NCBI GenBank assembly: GCA_964016885.1
Contig: OZ024743.1
Span: 128,216,001-128,280,000 of the forward strand
DNA: 64,000 bases
Source: Eledone cirrhosa
Taxonomy: Eukaryota
Reading direction: 5' to 3'
This document shows, in pieces, positions 1-64,000 of the stretch (the stretch's first letter is position 1; every line of letters begins with the position of its first letter). The notes under the pieces were generated by a model. The model searched no databases. It worked only from the letters and a program-made list of their open reading frames with translations, and was not told where the DNA came from. The translations under genes were made by a program, and so were the position numbers.

Positions 1-78
1 AAAATTTAGTAGTTAGATTCCGGTGGTATTTACTGGAGTAAATAACCCTGGGTCTAGCAACCACTATATATATATATA

Positions 79-250
79 TATCAAAATGAAAATCCGAAGG
101 CAAGGTAAAATTCCAATCATTTAATCACGACACATGTTTCAATAAGAGATAGATCGATTATGAAGCCATGATCGATCTATCTCTTATTGAAACATGTGTC
201 GTGATTAAATGATTGGAATTTTACCTTGCCTTCGGATTTTCATTTTGATA
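79..250. repeat. Fold-back palindrome (80-bp arms, 12-nt loop), Penelope-LTR-like
   Basis: 79-158 is the reverse complement of 171-250; it contains a hammerhead 3' half, GAAAC-atgt-GTC; abuts (TA)n. Confidence 0.8.
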
Positions 251-441
251 CTTATACTCCGTTTTACATCATCTAGCTGTTCCCTTGAATGGAATTAGAG
301 ATATACAAAAGCGTGGAGAACTTAATGTTGCTAACATAAAGTTATTGGACCATTTTACACAACCAATAATGAACCTTACTATATAACAAGTATATATATA
401 TATATATCTTATATATGTGTGTGTGTCTTTATATATATATA

Positions 442-767
442 CAACATTACGGCTACATATGAGGATATAGGCAGATTTTCTCACAAGAGACGGAGGCACG
501 TCAAGGCACACAGAAACAAATAAAGCATTTAAAGATAGTTAAAAAATATAATAATAATAATAATAATAATAAAGTAAAATAAAAATAATAATATAAAAAT
601 ATAAATAAATAATTAAAAAATTAAGGCACACAAAAGCAACAGAGGAAGTTATGCATTAGTCACTATATAGAACAGGTGATTTAGTTTCCCATGACGTGCG
701 TGCCCTCACGTGCCTCCGTCTCTTGTGAGAAAATCTGCCTATATCCTCATATGTAGCTGTAATGTTG
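442..767. repeat. Inverted repeat, 60-bp arms (442-501 / 708-767)
   Basis: Read directly, one mismatch; followed by a hammerhead-like motif at 904-948. Confidence 0.8.
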
Positions 768-903
768 AATAACAACCCCATTACGCATTCTCTCCATCCT
801 TTCCATTTCCAATCTCCCTCTTATTATCGTGTACTGTATATCTAATGTTCGTGTGACTAAGCTTGGTAGAGCTTATACTCAGCACTATATTTTTGTTTAT
901 AAA

Positions 904-948
904 GCTCTGATGATTCCTGCCCCATGGTATGGATGAAACATTGTCAGC
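904..948 (+). ncRNA. Degenerate minimal type I hammerhead ribozyme
   Basis: gct-CTGATGA-ttcc...ggat-GAAAC-att-GTC-agc; stems I and II are weak. Confidence 0.5.
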
Positions 949-2049
949 AAATAAAAATTGTATGAGTATGTAGGCGTTCTTTGATTTCTTTTACATATAA
1001 CGGCTGTTCTTGTACATTGAGCTAATACAATACTGTCACAAATATGACACAGTGCAGATGCATTTATGCACATACGCTCCGTTTTCTACGTAAATATATA
1101 TATATATATGCATATACATATATATATATATATACTACTTGGCCAGGCATACCTGCCCCCACCACTCCACTGCAAAGATACCACACACCCTCCCGTGTCA
1201 CATTGTCCTTCAGACTCTCTCTCTCTCTGAATAACTAAAACTTTAATTGTATCTCTCTCTGTCTAACAGCCTATCTCTCTCTTTTCCCCTCCCTCTGTTT
1301 TTCTGTCTCTCTCTGTAGATGTGTGTGTGTAGTTTTCCTAATCTTTCTCTAAATCTCTCTCTCTATATATATATATATGAATAAAATTAGAGCAAGAAGA
1401 CAGGACTGTCCGTCATCAGTGATCTTCCAGCCATCATTGGTATTTCTTCGCATTAAGACCATATACCTCCGGCTGGTGTGAGCAATAACTAAAAAAGGTT
1501 ATTGGGACAAAAAGAATTGGGTGGAGAAAGCGAGACATGTAAAGAAACAGAGATGGTAAGGCAATGGAAAGAGAGGAAGATGAGAGACAAGTCCGTGATA
1601 TCTGTGAAGTTAAGTTAGAGCAAATCGTGGATGAGGAGAAAAGGATGTGTCCAGACCCTGTGAAATGTGAGCGAGAAAAGGATTTCACACAGGTCAGACG
1701 GGAGGAAGTGAGAGAGGGGGAGTAGCAGAGAGTGAGTGAGTGAAAGTGTGGGGAAGAGGCCAGCCGAGAGAGGGTGACTGGCAGAGGGGGTGAATGAAAG
1801 TAAGAGATACAAGGAGAGAGAAAGAGGATAGCAGTAAGAAAGAAACAGACTGTAAAATTCGAAAAACTCAGATTACATTGTGAATTAATAAATAAATCAA
1901 CTAATACCTTAACACTTCACACAAAGTAAAATATTTCGTTTTAATCATTTTCCAACCCAGAAAAAAGAGAAAAATAAAAAGGAAAAAAGATATATTTCTT
2001 CCTAATAATCGTCTTTTCCTCCCTGTTTTCATATATATATAAATATATT

Positions 2050-3420
2050 TCGTTTTATATATATCAGATGGCTGACAATAAGATGAAACTAAAAAAATGT
2101 TCGCTAACTTTATAGGATATCACCACGGATTTCAATAGAAAATATTCGTTTTTACTTTTTTGGTGGAAAGGAGATTTTCCCCCAGGAAAGAGGGGGACCC
2201 TCGGGCCACCTCTGCCACCGATTTCAGTGGCAAATCATTTTTTCTTCGTTTTTTTTTTTTTTTTTCAGAATGCTATCAATTACATATTCCTAATATGCCG
2301 CAAATGACTTTTTACCCGGGAAATAAGGGGTAGACACACTCGGACATTCCACCCACTCCTTCGCCGCCACCACCACTAATTGCAGCGGGAAATTACTTTT
2401 TTTGCTCGATTTCTTTCGTGTACTAAGGACGTTTTTCCCCGGAAAACGGAGGCAAGGATGACATCCTCGGACCTATCCATAGTTTTCTTTATCCACTACC
2501 CCAGAGGACGTGAAAAGTCCGAGGTGCCCCTCTCTTTTCCAGGGAAGTCCCTTGCATCATATTAGGAAGTAAGTTTAATTAAGAGCACACGAAAATAAAA
2601 TTTACTTAACAAGAATCATCACCATAGAGGTTTAAGTACATGCTTATTCATGAAAATCCATGTTCTTTTTTTTTTGGGGGGGGGGGGGGGGGTAAACACC
2701 TGTATATTGCTTTAATTAAGATTGTCGTTATTAATGGTACATTTCACAATTATCACAAGTACATCTTTGATTATATCTTCCACACATTTCAGAAGCTTTC
2801 AGTGTTTCACCTTCAGAAATTTATTAAATATATAAACAACTTAGGAAAATTTGGGGGGTAAATTTTATAGAAAACCAACCGCTGGGGATCGCTAAGAGAT
2901 ATATATTTCCCCCTAGGTTTTCCGTTTGTTTTCAACTAATCTGATCTCCGAGATACTCGCAATCATCTTTTATTCGAAAACGATTGCGAGTATGTCGGAG
3001 GTCAGATTGGGTGAAAACAAGGAAATAACTAGGAAAAAAGATATTTTTTATCGATCTCAAGTGGGTCCTTTTCTATACATTTAAACGTCTGTGATGTGCT
3101 TATCTGTAAATTCGAAGGTCCCTGCCCCGCCCGGCCTTAGTTTTCGGGGGAAAGAGTCGTTTTCCGAGTGATTCAAATGTTAGATCGGTTGAAAACAAAC
3201 AAAAATTCCCACCACAGAGAACTCCGAGGGTCACTCCAATTGCCTCAACTCACAATCAGCCCCACTACCATACCCAAATCTATTTTCGGAAAATGAAAAG
3301 TCAATTGTGTGCATGTCGGAGGTCATACGAGTTGAAAACACGAAAACAACCTAGAAAAATATTTCTTAACAAAGCCCCGAGGATACTTTTCTTTAAACTT
3401 ACTTTTCTATAAATTTGCCC
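2050..3420. mobile_element. Non-autonomous repeat family with internal hairpins (possibly Helitron/Helentron-derived); related pieces near 5460-5640 and 10460-11200
   Basis: The motif ctaggttttt..gttttcaactaatctgacctc recurs in both orientations; hairpin at 2913-3033. The class is a guess. Confidence 0.4.
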
Positions 3421-4349
3421 CTTTTTTTTCTTCCAATTTATTTTATTGCCGATTATAATGTTCTTTCAAATTCACTTCATTGTCGTCGACTTTATATACG
3501 TAAAACTAAAGGACACACATTTTATGATAATTATGTTATAATTAACAGCTATATGAATGAAAAGACAAATTAAAACATATTGAAATAAGGTAGTATGTTA
3601 CTAGTACATTTTATATCATCATCGGCAAAAATACCCAATTCGAGAACAGGTCATATTAGAGTTATGAAAAATAACGGGGAAGTAGTTTACTAATAAATGA
3701 GATTTGACTCATATCAAACTGCTGCATTTCTCACACACAGTGTCAATTGTATTATGAAAGTAATACAAACTTTACAGATACAAAAATATCAAACGCAAAT
3801 ATCAATGTTAAACTATATAGACACTCGAACTACTTGAGATAACAAATAACTCTATCTCTTTATATATGTAAAATTCTTAGTCTCTCTCTCTGTCTCTGTC
3901 TTTTCCTTATATATTCTCAAACGCCTCGACCAAATGAAATCAAATTTTACGAGGTAATTATATTAGGCACCAACAATCATAATTAAAGCAACATACAGAT
4001 GTTTAATCACCCCCTCCCCAATGGATTTTCATGAAGAAGGATGTACTTAAACCTCTATGATGATGATTCTTCTCATAAAATTAATTTGTTGGTAAAAAAT
4101 CGGTAAAAGACACCTCCACCGATTTTAGTGGGAAGTAATTTTTATTTTCGTGTGCTCTTAAAATAAAAAAATATATGATATTTTTTTATACAAAGTAAAA
4201 ATTGTATTATGAAAGTAATACAAACTTTACAGATACAAAAATATCAAACAAATATCAATGTTACACTACATAGACACTCGAACGACTTGAGATGAAAAAT
4301 AACTCTATTATTTCAATCAAAAAAAGAAAGAAAATCACGGTGAATATTA

Positions 4350-4580
4350 TAATGAATATGGAATACTCAAAACAAGAAGGCCTTGGATAAGTCGAGCCCC
4401 TAGCAGTGGAGACTTCTAGTGCCTTTGGCCCGAGGGCTACCTCACTACTCACCACCATAGGCGCTGAGCGGGATAGATGCAGGTGTGAGTCTCGCGAGGT
4501 GGAATGGCTCTTCAAGGGCATCTCTCTCACCATCCTCTGGGGAAATGCCTTCTCTATTCACTGCTATACCAGACTGTTGA
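4350..4580 (+). mobile_element. 3' remnant of a restriction-like-endonuclease (CRE-type) non-LTR retrotransposon
   Basis: AVETSSAFGPRATSLLTTIG...ESREVEWLFKGISLTILWGNAFSI resembles the AVETxG.WG...FQRLSVAIQRGNA C-terminus. Confidence 0.6.
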
Positions 4581-4632
4581 CTATCTGTAACCAATGACGC
4601 TATATATCAACCCAATTAGTTATTGACACATA

Positions 4633-4809
4633 CGCTAAACAAAAACTGAAAGTAAATATTTTGCATGTCTTGTGTGAAGGAAATGAGTAACTCAATCAGC
4701 ATCTCGCTAAACAAAAACTGAAAGTAAATATTTTGTATAGACATAAGTAACTTTCGTTTCACATATTAAAGGAATTCCAGGACTCTAAAAACATTGGTAA
4801 GTATATAAA
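4633..4809 (+). promoter_or_regulatory. Proximal promoter of cytokine-like gene: TATA box plus IRF-E-like, AP-1-like and kB-like motifs
   Basis: TATATAAA 4802-4809; AAAACTGAAAGT 4642-4653 and 4714-4725; ACTTTCGTTTC 4750-4760 (GAAACGAAAGT on -); TGAGTAACTCA 4684-4694; GGAATTCC 4771-4778. Confidence 0.55.
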
Positions 4810-4878
4810 GTTAAACTGCTTTAGTATTGTCAAATATTTACTGTACTCACAAGGTGTATACACAAAGATACTGAAGAA

Positions 4879-4888
4879 ATGAAGATGA
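4879..4888 (+). CDS. Cytokine-like gene exon 1, coding part (MKM + 1 nt)
   Basis: ATG AAG ATG A|gtaagt is a consensus donor at phase 1, matching exon 2; it lies 70 bp after TATATAAA. Confidence 0.75.
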
Positions 4889-7800
4889 GTAAGTATTATA
4901 TTGGTTTGTGCAATATACCTTGTACAATATACCTTTCGATACACACATATATATATAAACTTTTAGCCATTCGGATATCGGAGATTTGTGTATTTAAATC
5001 ATAAGGAGATTTTGTTGACAGGGCCTAGCTGGAACTCCTTTCTGTTATCTCTGCTTTCACACTTTTCTTTAAAAGCTTTCTTGAGTTTGGAAACATAACG
5101 TTGGTAGTCATGGTAACTAGCGTCACCGTCACCGTCGCCTCTGCCAACAATACAACAATGACACACTCAGAGTTACTTCCCTTAGCTTGTGCCAGCATAC
5201 CAATACGGTGGCTGTGTGTGTGTGTTTCAATAAAGACGCGTGGTTTAGAGGTTAGAGCGTTAGATTCACATCATATGAAAGGGGTTCGATTTTTGCAAAT
5301 ATTCGGCTATTCTAAAATCAAAATTAGTTTCTTGATTGTTTTATAGCAAGAATTTGTTCTTCCCACTTAATGACATAATTCTCCTAGCATACATTTTTGT
5401 AGTGCAGACATGGTAGCATTGGAACTATTGTTCACAGATTTGCGCACATACCTTTAACCCCCCCGTGCCAATCACCCCCTCCCCCATTACGTTTTCAGAA
5501 AAAGAAGGTGTTGAAAACACGAAAAGACATAGGAAAAAATATTTTCTGAATGATCTCCAGCAGATGCTATTCTATAAATTTAAATGGCTGAAATATACTT
5601 ATCTGTAACTCCAAGGGTTCATCTCCCCCTCCTCTACACAGAACTAATGAGTTGTAATAGGTTCAGCCTATATATGTTTTTATATTATTAATTTCTAGTG
5701 GATTGGCAGTATCGGTAGAGGGTTGGACGGCATGCTTTGAAGCATGGAGTTGCGTCCCTTTATGATCTGAGTTCAAATCTCGCCGAGGTTAACTTTGCCT
5801 TTCATCCTTACGGGGTCGATAAAATAAAGTACCAGTAATGTACTGGCTAATTGCTGACCTTGTGCCAAAAGTAGAAACAATTAATTTCTAATATTTATTT
5901 TTCAGCTTATTTTCACTTCTCATGTGCTTCTCTACTTATCTTCCCTACCTAACTGACCATCTCCATTTACTATTACTCAGTCCTTTATTAACTCCATCTC
6001 TCTCCACTAGTCACCAGAGACACACCATACAAAATACTTTTCTAACAAAATCATACAATGATCACACATAAGAATAATATACACTACAACCAAACTGAAA
6101 AGTTTAGTAAGACACCCTGCTATGTGTAGCTCCTGACCAAGATTGAACTCCAGACCAGGATCTCCATCATCTCAAATACCTATCACTAGGCCACCAAGAT
6201 GACTACAATGTAAAGAGAAAAGAAAACTTATTATTTTGAAATGGTGACAAATTTCACCAAGCCACATACACTCTCATTGTCAGATTTCTGTTGTAACTGT
6301 GATGTCTAACAACAGCATTAAACAAACACATTACATGTTCTAATATTATGTTATCTAACAATATATAGTAATAAAATCTAAAGATATCTTAATATACTTT
6401 CTTTCATTTAGATTTGCAATATGCATTGGTCTTATGTTTATCAACATGGATAGCATTGATCCACGGATCACCTATACAATCTACAATACCACCTAAATCA
6501 GCTGATCCAAAAGTTATGAAAGTGACATTGAAAATTGCACAACTTGCTTCTGCTACTGTAAACTATACATTGATGCACTATGTGAGTTCTTGAATTAATT
6601 CTTTATTTCTTCATATATTAATTTATTTCCTATTTATATTATCAATTCATAGGGCAGTAGATAGACAGTATGAGTAGAGCGTCAGACACTATGCTTTGCA
6701 GCATAGAGTTGTGGCCTTTTACGTTCTGAGTTCAAATCACGCTGAGCTTAACTTTGCCTTTCATCCTTTTGTGATCGATAAAATAAATCACCAGTAATGC
6801 ACTGGGGTAATTGCTGGCCTTGTGCCAAAAGTAGAAACAATTATTAAATCATTGTTAGGGTGGTAGATTGGCAGTGTCAGTAGAACGTCAGACAAAATAC
6901 TTTGTGGTAATTAGTTATGACTTCCTATGTTCTGTGTTTAAATCCTACCAAAGTAAACTTTGTCTTTCATCCTCTCAAGGTCAATAAAATAAAGTATGAG
7001 TCAAGTACTGAGATCGATATGAATAACTTTGCTCTCTACTAAGATTTACTGGCCTTGTGCTTATATTAGAAATCATTATTAGGTTATTTCATATCAATAT
7101 GTTATTTTACTGAAGTGTTGTAATATCAAAGTACATCACACTGACACTATAATCAATATCTAAATCATACTTAGGTCTGTAACACTGAATGTTTAAGTTC
7201 ACATAAGAATGAATCTATTGATATCGTATGTCTCATTTTATTAATAGCCAGTGTCAAAATATATGAATATCTATGTGTAAAACTATCTCTATTTCTAAAT
7301 GTGTAAATATCTTTTATAGTGTAAGAATACTCCAATGATATACACTACAAACTGCCATAAATTTATTACCTACTTACTGAAAATGATGGACGTTACATTG
7401 CCCCAGATGTATCTTCATGATTATATCATTAATAATGAAATATCACAGGTTAGTACATTTTATAAAATTATGATGCATTGTTCTTTTTCTGATATTTTAT
7501 ACAATGATATATTTTGACAAATATCAATGTATGCAAAATACAAAACTTCTCAATAATTCTTCATTACAGATGGGTCTGTTCAACATATCTACAACACTTA
7601 GTAAATATATTGTTTTGATTAAAAATCAAATGGAGAGAGAATATAAGGATTTATGTGCTCCTGCCAAACGTATAAAAGTAGCCTGTCATTTTCCTTCTGC
7701 CTGTTCTGAAATCACTAAAACATCAGAAGCTACATTCTATTGTTACTTAAGACAATCTGTAAATTACGTGAATGATCTGAAACTTCTTCTGAATTTACAG

Positions 7801-9344
7801 GTAGGTGTTGTTATTATAATAATATATTTATATTGGATATTCTTTTTTTCTCTTGATTTCATTTCATATAGATTATAATATTACATTATAATTGCATTTA
7901 TATATCCAAAATTAAGGTCAGTTTATTCTTGGCAAGCCTGTTCTGCTAGGGAATGGATCACAGATGGTGGATAGTGATGTGGCAACCCAATATGGGAGCT
8001 AATTGCAATTTCAGTGGGCTCATAATAAACAACCCTTGACAAAACAGTGGTTAGCTAGTTGGGCAGATGGAACAATAGGTGACACTGTTGGCTCTCAGGA
8101 AAAGTCTCACAACCCCATGCTATAGTTATGATGAGATGAGTAAAGGCCTCTTCTAAAAAAGCCTAGTCTTTGCAGATCTGAGAATTTGTTTACTGGTGCA
8201 AATAATAGAACAGAAAAGCAGCAGTATTGTTTGGTTGCATAAAAAGAATCATACTTAATTGTCCTTCCAACAAGGTGACCATGGTTGCATACAGATCTTA
8301 AATAGAAGAACCCATTTGAAAAATATATTGCAGCCTCTATCCAATACCAGAAAAACTAGCAACATGCCTGGGAACTATCACAGGATGGATGCACAAAGGT
8401 TGCGTACTATAGCACTACAAAGAGGGTTCAGAAGGGAGCAAACATTAACAACTGGAATATCACAACCCTGACGCATAGGGAACAGGAACTAGTGGAAAAG
8501 GCCAAATATAGTTTGGGGTTTCCTTTACTAGGTCTGTGACTCTAGTACTGTTGATTTGGATGAAAACCCACAAAACAGTTATGTCTAGATTGACACACAG
8601 CATAAATTGTGAAGTGCTGGCTGATGAGGGGTCACGACTAGGTATGAAGGTACTATAGCACCAAAATTTTGAGAACATCCTGAACAAATTGAAAATATTA
8701 AAGTGGAGTGAAGACAGTTCAGTTTGACATTTTCTGCTTCGGCTGTTAAATGATATGGGCAAACGCAGTTTGGTGTGGTGATGGAGGACAGAAGTATCCC
8801 TTGAATTAATCAAAAAGTTAAAGATATCATCCATGTGAAGAAAGAGGCTTGCAGAACCTGTTTTGGAAATAAGTCTTCCATCTTGTGCTTGCTGTGCAAG
8901 CAGACATTAAAGGTAGCCAAGATTAAGACATTGTAGGATTTTACAAGAATGTTATTGCAGTATTTGTTCTGGTCTTTTGAGTTCAAATCCCATCATGTTC
9001 CACTTTGCCTTTCTTCCATCCAAGGTTGATACAATTTTCCCCTTCCCTAAAATTACTTCAGTCTAAAGTAGAAATCATTATAAAATGGTAACTATGGCAA
9101 GAACATGTATATCAATGTATATATATTTTGTCATTTGTACAAATTATTAATATTACAATTACAATCTAGTTTGTTTTTCTATTTTTTTTAAATTCAGATT
9201 TCTTCAAAATACCAAGACAGTGTACAAGTAGATAATAATTTCTTGGTATCACATCATACTCAAAGAACTCAGCTTCGATGGTTTACCATGACTACGCTAT
9301 ATACTCTACAGGAACATATCAGCCAGATTCAAAAGATATTATAG
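4879..9344 (+). CDS. Putative secreted long-chain four-helix cytokine (IL-6/G-CSF family-like), 228 aa, join(4879..4888,6412..6581,7320..7448,7570..7800,9198..9344)
   Basis: All four introns are GT..AG with pyrimidine tracts, and the exons splice into one open frame of 687 nt: MKMNLQYALVLCLSTWIALIHG/SPIQSTIPPKSADPKVMKVTLKIAQLASATVNYTLMHY|CKNTPMIYTTNCHKFITYLLKMMDVTLPQMYLHDYIINNEISQ|MGLFNISTTLSKYIVLIKNQMEREYKDLCAPAKRIKVACHFPSACSEITKTSEATFYCYLRQSVNYVNDLKLLLNLQ|ISSKYQDSVQVDNNFLVSHHTQRTQLRWFTMTTLYTLQEHISQIQKIL*. It has a signal peptide, an upstream TATA box and a downstream AATAAA. Gene model confidence is about 0.85; the family assignment is less certain. Confidence 0.75.
5698..5882 (+). mobile_element. 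tRNA-derived SINE; further copies about 6652-6842, 6858-7080, 41085-41240 (+) and 30955-31145, 39975-40145, 53165-53285, 58143-58330, 63735-63980 (-)
   Basis: A/B-box-like head (tggcagtatcgg...gagttcaaatc), shared core tttgcctttcatcct...gtcgataaaataaagtaccag and tail gtgccaaaagtagaaacaatt. Confidence 0.85.
6412..6581 (+). CDS. Cytokine-like gene exon 2 (signal peptide + helix A)
   Basis: ctttcatttag| ... CAC TAT|gtgagt; 170 nt open; hydrophobic signal ending IHG-SP. Confidence 0.85.
7320..7448 (+). CDS. Cytokine-like gene exon 3 (Cys pair + AB loop, VTLPQM)
   Basis: cttttatag|TGT ... TCA CAG|gttagt; 129 nt, phase 0-0. Confidence 0.8.
7570..7800 (+). CDS. Cytokine-like gene exon 4 (helices B and C)
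   Basis: ttcattacag|ATG ... TTA CAG|gtaggt; 231 nt, phase 0-0; lies inside ORF 7504..7878. Confidence 0.85.
9198..9344 (+). CDS. Cytokine-like gene exon 5 (helix D, stop)
   Basis: ttttaaattcag|ATT ... TTA TAG; amphipathic C-terminal helix. Confidence 0.8.
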   Translation: MSSKYQDSVQVDNNFLVSHHTQRTQLRWFTMTTLYTLQEHISQIQKIL

Positions 9345-9535
9345 TCATATATGTGAAATATCTTATATATATTATCTATAATATTAATACCACATCCTTG
9401 TCTAGATAGACACTCAGATACAAGTGTATCATTGACAATATGTAGAAGTATTTTAAACTTCATTTTTTAACAAAGCCATTTTTGTGGATTATAAATATAT
9501 AGCAAAAGTAAAATATAACTCTGTATGTCAACACA

Positions 9536-9541
9536 AATAAA
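9536..9541 (+). terminator. Candidate polyadenylation signal of cytokine-like gene
   Basis: First AATAAA seen after the stop, about 190 nt downstream. The hexamer is common in AT-rich DNA. Confidence 0.4.
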
Positions 9542-12072
9542 AAGGTATATATAAATATATAGACATACACACATATATAGGTGTCAGTGTGGCATCATTA
9601 TGTATATTTATACACATTTCCCTATCAATCGGTTCGGTGTGATCAGTATTGATCATACCCAACTCTGTATTAAATGGTTCATCAGACCTGTGTGTTTACC
9701 TCTATTTCCAAGTTTTCATGACATTCACTTCTTATTTTTACATAAACCCCTATGGTCCCTCCATCACCACCACCTAAACTTTTACTGTTTTTTCAACAAT
9801 ATAAATACACTTATCACACTAATTTTATTTTATTTCTTCACCAAAGGTCTTTTATCCACCACAATAAGAGCATCACTTAATCACCTTTTCTTTCTCCTAT
9901 CATAAAACACTCACTTTCTCATTTGTAAAATACACCCACTGCCTCCAACATTTTATTGCTTTTTCAACAATAATACACAAATACTTTATCACTTTAATCT
10001 TATTTGGTTTTATTACTAATAGTCATTTAGTTTATCTGACCATCACAATAATACCTCCAGTAACATTCTCACTCAATTTCCCTTTTATTTTGTTTTCATT
10101 TTCCTATTATCAAAATGTGCCTTATCTTGATTTACACTACTTCATTTGTACATATACATTTACTGCTCTACTCTCAGACCCTCAACCTTCTCTCTATCTA
10201 TAAAACTTATAAATAGGATGTTTGTTTGTTTGTACAGCACTAAATAAATTGATAAGATTTAAGGTTTTTTGTTTTCAATTAATTTGACTTCCAACATGCT
10301 CACTATTGACTTACTTTCCGAAAACAGAACAGGTGCGGAGAATTTACTGCTCTTTCTAACATACAGGTACTGCCTGTTAATATGTTATGGTATCTATATA
10401 TGGAGAGGGAAACACTACTCCATCTCTCACTCACACCACCTCCCCCCTCTCTCTCTCTAATTAAATACAACCTTTTCAGGTGTTTTCATTTGTTGTCGAC
10501 TGATCTGATATCTGACTCACTCACCAACGACTCCTTTTTTCACTCCTTTTTCTGAAATCAGAGGCGGAATGGGAGTTAAAGATAAGCACATTTCAGTTGT
10601 TTGAATTTATAGAAAAGAACCCCCTGGAGACCATGAAGAAAATTTTTTTCATAGGTTTCTCCACGTGTTTTCAACTATTCTGACCTCCAAAATTCCTGAA
10701 AACAGAATTGGGGGTGCCAGAGGGGAACCTATAAAGTATGTGTGCAAATACATCAAGAATGGTTCCAATGCTGCCATGTTTGCACAACAAAAATGAAATA
10801 TATTCGATGAGGTGTCCAACTTCCAACATGGCCAATATGTAGAGAATGTGGTGCCAGTGATTGATCTTCGGATTTTCCCAGCCGCGAAAATTTTTAGAAT
10901 GAGAATTTTTTTCTTTTCTAGGTTTTTTCGTTTATTTTTGACCGATCTGACATCCACTCACTCCCCAACAATTTATTTTTCCAAAAACTGAGGATAGCAG
11001 AGAAAATATTTTTTCCTAGGTTTTTTCATGTGTTTTCAACTAATCTGACCTCAGACATGTTTTCAATCACCTTCTTTTCCGAAATCAGATTTTAGGGGTT
11101 GTTGGGGATGCTCGGAATTTAGAGCCTCAGAGATTTCTTCAGAGGAAGAAACAGAGGTGAGAAGGGAGGGGCCCATTGGAGTTACAGATAAGCACCTCTC
11201 AACCTGCAAAGTGTTTATCTATCTCACCGTTACCTTCAAAACAATTAAAATCCCCCTCCTTATACATTTCTATAATGTATGTACCATGTAGTTTCAAGTT
11301 CTTGTATCAGGTTTAATGTACCTGATCCATACAACACCAACTCAACAGATGTTCTGAAGAATGATATTTCTGGGCAGATCTGATCTCCATACCTTTTCTA
11401 TTTTGTTCATTTCAGCCAAGACATTGGTAATTTCAATGTCAATGTCCTTTTTTGATAAACTCATCTAACTGCCCAAATGTCGATACATTTGATGTGTCAG
11501 AAAATGAAATAGCAAAGAAATATACTGTTAATCACACATTCTAGTCTTGTTCAAATCTACTTTAAATTTATATATTAATTTCTAGACTGTAATCTAGAAA
11601 CTTTAATAAATATCTCTATAAAATTTCAATAAAATATGTAAATTATTAAAAAATAATGAACAAAATTAATGATATCACTATTTTGAAAATTCAGTTTAAT
11701 ATCACGGTCAAATGGAGGTAAATACTGTCAACTCTGTTTATGGACATAAATGTGGTCAACAACAATGCTAGAAACAGCAACCAAACATTGAGATTTATAC
11801 AAAAGAAAATGCTTAACACAACAGCCAAATCTTCTTCAAATCATACAACTTATCATATTTTAGAATGGTATAAAGAAAACCCAAATCTCCCTTTTATTTA
11901 TTTTAATGACGAATCAAGAAAAAATATTTCAATATATTTTCAAGCAATTGTTATATGTATATATAGTTTGGAGATTGTAACGTCAAGTTACTGTAGGTTC
12001 ACCAAAGTAAGCACTCAATGCGTAGTCTTCAGTATGTACATAGGGGGTGTAGTAAGCAGAGTGGAAAAAATT

Positions 12073-12322
12073 AATAATATGGATGAGGTTTCAAATTTCC
12101 ATTGCGTTTATTGAAGTGTGATGTGTGTTCTGCGATTGATCAGTTCAACAGCTCAAGGTTCGATCCATATCGATCAGGTCTGATTCTGATTGCACTAACA
12201 GACGTGTGATGAGCTTTTGATTACAGAGTCCGATACAGATCGAACCATGGGCTGATCAATCGCGAAACACGCATCACACCTCAATAAACATAATGAAAAT
12301 TCGACACCTCGTCCATATTATT
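12073..12322. repeat. Degenerate fold-back element
   Basis: aataatatggatgagg...gattgatcag pairs with ctgatcaatc...cctcgtccatattatt. Confidence 0.7.
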
Positions 12323-12809
12323 ATTATTGTTATAATATTATTATTATATATATCAAGGAAGTCTTAGTTTCACGCTTTATATGGAAAGGTGGAAAGAAAG
12401 TTCGACATTGCATGAGCCCAACCTAAATGGCACTATATTGAGGGTAGCTGCTAACGATTGATTGTTGGGTTATTAATTAACCAATTCCTTTTTAATTGGG
12501 AGTTCTTTCATTTATTTCAATACTGTCTCTTCTGTATTGAAAATAACTTATTAAATGTAGAGCTCAAAGTATTTATTATGATCAAATATAAACACAGAAA
12601 ACAAAACAGACACACGTACATACATATGTATACAAAAAACATACGCACATTCACATAATGTGTGTGAGTGTGTGTGTGTTAATTTCTTCACCAGCAAATG
12701 TAGTCCGATTTCAATCAATTTTGTTAACATTGATAGCAGTTTATTTTATCGATCTCTTTAAAAAAAAAAAAAACTCTGTTACAGGACACACACATATATA
12801 TATATAAAT

Positions 12810-14560
12810 AATAATAATAATGAAATTATTGTGTAAAGTGCTCAGGTGCACTACAACTCGTCAATATAGTACATAGAATAATACACAAATGCCAGGGAAG
12901 TACATGTTTGTATGTGTTAGCTGTAGTGTTGGCGGATCTCGGGAAGCATGGAGGCCTTAAAGGATGCAGTGTCTCGACAGCTAACAACTGATGCAGGTAG
13001 TTTGTTCCATGCTTCAGCAACTCTGAGCGTGAAAAAATGTTTCCGAAAATCATGGGAACTGTGCTGTTTTCTTACTTTGTGGGCATGTCCACGTGTGTTA
13101 GACACATGGAAATCGAAAAGGCACTCAGGGTTGTTGTTGGCAACATGGTTAACAATTTTGTGGGTGTTTACCAAGTCAGTTGCCAGGCGTCGGAGCTTCA
13201 ATGAATCCATGCCCAGGGAAGCAAGGCGCTCAGAGTATGGTAGATGCCTGATGGAGGGTATTCGCTTGGTTGCACGTCTCTGAACAGTTTCCAGGCGGTC
13301 AATGTCCTGAGCAAGATAGGGGTTCCAGACTGGTGATGCAAATTCTAAGTGTGGTTGCACCATAGCTGTATACAGCCTTAAATAGATATCTGGAGAGCAG
13401 CTGACAAAGGTCTTGCTGAGTGATGCTAAGACACCCTCGGCCCTCTTGACAATTTTAGAGACGTGCCTCGTCCAACGCAAATCGCTGCTGACCGTAATGC
13501 CCAGGTCACGTTCACAGGAAGACTTCTTGATATTAGTGCTGTGGAGGGAGTATGTGGACGCTGGGTTTTTACTCCCAAAATGCATGGTGGTGCACTTGTC
13601 CACAGCTAGCTTGAGTTGCCAGTCTGAGATCCACTGTTGCATTGTGTCCAGGTCAGACTGCAAGCAAGATCTATAGTGTTCAGGATCTGTCCTTTTTATC
13701 TCAAGGTACAGCTTGATGTCGTCTGCGTACTTTAGTACTGTGGCATTCCTTAAGTTGGCATCTATGTCATTAATATATGCCACAAACAAAAGGGGGCCAA
13801 GAACAGATCCCTGAGGTACACCAGATGACATCTCATATGGTGAGGAATGCTGTCCCAGAACCGTGACTACCTCTCTTCGACTGAGAATGAAGGACTTCAA
13901 CCAGTTAAAAAGATCATCCTTCACACCCATTGCAGAGAGTTTTGCCATAAGCCTTTTGTGCGGCACAGAATTGAAGGCCTTCGCAAAGTCAAGGTAAACA
14001 ACATCCACCCATGAGCCGCCATCAGTGATCCGGGTGATGTCCTCAAGAAACTCTATAAGTTGATCACAGCAGCTGGAGTTGGGGATAAATCCAAATTGCG
14101 AGGGCCGGATAAGACTGTGAGAGCTCCAGAAGTTCCAAAGTGTTTCTCTGACACAGGATTCCATCAGTTTGGCGATGCAACTAGTAAGACTGACTGGACG
14201 ATAGTTCACAGGTGATGTGCGGTCACCCTTTTTGAACAGAGGAATTACACTGGCAGTTTTCCACTGTTCTGGAGTAGCACTGTTGTTCAGACAGAATTGG
14301 AAGAAGCGTGATAACTGGTGTAGAAGGAAGTACCCACCACGTTTAAGAAACAGGTACGTAACACCATCAAGACCAGGAGAGGCATGGTTGCGTTTATTTT
14401 TTAGGTGACGTCGCAGCATTGCAGGTGTAAATTCCATGGTTGTAATAGAGTCCGGTGTCATAGGTGGTGGAGATGGTACACTCTGGTCTTCAATGGTGAA
14501 AATGCCTGCATAGCATTCAGCAATGAGCTCTGCGCATTCCTTGGGGTCGTCAGTAACCTG
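12810..14560 (-). mobile_element. 5'-truncated LINE (CR1/L2-like) with uninterrupted RT frame
   Basis: ORF 12917..14665 has SPGLDG, YRPVSLT, YLDFAKAF, GVPQGSVLGP, YADD, ERDLG, LETVQRRATK and FFTLRV..WNKLP; (TTA)n tail. The first ~35 aa of the ORF are flanking DNA. Confidence 0.92.
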
Positions 14561-15059
14561 GCTTGTGTGGGTATAAACACACACATATATAAATATGACA
14601 TAAAATCTCATCAATAACATCAAGTCTCCATGAAACCACACAGTTTTGTAATATACTGGGAACACCAGTGAAATAATTGTTGCTGGTGGTCTTAGGAAGA
14701 GCTAGTAATAGCAACAAAATCTCCCTCAAACCATAGATACATTTAATGTGTCAAAAAATGAGAGAAATAGCAAAGAAATATACCGTTAATCACACATTCT
14801 TGTCTTGTTCAAATCTACTTAAAATTTATATATTAATTTCTAGACTGTAATCTACAAACTTTAATAATTATCTCTATAAGACCCCCACCCTCAAAAATAT
14901 GAATTATAATGCAAGTTATGAACAAAATTAATGATGTCAATATTAGAATAATACAAAGAGATCCCAAATCTCCCTTTTGTTTATTTTAATGTTGAACCAA
15001 AAAAAAAAAAAATTATTCCAAAATTTGCTCCTATACATGGGGCAAATCCTATTCGCATC

Positions 15060-16330
15060 ATTTTCTACAATCTTTGCCCATTTGGTCCTGTATATACCCT
15101 GATCTTGTCTCTCTGATTGTAGCCAGAGAACTGCATGCAGTGGATGAAGTGTTGTATGTGTTACTCTAATTCTTTAGGATTCCACATGCAGAACACTTTC
15201 CTCATCACTCTTACCGATTATTGATAGTTTCTAACCAGAGTTCTGTGTCTAGTACATGTAATCTACGGTTGGCGTGTTTATTTGGGTAGTCTATGGTAAC
15301 TTTAATACGATGGTGGATGGAATTTGCTATTTGCTGGATGATTTCCATGGTGTTCCTCTCTAATTCCTGACTGTTCTCCTGTTGGGGGTGTTTTCACTAC
15401 AATGTTTATGTCATCTATGTAGCGGGACTACATAGTCAGGGTTATAAAATTCTCATCTAAGCGTTCCTTAAGTCTTCTGTCCCACTATACGATAAAGAGG
15501 TTAGCTATGCCACCCACAATGATGACGCCAATGGCTGTCCTCTCCTCTTTGGGGATAGGTTTTGCCATTAAACTTAAACATATGTTCCTTAAGGGTTAGT
15601 TTTATACTGAGCCCCACCGCATGTGCGATCATTTTTTTTACTTCATCATGGTTTTCGGGCGTCTGCATGCATTTTTCCAGAGCAATATGAGTGTCAATGG
15701 ATGGGTATAGGTAGACCACATCCATGTACAGCCTGTCAGGTCCCCAGATAGATTGCATTCGTTGATTCTGCTGAGGAGGTCCTTCATGATGTCACATATG
15801 TCCGGGGCCATTTCGATTATAGGGCATATGATCAGGGAGAGGAAGTAGGAGAGTCTTTTGTTTCTAGCAATGTTAGCTCCACAGACTGGCCGTGTTGGTG
15901 GTCCTGTGACTGGGTCACTATTTGCTTTGTGGTCTTTGCGAAGCCCATACAGTGTTGGTATATTATTGTTCCAGGCCTGGAAGATATTGGCAGTCCATTT
16001 ATTGGGCTGTATTATGCTAGTCCACACCATCATATGAGCGTTGACGTTTTTTCTCCCTATCCTCATGCTCTTGTGGTGTTACTTGTCTTGTGTTGATGTG
16101 GGTTTGCATTGCCGGGATGTAGTTTGGCAGGCTGTCTACTGATATTCTGCTGATTTTTCCTCCAGTTGTCAGGCCTCCATTTTATTCTGTCTACTACTAT
16201 GTTGTTCTAAAAATTTTCTAAGTTTAGTTCTGGCTGTTGTGAATTGTGCCTCCATTTAGTCATCAGCTTGTGATGGTAGACAAGAGTGCTTGCTAAATGA
16301 AAGCGTCGTAGGATAAATGCACCGCATTTC
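15060..16330 (-). mobile_element. Degenerate Penelope-like RT remnant
   Basis: PTLYGLRKDHK, PTRPVCG, MDVVYLYPSI, FKFNGKTY.Q and RYIDD across frameshifts. Confidence 0.75.
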
Positions 16331-16759
16331 AAAAAGACTTATCAGATGGGTTATAGGAGGTGGAACTCCAGGGTGTATTGCTTACTATGTTGTTAGTATC
16401 AATTGTGTTGTTGTCTCTACTACTTCCACCAACAGCTTCTATGTCTCTCATAGCTTCTCCTGTAAGTTCTACAAGAAAAAACCAATATAGACAAACAACA
16501 CAGCACACAGTCACACCCCAGGAAGTATGCTGAGGTTGCACATACTGCCCTGATGAAGAGGAGACAGTATGTGGAAGCAGTACAGACTTTTTTTAAATAG
16601 CAGAAAACATTGAGAGACAATTGACTTGGCTTCATCAAATACAAAGCCAGTCACATCAACATTGGCGACCACCACAAATGCCATATCAGTGGCCACTACT
16701 AACACTCCAAATGTCACACCAGTGTTACTACTAATATCAGAGGCCTGGTAAAACTGACC

Positions 16760-17275
16760 AACATGTGTAAGATCTCCTACCTAAGAGACCTAACCACAAG
16801 CAATATGCATAGCACTAACTGAAACACATCTGACAGCTAGCATAGCAGATGTGGAAATATACATACCAAAGTATGTTGTATTTCACACTGACAGGAGGGA
16901 GAGAACTCATGTTGGAGTTGCTTTTTATATCTGTGAATATGTCACACCATTGGTACTGTTGTCACATTCCAACTCTGTCTGTGACACACTAATAGTACAT
17001 GTAAAGCAACTTTAAATGGTAATATGTGTCACATATCAACCACCAGATGCCCCCAGGCATGAGGACAAGTTTGAAGATAGCCGCAGAAGGATTGAAGAAG
17101 TGCTGATCAATTTGGATCAACATCCTACTGCTGGGATATTTTAATCTCCCCAAGGTCAAATAGTCTGAAGACCAGCCCCTCCCAGGAATGATGGTACCTG
17201 AACAAAGGCACACAGAATCCTTGTTGGAGCTTATAAACAGACTCTTCATGGAACAAATGGTACTTCACCCAAGTA
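16760..17275 (+). mobile_element. Degenerate APE-endonuclease fragment of a LINE
   Basis: IALTETHL, DRR...GVAFYI, YQPP and FNLP remnants. Confidence 0.55.
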
Positions 17276-17289
17276 GTGGGTGAATTTTC

Positions 17290-17996
17290 TTATAGCGCAA
17301 GCGGTGTAGTGGGATAACAGACAGGGGAGACTTTGTGTGGAGATGTTCAGGGTCACTTGATAGTAAAAGTGCCAGTGATATAAACCTTTTCCAATCCTAG
17401 GAAGAACCCATAGAAGTGGTTGTTAGCTTCTGTTACCTAGGTGGTATAATTAGCAGTGGATGAGGTAGCTTTGGGAGCAGAGTAGCTGGAATAATGATAG
17501 GATGGAAGAAGTTTATGGAGCTACTAACTCTATTGACAACAGGTTTCTCCTGATGAATGTAAGGAGAGCTATATGGCATCTGTGTGTAAAGTGTGATGCT
17601 GCATGGTAATGAGACATAGGAAGTGAACACAGAGGATATGTAAAGGCTGGAGAGAAATGAAGAGAGCATGCTTCAATGGATGTGTAATGTTAATGTGTTT
17701 AAATGACAAAGCATGGATGAACTGAGAGAGAAACTGGATATAAGAGGAATCAGATTCAGTGTACAAGAGAGACGACTATGATGGTATGGACATGTGATGT
17801 GCATGGATGATGATCGCTGGGTGAAGAATTGCCACAAAATCCCAGTCAAAGGAAGCCACAGCATTTGGGGACCTGGGCAGAGGTGGTGAAAGCTGATCTG
17901 AAATCACTGAAGCTCACAGGGGAGATGATAAAGTAATGTGATGGAAAAGACCCATGCCAACATGGAACAGCAGATATGAAATGATGAAGATGATGA
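17290..17996 (+). mobile_element. Degenerate RTE 3' remnant
   Basis: GWKKF.EL, MLHG.ET and RL.WYGHVM remnants; (GAT)n tail. Confidence 0.75.
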
Positions 17997-19119
17997 TTTT
18001 ATCATTACCTTGAACTTTGTAAGACTAAAGAGTACTCACTTCTTTATATTGTCTCTTTGTGTTGTGAGTTCAGATCCTGCAGTGGCCTACTTGGATGATA
18101 GACTTAATCCATCACCCAGTTAAACACTGCTACCTGGCTATCGTGTGACTTTAGCAGAGTCTGCTCTCTTGCAAGCATTCAGATGATGACTGCTCCAGTC
18201 ACGGAGACCCTGAAAACTGCCCTTCTCCCTCTGATAGAACATAAAAAAAATATATGGATAAAAGCATTTGGACCAGGATTTTTGCTTCAGGATACCTTTC
18301 TCCCACCTACCAGTCTTGGGGCCATGAAAAGTGCCATACCTTTATCCCTCCCAACAGTCTTGGGCCATGAAAAGGATCATTCCTCACCCTTTCAAACTAA
18401 AACAGTAAAAATAAAACTTGAATATACAATAAAGTTTGAAACAAGCATTAAAAATAATTTTAAAAAGAACAACACCAAAAAACGGGAATCATGTAGATTA
18501 TTATTATTATTATATTTTACTGAAATATTCTAAAAGTTTCCAGCTAATTGAGTCAGAGAAAGGCCATTTCTGGAGAAATTTACAGTTGTCTTTTATACAT
18601 TTATAAAAAATATGTTGATGTTTGTTTGTTTTTGTAATATATATTTATTCTTTTTCTTAAATTTACTCAAACATGATAAAATTGTTTGAAAATTTCATTG
18701 AAAAATTTCACATAAGGGAAAGTGCATTACAAACATGCACACACAAAAACATATTAGAGATGCAAGCATTAACAACACACACACATACAAACACATATAC
18801 ATATATGCAGATATATACACTGACAAAGGACATCATATTAGAAACAAAAGCATAGACAACATGTGCACATATAAATATATTCATTGACATACAAAAGAAT
18901 ATTACAGGCACAAGCATGCACACATATACATATATGCAAATATAAACACTAACTTATGAAAGCATATTATAGACACAAACATAAGCAACAAGCACACATA
19001 TAGCACACACAAACACCATACATATTATATATATATAAACACAGTCACATGCTAGATATATAATGCAATAATACAGTCGCACATACACACACATACAGAT
19101 ACTTACTCTAGAAGTATTT

Positions 19120-19950
19120 GGTTTGTCCCAAAAGTAAGGGTACTGATGTTTTATTTAAATGTATATTAGACATACATGAAATTACAAGTTATGTCCTTCA
19201 CACAATTTTTTGCATGTTTTCCAGTCCCCAAATGAGGACTCTTCAACTTCGATTTCAAACTGGGCTAGAGGGGGAAATCACATGGAGCTAGATCTAGGCA
19301 GTAGAGAGAATCGGGAAGAGTGGGAATTACAGGTTTTTACTTTATCCAAGAAATTTGGCTCGATTTCAAGTCTTTCTAGCAAACCCTGACAAATTTCCAT
19401 CCATTTTGCTTCACAGACAAGTGTTTAAGCAATAGTTTTGCACAAATTTTTCACATGTACAAATATGAACTGCATTTCTATCCAAGCCTGTTTCTTCTGC
19501 AATCATCCTAACACCTAATTGTTGACCTTTCGCTATCACAGCTTGCACCACTTCCACATTTTGTTCATTTGTTGATGAGATTGGCCTTCCAGAACAAAGT
19601 GATTTTCAACATTTTCTTGGCCCTCTTTAAAAGCTTTGTGCCACTTAAAATCCTTACCCCTCAATAAAGTGGCATCTCCATAAGTTTGTGATAAAGAATT
19701 AAATGTTTTGGTGGCAGACTTTTTGAGTTTCACACAAAATTTGATCATGTGCCATCGTTCAATATTTTCCTGCATCGCAAAAGTAGTAGAGTTTATAAAC
19801 ACGTCTGTACATAAACAGCAATAACTCACGACTGACTCAATCCATTGTATGTGCAACCAAGGTCAAACCAACATGCCTATATACATCAATGAGGTGTTGC
19901 ATTACCATGTTAATAGGAAAATCAGTACCCCTACTTTTGGGACAAACCTC
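19120..19950 (-). mobile_element. Internally deleted mariner element
   Basis: TIRs ggtttgtcccaaaagtaagggtactgat / atcagtacccctacttttgggacaaacc; N-terminal HTH IKFCVKLKKSAT..F.W.K.FKEG.ENVE. Confidence 0.85.
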
Positions 19951-20684
19951 TTATATAATATATGCACCAAACATTTTTAAAGAGGTAATTTGGTATTGCA
20001 ATATGTCTTTTACAAGAATTTTTATAATCAATATTAACTATTTCAAAATATGTAAGGAATTAAACCACAAAGATAAGAAGCATTGTTCTTGTAATAACAC
20101 TGGTTAAATAAACCATTATTTTATTAGTTTCTTTCGACAATCACAGATTAAATTAAAAACAAAACAACTTCATCATTTTGCAGTTTTCTTTCTTTGTTCA
20201 CTTTATTTTTTTATTTTTGTTTTGTTCAATGAAGCCATATATGAGAGGTTAAGCTTGTAAAGCAGGAAACTTCACCATACTACATCATAGTTCTTCCTTC
20301 TCTCTTTCAGTCTATCTTTCTTTCTCTCATTCTGTCTTTCTAACTCACTCTTTTTACCATTTTATCATTCTCCCTCTCTCCCTCTCAATTTCTATCTTCA
20401 AACAAAGAAAGCAACAGAGTCAATCGTTTTATAAACCAAAATTTCGAAAACATAGCCGACAGTTGATTAAAACTCAGCTGTCTTTTTTATTTTATTTACA
20501 AGGAGAAAAATACAAGAAAAAAAACAATTGAAAAGTGAAAAATAAAATAAATAAAATCTTGAAAAAAAAAGCAACAACAAAACAATTTATATTATATACA
20601 TACATATATATGTATATATATGCGTGTGAGTGTTGTTGTCAGACATGAGAATGAGTACTCAATACCAATGTAGAGTTTGAATAT

Positions 20685-20815
20685 TCTTTATTATGACTAA
20701 GTGATGAGTCTTGTTACTCTGGAGATTCACCTGTGTACTTACAGGGTATCAGACATGAAGAGTACACAGGTGAGACTCCAGAGTAACAAGACTAATCACT
20801 TAGCCATAATAAAGA
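20685..20815. repeat. Fold-back palindrome
   Basis: Arms of about 55 bp: ctttattatgactaagtga...gtgtact / agtacac...tcacttagccataataaag. Confidence 0.8.
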
Positions 20816-23800
20816 GAATATATATCTTTTTCTGTATGTACATATGTGTGTAATGGCAGTAGAAAGGTAGGAAAGAATAAGGCAATAGAGCAAAATATTT
20901 CTTTGAGAGCAAGACTGAAAGAGAGAGAAAATAAACATTTCAATTCCTGTAATTTATTGGATTGTAATACAATGTATTTGTATTTCTTATCATGCTATGA
21001 GTATGAGTGTCTGTTATGTACTCGGCCACCTACACATTCATTTAACATGTCTAACACTGGTCAATTAACTGAATTCTCACAGGATTCATCATTATGATAA
21101 GTCAGGTTAATGAAATTCATCCTTCACAAAACAAAAGACAATCAGGGAAGAGGAATGTGAACTCAACAGTTTAATTAATGAAACCCTCTTCAGTTACAGC
21201 ACTAAGGCATGTCCAATTATGTTAGAATGGATACAATATAAACCATAGTTCATGAATTTCACAAACATCAAGTATCAATAATTTTATATGAGAGTTACAG
21301 CTGGTCAAGTTAAGTGACGAAAGGGTTAATACCTGTCATCACCAGTGCTGTGTCCCTGGTTATGATACTTAACTCTTACTGGCTCGGTTTCTTTTGCTAT
21401 AAGTACCTGACTAAGTGCAATTTATCACTGTAAAGCATCAAGCTGCAAGGTAACCCTTTTCTAAATCACAAGGATATATAGAGTCAGTTTCCCTAGCATT
21501 AAACAGATATAATGTCTGGTCTGTCACTATTACCCACTTGCTAATTAAATATAAATTTCATTGGAGTTATCCCCCTTGAAATTGTAACTTTCATTTCAAG
21601 AGGAATTAATTATTGTATTGCAAGCTGATGAATCACTTGATTTTATAGAGGTGCATTCTACAGCTGTAAGTTATTTCCCCTTCCTAGTAGTTAGGTACAA
21701 CTTCATAGCTATTTACAACAACACAGGTATCACCTTAGAGTTAAATACCACTTTCCAGCAAGGTACCACCTCACAAAAAGGTAAATCTAGTAACTAGATA
21801 TCCCTTCACAGTTATAATGAAAATGATTATGTACAGTGCTCGGGTGCACTACAAGGTACCATCTTTACAGAAAACTAAGTAATTTAACCATGGACTCAGT
21901 GGACACCTTATTGACTCTGAAAGTCATGCTCTCAAAGGCAACAGGAGTATTATCTAATTAATCAGGGTTTCTTCAGTTTTCAGTACTGAGGTTAAACCAT
22001 TCTATACACTCAGGCTATCATAGATGCAATCACACTGTAGAATTGTCTAAACTAATATATATGATGTCACATAAAACTCCCTTGATTTCATCAGGATATA
22101 TTAGGAAAGAATGTTTTGGTGTAATTACAAGTTATTAACTCTTAATATTCCATAATGATTCAGTGAAACATATCTAAGGACGAGTTTGGTAATGCAGTGA
22201 AAAGATAGTTATAAAAAGCAGCAGCAAATTTAAGTAAAGATTTTAATTGTTAATGAGATGCAATCATTGTGTTGTTTTGTACTTTTCAAGAATGTCTTGC
22301 TAATGTGGAATAGGACATTAATTATTAAAACATGTCAATCAAGACATGACAATATAAGACATGGATGATATTTTTAGCCTTTTTTTTTATTTAAAAAAGT
22401 GGATTTTATATAACATCATGCATGATAATTCTTCAAATTCTCATTCACAGCTAGGTTGTGATAGTTGCAGTCATACTGTAAAATTTTCTAAACTAATTCC
22501 ATGTCAACTAATCCAAAGTCAACTCAATATCAATGTATTATATTTATATAGAAACTAAGAACTTCCTTATATGCTGTGATACTTTTGCTATTATTAAGAA
22601 ATAAATGACAGAGTTGACTGTCTGATCGCCAAAATACTATAAATTAGAGCAACAACAGACACATTCACAACTGAACTACACCTTGATACTTCCTCTCCGA
22701 GGCACAGACATGAGCAGGGTTTTTTTGTGGAAGACCAGCAGTCATCCATGCATGCAAGTTTCTTCTATACATCTCACTGATGTTCAAAGGAAAGAGGTGA
22801 GCTGTAGAGCTTAGCACCAGTGATGTTGCAAGCTAACTCAGAATGTAAAGGACTGAAAGAGATAGCAGAAAATATCATATCCAATGCTCTATCAATTCCA
22901 CAAATCCTCCGCCCTTCATTTATCAGGTAAAAAAAAATGAAAAGCAAAGGATTTGAACTCATGGTGCAGGAGGCTGAATCAAATACTACAAGGAATTTAA
23001 TTCAATGCTGTAATAACACTGCCAGTTTGATGAAGTATAATCTTAGAATTGTGTAGGTGCAACATGGTTAAGAAGTTTGTTTCATAACCATGAGTTCCAA
23101 GCTTCGATTCCACTATCTGGCATCTTAGGAGAAGTGTTAACTTCACATCAACCCAAGCCTTGTGAGTGAATCTGGATAGGCAGAATCTGTTTCAGAGCCT
23201 GTCAAATGGATTGCACTTGTAATTCAAAGTTGCAGCCTTGTTACACAGTTTGCCGTGCTGTATCTGCCTAAGAATTACATTATTGATACATATGTTTGTG
23301 AAATATGCACAGCTATGTACACATTAATATCATAAGCAGAGTGCTCCATTGATCAAACAACTGGAGCACTCATTGTTTCATTCCAATTTTAGAATTCTTA
23401 AGCAAACTACAGAAAACAGATTCGACTTTTCTGTATAGCTTACTATTCTAAAACTGGAATATTTTTCAGATTAAGAAATTCAAATAAATACAACAAATTT
23501 TATATGAAAATAATTCTAAAACCATTTCTATGGTAAGAACTTTACTGAAACAATCCAGAGACCTTCCATCCTGTAGTTTCTTATTAGAAAGTCACTAAGA
23601 ACTCTTATAGCTCCATATCATTTATGTCATTTGGGTTGCCACTGCCTGGCTCTTGAGTGCTTTCAGCAGAGTTCCCTCTATTTGAGGACACCTTTCTATC
23701 TTCAAGGTACTGAAAAGTATCATGGTCACTGCCCTTCACTCCCTAAGTTAAAGCAAACTATCCAAGAGCATACAAAAAAATGTGAGCATCCCTTCCATCT

Positions 23801-24510
23801 GGCATGAAGATATGAAGATATGAAGATATGAAGATATGAAGAATAAAATAAAGTAATGTTTGCTTAAGAAGTTAAATGCATTCGTGGTTCTTTATATCTC
23901 CTTCTTTCACTCTCAGGAAAAAATTACTCTTTGTAAATATACATTTCTGAAAATAGCTTTCTTAGTGGTAAAAATTTGATAAATTGATCATTCTTGAAAT
24001 ACTGAAGGAAAGAAGGTAAAAGATGCCTTGAAAAAATAAGATGGAAGATTTAGATATTCAGATGCTTTTAAATTTATAAAAGATAACTTCAAAGGAGCAT
24101 TGGAGGAAATTAATTCAATGATAAATGGAAGAGAATTGTGGTGTTATTTTTCTTTTCTTTTAGTATTGTATATATATATATATAAATGAAAGGTATAGAA
24201 AATATTGTAGCAAAAAGCCAACAGTATTCCATAATATATAGAGTGAGAAATGAAATTTCATTTTTTCAATATATATATATATATATATATTGAAAAAATG
24301 AAATTTCATTTCTCACTCTTAGTACGGCTGATACTTAAATATAAGTATGTATACGTACATACATATATGTATACAGATGTACAGTAGTATGTATATACAT
24401 ACATGTTCGGTAAACCCATACGTACATATATATATATATGTGTGCATGTATGTATATACATACTACTGTACACGTCTGTATACATATATGTATGTACGTA
24501 TACATACTTA

Positions 24511-24559
<49 letters not shown>

Positions 24560-24592
24560 AGATCAAAAGATGGTTAAAGGAGTTCCATATAT

Positions 24593-24657
24593 TTTATTAT
24601 GCGCATTTCAAAAACAAACATCATCAAACAATAATATTTGTGTTTTCATCAGATAAA
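24593..24657 (-). ncRNA. Minimal type I hammerhead ribozyme
   Basis: On -: tttat-CTGATGA-[stem II of about 16 bp]-GAAAT-gcgc-ATA-ataaa; palindromic stem III. Confidence 0.65.
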
Positions 24658-24782
24658 GCAGGAGAACATGATATGAAGGCTAAAAAACACTTGTTGATAG
24701 TGCAGTTTTAAGTCAACATATTGATATCTGATATTATCCGATATCTGCATTGCTTTATTGTACTACAATAAAACTCACCTCC

Positions 24783-24835
<53 letters not shown>

Positions 24836-25109
24836 ATAATAATATTATTTATACTAATATATACACTATATATAATTATAAACAGGAAATATATATATAT
24901 ATGTGTATATATATATATATGTATATATATGTGCATATATATATGTATATGTATGTGTATATAGTAATAATAAATGTGAAGACTAAAATCTGAAGAGGGC
25001 TCGATAAGGATTATATATATATCATCATCATCATCCACATCATCATTTTATGTCCACTTTTCCCTGCTTGCAAGGAATATATATATATAAATATAAAAAC
25101 CCATATACC

Positions 25110-25256
25110 AAATATTTATTATAAGAACAGATTAAAGTTTAAGCAAAGAATTACTGCTTTCACCCGTAACAGGATCTTCTGAGTTTCAGAAGATCCCGTT
25201 AAGGGTGAAACAGCGATTCTTTGCTTAAATTTTAATCTGTTTTTATAATAAATATA
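25110..25256. repeat. Fold-back palindrome; related copy at 47813-47999
   Basis: aacagattaaagtttaagcaaag pairs with cttgcttaaattttaatctgtt. Confidence 0.75.
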
Positions 25257-25258
25257 TG

Positions 25259-25303
<45 letters not shown>

Positions 25304-26194
25304 TCATATATATATATATATGTATGTATTCATGTATGTATATATATATGTGTGTATATACATATACAGACATATATATATATATATAAACATACATACA
25401 TATATACACATATATAAATGCATATATACATCAGTTCCCATATGAGCAAGACAAGGTGAGCCGACTGGACACTGCCCACAACAGAACAACCCGTCTAACC
25501 CATGCTAGTGTGAAAGAACGGATGTGAAACGGTGATGATGATGATGATGATGATATATATATATATATATATATACTCATACACACTCACATATATATAC
25601 ATGCATACATACATATATTTGCGTATAGGTTAAACCACCACTTTACAATTTACCAGATGTAAAAATTGAGATTTTGTAGATCAAATACATAAGTTGGATT
25701 GTTTTTTTTTTTAATGTCATATACTCGGGGTGGGGGGGACATGCAATTTGTATGTGTACATACGTTATGTACATTTATATATATAATGTAATTATACACA
25801 CACACGTACACACACATATACAGACACAGATATATATAGATATATATATCATCATCGTTTAACGTCCATCTTCCACGCTAGCATCGATATATATATATAT
25901 ATCATCATCATCATCATTTCATTTTACGTCCGCTTTTTCCCTGCTTGCAAGGGTGGGACGGGAACTGATGCTGGCTTGATTTCTACAGCTGGATGCCCTT
26001 CCTAACACCAACCTCATTTACAGTGAGTGCTGGGTGCTTTTTTTCCGTGCCACCTACACGTCCACTTTACAGTGGAATGATAGGGAACCCAGTCCTATCA
26101 TCTCATTTCTACAGCTGAGCAAACTGGAGCAATGTGAAAGGAAACAACACATCACCCGATCTCTCTCTCTCTCTCCATATATATATATATGTTT

Positions 26195-26324
26195 ATAGGA
26201 ACGAGTAGGACCCCGACGGCTGAGCTCAAGCCGTTTCGACGGCTAATTCTGGACTAAAATTTTAGTCCAGAATTAGCCGTCGAAACGGCTTGAGCTCAGC
26301 CGTCGGGGTCCTACTCGTTCCTAT
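26195..26324. repeat. Perfect 130-bp palindrome with no spacer
   Basis: Centred on AAAA|TTTT at 26259/26260; each arm carries a hammerhead 3' half, GAAAC-ggct..agcc-GTC. Confidence 0.9.
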
Positions 26325-26476
26325 TACCCACTCTACTACCCTAAGTATTGAGTACTTTGGTGCGTTATGGTCCACCTGGTTCCTTACCACATTTCCTCCA
26401 TTATATATTCGTATATATATATATGTCCCACCCTTGCAAGCAGAGAAAAGCGGACATAAGATGATGATGATGATGA

Positions 26477-26545
<69 letters not shown>

Positions 26546-26558
26546 TATACATATATGG

Positions 26559-26589
<31 letters not shown>

Positions 26590-27101
26590 CCATATATACT
26601 TGGGTATAAATCACACCTCTATTTTACATTCAATATTTAAAATGTACCACATATTTTCAATTGAGGTTTTGTAGGTCTAGTAGATAAGTCACATGCTGGT
26701 TTTTCTTGTCGGTTTGCATAGGAAAGGGTATGACTTATGCATGAGTATATATGAAATATATATATATATATATATAAAACAATAGACTTAGTCTATAATA
26801 TATACAAGTTGTATCCCCAAACCAAAGAGTAAATAAAGATTCTGTTTTATAGAACCCTCAATGAAGTAAACATTTCAATATATACAATGATGACTTTTTT
26901 CTTTCATTGTTTCTTTGAAATTCTTCAGGAAAACAAATCTCTGGTATTTTCGTGTTCTTTAAAAACAATAAAATGTTTCTTCATAGTCCTGAGGAATTAG
27001 TTCAGATGAAAAATGAAAGTCGAATCAAGAAGAATTTATAAAAACTGGAATATTTTCTCAGTATCTCTAGTAAAACGATTTATTTTGTGATGATGTGACT
27101 G

Positions 27102-27293
27102 TCACAAATTCAATGTTTGTCTGTGGTTTTGTACAAGATGTGTAAGACCATTGAAGTCCACTCTGTAAGTCCTTTTGCCCCACTGAATTTGTTGGGGTTT
27201 TAAAAATGCTTCTATTACAATCACTAAAGTCATCAGTTCTCGACAAAGCCATGCCATTACAAACGTGAACTTTGAGAATGACAGTCCTGTCCG
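27102..27293 (-). CDS. UGCG: UGCG-like last coding exon
   Basis: RTGLSFSKFTFVMAWLCRE...IQWGKRTYRVDFNG...LNL*; AATAAA on - at 27079-27084. Confidence 0.93.
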   Translation of the reverse strand, partial: RTGLSFSKFTFVMAWLCRELMTLVIVIEAFLKPQQIQWGKRTYRVDFNGLTHLVQNHRQTLNL

Positions 27294-30200
27294 CTAAAAA
27301 ACAAATACATTATGCAGATATTAGAAAAATTTGGCAAATATTTTTTGACAGTTAAATTAAATTAAAAGTTCTGAAAATATTTCTTTGGACATAATTTACT
27401 GAAGTGTAAAACTAAAACAATCTATTACTTTATCTAAATTATATTTATAAAGTAAAGTGACATACATACATAATGGGTGTAAACTGAAATATCACTGTGA
27501 TGAAATATGATAGAAAAATAGCAGGTGTTTTCCTTTATATTTTTGTATATATTTCCATGCTTATCTTTGAAAAATAATATATCATTCATTTTGTCTACTA
27601 GCAAGGGTTAGGAATGTTGTCACAGACTGTGTGTATTTTATCATAGCACCAACACTAGGGAAGATGTCATGTTCTTGGTATATCTGAAGAATCTTCTAGA
27701 CCTGTTGTTTTCTAAAGCTGGATGCCTTTCCTATCACCATCCCCTTTCCAGAGTGTACTGAGTGCATTTATCATGAAGATCACCAACATTAGAGAAGCTC
27801 TTACTGTTTCTGGGAATTCACCACATTTAAACCCTATGTTGTTTGCTGAGATCTCACTCCATCTTTTGTGTACTTTTAGTTTGCATTTTAGATATAGGAA
27901 GGAATTTCTACCCAATCCTTTCCTGCACACTGAGAAAGGCCATTTCCCTGAAGGGATCAGGTCCTGTTTTCCTTTCTACTTGCTAGGACTTTAATCTTTG
28001 CCAAGTTGACTTTAAGACCTTTTGCTTCCAGGTCAGGAATTTCTACTCTGATTCTGCCATAGATTCAGCTATGAGGGTTAGATCATCAATATATAGGTGT
28101 TCTCATAGGTAGCCAGTCTTAAATTCTTCTGTTATAGCCTGCAGGACAATAATAAAGAGAAGAAGGCCAAGAACAGAGCCCTGACATAGATATGCAATTA
28201 CCTATTGCTAGCAGTATCTGCTACACACCTATATCCCTTGTAGCAGAGTGTACTAAGTGGATTTTATCATGGTACCAGCATGAGTAAGGTCATCAGTCAT
28301 TAACTCGATTGAAGAGCCTTCTAGACTCTAGACAAAGTGATGTTTTGTGCCAAAACAAATGAATTGAAGGATAAGAATAAGAGATTAAGATGGATGTTGT
28401 AAGATTTGATAGAGGGATATACAGGAGAAGAAAAGTGTGTGTATAATGTAGGGGAGTATGGAGGGTGCAGTGATGTTGAGAATAGTTATTAAAGAGGAAT
28501 AGTAAAGGGTTTGAGTATGAATGGGGTAAAAGTCACATCCACTACATTGTTGAGGAATAGAGGATTTGCTAGATTGGAGGACAATGCTCACCTGGATATA
28601 TTTTAATTAAAATATAATGAATGCTTGCCTGTATGTGTTTAATATTAATATATAATGAATGCTTGCCTGTATGTGTTTATAATTAAAATAGAATGAATGC
28701 TCACCTGTATATTTTTTAATTGTAAATAATCTATAATCAGCCATCCTAAGATGTGGAATGAAAATATATAATAAGGGTTAAAACCAAGAAAGTGATGGAT
28801 GCTCCACGATCCATATAGTCCCAGAGGTAGACATTCAGTTAAAGGTTCAATAATTATGGTAACAAAAGGAACCATGCTGAACCGTAATCGCAGCCATCTG
28901 GAATTACATGAAGAATACAAGTAAAAAAATAATCAAATTATTGGAATTTATTCAAAGACGTTTTCAACTCTTTTGTTACCATATTTCTAATACAAGACTG
29001 CTTATAATTTTCAAATAATTTTGATTATAATTTCATGATTAACTTGGTGTTTGAAACATAATTTAAATGTTCTTAAATTATGATGGAAGACTTTTAGAGA
29101 AATATAAACATTTGCAAACAAAAGTTTTCTGTTATAAAACCAGGGATGGTTTCAGATATCAACATGTTTAAACTTATAAAAGCAGTTACCACCGTTGTCC
29201 CAAGTTCCTTCACCCACTTATTCCTGACAGGATCATGGGAGCAGAGTCCTCAAACACCCCTTCTAGTAGGCCCTGTCAGAAGCAACCATCTCCAAGTGAG
29301 GCCAGCCAAGCTCATGGATGTTATCCTACCATCTAGCTCGGGGATCTACCTTAGGGTATCCTGTTGGTTGGTTTTGCCCATAAAATCTGTCCAGCGATTC
29401 TTTCATGAGACATTCTAACCACAGGCTCGTAATATCAGAGTTGTGATCTTTCAATTCAGAAAAGTAATAGCTTTACCTGGAGCACTCTCCGATCTCTGAG
29501 CTATGCACTCTATTGAGTAACATTACTACAAAGACCCTTCAGAGGAACTCTATTTTGGCTCCTTGTATTCGTGATCATATTCTTTCGGTCATTACTCAAG
29601 ATTCATGACCATAGGTAAGGGTTGACAAAATACCAAATTAAAGATAGCAAGTTTGGCTTTTATACCTACTTCCTTTCTTATGATTACTGAATGCTGAAGC
29701 TGGTGCATTACTGCATCAACTTTTGCAATTCTTGCACTTAATTCACGGGCCTGAGATACTTGGAATTCCCTACCTGCTTCAGTGGAATTCCATTTACATG
29801 TAGAGTTCACTGTGCAGGCTTCCTTGAGAGGACAAGTGTCTCAGTCTCACAGCAGTGATTTTCATTCCATCCATGCAGCACTCGGCATCAAGCCTATCAA
29901 GTGCATGTCGGAGATCATTGTCTGATGAGTTAAGTAACACCATTTTGTCTGTAAATTCCAGCCAATTGATTCTACATCTGTCACTCATGATACCACTTAT
30001 AACCTGGTTGTGCATATCAATCTTGTTCATGAAAATAATGAACAGGAAAGGAGGCAGTATGCACCCTTAGTGGAGTCCAACTCCCACATTGAATGATTTC
30101 AATTGAGCACCATTTATCTGAACACAAATACTCGAGCGTTTGTATAGAGATATCAGGGCAACAAGCTGACCATCAACCCCATACTCCTGCAGAACCTTCC

Positions 30201-33200
30201 AGGGCAGATCCCATGGAACATAGTCATATGCCTTTTTGGGGTTTACAAAGCAAAAATACATCTATTTGCAATACTCCCATGATTTCTCAAAGAACTGCGA
30301 CAGTATGAATATTCGGTTCTCTGTGCTGCATCCAGGGCAAAATCCACACAGTCCATCAGCTAGCTTGGACTTAACAATCTCTCTGCATGTCTTTGTCAGA
30401 CACTTAGCACAAATTTTATCAGGAAAGCTTAACAAGGAGATCCCTCTATAATTGGAGCAATCACTCTTGTCTCCCTTTTTGAAAATTGGGATTATCACTC
30501 CCAATTGTCATTGCTTAGGTGCCTTTCCAGGTCACCCAGCCCACACAAGTCAGCCAGAGAATGCCTTCTCTATTTAAGACTTTTAACAATATTTAGCAAC
30601 AAAGGTAAATGGTGAGTCCTTATAACCTTACCTGACCATTCTGTCTTTGTAATTCGCCATTGAGAGTAAACCAACATTTTGCTGAGCAGGGAATGCTGAA
30701 ATTACCAAGCTGTACCCACTGCAATAATATAAAATACATAAATTATTTTATTTTATTGCCAATAATCTGATTTATCTGCAATAATCTTGATTAAGATGTC
30801 TTTGAGAATTGATCTACAATAATTTAGGTTAAAATATCTTTGAGAATTGATCTGGACTTTTGACTTGTAGAGAATTTACTTTGTTTTACATTATTTATTT
30901 ATATTGATTTCTGTTTTACAGTATTAATTATATCAATATTGATATCTAACATAGACACAAGGCCTGTGATTTAGGGAACATGTACAGTCAATTATATCAA
31001 TCCCAGTATTTGACTGGTATTTATTTTATCCATGCTAGAAAGGATAAAGGTAACAATTGACCTCAGTAGCATATGGACTTAGAATGCAAAAGTATGTAAC
31101 TAAATACCACAAGTCATTTTGTCCATCAATGTACCAATTCTGTCAATTGTCCACATAGTATAAACAACACAAGTATTTTAAGTCTATTTTCCCTGCTATA
31201 TCAGGGGTTAGACTCGTGGGCCCCATGACAGACTTATCATAACATCATTTTGAGGTAATGTTTTTCAGTCAGATGAACTTAGTAGTGCTAATCTTATTAG
31301 TTGCCTCTTAAAACATAGTTTACCTATTCTAAACCAGGTACATATAGATAAATATTAATAGAAAGCAAAATGTATTTTACCGATCTCGTATGGCTCTTCC
31401 TAAGTAGTAGTCTTCAGCCAGGTACCGACCATACCAAGACAGGCCTTTTACCTCATCAAGAGCAGCTTTTTTTAAAAGGTAGGACATACCAACAAAACAA
31501 TTAAAACCTAGATAATTTAAAGCTAGGAAGTATCGTGGTACAACACAGCCAAAGTACACCTGAAATGAAGGAAAACAAAATAGAGAAGACATTTACTGTA
31601 AGAAGTCATAGGCACACATAAGGGCTTGTGATTACGCAGTTGAGTTAGGAACCACATTGTTTTATGTTCAGTCTCACTGCATGGCATCTTGGGCAAGTAG
31701 CTTCTACTATAGTTCCATGTTGACCAATGCCTTGTGAGTGAATTTGTTAGACGGAAACTCTAAAGAAGCCCATCGTATATGTATGTGCTTGTGCGTGTGT
31801 ACACACACACACACACAAACACATGCTTGTGCAAAACTAGTAATAATCCCAGGTAAAATGTAAAATGTAGACCCCCATTTCAAGCTGATTGTTATATGTT
31901 TTAATAACCAGTGCTAAATACATATAGCTTATGATAGGTTACTGGTAGATATTCATGTAGTGTACATGACATACAGACATACACACAAATAAAAAATAAT
32001 AATAAAAGAATTAGAACTTGAGTCAAGTAAGCCTCCTTAGGGTCACTGGCCTGCCTACATCTTAGTATCAAACCACCTTAAACTGCCCATTTCGATGATA
32101 CTAAGTCTTTTATTTTATAGTGCTAATATTTATCTAAAAAACCTTCCATTATAATTTTATGTAAGAACCTTTTCCGAACACCAGTTTAATAAGGAAAAGG
32201 TAGTTACAGTAACAAAAGTATCAAAAACTTCTGTTGAAAATTACAAAATGAGACATAAATATGTTTATTACCTTTTCTACAGCTGCTGCAAAGCCTGATT
32301 GGTCAGTTGTAAATGGCATTTGATGAACAAGGCCAACATTGGGTTTCAGCATTTTACCAACCATATCATAAAGAATATCTGAATTTGCTAAAGACAAACA
32401 GAAAAATAAAAATATAGTTAAAGAATAAAGAAATGTGTTTTTAAGTGTTTTAGTTAAAATTATATGATACTATATATAGGATTCCTTTCTTTCCTTGGAA
32501 GGCCTGGTAAGGGTCATAAGCACTGCTGACTAAACAATAAAAAAAGATATTCACAAATATTTGAACAGACACAACAATCCTAAAATATCAGAGCATCATT
32601 GTCATCATCAACATTCCATACTGACATTGGTTGGATGGGCTGACATGGTTCATGACCAGATGGGTAACAGCAACCAATCTTGTGCATTAGGTTCCATATT
32701 TAGCATGGTTTCTATGGTTGGATGCCCTTCTTAATGACAACCACTTTACGGGCTGTAATAGATGCTTTTTGTGGCACCACTTTACAGAGTGGAGGATGCA
32801 TGTTATTGTAGCACCAACACTCACACTGGGTGCATTTACCATGGTACCAACACTAACTCTTTACAGGGTGTGCTACATAATTTTATCATGGTACCAACAC
32901 TTTACTGTGTACAGAAGAATGAAAACAGAATCTAAGAGAATAAATAAAATACAAACCTTTGATCCGGCTTGTGCTGACCCAAATGTAACCATATTTTGCA
33001 GCCTTATAAGCAGGAGACATATTTTTCACAAGTGGGTTTACAATTCCATTATTACCACCTAGAATTAAATAAAATACCAGTAAAGTACTGGGGTTGACAT
33101 AATTGACTTTCTCTCCGCTACATATTACTGGCCTTGTGACTAAATTAGAAATTATGATTACCACCTAGAATTTTATTATCAGGAAAGGAAACAGTTACAA

Positions 33201-36200
33201 TATTTCATCAGTTAATAGGATTAAATCAACTTTTGTCAGTTTTATCAATGAGTATTTCAGTTGTTGAATCAATGAAACAGCCTGCTCATGAAATTAATGT
33301 GACAGAGCTTTCAACAGACACTTGTACCTTAATGTAATTTTCAAAGAGTGTGTAGTAGATGACACTTACTGAAGATGCCATGCAGTGAGATTGAACCTGG
33401 GATCTAATGATTACAAAGCAAACTTTTTAACCATGCTGTGTCCACATATATTTTATATTAGTTTTCTAATGCTTCATCTTTAGCATATCTCAGTGTTGGG
33501 AATTTTTTTCTTTTGAACTTATCTTCAAGTTCTAAGATGGCTGTATAAGGCTATGTGGAGGCAGTTTAGCTGGCTGACTGGTTAAAAAGTTTGTCACAAT
33601 CATAAGGTCCTGGGTTTGAACCTACTATATGGCATTTATAAATCTGGAATGGATAAAAAGCAAAGCTGACTTCGGTCGAATTTTAGCCCAGAAGACTGAG
33701 AACTGGACTGACTATACCAAAGGATTTAATCCAATGCTCTAATGACCCTGCCAATTTGCTGCCTTGGTTGTGGTGGTGGTGTTGATGGCGATGAAGGTTA
33801 ATAATGTTCATGATGATGACATGACAATGATGATATACAAAGAAATTATTTACCTATAAAAAGGTGTGAGTCAACTTTGGGGTATTTTGTCTGCAGTCGC
33901 CTTACTAAAGCAATAGCTGGATCTTGATCATCTTGCACACAAAACAGAAGCTCAATCTGAAATTATAGAATTATTTACATTTAATAAACCATAATGTTTT
34001 ACAATAAAATAACAGGATTTTAATAGTGGTATTATAAAGAGTATCCTTAGTGTTAGGAAGATCATCTTTGTTATTAAGAAGATGTTAGGATTTGATTATT
34101 CTGCACTTCTTTATTCAGCTGTAATTCTCAGTATGTATCAGATGTTCATACCAATGCAATCTTCTCCTTCATACACTGCATTTAATCCCTCTTATGCTCA
34201 GTTATTCTCTCAGTTCATTAATGCTTCATCATTACTTTTACACATACAGTGGAACATGTTCGCCTCACTTCACTCCAATCTTCACAAATCCTTTACATTT
34301 AAAGCCCAAGTCTCATTCATGCACACGCACAAACACAAAACTTAAATAAAATAAAGCTTATTGCTTTATAAATTTCATAGCTCATAAAATTAAATGTCAT
34401 CGCAGACTTAACCAATTTGTTATATGGTCTGAATACAAAACATTTATAGCAAACAAATTAGTGAGGATATAGAAAAGGAAGACCATGGTAAATATAGGAA
34501 GAAGTAATGATGGGTGATCTCAAAAGGCTACATCCTTTGAAGATGACAATGGACTTCAACAAGTCTTGAAACGCTGTGTTGGAAAAGACCTATCCAGCCC
34601 ACCAATCCATAGATAATCTGCATGACATTGATGGAACACGTGTGCATTTTTTAGTAGTCATCTTAATGTCTATCTGCTTACCTGTAGATGTTTTTGTACA
34701 CAAGCCAAGCATACGGCACAGACATTTATTAAGAAAGGAGTCAATTTTCCCTAAGTCTTTTATGAAACAAAATGGCTGTAGTACATGAGTTGCACTCAAG
34801 TAGTTTTGAGACTTTTTTCTTTTCAGGCACTTTTAATTGACCTATGTAACTGTCACTCTCATAAATCCTTAATATGGTTATAATAAGCTAACATACCAAA
34901 TAGTTTTTTTTTCCAGGTTGAAGGTTTAGGCTGCTATAGCACTTTAAACACTATCCATCATACACATCTTGTTACACAGATGACTGGTTCCACAATGCAA
35001 TCAGGACATGAGGAAAACTTGGCGGTTCAATATGCAAGCTTGTCAAGCTTGGCAAAACCACTGCAGAAACCTATGAAATGGTTAAAACTGCTTACAAACT
35101 AACTTTCATGAGCTGGGCGACTGTTTTCTGCTGGCACAAGAGGTTCCAGGAGGGCAGGGAGTAGGTGAGAGACGACAAAAGGTGTGGCAGTGAGAGAGAC
35201 ATCACAAGACCAAAGTTAGCTGCCAAAATTCGAAAATTTCTGGATGAGGACTGTCGTGCTTCTCTTCTGACGATTGCTTAACATTTTAAAGTGGCTGAGG
35301 GCACTATGCATGGAGTCATTTATGACAATCTGAACATGTACCAAGTTTTTTCCCAGGGTGCTCAATGAAGATCAAAGGCAAGGGCACACTGATGACAGCA
35401 GGGAGATAGTCGAGTGCACTGCTTTGAATTTAAGTGTCCTTGAGTCTCTGGTAACCTGAGACAAGAGCTGCATCTACTATTATGATCTAGAAACCAAGAG
35501 ACAGAGTGCCCAGTGGAAACATTCTGACTCCCCAAGACTCAAGAAGCCAGGCAAAACAGGTTCACTGGGAAGCTTATGATGATCCTATTCTTTGACAGCA
35601 AGGGCCACATCTACATCTACTGGGTCCCCCACGGCCAGATAGTCAACAAAGAGTACTATGTAGAGGTTTTGAGGCAGTTCAGAAAGAGATTTCATTGCAA
35701 GTGACCAGAACTCTTCAAGTCTGATCAGTGGAACCGGCACCAGGACAATGCCCCCTGCCACAAACTACTTGGCCAATATGGGGATCAAGACTGTCTCTCA
35801 TCCTCCTTACAGTTCAGACTTAGCCATATGTAACTTCTGGATGTTCCCAAAGCTGAAGGAGAAGCTTGGAGGTATCCGCTTTGAGGATGTGAAGGATATG
35901 GAGGAGATGAAGGAGGCTAAAACAAAGGGACCTTTCACAAGTGGCTAGAGTGCTACAACAAGTGAATTGAAGTTGGATGATCCTATTTGAGGGAGACTAG
36001 AGTTTTATGTTGATCTGAGTTAAATAAATCTCCCTCTAATAAAAAATCTCAAAACATCTTGAGTGTACCTCGAATGTTTGTCTTTTTATATTATTATCCT
36101 ACATTAAACAAAGCTGACCGAGTAGCCAAGGCAATCAAATACCTAAGACACCTTGGCTTTTAAAGATACCAACATACAGACAGAATTAAATGAGTGTAAA

Positions 36201-39200
36201 CAATTGACAGATAAATTAGGGTTATGTTAGAAGAAAGGAAATAAGTTAACGAGCTCGCTCTACTATATACTTTGTTTTGAAATTTAGAAAATACATGTTA
36301 AAATGAATAAAAGAAATTGAAAAAATATCCATCCTTTCAACACTTCATTAAAATGTGGTACTGTTAAATACTTTTAAACAACGGAAAACAATATCATTTG
36401 AAGAACTAATACGGGTTGGTTATTTTAGAACATGTTCTGAATTAAGATAGAACAACAACAACAATAACCATCACTGCCGCCACCAACATAGTGAACATTT
36501 ACCACATGATTAATATTCTCTTTAAAAACAACCCTCAGAAAACTGGAATATAGTCACTTGACTTACACAAAATAGCTGCTGGATCTTTCTCCACAAATTC
36601 GCTATTGCCTTTAACTCTTTTGATACAAACACCATGCTCCATCTAAGCCATGCTAGGGTGGAAAATGGATGTTAAACGATGATGATGATGATGATATATA
36701 TATGGTGATGGTTGTGTTGTTGATGATGATGGTGGCGGTGGTTGTGTTGTTGTTGATGATGGAGGTGGTTGTGTTGTTGTTGATGATGGAGGTGGTTGTG
36801 TTGTTGTTGATGATGGTGATGGTTGTGTTGTTGATGATGATGGTGGCAGTGGTTGTGTTGTTGTTGATGATGGTGATGGTTGTGTTGTTGTTGATGATGG
36901 TGATGGTTGTGTTGTTGTTGATGATGGTGGCAGTGGTTGTGTTGTTGTTGATGATGGTGATGGTTGTGTTGTTGTTGATGATGGTGGCGGTGGTTGTGTT
37001 GTTGTTGATGATGGTGGCGGTGGTTGTGTTGTTGTTGATGGTGGCGGTGGTTGTGTTGTTGTTGATGGTGGCGGTGGTTGTGTTGTTGATGATGGTGGCG
37101 GTGGTTGTGTTGTTGATGATGGTGGCGGTGGTTGTGTTGTTGATGATGGTGGCGGTGGTTGTGTTGTTGATGATGGTGGCGGTGGTTGTGTTGTTGTTGA
37201 TGATGGTGATGGTTGTTGATAATGGTGATGGTTGTGTTGTTGTTGATGATGGTGGCAGTGGTTGTGTTGTTGTTGATGATGGTGGCGGTGGTTGTGTTGT
37301 TGTTGATGGTGGCGGTGGTTGTGTTGTTGATGATGGTGGCGGTGGTTGTGTTGTTGATGATGGTGGCGGTGGTTGTGTTGTTGTTGATGATGGCGGTGGT
37401 TGTGTTGTTGATGATGGTGGCGGTGGTTGTGTTGTTGTTGATGATGGTGATGGTTGTTGATAATGGTGATGGTTGTGTTGTTGTTGATGATGGTGGTGGT
37501 GGTGGTTGTGTTGTTGTTGATGATGGTGGCGGTGGTTGTGTTGTTGTTGATGATGGTGATGGTTGTGTTGTTGTTGATGATCGTAGCGGTGGTTGTGTTC
37601 TTGTTGATGATGGTGATGGTTGTGTTGTTGTTGATGATGGTGGTGGTGGTGGTTGTGTTGTTGTTGATGATGGTGATGGTTGTGTTGTTGATGATGATGG
37701 TGGCGGTGGTTGTGTTGTTGTTGCCATGAGTAACTAACTGCCATTCAGTTTATCTCCTTAACAGATTGCAGTTATATTTCAATGACATAACATCATATAA
37801 CATACTTGATGTTTCTTATTAAACACTTTGAACCCCTATTTTAATGTGCCATACACTCACAGTAGAACAGCAGATAGCACTAAAGACCATACACAGCTGT
37901 TATCGTTTCTAGATCATCATCAAACGTTTAGGTATTTAATTAGATTGAAAAGTGGTGTATATAATAGTGTTGAAAGAGTAAAGTAAGTGGTGGAGATTTA
38001 GGGAAAATGTTACTTTTATTGGTTACGTAGATACGTCTTTTTTTACAAAATTAAAACTATAAATGTGTATGCATGTGCATGTGGATATATCTGTGTGTGT
38101 GTGATTATTTATTTATGCATACACTGCATACACACATATATATATATATACAGGATGAGTCATAAGTAACCGGGCAACCCAACATTTATATTCCAAATGA
38201 TAATATTTACAAAAATTCTGGTCGTATAGTACGAATTTATAAATACATCAAACAAAAGTTGTTAAAATGATATAAGAAAATGCACAAAACATGGCTGATC
38301 ACACACAAATAAGTGGATGCTCAAAAAGTTATCTGTGAACCTTGCAATAAACATGCATTGATTGCTCTGTTATTTATGACTCACCCTGTATATTTTTTTT
38401 AATTTTATACAGGGCTGGGAAGGAAATAGCTATGACACAAGAATTATATAGTAGAATATTTAGAGAAGCAATGGACTGTGAGCAAGGTCAAAGAGAGGTG
38501 CTTAGGATGGCAAGGCAATTAGCAAGAGAAAGCTGTGATGTGACAGAGATGAAATGCTTGAAGGATGAAGTTGTAGAGTTGAATGAACTTAATTAAGGAA
38601 AGGTGGAAGAAATATATGGAGAAATTGTTAAATCTGGAGAATGGACGGGATGCCAACATAGCAGGCAATCAGCTCTTGGGCCAGCAGAATAGATAGCTGT
38701 TTAAGTTGAGGGAGCAATGAGAAAGATGAAGAATGGAAGGACAAGAGTGGTAGGAGATATGTTAAAGGCAGCGGGAAGTTGGGGCGTGAAAAGGATGAGA
38801 GAGATCTGTCAGTTGGTGGTGAAACAAGACCATATCCCAGTTGGTTGGAAGTTGAGTACTCTCATCCTTCTGTACAAGGGAAAAGGCATGTTTTTTTACT
38901 GTGGCTTGTATAGAGCAATTAAGGTATTGGAAAGAGTGATAGAGAAGAAGATAAGAAAAAAATGTAAAGGTTGATGAAATGTAGTTTGGATTTGTGCCAG
39001 GAAAAGGAATGACTGATGTATTTTTTATTGAGAAGAAGTGACATGAGGAAGAATTTGTTTTGGGGGTTTGTTGATCTGGAGAAATCTTTTGATAGAGTTT
39101 TACATGAAGTAATAACATAGTCATTGGGAGAGTTAGAAATGGAGGAATGGTTAGTTATGGTAGTGATGACAATGTAGGAGAAAGCAGAGTATATATATAC

Positions 39201-39786
39201 CCCCTCCTACTCTTCTCCCCTCTCTACCATGTCCAACCCATGCCAGTATTGCAAAGCCAAAGTAAACCTTCTCTGATTCACCTCTTCAGCTCAACTCATA
39301 TCCTTCACTTCTCACTCACATTCCAGACTCAATAATCCCATCCAACTCATACCAATACGCAAATCGAGGCACATTCCACAATATGTCACCACCCACTTGC
39401 TTCAAGGCCACCTCTCCCCCAGCAAGTAGCATTAGCCTGTACCTCCCTCTTTTTTCTCTCACCTGACCAAGGACACATTGAGCACTTGTACTGATATCAT
39501 AATGGTAGTAGTGTTGGTGCCATGACAATATATATATATATATGCCCCAGCATGGCCTCAGCCAGATGGCTGGAACAGGTAAAAGAGTAAAAGAGGATAT
39601 ATATATATATATACACACACACACTCTCTCTCTCTTTCTCACACACACATAAATGATGGTGATATATGTATGTGTATTGCAAATTTCTGGTAGATTGACA
39701 ATGGCCAAGGGTGCACCTGTAGATGAATGAATAATCTGTGTATAACACAGTGTGTATGAGTGTGTGTATGTGAGTTTGCAAGTGTG

Positions 39787-39831
<45 letters not shown>

Positions 39832-40733
39832 AAGTGTGTATGTGTGTAATAATGTGAATTTGAGAGTCTAGTGTCAAGTAACTGTACAACTAGCATAAAG
39901 GAAATATTTATAATGAGAATGAATAATGTTTTCAATGAAGGAAACAGCTTGTAATAAATAATGATTTCTCATTTTGACACAAGGCCAGCAATTTGGGGGA
40001 GTAGCAAGTCAATTAAATTGACCCCTGTACTTAACTGCTATTATATTTTATCACCCTCAAGAGGATGAAACGCTAAGTTGACCGTGGCAAGGTTTTAATT
40101 CAGAACATAGTTAGCTGGAACAATTACTGCTAAACATTTGTCCAATAGTCATCATGGTATTATACAATAAATAATAAAGTAGTTAGAGGTAGATCGAGGA
40201 ATGAGCACTGAAGGCAGAGGATGTACAAAAGCTGGAAAGAAGCAAAGTAAACATGCTCTGCTGGATGGGAAAGCAGATTCTAGCATGATGTTTCTCACAA
40301 AAACTACCAGAGAATGCAACATGTCATGAGACACTGTTTTTCTATTGTACTACACTGCTTATCAGCAACTTCACATTCTATTTCTTTTCTTTTGAAAAAG
40401 AGCTCTTAATCTTGTATTATCATGAAATATAATGTAGAAGTGTAAACTGTTTTTTCATAGTTTAATCTACTTTAGTTTTCACTTTTGGTGATAGAAAGAG
40501 TATCTAGCTATAGAAAATCTACCAATCAAAGTGCTAGGAGGACTCCTCAGCTGTGTCAAAGACAATCTCCTTAGTTCTAGTGCCATGATAAAATGCACTC
40601 AGTGCACTCAGAAAAGTGTCAAAATGTACACAAATGAGATATGGCACCCCCATCACATCAAAAAATTAGCTCTGTAGTACTGACTTAGTCTGGGATGACT
40701 CATTCAATCTTTGCTAGCAGGGAAAAGAGATGA

Positions 40734-40764
<31 letters not shown>

Positions 40765-43700
40765 CGATAACAATGATAATGATTGTTACCAGCTTTCCTA
40801 AACTATCATAACCACATATCTCACAAGCTTTCATAGAAACTACATATCATCATCATAATTTTACATGTTTTTCATGCTGGCATGGGTTGGACAGGTCAAC
40901 ATGGTCCGAGGTTAGACAGGGCAAGGAACCACGTCTTGCTAATTTGCAGGATTTCTACAGCTAGAAGCCCTTCCCAACACCAAACATTTTATAGAGTGTA
41001 CTGGATGCATTTTATCATGGCATCACCATGACCCGTATCAACCATTTTATTTTCTGTTATGTATTTGACTTTCATAGTAACTATCTGCCATGCTTTGAAG
41101 CATAGAGTTACGTCCCTTTATGATCTGAGTTCAAATCCCGCCGAGGTTAATTTTGCCTTTCATCCTTACGGGGTTGATAAAATAAAGTACCAGTAATACA
41201 CTGGGTAATTGCTGGCTTTGTGCCAAAAGTAGAAACAATTATTTGTAACTATCTGATGATGTCATACCTGATGTTGCTGAAATGGGGATAATAAAATAAT
41301 TATGTAATTACACAAACCAGTCTTAACATTTATTTGTATGTATCATCAACCCTACTTATACTTTTCCATGCTGGTATGAGTTTGTCAGGATGTTTTGAGA
41401 CAATGTTTTACAGCGAGATACCATTCTTAGTATCAACGTTTTTTATATGGCTCTTATAACTCACAGGGATATACTGTACCTTTTCTAAAAACTGATACAT
41501 GCATACATACACATACAAATCATATGCACATGCACACATGTAACTCCAAACATCCACATCCACACATACATTAACATCCATACCTGCACACACATGCATG
41601 CATGCATGGATGCAGACATGCATACATATCTACCTAGTAGGTGTTGTTTAAATTCCAATGAGAGAGTCTTATGTCTATGTTAGAAACCGACTCTCTCTCT
41701 ATTGGGAACAAATTTATAAAATTATAAAACCAGAACATACACACATATATATATAATATTGGGTATGAATCAAAGTTGTAGCCACCATATAGCAGGTACT
41801 TATGCATATATATATATACACCTAAAGTCTGTAATTGGTACAAAATGAAGGTCACTACACTTACCTGTGGGTAACATATTTTGAAGTGACTCTCTATGTT
41901 CTCCTCTAGAAGTGGATCAACACCCATCAATGGTTTAATCACAGACACTCCAGGCAGTTCGTCATGTTCTAATAATGGATTTGTTTGTTGGTACAAACAC
42001 AACCGGCTGAGAAATAAAGAAAAAGAAAGTAAATATAACAAACACATACCTTTTCATTGATGTAACCCTTTTAATACTAACCTGCCTGAAACCACCCATG
42101 TTTCTTTGATAAAACACTCCATTTTAAAGTGCTTATATCTAAATTGAAACCATCATTATTAGTAAGAACTTTGTTATGTTCTTAAGACCAACTTAATGAA
42201 ATTCTTGATTATTTTCAAAATTAATTGAGACAAATTTAAAGTATTTCATGAGAAATGTGGTCACAAAAGGGGTTAAACAAGATAACATAAACACATGCAT
42301 TATCAATTGTGTTTAAACAAGACTATATAACAAACATATACTTTAACAATAGTGTTTAAAGAAGGCTATATAAGAATGGTGTTGAAACTACACTATATAA
42401 CAAACATAAATCCTATCAATCATATTTAAACTAGACTATATAACAAACCTTATCAATCATATTTAAAGAAGACTTTACAACATTAGTAATGGTATTTAAC
42501 CATTTTGTTACCATATTTCTAATTAAAAACACTCTATAATTTTCCAGTAATTTTGAAACTAATAAAAAATTTAAGGGATTTAGTAATATAATTTCCTCAT
42601 CATTAAGCTGGTGTTTGAAACATGTTATTTTTTTCATGAAATTATGATTAAAAGATTTTAGATAAATCGGGGAGAAGTGTGTACTTAATGATGACGGCGT
42701 ACTTGCCATCACCGACGCTGATAAGAAGGTAGCTTGGAAGTGTCACTATGAAAGGCTACTAAATGAGGAGAATAAATGGGAGAAAGACAGTCTCCCCCAC
42801 ATCAACCCAATAGAGGGACCAGCAGTGTTAGTCGAGGGTAGTATAATAAGTAAGGCAATCAAAGATATGAAGACGGGTAAGGCGGCTGGGCCTTCGGAAA
42901 TAGTTGCCGAGATGCTGAAGGCATCTGGTATGGTGGGACACACCATGGTCACCCGGATAGTTAACCAAGTCGTACAGAATGGGGTTGTTCCGAAGGACTG
43001 GCATAGCAGCATCATCGTTAACTGTTATAAGGGTAAACGAGATGCCCTAGATAGGAGTAACTATAGAGGCATTAAATTAATCGACCAGGTCATGAAGGTC
43101 ACAGAAAAAGTAATAGCGCAACTAATCAGAGAGAGAATTGATCTAGATGAAATGCAGTTCGGGTTTATGTCAGGCAAAAGTACCACAGACGCTCTTTTCA
43201 TTGTACGACAACTACAGGAGCAGTACCTAGCTAAAAGTAAACCCCTATACTTAGCTTTTGTCGACTTGGAGAAAGCCTTCGACAGAGTCCCCCGTTCCAT
43301 TATCTGGTAGGCTCTACAGGCTATAACAGAGGAGTTCAAGACCGGTTGCCCATGGGAACTCCTATACGCAGATGACCTAACACTCATAGCTGAATCAATG
43401 GCCGAGCTAGAGAAGAAATTCCAAACATGGAAGCACGGCCTAGAATCAAAGGCCTTAAAATTAACCTGGCTAAGACTAAAGTTCTTGTTTGTAAGAAAGA
43501 AAATAAGGCGGCGGTCCCTTCCGGGAAATGGCCATGCTCAGTGTGTAGGAAAGGTGTAGGTAGAAACTCCATTTTGTGTCCCAAATGCAAAGTATGGGTG
43601 CATAAAAGATGTAGTGGGATCACAGGTAAGCTAACTAAGAACATAGATTTCACATGTGGCCGGTGCTCTGGTGCAATAAGTAGCAGCAAGTGCCCACAAA

Positions 43701-46700
43701 ATACTGGCTCTTTCAACTGCGCAGAGGGTTCTATAGAAATAGTGGACAGCTTCCGTTACCTGGGTGACAAAATCAGCAGTGGGGGAGGGTGCTCTGAAAG
43801 TACAGTAGCTAGAGTCAGAACTGGATGGAAAAAGTTCAGAGAGCTTATACCACTATTAGCCGCTAAAGGGTTCTCCCTAAAAATGAAAGGCAGGTTGTAT
43901 GATGCCTGCATACGAACAGCAATGTTGCATGGCAGTGAGACCTGGGCATTGTGTGCAGAGGATATACGCAGACTAGAGAGGAACGAAGCTTGCATGCTCC
44001 GCTGGATGTGTAATAGTAATATACGTGAACGGCAAAGCATAAACGAACTAAGGAAAAAATTAGAAATAAGAGGGATCAGATGTTGTTTACTCAAGAGAAG
44101 GCTACGTTGGTATGGTCACGTGATGCGCATGAAAGACGATAGCTGTATAACAAAGTGCAGGGCAATAAAGATAGACGGTAGCCACGGAATAGGCAGACCC
44201 AGAAAAACCTGGGACGAGCTGATAAATTCCGACCTCACACACTTACACCTCTCCAAGACAATGTCACTGGACCGAGACCTTTGGCGGTACTCAGTAATAG
44301 AGAAGACCCGCCTTACTTAAATACAAAGTAAAACCTACTACAGTCAGTAGGCATCTCTAACAAAATACACCCCCTCCCACCACCCCCACCCCATTCACAC
44401 CGCCCCTTTCAATGTAAAGTTATGTTGGTGCCACAACATCCAGGCCGAAACAAATGAGATCGTGTAGGTGTCATGACAAAAAAAACACACAGTTCACGCT
44501 GTAATGTGGCCGTGTAGGCAACACGGTAAAAACCTCCCAGCCCCACACTGTAAATGTGGTTGGTGTTAGGAAGGGCATCCAGCTGTAGAAAACCCGCCAG
44601 ATAGTCCTATGCGAGCAAGATAATCACTCTTGCCTCAAGTGGGAAAACCCCCGTCCAAACCCATGCAAGCGTGGAACACAGACGTTAAACGTTGATGATG
44701 ATGATGATGATGATGATGATAGGATGGACCTCTGTGGTTTCAACAATAAATGCTCCAACTGATCCATCAATGGAACAGCCTCTGCACCTGAAATTAACAC
44801 GGAGGTGACATAGCATTCCATAGTATACCCTTACCGTAATTCTCAGAGAGGTTCAGTGTGACATAGTGGGTGACAACGCTGGTCATTTGAATTACATGTA
44901 CAGCCCATCTAATGGGCTTCAAAGTAGTTTCCAGCAACCCACTTTTACTCACAAGGTGTGATGACATGCAGTGGAATGGAACCTGGGACCAAATGATTGG
45001 AAAGCAAACTCCATAACAATTCGGCCATACTGTATTCACAGATAAATATATAGACTTTAAAATAAACAGTTTGGTATAGTAGAATAAGGGGTAGTTTTAA
45101 TCAGTTTGGTATCAAAAGGTTTAAATATATATATTTAAACACAACTGCTGCAGCTTTCTTTTTTGTGTGCCCCAGTCAAAAGAGGAAAGGCAGTGCCCAT
45201 GACCCTTTTTAGGGCCTTTGGAAAGTGACAGGAGGAAGGCAGAAAGATATCTTCAGATCTGGCATAAATGCTTGCAACAGAAAGGACACCTATGGACCAG
45301 GTAATGGTTCTGGTTTCCTGCACTCAAATCCGAACCAAGTAGACATTGCCTTTTATACTTTTGGAGTTGATAAAGTAAAGAATTAGAACAGTACAGTGAA
45401 TTGATAGAATTGTTAGTACAACGGATAAGATGCCTTGGGGTATTTGTTCTGGCTCTTTGCATTCTAAGTTCAAATTTCATATATTACCTACTTCCATGTT
45501 AGACTTTATCATGGCACCAGCACTGCCATTTTACAAAGTGCATTGGGTGCATTTTATCATGGTACCACCGAAGCATCTTTATGGCATGTACTGGATGCAT
45601 TTTATAATGGTGCAGCACTACCACTTTACAGACAGTACTGGTACATTTTATCACATCAGCAGTACCACATTAAAGAGTGTACTGGTGTATTTTATCAGGG
45701 TACCACCTATTATCTCTTTACAGATTGTGCTCTGTGCATCTTACTGTACAGAATGTACCAGGTGTATTTTTTTGTGGCATCTGCACTACCAGTTTATAGA
45801 ACATACTGCACCAGTACTACCACTCTACACAGTATAGTGAGTACATTTTATCATTGTACTAGCACTGCCATCTTACTGAATGTCCTGGTTGCATTTTATC
45901 ATGGCATCAGCACTACCACTTTACATAGCGTACTGGGTACATTTTACCATGACAAGAACACTGTCACTTTACATAGCATACTGGGTACCTTTTACCGTGA
46001 CAACAACACTACCACTTTACATAGCGTACTGGGTACATTTTACCATGACAAGAACACTGCCATTTTACATAGCATACTGGGTACCTTTTACCGTGACAAC
46101 AACACTACCACTTTACATTGCATACTGGGTACATTTTACTGTGACAACACTACCACTTTACATAGCGTACTGGGTACATTTTACTGTGACAACAACACTA
46201 CCACTTTACATAGCGTACTGGGTACATTTTACTGTGACAACAACACTACCACTTTACATAGCGTACTGGGTACATTTTACTCTGACAACAACACTACCAC
46301 TTTACATAGCGTACTGGGTACATTTTACTGTGACAACAACACTACCACTTTACATAGCGTACTGGGTACATTTTACTGTGACAACAGCACTACCACTTTA
46401 CATAGCGTACTGGGTACATTTTACTGTGACAACAACACTACCACTTTACATAGCGTACTGGGTACATTTTACCGTGACAACAGCACTACAACTTTACATA
46501 GCATACTGGGAACATATTACTGTGACATCAGCACTACGACTTTACATAGTGTACTGGGTACATTTGACTGTGACACCAACACTACCACTTTACATAGCGT
46601 ACTGGGTACATTTTACTGTGACAACAACACTACCACTTTACATAGCGTACTGGGTACATTTGACTGTGACACCAACATTACCACTTTACATAGCGTACTG

Positions 46701-47420
46701 GGTACATTTTACTGTGACAACAACACTACCACTTTACATAGCGTACTGGGTACATTTTACCATGACACCAACACTACCACTTTACATAGCATACTGGGTA
46801 CATTTTACCTTGACACCAATACTACCACTTTACATAGCGTACTGGGTACATTTTACCATGACACCAACACTACCACTTTACATAGCATACTGGGTACATT
46901 TTACCATGACCCAGAACTACAACTTTACATAGCGTACTGGGTACATTTTACCATGACCCAGAACTACAACTTTACATAGCGTACTGGGTACATTTTACCA
47001 TCACCCAGAACTACAACTTTACATAGCATACTGGGTACATTTTACCGTGACAACAGAACTACCACTTTACATAGCGTACTGGGTACATTTTAACGTGACA
47101 ACAGAACTACAACTTTACATAGCGTACTGGGTACATTTTACCGTGACAACAGCACTACGACTTTACATAGCATACTGGGTACATTTTACCGTGACAACAG
47201 AACTACAACTTTACATAGCGTACTGGGTACATTTTACCGTGACAACAGCACTATGACTTTAAAAAGTGTCCTAGCAAAATTCTATTGCAAACACAACAGA
47301 AAACACCATAACTTACCCACTGAACAATGAGACCATCAGGGCAAATGCAGTGAAGAAATAGACTAGTAAACCAGTTAATCCCAAAAAGAACAAAACATGT
47401 GCATACACCTGCTCCTCCAT
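27102..47420 (-). CDS. UGCG: Ceramide glucosyltransferase (GT21/UGCG)-like, 405 aa, complement(join(27102..27293,28705..28897,30632..30718,31381..31559,32272..32387,32957..33058,33854..33956,41865..42006,47317..47420))
   Basis: Nine GT-AG exons splice in frame (1218 nt). The protein has an N-terminal TM segment, LPGVSVIKPLMGVDP, LFCVQDDQDPA, VGLVHQMP, VYFG..PRY, GMS, LAEDY, RMVRW, EPLTEC and DYLQL, colinear with human UGCG as recalled. It may be a divergent paralogue. Confidence 0.92.
27800..28190 (-). mobile_element. Degenerate RTE fragment in UGCG-like intron 8
   Basis: QGSVL, LQAITEEFKT and SGKWPFSVCRKGLGRNS. Confidence 0.75.
28705..28897 (-). CDS. UGCG: UGCG-like coding exon 8
   Basis: WLRLRFSM...EPLTEC...IDYLQLKNIQ|gtgagc. 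Confidence 0.95.
29150..30590 (-). mobile_element. Degenerate RTE-type RT remnant in UGCG-like intron 7
   Basis: PIFKKGD...NYRGISLL, FCFV..KKAYD.VP and GVGLH.G; many frameshifts. Confidence 0.8.
30632..30718 (-). CDS. UGCG: UGCG-like coding exon 7
   Basis: GYSLVISAFPAQQNVGLLSMANYKDRMVR. Confidence 0.93.
31381..31559 (-). CDS. UGCG: UGCG-like coding exon 6
   Basis: VYFGCVVPRY...GMSYLLKK...YLAEDYYLGRAIRDR. Confidence 0.95.
32272..32387 (-). CDS. UGCG: UGCG-like coding exon 5
   Basis: ANSDILYDMVGKMLKPNVGLVHQMPFTTDQSGFAAAVEK. Confidence 0.93.
32957..33058 (-). CDS. UGCG: UGCG-like coding exon 4
   Basis: GNNGIVNPLVKNMSPAYKAAKYGYIWVSTSRIK. Confidence 0.92.
33854..33956 (-). CDS. UGCG: UGCG-like coding exon 3
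   Basis: IELLFCVQDDQDPAIALVRRLQTKYPKVDSHLFIG. Confidence 0.95.
34786..36072 (+). mobile_element. Full-length degenerate mariner transposon
   Basis: TIRs gagttgcactcaagtagttttgaga / tctcaaaacatcttgagtgtacctc; WVP.GQ.VNKEYY, HQDNAP and HPPYSSDLA; disrupted by stops and frameshifts. Confidence 0.88.
36678..37725. repeat. Compound GAT/GGT/GTT minisatellite, unit about 27-33 bp
   Basis: gatgatggtggcggtggttgtgttgttgtt repeated about 35 times; the source of the spurious long ORFs here. Confidence 0.95.
38149..38390. mobile_element. Tc1/mariner-type MITE
   Basis: TA-flanked TIRs caggatgagtcataagtaac / gttatttatgactcaccctg. Confidence 0.75.
38410..39190 (+). mobile_element. Degenerate RTE RT fragment
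   Basis: KMKNG, MLKAAG, YKGKG, YRAIK and FGFVPGK. Confidence 0.7.
41865..42006 (-). CDS. UGCG: UGCG-like coding exon 2
   Basis: RLCLY...LPGVSVIKPLMGVDP...CYPQ|gtaagt. Confidence 0.95.
42660..44720 (+). mobile_element. RTE-clade LINE, 5'-truncated and internally deleted, in UGCG-like intron 1
   Basis: ORFs 42825..43310 and 43427..44320 contain FVDLEKAFDRVP, a Cys/His finger and RLRWYGHV; LYADDL lies between them; 3' UTR ends in (GAT)n. Confidence 0.93.
45500..47255. repeat. 48-bp minisatellite (about 28 conserved units from ~45900, degenerate units before)
   Basis: Unit actaccactttacatagcgtactgggtacattttactgtgacaacaac. Confidence 0.95.
47317..47420 (-). CDS. UGCG: UGCG-like coding exon 1 (MEEQVYAHVLFFLGLTGLLVYFFTAFALMVSLFSG)
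   Basis: An acceptor ttcttcag 9 nt before the ATG implies an upstream non-coding exon; donor GG|gtaagt; encodes a TM helix. Confidence 0.85.
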
Positions 47421-47681
47421 CACTGGACACTGAAGAAGAAATAGAGAAAGATTTTAGATTAGGAAACAGGTGAGAAGGTGGGTCAACAGGTAATGACATC
47501 ATAAAACTAATTAGTGTGATGAAGGTAACACATACAACTAATTAGTGGTGTAGAGGAAAAAAATACAAAAGATAAACAATAACATATGCATACAGCATAC
47601 ACATAATACACACATATATGCAAGCATGGAAAAATAGAGATTAAATGGTAATAATGATATACATATATACTTAATTGGCAG

Positions 47682-47726
<45 letters not shown>

Positions 47727-48194
47727 AATATTAATAATAAATTTGAAGACTAAAATCCAAAGAGGGCTCGATAAGGATAAGAATATATCAAATATATAAG
47801 AACCCTAGAGCAAATATTTATTAAAATAACAGATTAAAGTTTAAGCAAAGTATCGTCTTCTTGTTTTCCTTCGGTTGCAACGTTTTTCGAAATATTTACT
47901 TCTGCGTTCACAGATTGATTTTTTTTAGTTTCAGAAGATTCATTAAGGGTGAAAGCAGCGATTCTTTGCTTAAACTTTAATCTGTTATTTTAATTAATAT
48001 ATATATATATATAAATTAGAAAATAGAATAGCTTTCACCGTATTTTTTACTAAAGAAATTTTAGCCTGATAATGGGGTCAGATAAATGGAAAAAGATGAG
48101 TATTGATGTACAAAATATAGTCAAAAATATGGTGAAAGCTATTCTATTTTCTAATTTCAAACCTGCTCACTGTTTCAAAACATACTTACTCATA

Positions 48195-48660
48195 TACAGG
48201 ATGTGGACGATATTTGTTCGCAAGATTACTGTCTAGGATAAATAACACAGTAGTTTTATTTTTTAAGATTTATTTATCAAACTGGGGTCAGTTTGTCTTC
48301 ATGACTTGTTCTTTCGATCTCACTCGATAAACCCGCCATTGGCTTTGATGACGGCCTCGGAACCAGCTACAGGCCTTCGTCACTGTCCCCCGACTTAGGC
48401 CCCTAAAGGCACTTGTGATCCTAGCCTTCAGATCGTCTTTCGTATTGCAGCTAGAGCTGTTGGTGTCTCGTTCCACTGTGCCCCACACAAAGAAGTTGAG
48501 AGGGTTATAGTCAGGCGAGCTGGGAGGCTAGATGTCAGGTGAAGTGTGGTCGACGAAGTTCTGACAGCCAGGCTTGGGTCTTTCGGCTGGTATAACAGGG
48601 CGCTGAGTCTTGCTGCCACACGTACGGCCTACCTGCAGCTAACTGGTCAATCCAGGGCTT
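48195..48660 (-). mobile_element. Tc1/maT-like transposase 3' remnant
   Basis: PSSPDYNPLNFFVWG...DDLKARI...KAC..FR; TA-CAGG terminus at 48195. Confidence 0.7.
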
Positions 48661-48789
48661 TACTACCTCACTCAGAACGCGGATGTAGCCATACAATATA
48701 TATTAATACACAAACATATATATATATATATATATACACATATATTTACATACATATATATGTATGTTTATGTATTATACAATGAGAGC

Positions 48790-49360
48790 CTACTATAAAA
48801 ATGATAGCACTCACCACCTAATCAGGGATAGGTTTACATCACTGGCTCTCTTCACCACAGTTATCCCTGTGCATCTTCCACATACAAAGGGTTCCCTTTC
48901 TTTTAGTCTACCTATTATCCAACTACATCTTCTGTACCCAAGATTTACATCGTGTACATCAAATGGAGTTTATGCCTACCTCCTTTCTACATATTAAGCA
49001 GGGCCATTTCCATGATGGAATCCGGGTCCTATCTTCTCTCCTACTCACTAGCACTTTAGTTTTGGCTAAGTTTACTCTCAAACCTTTTGATTCCAAATTC
49101 AGTTTCCATAGTATGAACTTATTGTATAGTTCTTTAATGGATTCAGATAAAAGGACCAGATCATCTGCTAGAAAAGTTCCCATGGACAGCCAGTCTTAAA
49201 CTCCTCTGTTATACCTTGGAGAAATTTAATGAATAGCAGTGGGTTAAGAACTGAACCCTGATGAATTCTAACCTTGAATTCTTCACTAAAACCACTTCCT
49301 ATTCTCACTTTTCTGACAGTTCCTCTGTACATGGCTTGACACTGCTCTCACCAACCAAAT
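48790..49360 (-). mobile_element. Degenerate RTE fragment
   Basis: HQGSVL, ADDLVL and GLRVNLAKTKV. Confidence 0.75.
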
Positions 49361-50104
49361 TTTGATTAACGGAGGAAAGCCTTATACACCATCATTCATC
49401 CCTTCTCAAAGTGTTTCAAAGTCAAGGTGAATGGGTTGTAGCCCTGGATAACGGCTCATTCCAAGTACAGTCAGCCAGAGCCAGCAGGGCCTGGATTAGT
49501 GACATGAAATATTTGGTCCAGCACTTTACTATTTGCACAAACACTACACTCACATACAACAAAACATTAAATACTTCTCTGCTGAATGTATCATAGAAAT
49601 ATTAACCCCTTGGTAATACCACAAATTTCAGGAGAGTGCTAGGATCATGGGTGTTGTCACTCCTCCTTTGATACTAACTAATACCAAACAAAGTTGAAGT
49701 GATTTTCACTTGCTTCTCTAGGATCAAAAGAAGACTTTAACTCATAATAACAAGCTAACAAAACAGTCTTTGATTATATAAGGCTCCCACTTCTGAACCT
49801 ACCATTATAGTACCTATTCATATCTTGATATCTTGACTCTAGTGAGGGAATATGATTTTTTTCTTTCTTTTTGTTGCTATTTAGTCAAGAGGAACAGCAG
49901 TACCCTTGACTCTTTTCAGGGGCTTGAAGACTGGTGGAAGGAAGAAAACAGCATCCTTATACAGGAGACTTGTAAAGTGGTCTCCATTGAAGGCATCCAA
50001 GGGCCAGGTAGTGATATTAAACTAGGTGACAGGTTAAGTCTAACACTAGTGTGTGCATGTGTGTGTAAAAAGTAAGGTGTATAGGAGAGAATATAATAAA
50101 AGTG

Positions 50105-50180
50105 ACAGTAGTAGTGGTAGTAGTAGTAGTAGTAGTAGCAGTAGTAGTAGTAGTAGTAGTAGTGGCAGCAGCAACAGTAA

Positions 50181-50210
<30 letters not shown>
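50105..50210. repeat. (AGT)n microsatellite
   Basis: Read directly. Confidence 0.9.
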
Positions 50211-50211
<1 letters not shown>

Positions 50212-52420
50212 TACTGTTTAGCCCCTGGTCAGCTTTCATCCAACAAACTGAAAGATTGAAGACCATTAATGATTTCTTTATATGGATACCTTACTTTTAA
50301 TGAAGTGTAGATTTTTCTTTTACTTAGACATGAAGCCAACTGTTGAAAGAGATGAGTCATAACTTTGATAAGTTTTAATCAGTATTGAATCAGACTATGT
50401 TTAACTTAATAGCACCACCTGGCAAAGTCTTATTTTATACTTTCAACACCATAGCCTACTCATGTAGAAAGTAGTTGTTGGCTAGTACATATCTTGGTGT
50501 AGGTGGCTTATCTGTAATTTCTTGAAGAAACCATTTAAAGGTTAAGGGGTCCTTTTCTTCCATAGTTGATTTAATTATTCAATACACCACTTATTTTAAC
50601 AACTCTAAGAAAGACAAATTCAAGCCCAGCTAATTTAAATTTTGAAATCCTGTACTAAAATGCCTTTACAGTGGTACTGTACCTTGCCACCCACACTGTA
50701 ATGAATCTCAACACAATAGTAAGAGTATTGTATGATATAAACTTAACCACAGAATATTAATCATGTTCATCACCCTCAATATATATGCTAGTATTAATAG
50801 GAAATAGTAAAAAATGCATGTATTTGAAGAATGGAAGCATTTGATAATGAAACTGTTTACATTCTTGATTATATCTCTGATATCCTTCCATAGACACATG
50901 TTCACCAGTAGTACTAGCCATTGAGTCAACCAGTAAACCATTGTTATAAGTTAAAAAGTTGCTGTATTTTTATAGCAGAAATGACACATCATTTTCAGTG
51001 GACAGCATGCATTATCATATCTATGAATTAAAACAGACATAAAAATGATGACGGTGGTGGTAATGGTGATTATGATGATAGCAATGATGACAATGATGAT
51101 CCTTGCCAAGGCAGACTAAGTTCCATGTTTTTTTTTGTTTTTTTTTTCTTTTTCTTTTAGTGGGGGTACACTTTAAAGTACTCCTGGTTCAAGCTGAATC
51201 ACATCTTAAGTTTCTAACAACATTACGTGCATACAACAAACTTTTTCCAATAGGAGATGCTAGTCTGCAAGAGCTGGCCTACAAACTTTTTTATTGATTC
51301 TTACTTTCATCACCTCTTGAATGATGAATAGCTTGGTGATATAAGGAAGATGAAATTTTGAATTTCACAGCATTACAAAACAAAAAAAAAAAAAACATGA
51401 ACAGAAACAATACAGGGAAGAGGGGACACTTATTAGTCATACTGGACACAGAACCACTTCTCCGATTCTCATCATCATTAACATTTTATGTCTACTCTCC
51501 ATGCTCACATGGTTCATGTTTCACTTAATAGGTTCTATTTTTGATACGATTTGCATATCTGGAGGCCCTTTCTAAGGCCTACCACTTTACAGGGTGTACC
51601 TGGCGCATTTCATTGTGGCACCAGCACTAGCCTGGACTAATATTTTATTTTATCAACCCAAAATAGATAAAAGGCAAAGTTAACCTCAGTAAGGTTTGAC
51701 CTCAGTGGAGTTTACTCAGAGTGTAGAGAATTTGTAGTGAAAGATGTCAGTATGAAACAACATTCAATCAGCTATGACCATAACTTCTTTTTTCAGACAG
51801 TATATCCAATATGATTTTTTCTTTTTTCTTATTCTTTAATGATAGTTGTCTGGGGGAATTTTGCCTGTTATTTCTAGCAGGTCAATCAACTATGTTGAAC
51901 AGAAATTAGCAGCTTCTGTTTTTTTGTGTTCATGGCCCACATGTGTATTATATCACATCTTCCATATACAAATTGAAAAAGTCTGAGGCCCACAGAGAAT
52001 ACCTTAAAATCTTACTTTGGAGTATGGCCAATCTGTTGTTGACTCCTGATATATGTGATGATTGTGTAGGCCTATTTGTGAGTGGTGGTCCTTAGTGCGT
52101 CACAACAGATGAAGACTGAGTTGTCATGTGAACTTAATGGCTTCTACTTTAGTTATTTTAGTGCCTGCAGAGCATGCCTCCAGGTATTGCATTTTGCTAA
52201 TGGTGCTAATGTCAGTGTACAGGTTATGAAAAATAAGAGTAGCAGGCACTACAAGTATTTTAAGGCCATTTTCGCTGCAAGAAGCAGGAGCTAGCTTTGT
52301 GAGATCCATGGCAGGTTTCATATGCATCATGAGGTTTTCTTTTAAGCAATGTTTTACAGCTGAATGTCCTTCCATTTTAACTGCTTCTTATGATATACAG
52401 GAGTATGGTGTACTTATTCT

Positions 52421-52538
52421 AAACTGGATATACACAGACCAAACTGGATACATACAGACCAAACTGGATACATACAGACCAAACTGGATACATATAGACC
52501 AGACTTCATGTACACAGACTAAAGTGGATACATACAGA
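52421..52538. repeat. 20-bp tandem repeat (aaactggatacatacagacc), about 5 units
   Basis: Read directly. Confidence 0.8.
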
Positions 52539-53289
52539 TGTTTATTTTTTTCCCCTTGAATTGGAAGGACATGAAACATCCAGAAGGTTCTAAAAGAAGT
52601 CAGCTAAAAGTAGTGATAAATTATACCATAAGAAGTGACAGAATATGGTGATGTTTTATGGGGATTGAAGATTTTCAATAAAGAAAGATTTATAAACCAA
52701 GCAGCTGTTTTCCAGCCTCAGCATAATCTAGGATGCTATTTATAATTATTTCTTTTAAAAAAATAGTCAGAAGAAGAGGGAAAGTACTATGAAGTTTTAT
52801 TGAAGGTGTTGATATCCAGTTTGAACAACTGTGAAATAAATATAGATGGAGAAATGAATAGTTTTTTTGTTTGCTTTTATTTAGCTAGAAATAAGGGCAG
52901 TGCACATGACCCTTTTGAGAGGCCTTCATGACTGGAGAAGGTGGGAGAAAAGGAAGGTATCCTTAAACCAGAAATCAGGCCCAAATGGTTGTAACAGAGT
53001 GGAGGACTCTATTAAATTCCCCCAATGGCCTGGTGGTGGAGTTCAACTGAGCAATGGATTAAGTCTACCACTCAGAACAGAGAAAGAGCCGGAACAAATA
53101 CTGCAAGGCTCTAATGGCTTATTAATCTACCGTTAATGTCATGATAATTTTAATGTTAATTTATAGCCCTTAGGGGGATGAAAGGCAAAGTTAACCTCAG
53201 TGGGATTTGAACTCAGAACACAAAGGTCAAGAATAAATACCACAATGCATTTAGTCTAACACTCTAATAACTCTGTCAATTCACTGGGG

Positions 53290-54130
53290 AACAGGAAATG
53301 AGAAAAAGTATCTAATGTGTAATCTGTTAAGTGAGAAGTAAAAATGGGACTGGATAGATAGTAAGCAGTTAACAAATTCTGAGAAGCAGAGGCCATTGTA
53401 GTAGTGATGAACATTATCAGTTATAGTTCTTTATGTAGAGGCAGAAGAAAATAAGCAAAAACATGGGAGTAGGGAAGTGCCAGTACTCATAGCTTCTACA
53501 GGTCTTCTATGCCAAGTGAAATTTATGTCACAATGGCTCTTTTTAAACTAATGTAAATCAACTCCTCAAAAAAAGACATGGGCAGTCAAAGAGTTCCAGA
53601 AGGCCAATATTCTGGACAGGAAGGACTCTGTATAATGATTTTTGTAGGGCATAGTACAATCAGACACAACATAGGCAATGAAAGGAGAAGAAATGGGTGA
53701 AGTAAGATTATCTGGATGGAAATGGCAAACGATTAGCCAACTTCAAAGAGAAGAGGCCATTGTAGAAGTGGTAGAAAAGTCAGAAAGAAGAGACAGCATG
53801 AGAGTTACTTTATGTCAATCAACTGACTGGCTTTTTCTGGATGTGGTCTGGAATGTGTGTATGTGTGTAGCATCAACACTATCCCAAATGTGGGAGTAGT
53901 ACTCCATTATGGGTCTTACCTTGCAGCCTTATAGAGGGTAGGTAACTATATGGGGTCGAAGTATTTTCAGGCCCTGAAGAGAAGATTCAGTCTTTGGGAC
54001 ATACTCCCAGTTATGTTAAAGATATACATTCACCATTAAAGATGTACATTCAGTGCATATGAAGCCTAGCACTGGAATGATCACGGGGGCTCTAGTTGCA
54101 TGCTGTTCTGTCTTAAGAGGCAAGGAAAAG
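53290..54130 (-). mobile_element. Old LINE C-terminal remnants (jockey/L2-like), two partial copies
   Basis: LYKA.VRPIMEY.SHIW; gaggccattgtag repeated at about 53389 and 53753. Confidence 0.55.
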
Positions 54131-54626
54131 GTTCCAGTGTTTTTTTTATATGAAAAATGCTTGTTTTTTTTTTGTTTTTTTTTGTTGTTTTTCTATTGAA
54201 AGAGATAAATCTTCTCACTTATAGTACATTAGTTTGTTTTAATCATCATAACCAAGATCATACTAAAACTCTGCCTTCATAGAGTAAGGATATATTTGGG
54301 TTTTGTTTGCATATGACAAACATTTAAATTTAAATGCCTCAGCAGCAATATGATTGCATGTTAAGGAAAAAAGGAGTAAGTGTGTTGATATCATTGATGA
54401 CATTGATACCATTGATGCTACCATCTGGGTGGGCCATGGGCAGGCCGGGGGTAAGCCCACCCTGTAGTTAGTATTGTATCTTGTTTTTGCAGTAGCAGCA
54501 TGTTTATGGTGTCTTAGAATATTACACTGTTTTTGATGGGTTTTTTTGCAGATGCTGATTATATTGTGTGTCTTGTCCCTCACACATATTTTCATTTTTG
54601 TCTCTCTCTCTCTCTCTCTCTCTCTT

Positions 54627-54689
<63 letters not shown>

Positions 54690-54842
54690 CATATATAATT
54701 ATAGTCTGGAACTAGCTGTTGATATGGTGAGAGCTCAGCTATCAGGTCCCAAATCTTTATGATATAATTCCAAGTATCAAGTACTCTGTTGACTAATGGT
54801 TTAACCAGTTTCAAACCAAATCCATCCTGATTGATGTACATA

Positions 54843-54972
<130 letters not shown>

Positions 54973-54987
54973 CATATATATAAACAC

Positions 54988-55021
<34 letters not shown>

Positions 55022-55803
55022 AACATATATATTTATGGGTATGCATATTATATTTTGTTATACTTGGGGAGGGTCATATTGTTATAATATTGCCAGAAAT
55101 AATAGCAGAACACACTCACTGTTTGGTTGGTTTTCGCTTCTGTATCTTTTATATCTCCATAGTTAATTTATTTGGCAATCAATGTTTATCATTGATTGAC
55201 CAGCAGTTAAAAATACAGATATATATATATAATATTAGGGATACTATTTATGGTTATGTATATATTAAAACATTTTATAGTTATGTATATTTTAAACCCT
55301 AAACAGTGAAGGTCAGTAATTTATTACTACCTTATTACCAATAAGATAAATAGCTCAATGTAATAACATCACTTGTTCTATAGAGCAGAAATATATATAT
55401 ATAGTCTATTAAAGTTCTTTCATCACACATCTGCAACATCATCAGTGGTACTATTATGTTTCCTCCTATTGTATTGTAATGTTTATTTCTATTGTAAATT
55501 ATTTTTCTCTAAATATAGTTTTTTTGAGAGAGATAGAGGCGATGACAGTGGGAGTTCAGCTCTTCCATGTTCAGACCATATCCTTCTGGTTCTGTTCCTT
55601 ATCTATAGAGTTCGTATTTAAAGAATCCTCTTTCTTTAAATCTATCAACCAATGACCTCCACCCACCCCAATCACCACCCTCTCCTACCACCAGAAAATG
55701 TATAAATACCACCATATTACATTGACAGTCAGCTCTCCTGATGTTTCCTCCTGAATGAAACAGTTCTAGTCCTGTAGAAGCCATTTCTATATTAAATATA
55801 TAT

Positions 55804-55910
<107 letters not shown>

Positions 55911-57164
55911 CATGCACAGGTGATGAAAATGGTGTTTTAGGAACTTGGGGTACCCTAAGGACCATAAAATTAATGTTGGGCTAGAAGTGGGGTAGACACT
56001 ATAATCCCTTATTTCTGGAAACTGAGAAGTAATAGAGCACCATCCACCTTCATCCTCTATCACTCACACACATGCATGCAACCCAGATAGTTGGGCAAGC
56101 ATATAAATAAACATTTAGTAAAGTTGAATGGGTGTAGATATGAATACATACACTGTATATACAAAAATGTGTGTATAAGTGTGTATAAAGACAAAATATA
56201 TTAAAAATAGAAACCAAAGGTGAAATTATTTCAAGACTTTGGCTGATATAATTCCATTTTAAAGGAGTGATGGTCACTGATAAGGACTCTAAAATATATA
56301 CTTTGTTGTCTGAAAGGTTACAAAAAAGTAATTATAGTGGTATACTGCCCCCACCCAGGAGAATGTATTAATGGTAAGTGAGGCCTTTCAATTAGGTGTG
56401 GTAGCTAGTGTTGGTGGGAGGAGTGGTGAGGTGGCTTTGTGATAGGATTATGGGGGTTGATATAGATGTGAGTATGTGGATGTGTGAGGATATATCTCCC
56501 TCATGGCTGTGTGCATGTGTGTGTGTATGTGCATGATTGTGATAGTATGTCCTTGCATGCATTGTGTTGTTGGTGAGAGCAGGATGTGCGTGTCTGCTTG
56601 TGTACGCATGTGTATGATTGTGAGTGTATCTGTCTGCATGTGTAGTAAAGCCAGTGAGAGTGGGGTGTGAGAATCTGTGAATATATGCATGCCTATGGGT
56701 GTGCCAAATATATTTGTTATAGTGAATTTCTGAGATAGAGGTGTGCATGTATGCGAGTGTTTGTGTTTGTTAATGTGTTCAAAGATATGAGTGTGTGTTA
56801 GTTTAGGGGGTTTGGGTGTGTATGAGTGATCCTGATCAGCTTCCATCAGTTTCCACAATAAGTGTTCTGTTTGATCCACAAAACAGTATGCTCAAGGAAT
56901 GAGCATGAAAGTGCCACAGAATTCCATAGACACATATACACTTAATGTAATTCTCAGGGAGATTCAGTGTGAAACAGTATGTGTCAATGCTGGCCTCTTG
57001 AATTATAGGTACTGTCCATCTAATGAGCTTCCAAACAGTTTCTGTCAACTCAATTTTACTCAAGGTTTGTGTGGATCAGAGGATATTGTGAATGATGCAT
57101 GCCCAATATGCCATGCAGGAGAATTGAATCAAAAGTTGTCTTAGGGGTAAGAAATATATTGTGT

Positions 57165-57590
57165 AGGGGTTATATGTGGTGGCTGTGTTGTAGTAGTTAT
57201 ATGTGGTGGCTGTGTGTTGTAGTGGTTATATGGGGTGGCTGTGTGTAGTGGTGGCTGTGTGTTGTAGTGGTTATATGTGGTGGCTGTGTGTTGTAGTGGT
57301 TATATGTGGTGGCTGTGTTGTAGTGGTTATATGTGGTGGGTGTGTTGTAGTGGTTATATGTGGTGGGTGTGTTGTAGTGGTTATATGTGGTGGCTGTGTT
57401 GTAGTGGTTATATGTGGTGGGTGTGTTGTAGTGGTTATATGTGGTGGCTGTGTGTTGTAGTGGTTATATGTGGTGGGTGTGTTGTAGTGGTTATATGTGG
57501 TGGCTGTGTTGTAGTGGTTATATGTGGTGGGTGTGTTGTAGTAGTTATATGTGGTGGGTGTGTTGTAGTAGTTATATGTGGTGGGTGTGT
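57165..57590. repeat. 27-29-bp minisatellite (tgtagtggttatatgtggtggctgtgt)
   Basis: About 15 units read directly. Confidence 0.92.
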
Positions 57591-57878
57591 ATGTACAGTG
57601 ACCGCTGGGATGGTATAATGGGGGGGGGGGAGAAGAGTATGGTTGACAATTGAAGTAGGTGTGAAGAATAAGAGGTGCAGTGAGAGAGAGAGAGAGCGGG
57701 AGAGATAGGCTGATGAGTGAGACAGATAGTGGTATCTGAGAGAGGGGCATGGAGCAATATCAGAGAGAAACAGACTGACAGATAAAGATAGACAGACAAA
57801 GGTGGCAAGACAGATACAGAACTTGGCTGAGCCAGACTGAGAGTGAGAAATACCGACAAACAGATACGGTGGGGGAGG

Positions 57879-57908
<30 letters not shown>

Positions 57909-57914
<6 letters not shown>

Positions 57915-58033
57915 TATTGAAATGGCTTCTACAGGACTAGAACTGTTTCATTCGGGAGAAATCATCAGGGCTTCTTGATGATTTCTCCCGAATGAAACAG
58001 TTCTAGTCCTGTAGAAGCCATTTCTATATTAAA
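57909..58033. repeat. Fold-back Penelope-LTR-like end containing a hammerhead variant (57969-58019); related fragment at 55735-55795
   Basis: ggcttc-TTGATGA-tttc..gaat-GAAAC-ag..ct-GTA-gaagcc; the opposite arm keeps CTGATGA. Confidence 0.75.
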
Positions 58034-58100
58034 TATTTATACTCTGCTATGTATTGAGTACCTTACTTACTGTGTCTACTCCTGTTTGAACCTGGGATAA

Positions 58101-58138
<38 letters not shown>

Positions 58139-58601
58139 TATATAATTGTTTCTACTTTAGGCACAAGGCCAGCAATAACCCAGTACATTACTGGTACTTT
58201 ATTTTATCGACCCCGTAAGGATGAAAGGCAAAATCAACCTCGGCGGGATTTGAACTCAGATCGTAAAGGGACGTAACTATGCTGGAAAGCATGGCGTCCG
58301 ACTCTCTACCGATACTGCCAATCCCCCGCCATTTTTATATATATATATATATATATAATAATAATAAATTTGAAGACTAAGAGGGCTCGATAAGGATAAA
58401 TATATATCAGGAACTGATTATACAGAGCGATTGCCAGTCCAGCAAAAATTGAAAATTAGGATTGGTGCTCTGAAATAGCGATGTATACATGAATGTATGT
58501 ATAGTATATTTGGCAATATACTGTATAATCAGTTCCTGAATTATTACTGGAATTCTATAAGAATCCAGCTTCTATAATTTTCAACAAAGATCAGCGAGTG
58601 C

Positions 58602-58647
58602 TAAGCTCTGATGAACACCAACAGTGTGAAACAGATCTGTCAGCTTA
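58602..58647 (+). ncRNA. Minimal type I hammerhead ribozyme, intact consensus
   Basis: taagct-CTGATGA-acac(caaca)gtgt-GAAAC-agatct-GTC-agctta; cleavage predicted after C58641. Confidence 0.85.
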
Positions 58648-58803
58648 TCTCCCTTTGTTGAAAAAAGAAGTAAGTGACATAGTCACTACTTTAAAATAAT
58701 AGCGCATGGTCTTCAAAATGTTTTAAATTAAACATACAGTATATTGCTAAATATACTATACATACATTCATGTATACATCGCTATTTCAGAGCACCAATC
58801 CTA

Positions 58804-59059
<256 letters not shown>

Positions 59060-59120
59060 CCTAACTCATCCCATGGACTGAGTGTTCTACCACTACGGAT
59101 ATTACCTTCCAGTGTTCTAC

Positions 59121-59159
<39 letters not shown>

Positions 59160-59253
59160 CATATAACACATATATACATACACATATATACATAGATATA
59201 TATATATACATACATATATAGATATATACATACATACATACATATACATATAC

Positions 59254-59288
<35 letters not shown>

Positions 59289-59315
59289 GATAGATACATA
59301 CATATACATACATAT

Positions 59316-59349
<34 letters not shown>

Positions 59350-59402
59350 ACATATACACATACATATACATACATATATTTATATATAAATATAAATATA
59401 CA

Positions 59403-60873
59403 CATCATCATCATCATCATCATCATCAACGTTTAACGTCCGTGTTCCACGCTTGCATGGGTTTGGACGGGGGTAGTCCCACTTGAGGCAAGAGTGATTG
59501 TCTTGCTCGCATAGGACTGTCTGGCAGGTTTTCTACAGTTGGATGCCCTTCCTAACACCAACCACATTTACAGTGTGGGTCTGGGAGGTTTTTACCGTGT
59601 TGCCTACACGGCCACATTACAGCGTGGACTGTGTGTTTTTTTTGTTGTGACACCTACACGATCTCATTTGTTTCGGCCTGGATGGCGCGGCACCAACATA
59701 ACTTTACATAGAACGGGGTGGTGTGGATGGGGTGGGGGTGGTGGTGGTGGGACGGGGTGTATTTTGTTAGAGATGCCTACTGGCTGGAGTAGGTTTTACT
59801 ATATATTTAGGTAAGGCGGGTCTTCTCTGTTACTGAGTACCGCCAAAGGTCTCGGTCCAGTGACATTGTCTTGGAGAGGTGTAAGTGTGTGATGTCGGAG
59901 TTTATCAGCTCGTCCCAGGTTTTTCTAGGTCTGCCTATTCCGTGACTACCGTCTATCTTTATTGCCCTGCACTTTGTTATACAGCTATCGACTTTCATGC
60001 GCATCACGTGTCCATACCAACGTAGCCTTCTCTCGAGTAAACAACATCTGATCCCTCTTATCTCTAATTTTTTCCTTAGTTCGTTTATGCTTTGCCGTTC
60101 ACGTATATTACTGTTACACATCCAGCGGAGCATGCAAGCTTCGTTCCTCTCTAGTCTGCGTATATCCTCTGCACACAATGCCCAGGTCTCACTGCCATGC
60201 AGCATTGCTGTTCGTATGCAGGCATCGTACAACCTGCCTTTCATTTTTAGGGAGAACCCTTTAGCAGCTAATAGTGGTATAAGCTCTCTGAACTTTTTCC
60301 AACCAGTTCTGACTCGAGCTACAGTACTTTCAGAGCACCCTCCCCCACTGCTGATTTTATCGCCCAGGTAACGGAAGCTGTCCACTATTTCTATAGAACC
60401 CTCTGCGCAATTGAAAGAGCTAGTATTTTGTGGGCACTTGCTGCTACTTATTGCACCAGAACACCGGCCACATGTAAAATCTATGTTCTTAGTTAGCTTA
60501 CCTGTGATCCCACTACATCTTTTATGCACCCATACTTTGCATTTAGGACATAAAATGGAGTTTCTACCTACGCCTTTCCTACACACCGAGCACGACCATT
60601 TCCCAGAAGGGACCGCCGCCTTGTTTTCTTTCCTACAAACTAGAACTTTGGTCTTAGCCAGGTTAATTTTAAGTCCTTTTGACTCTAGGCCGTGCTTCCA
60701 TGTTTGGAATTTCTTCTCTAGCTCGGCCATTGATTCCGCTATGAGTGTCAGGTCGTCTGCGTATAGGAGTTCCCATGGGCAGCCTGTCTTGAACTCCTCT
60801 GTTATAGCCTGAAGGGCAATAATAAATAGTAGGGGGCTGAGAACAGAGCCCTGATGGACGCCAACTTTTACGC
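59403..60873 (-). mobile_element. Young 5'-truncated RTE LINE, same family as 42660-44720
   Basis: Open frame [13 protein letters not shown]...LYADDL...EKTRLT; same 3' UTR and (GAT)n tail. Confidence 0.95.
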
Positions 60874-60924
<51 letters not shown>

Positions 60925-61207
60925 CACATACATATCCACATACATACATGTACACATACATATATATATGTGTGTGTGTGTTTATATGTATGTGTATATG
61001 TATATATATTTATCTAAAAGCGAGGATGTGTGTGTGTCTGTGTACAACTTTGGACACCTAAGGCTTTTACAATTCCCAACCAAATTTGACCAAATTTTCT
61101 GTGCACGTTGCACCTGTCACTAAGATGGTCAAATCGACCCCCGTTGAGCAATAAAAAATTCATAGCAAAATTATCGATGGCAAAATAATTTTTTCTAAAG
61201 TGCATGA

Positions 61208-62085
61208 TGTAAGGGAGATAACAATGAAGACAAAATCCTTAAATTTTTAACCCTCTTAGATAGACACTTTCCCATAGATCACAAATACCGCTCCATCTTT
61301 AACAGACACAGAGTAAAACTAAGGTACTTCTGCACTAAGAATATGAAGGCCCACATCACCAACAATCCTAAGAGCGGCACTCCACCAGGATGCTCATGCC
61401 AAAAGCCTGAAACTTGTCCCCTTCAACAGCAATGCAACACACCCTCTGTAGTTTATGAAGCTGTGGTCACTTCCAACCGACCAAATCAACCACAGGAGGT
61501 CAAATCCTATGTGGGTCTGGCGGAGGGCCGATTTAAGGAACGCTTCCTGAACCATCAGTCGACCTTTAGGTAATCGGACAAACGATCATCCACAAAGCTC
61601 ACGAGCCACGTATGGTCTCTCAAAGGCTCAGGTATAGACTACTCCATTCAATGGAAAGCTATCACTAAGTTCAAGCCATATACAAGGGGCAATCCGTCTT
61701 GTGGACTGTGATTTGAAGAAAGGATAAATATTCTAAGGAGATTACGCAATAGCGATTGCCTAAATTCAAGAAATTAAATCTGCTCATGTTGTCCACATGT
61801 CTGGAAACACCTCTTGCATAACTACAAAGCTCCGGATTGAATAACAACAACATTCTAATTTTCTAATCAACTCGAACATTGTAATCCTGGACATTCGTAG
61901 TTATCTCCCTTACACCTTTCGCCCGTGGTATTGTATCGCTTGGGTGAAGTGACCGTTTCTGCGCATGTGCGTTCATACAGTTGTTCTTCCTGTTCTGTAT
62001 AACCATTACCAGTCCGAGCTGAAGATCCGCATAAGGTGAAACAATTGTTCTCGGTATGGTGAACTCATTGTTGTGTTACTATTAC

Positions 62086-62090
<5 letters not shown>
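61208..62090 (+). mobile_element. Penelope-like element 3' part (RT C-terminus, Cys-rich linker, GIY-YIG endonuclease, LTR-like tail)
   Basis: HFP..HKYRSIFNR..VKL.Y.CTKNM, C.C....CPL..QC, VVY...YVGL...FKERF.NH, W.LK......W; contains stops. Confidence 0.85.
62014..62054 (+). ncRNA. Minimal hammerhead ribozyme in Penelope tail
   Basis: ccgag-CTGAAGA-tcc(gcataa)ggt-GAAAC-aatt-GTT-ctcgg; weak stem II. Confidence 0.7.
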
Positions 62091-62144
<54 letters not shown>

Positions 62145-62318
62145 ATATATATATATATATATACACACACACATACATATATATATACACACATACATCA
62201 CATATATATACACATACACATATATATATATATATATATACACATACATACATATATATATATATACACATACATACATATATATATATATATACACATA
62301 CATACATATACACATTAT

Positions 62319-62376
<58 letters not shown>

Positions 62377-62858
62377 TAGCTAAACTACCCGTCCTATGGA
62401 CGGTTCATGTAGCTTTCGATGTAGCTCATTAAACTAAACAAAGTAAATTTGAATACATAGAAGAAAAACGTACTTTATGTAAACATGAAAACCTTAGGCA
62501 CTATTCCAGCGAAATGATATTGTTATTATCTTTGTTTCAAGTAGAAAGAGTAAATTAAAACCCGACTGAAGCTAATTACGAAAGATAACTCTTGATTAGG
62601 AAACATAACTATTGTGTTACTTAATCACGAAAATCCACACAAATAACCCAAACTTTTTTAATGTCTCCAAAGGACCCAATATCGAATTTTGAAAGCCTTT
62701 GAAGATCATGTACAGGTGTTGTGCAAGGAGAAGCTCTGTAAAAAATTTCAAAGAAATCGCATGAATGGTGTAGAATATATGAGCCCTCATTAAAAAAGCT
62801 TGACACACATATCCACATACACACATATACACAGAAATTTTCAGATTTATATATATAC

Positions 62859-62937
<79 letters not shown>

Positions 62938-64000
62938 TTTGGCATTAGTTAGAGTGTAGACAAAATGCATTGTGGTTTTAGTTCTGGTTTGCTACACTCT
63001 GATTTCAAATCTCACTATGGTTAACTTTGCTTTCATCCTTTTCAGATTGATTAAATATAGTACATATCCAGTGTAATGACTTGGTGGAATTGTTAGATCA
63101 TTAGACAAGATCACGTATGATATTTGTTCTGGCTCTTTTTTCCATTCTAAGTTTGAATCCCATTTTGGTCTACTCAAGTTATAAACTTAATCTGCTGGTG
63201 GAGATTTGAGGAGACTGGTTGGTAGTATGTGTCTGTAAGAGTCATAACAGCTGATTTGTTTTTTACCATTTAATCTGGGAGGAAAGTGCACTGATCATGA
63301 TCCCTTATATTTTCCAGGTCTTACATAACTATAGAAAAAATGGGAAGAAGGTAGCCTCAAACTGGAGACCTGATCTGAATGCTTGCAACAGGCATAAAGA
63401 CTAGAGACCTAATCTGAACTCTGCAAAAGGCATCGAAGGACATGGTGGTGGTGTTTAACAGCATGACAGATTGTCTACCACTCAAAGTGAAAAGGGTATG
63501 TTAGATTATAATTAGAAGTTACATTTTATGTTTTAATATAGGAACTGAACTCTGAGTGGAAAGAGCCAGAATAAATATGGCATGGCATCCTATTTGATGC
63601 TCTAACAATTCCACTAATCCACTGTGCCATTTGGGACATTATTCATCAATTGTAGAAGGATAAAAAGCATTTCATTAGATGCTCAAACAAATCTTCTAAT
63701 CTATCACTGCAGTCTGGTACATTATTTTTGTTTTACTCCAGAAGGATGAAAGGCAATGTTTGACTTTGGCAGGAACTGAATGCAAGATGATATAGCATAA
63801 GGCATCTTGTCTGATGTTCCAACAATTCTACCAATCTACCTTGGACAGGTAAATTATTTATCAACCCTGGATATATAAAAAATAAAATTGACCTGGATGG
63901 GATTTGAATTCCAAACGACAAGAACCAGAACAAATACCTCAAGGCATCTTAACTGATACTCTAACAATTCTGCTAATCCATCATCCAAGACTGGTACTTT

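What the first reader, a model, noticed from the sequence alone, without database searches (positions are those of the whole stretch)
4633..4809. Enhanceosome-like immune promoter in front of the cytokine candidate
Seen within 170 bp upstream of the TATA box: two AAAACTGAAAGT, one GAAACGAAAGT (minus strand), TGAGTAACTCA and the palindrome GGAATTCC about 25 bp before TATA. Known: IRF elements have the core AANNGAAA(G/C)(T/C), AP-1 binds TGA(G/C)T(C/A)A and Rel sites centre on GGAATTCC-like cores. IFN-beta and IL-6 promoters combine these factors. Inference: IRF/NF-kB-driven induction, possibly an interferon-like antiviral role. Short motifs arise by chance in AT-rich DNA, so the clustering is the only real signal.
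Basis: partly seen in the sequence, partly recalled or inferred. Interest (0 to 1): 0.72.

Follow-up and report, generated by a model that had tools for sequence, protein, structure and literature searches.

The report
Octopus IL-6-like cytokine family promoter
These DNA motifs lie just upstream of an unannotated five-exon gene, one of about 39 copies in a likely octopus genome, whose relatives are predicted to fold like interleukin-6 and -11, so this is likely an immune-switched promoter for a kind of signalling protein that sequence searches have missed in molluscs, not an interferon enhanceosome.

Summary
All motifs are present at the stated places, and two or more IRF-type sites in 169 bp occurred in 0 of 828 background tiles. 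But the two identical IRF sites are one local duplication, the AP-1 site misses the strict consensus and is absent from paralogues, and the sites do not abut as in the IFN-beta enhanceosome.

The promoter belongs to an intact five-exon gene (intron phases 1-0-0-0) for a 228-residue secreted protein. The genome holds 39 full exon-4 copies; homologues were found only in Octopus and Argonauta, all 'uncharacterized'. Models of two homologues match IL-11, IL-6, LIF and CLCF1 (Z 14-16) better than interferons (Z about 10).

Paralogous promoters keep the TATA context, a kappaB-like box about 33 bp upstream (three clades) and the IRF site (26 of 30 copies of one clade; absent in two other clades). Conservation support is modest (about 3% of control 10-mers survive). 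Expression, factor binding and receptor are untested.

Verdict: likely a Rel/IRF-inducible promoter of an octopod IL-6-type cytokine family, a candidate ligand for the molluscan IL6R/Domeless-JAK-STAT pathway.

The parts
4633..4666 (+). first copy of a 34-bp direct repeat (homology between halves extends to about 4692)
4642..4653 (+). IRF-like site 1 (AANNGAAAGT; 158 bp before TATA); its first 11 bases also occur in the human IFN-beta enhancer probe
4684..4694 (+). AP-1-like palindrome; loose match only, seen only in the four C4 copies; likely not functional AP-1
4705..4738 (+). second copy of the 34-bp repeat
4714..4725 (+). IRF-like site 2 (86 bp before TATA); a 14-nt block around it is identical in the C6 paralogue clade
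4750..4760 (-). reverse IRF-like site with one-base spacer; specific to the C4 copies, at the place where other clades have a weak kappaB-like box
4769..4778 (+). Rel/kappaB-like box (2 mismatches to GGGRNWYYCC); same position in three paralogue clades; GG deleted in one of four C4 copies
4795..4810 (+). TATA box (4802) with a flank conserved across three clades
4830..4834 (+). predicted initiator, start about 4832 (TATA + 30); not mapped experimentally
4879..4888 (+). coding exon 1 (ATG, 10 nt, phase-1 GT donor)
6412..6581 (+). exon 2: signal peptide and predicted helix A
7320..7448 (+). exon 3: predicted long AB loop
7570..7800 (+). exon 4: predicted helices B and C, four conserved cysteines
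9198..9344 (+). exon 5: predicted CD loop and helix D, stop codon

Best explanation
The region is the proximal promoter of an intact five-exon gene for a secreted protein predicted to be an IL-6/IL-11-type long-chain helical cytokine, and it is likely switched on in infection or injury by a Rel/NF-kB-type factor next to the TATA box together with IRF at the upstream sites. Shown: the motifs, the local duplication, the open five-exon frame, the gene family, and partial conservation of the IRF and Rel boxes in paralogues. Predicted: the fold (from two homologues) and the start site. Inferred: an ancestral layout of IRF (about -118), kappaB-like (about -68), kappaB-like (about -33), TATA; in the C4 lineage a 60-72 bp duplication doubled the IRF site and a third IRF-like site arose, tilting this clade towards IRF input. 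Inferred further: the protein would signal through a gp130/Domeless-like receptor to JAK-STAT. Step odds: real promoter of a real gene 0.95; long-chain class I fold 0.9; IRF sites used 0.6; Rel box used 0.5; AP-1 site used 0.15.
For: Cluster of IRF-pattern sites above background, 0 of 828 tiles. The only promoter 10-mers shared exactly with the C6 clade are those at the IRF site, against 30 of 1146 10-mers in eight other non-coding segments, at 13 of 35 fourfold sites changed. IRF site in 26 of 30 C6-cluster promoters, the -33 box in 30 of 30; a second IRF-pattern site on the minus strand 590-850 bp upstream in 29 of those 30, in DNA found only in that cluster. The -33 box is 1 mismatch from GGGRNWYYCC in two paralogues (1.1% of 7627 background tiles) with mismatches at different positions, so the majority reading is GGGAATTTCC, a listed NF-kB site (PMC2193297). 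IRF-domain genes at 3 or more loci, Rel-domain genes at 2. Independent database models in four octopod species align over the whole spliced product at 39-47% identity. Two AlphaFold models (pLDDT 77, 77.5) give four long helices; best matches IL-11 Z 15.2 and 15.8, IL-6 14.5 and 14.9, LIF, CLCF1, CNTF; ranks 1-27 are all cytokines. ESM Atlas features point to IL6/IL11/IL12/GCSF/LIF/hormone clusters.
Against: No expression, binding or start-site data. The window's own Rel box has 2 mismatches, met by 9% of background tiles, and one of four C4 copies lost its GG. The 1-2 changes per lineage in that box are about what neutral drift would give. The IRF site is absent from the C6:12.4 Mb pair and from L031 within 1500 bp and is changed in its GAAA core in 3, and deleted in 1, of 30 C6 copies. 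Exact matches of 11-16 nt also occur in introns and the 3' UTR between the same clades, so 14 nt is not exceptional by length. No ATTTA in the first 256 nt after the stop. Only paralogues, no orthologous promoters, were compared. The window's own protein was not folded; no Pfam or PDB sequence match supports the fold, and no Foldseek row reached E 0.001.
Confidence: 0.58

Rival explanations
1. The gene and TATA promoter are real, but the upstream motifs are largely neutral: inherited A-rich sequence multiplied by a local duplication, with control exerted elsewhere.
For: Two of three IRF sites are one duplication; similar-length matches survive in introns and 3' UTR; sites are lost in some copies and clades; a 63-bp 87% copy of 4606-4668 lies on C1 between repeats with no gene match.
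Against: The one block kept in an otherwise poorly alignable promoter is the motif named beforehand; IRF-pattern sites recur at a second place in the C6 clade; the 28-mer is not a dispersed repeat: 5 matches genome-wide with up to 3 mismatches.
Confidence: 0.2
2. The sites work, but through other factors with overlapping specificity (Blimp-1/PRDM1 at GAAAGT, NFAT5 at TGGAAA, TEAD/Scalloped at ATTCC; motifs recalled), making this a wound, stress or regeneration cytokine like Drosophila Upd3 rather than a pathogen-sensing one.
For: Drosophila upd3 is driven by Scalloped, Mad and D-Fos (PMC5690694, abstract); the window's box reads GAATTCCAGG, near a recalled TEAD motif; IL-6-type cytokines also act in repair (established knowledge).
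Against: Paralogues have ATTTCC or ATTTAC rather than ATTCC at this place, and their variants centre on a kappaB consensus.
Confidence: 0.17
3. A true IFN-beta-type enhanceosome drives an interferon homologue with an antiviral role.
For: AAAACTGAAAG occurs in the human and AACTGAAAGT in the mouse IFN-beta enhancer probes (PMC10308904); IFN structures match the models at Z about 10; large tandem arrays recall IFN clusters.
Against: Sites do not abut and vary among paralogues; intron phases are 1-0-0-0, not 0-0-0-0; gp130-family cytokines score about 5 Z units higher; a 2026 screen found no IFN fold outside chordates (10.64898/2026.05.30.728932).
Confidence: 0.05

Closest known systems
Vertebrate IL-6-family (gp130) cytokines: IL-11, IL-6, LIF, CLCF1, CNTF
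   Same: Secreted, about 200 mature residues, four long helices with long AB and CD loops; top structural matches, Z 14-16, rmsd 2.5-4.0 over 137-166 residues. Five exons with a phase-1 first intron in the signal peptide as in IL-6 (IL-6 gene structure recalled). A kappaB site close to the start: IL-6 has GGGATTTTCC at -73 (PMC2193297).
   Different: 9-17% identity, no Pfam IL6 match, six conserved mature cysteines, about 39 copies in tandem arrays; receptor and signalling unknown; no C/EBP site was examined.
IFN-beta enhanceosome
   Same: Shares 10-11-base IRF-site words, and a Rel-like box is nearest the TATA box.
   Different: IFN-beta packs tandem GAAA cores and a full kappaB site end to end in one 57-bp probe; here single cores lie at -158, -86 and -52, the Rel box at -31 is imperfect, and spacing changes among paralogues.
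Drosophila Unpaired (Upd1-3) / Domeless
   Same: Invertebrate secreted ligand for a gp130-like receptor and JAK-STAT, induced by infection (PMC7378365 passages; PMC5690694 abstract).
   Different: No sequence link was found or tested directly; upd3 control is by Scalloped, Mad and Fos; insects lack IRF genes (recalled).
Oyster CgIFNLP, and an oyster IL-12p35-like protein
   Same: Molluscan cytokine-like proteins; CgIFNLP is induced by poly(I:C) through cGAS-STING-TBK1-IRF (PMC8218723 passages). The p35-like report is recalled only (not held); if right, a long-chain class I cytokine has already been described in a bivalve.
   Different: CgIFNLP is about 15 kDa; no bivalve protein was among the 13 homologues found; relationship untested.

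Membership tests
IFN-beta-type enhanceosome | Contiguous, overlapping AP-1, tandem IRF and kappaB sites within about 55 bp | tested here: not met
   Sites spread over 135 bp with gaps of 10-30 bp against the IFN-beta probe
IFN-beta-type enhanceosome | Rigid conservation of sequence and spacing | tested here: not met
   IRF-to-TATA distance -86/-158 against -118/-120 in paralogues; sites gained and lost; orthologues not available
IRF/NF-kB-inducible cytokine promoter | IRF half-site AANNGAAA(G/C)(T/C) near the start | tested here: met
IRF/NF-kB-inducible cytokine promoter | Full ISRE GAAANNGAAA | tested here: not met
   0 matches; one with a one-base spacer; sites 1 and 2 have A for the first G
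IRF/NF-kB-inducible cytokine promoter | kappaB site GGGRNWYYCC | tested here: inconclusive
   2 mismatches here, 1-2 in paralogues at the same place, majority reading fits
IRF/NF-kB-inducible cytokine promoter | AP-1 site TGA(G/C)TCA | tested here: not met
   Strict pattern absent; loose pattern in 59 of 828 tiles; not at this place in paralogues
IRF/NF-kB-inducible cytokine promoter | Induction by immune stimuli that depends on the sites | not testable with these tools
   No expression data were obtained
Long-chain class I helical cytokine | N-terminal signal peptide, no other membrane segment | tested here: met
   Hydropathy peak 2.4 at residues 10-20, at most 1.2 later; hydropathy only, no signal-peptide predictor
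Long-chain class I helical cytokine | Four long helices, up-up-down-down, long AB and CD loops | tested here: met
   Models of homologues P0003 and P0007 (47% and 45% identical to the window's product); Z 15.2 and 15.8 to IL-11
Long-chain class I helical cytokine | Signals through a class I (WSXWS) receptor and JAK-STAT | not testable with these tools
   Receptor not located; two family searches were blank and uninformative
IL-6 family (gp130 users) | Site III tryptophan at the start of helix D (Trp157 in IL-6; PMC7378365) | tested here: inconclusive
   Trp208 here and Trp in 5 of 6 own-genome exons aligned but in only 5 of 8 database homologues; end offsets suggest about one turn further into the helix
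IL-6 family (gp130 users) | Pfam IL6/IL11/LIF sequence profile | tested here: not met
   No such family at E up to 1 for 7 full-length homologues or 10 exon peptides
Type I interferon | Five exons with phases 0-0-0-0 | tested here: not met
   Phases 1-0-0-0; criterion from 10.64898/2026.05.30.728932
Type I interferon | Five-helix class II fold | tested here: not met
   Predicted homologue models have four long helices and no long helix in the CD loop; IFNs Z 9-10.5 against 14-16 for gp130 cytokines; predicted, not solved

The most novel reading that the evidence does not exclude
Octopods have a tandemly expanded family (about 39 copies here) of IL-6/IL-11-fold cytokines that are the missing ligands of the molluscan IL6R/Domeless-JAK-STAT pathway, and the C4 clade has been rewired by a short promoter duplication into an IRF-driven, dsRNA-inducible antiviral signal: interferon-like logic built on a class I cytokine.
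Probability: 0.25. Interest if true: 0.85.

Novelty: new member of a known kind. Interest (0 to 1): 0.6.

Why it matters
A 2026 survey found IL6R, JAK and STAT in molluscs but no IL-6-type ligand, using BLAST at 30% identity or more (PMC13203501); these proteins match IL-6-family structures at 9-17% identity and would be missed that way. The family gives named, expressible candidates (for example O. sinensis LOC118763923, O. bimaculoides LOC106876457) and a compact promoter with natural variants (sites present, mutated, deleted) for testing whether IRF/NF-kB control of a helical cytokine predates the protostome-deuterostome split or arose twice. The promoter by itself is an ordinary kind of element; its value is as a pointer to the gene's role.

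Tried and rejected
Transposon origin of the IRF block: rejected; the 22-mer and the 28-mer (3 mismatches) occur only in the four C4 copies and once on C1; the tool warns that DNA searches skip very common words. Four-exon gene model from my first pass: replaced after paralogues showed exon 3. Sequence searches of single exons or alignments against Pfam, PDB sequences and the Atlas gave nothing. Viral fold library: nothing at E 0.001. Receptor (PF09240) and JAK (PF17887) searches of the genome were blank and show no absence. The deep profile search never ran (queue full on all 10 tries), so the range outside octopods rests on two word-based searches and is open. No RNA data were obtained, so expression, splicing and start site are untested by reads. 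The promoter and exon 1 of the C6:10.5 Mb copy were not identified with confidence; the TATA box of L031 was assigned by eye. Four look-ups of earlier findings returned nothing. Literature: six gene or protein ids of the homologues are in no held paper's main text; searches for a molluscan long-chain or IL-6-family cytokine found none; subscription journals and supplements were not seen, and expression tables in supplements could name these genes.

Full report
Observation. Every motif is at the stated place: AAAACTGAAAGT at 4642 and 4714, the reverse IRF-like 11-mer at 4750, TGAGTAACTCA at 4684, GGAATTCC at 4771 and TATATAAAG at 4802. They are one event. With the duplicate removed, two IRF-pattern matches remain; two or more were seen in 0 of 828 background tiles and 8 of 5000 shuffles. 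The loose AP-1 pattern is common (59 of 828) and the strict one is absent. GGAATTCC occurs in 4 of 828 tiles, but against the full kappaB consensus the box has 2 mismatches, which 695 of 7627 background 25-mers reach. The background came from the rest of the window and 15 or 20 fetched loci, much of it repeat-rich, and the patterns were picked with the sequence in view.

The gene. An ATG at 4879 starts a five-exon frame (4879-4888, 6412-6581, 7320-7448, 7570-7800, 9198-9344) with GT-AG introns of phases 1, 0, 0, 0, giving 228 residues with a hydrophobic N-terminus. A TCA lies 30 bases after the TATA box, so the start is predicted at 4832. Exon 4 has 44 matches in the genome: 4 on C4 in a roughly 20-kb tandem array, 31 at C6:26.45-26.85 Mb, 3 at C6:12.4 Mb, 1 at C6:10.5 Mb and 5 fragments on C19. 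All four C4 copies are open. Database homologues (13, 10) all come from Octopus vulgaris, O. sinensis, O. bimaculoides and Argonauta hians and are named uncharacterized or hypothetical; the full-length ones align over the whole spliced product at 39-47% identity, which independently supports the exon model and suggests that the window is from an octopod.

What the protein is. No sequence profile recognises it. AlphaFold models of two homologues, P0003 and P0007 (best pLDDT 77.0 and 77.5; the other four models of each run were lower, down to 46 and 53), show four long helices with long first and third loops. Against 48,161 solved chains the best matches are IL-11 (Z 15.2, rmsd 2.5, 153 aligned; Z 15.8, rmsd 2.8, 156 aligned), IL-6, LIF, CLCF1 and CNTF, all 14-16; ranks 1-27 are cytokines in both searches, type I interferons score 9-10.5 and the first unrelated bundle 7.9. 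The tool warns that helical bundles can reach about 13 by common arrangement. Foldseek lists mostly prolactin, G-CSF, LIF, IL-27 and IL-6 but none at E 0.001. The ESM Atlas places P0010 with IL6, IL11, IL12, GCSF, LIF and hormone clusters, and with an unnamed Mollusca cluster (114 members, 11% IL6) and an Arthropoda cluster. Interferons are described as five helices and phases 0-0-0-0, with none found outside chordates (10.64898/2026.05.30.728932, passages; PMC4929537, passages). So the protein is predicted to be a long-chain class I cytokine of the IL-6/IL-11 type, not an interferon. The window's own product was not folded.

Footprinting with paralogues. Orthologous promoters were out of reach, so I used paralogues, which differ from the window at 13 of 35 (C6 cluster) and 9 of 28 (C6:12.4 Mb) fourfold sites. 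The TATA flank is kept in three clades. Of 31 C6-cluster copies, 30 had a promoter; the other is truncated. AACTGAAAGT stands at -118 or -120 in 26 of 30, has a G-to-T change in 3 and is deleted in 1; a GG..TTTCC box stands about 33 bp before TATA in 30 of 30. These copies are near-identical, so they count as about one independent comparison. The only promoter 10-mers shared exactly with that clade are at the IRF site, whereas 30 of 1146 overlapping 10-mers survive in eight other non-coding segments: about 0.03 for a motif named beforehand. Against this, introns and the 3' UTR hold exact matches of 11-16 nt too. The -33 box reads AAGGAATTCC (window), GGGTATTTCC, CGGTATTTCC and GGGAATTTAC in other copies; the majority reading GGGAATTTCC is a listed NF-kB site, and mammalian IL-6 has its kappaB site at -73 (PMC2193297, table passage). 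A second weak box lies near -68 in the C6 clades, where the window has the reverse IRF-like site. The C6:12.4 Mb pair and L031 have no IRF-pattern site within 1500 bp, one C4 copy has lost the GG of the Rel box, and the AP-1-like palindrome is confined to C4. The C6 cluster also has a minus-strand IRF-pattern site 590-850 bp upstream in 29 of 30 copies and a strict kappaB match near it in 7 of 30, in DNA confined to that cluster. The genome has IRF-domain matches on C1, C7, C1709 and C1323 and Rel-domain genes on C2 and C3.

How it most likely works. Inferred: pattern-recognition or damage signalling activates Rel, which binds next to the TATA box, and IRF, which binds single half-sites upstream; the secreted cytokine would act on a gp130/Domeless-like receptor and JAK-STAT. 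The C4 lineage likely doubled its IRF site by a short duplication and gained a third. This is a flexible cluster, not an enhanceosome: IFN-beta packs tandem GAAA cores and a full kappaB site end to end (PMC10308904, probe table), although it shares 10-11-base words with these sites. IRF control of a molluscan cytokine-like protein has precedent in oyster CgIFNLP (PMC8218723, passages). Rivals are neutral motifs (0.2), other factors in a wound or stress role as for upd3 (PMC5690694, abstract; 0.17) and a true interferon enhanceosome (0.05).

Novelty. An IRF/kappaB cytokine promoter is a known kind. The gene family is unannotated and its ids are in no held main text. A 2026 BLAST survey reports IL6R, JAK and STAT in molluscs without an IL-6-type ligand (PMC13203501, abstract and passages); the Aplysia immunome lists MIF, TNF and IL-17 and never mentions IL-6 or gp130 (PMC9334734, passages). 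I recall a report of an oyster IL-12p35-like protein but could not read it, and the Atlas cluster shows that some molluscan proteins already carry the IL6 profile, so a molluscan class I cytokine is probably not unprecedented. Site III and receptor features are from PMC7378365 (passages). I rate it a new member of a known kind, interest 0.6, carried mainly by the gene rather than the motifs.

Noticed in passing
G000:C1:349205594-349205654 (L015, L052:5595-5655): A 63-bp, 87% identical copy of window 4606-4668, including the first IRF-like site, sits between two high-copy repeats with no cytokine exon match on C1; origin unexplained (captured fragment or relic of a lost paralogue).
   Followed up: partly
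C4 copies L016, L017, L018: Coding differences from the window's copy are nearly all amino-acid-changing (7 of 8, 5 of 6, 5 of 6; shared among copies, so not independent), a hint of positive selection or relaxed constraint.
   Followed up: no
L018 (G000:C4:128.20 Mb), matching window 4767-4772: A 6-bp deletion removes the GG of the Rel-like box in one of four otherwise near-identical copies: a natural mutant.
   Followed up: partly
G000:C19:9923668-9924857 (L033): Five tandem copies, about 270 bp apart, of the 5' half of exon 4; no other exons in the 30 kb fetched around it.
   Followed up: partly
C6 cluster, e.g. L021:4081-4300: A distal block with a minus-strand IRF-pattern site (29 of 30 copies) and a strict kappaB match (7 of 30): a candidate upstream enhancer.
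   Followed up: partly
L022 (G000:C6:26817164): A truncated copy in which the distal block lies directly before exon 4; promoter and exons 1-3 are missing.
   Followed up: partly
L021:4945-5100: A short interspersed repeat, like those in the window's introns, is inserted between the TATA box and exon 1 of this paralogue (seen by eye).
   Followed up: no
window 4391-4559: A dispersed repeat fragment (82-85% matches in L019 and L032) just upstream of the promoter carries a near-kappaB GGGAAATGCC at 4540.
   Followed up: no
window 12920-14701 (-), 42666-44317 (+), 59810-61009 (-): Reverse-transcriptase remnants of LINE-type elements, two with a PHD-finger match.
   Followed up: partly
window 36650-37750 and 45468-46976: Long simple or minisatellite repeats that give spurious open frames.
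   Followed up: no
ESM Atlas result: Unnamed clusters of about 230-residue proteins from Mollusca (114 members, 11% IL6) and Arthropoda (56 members) resemble this family by features: possibly a wider set of protostome long-chain cytokines.
   Followed up: no
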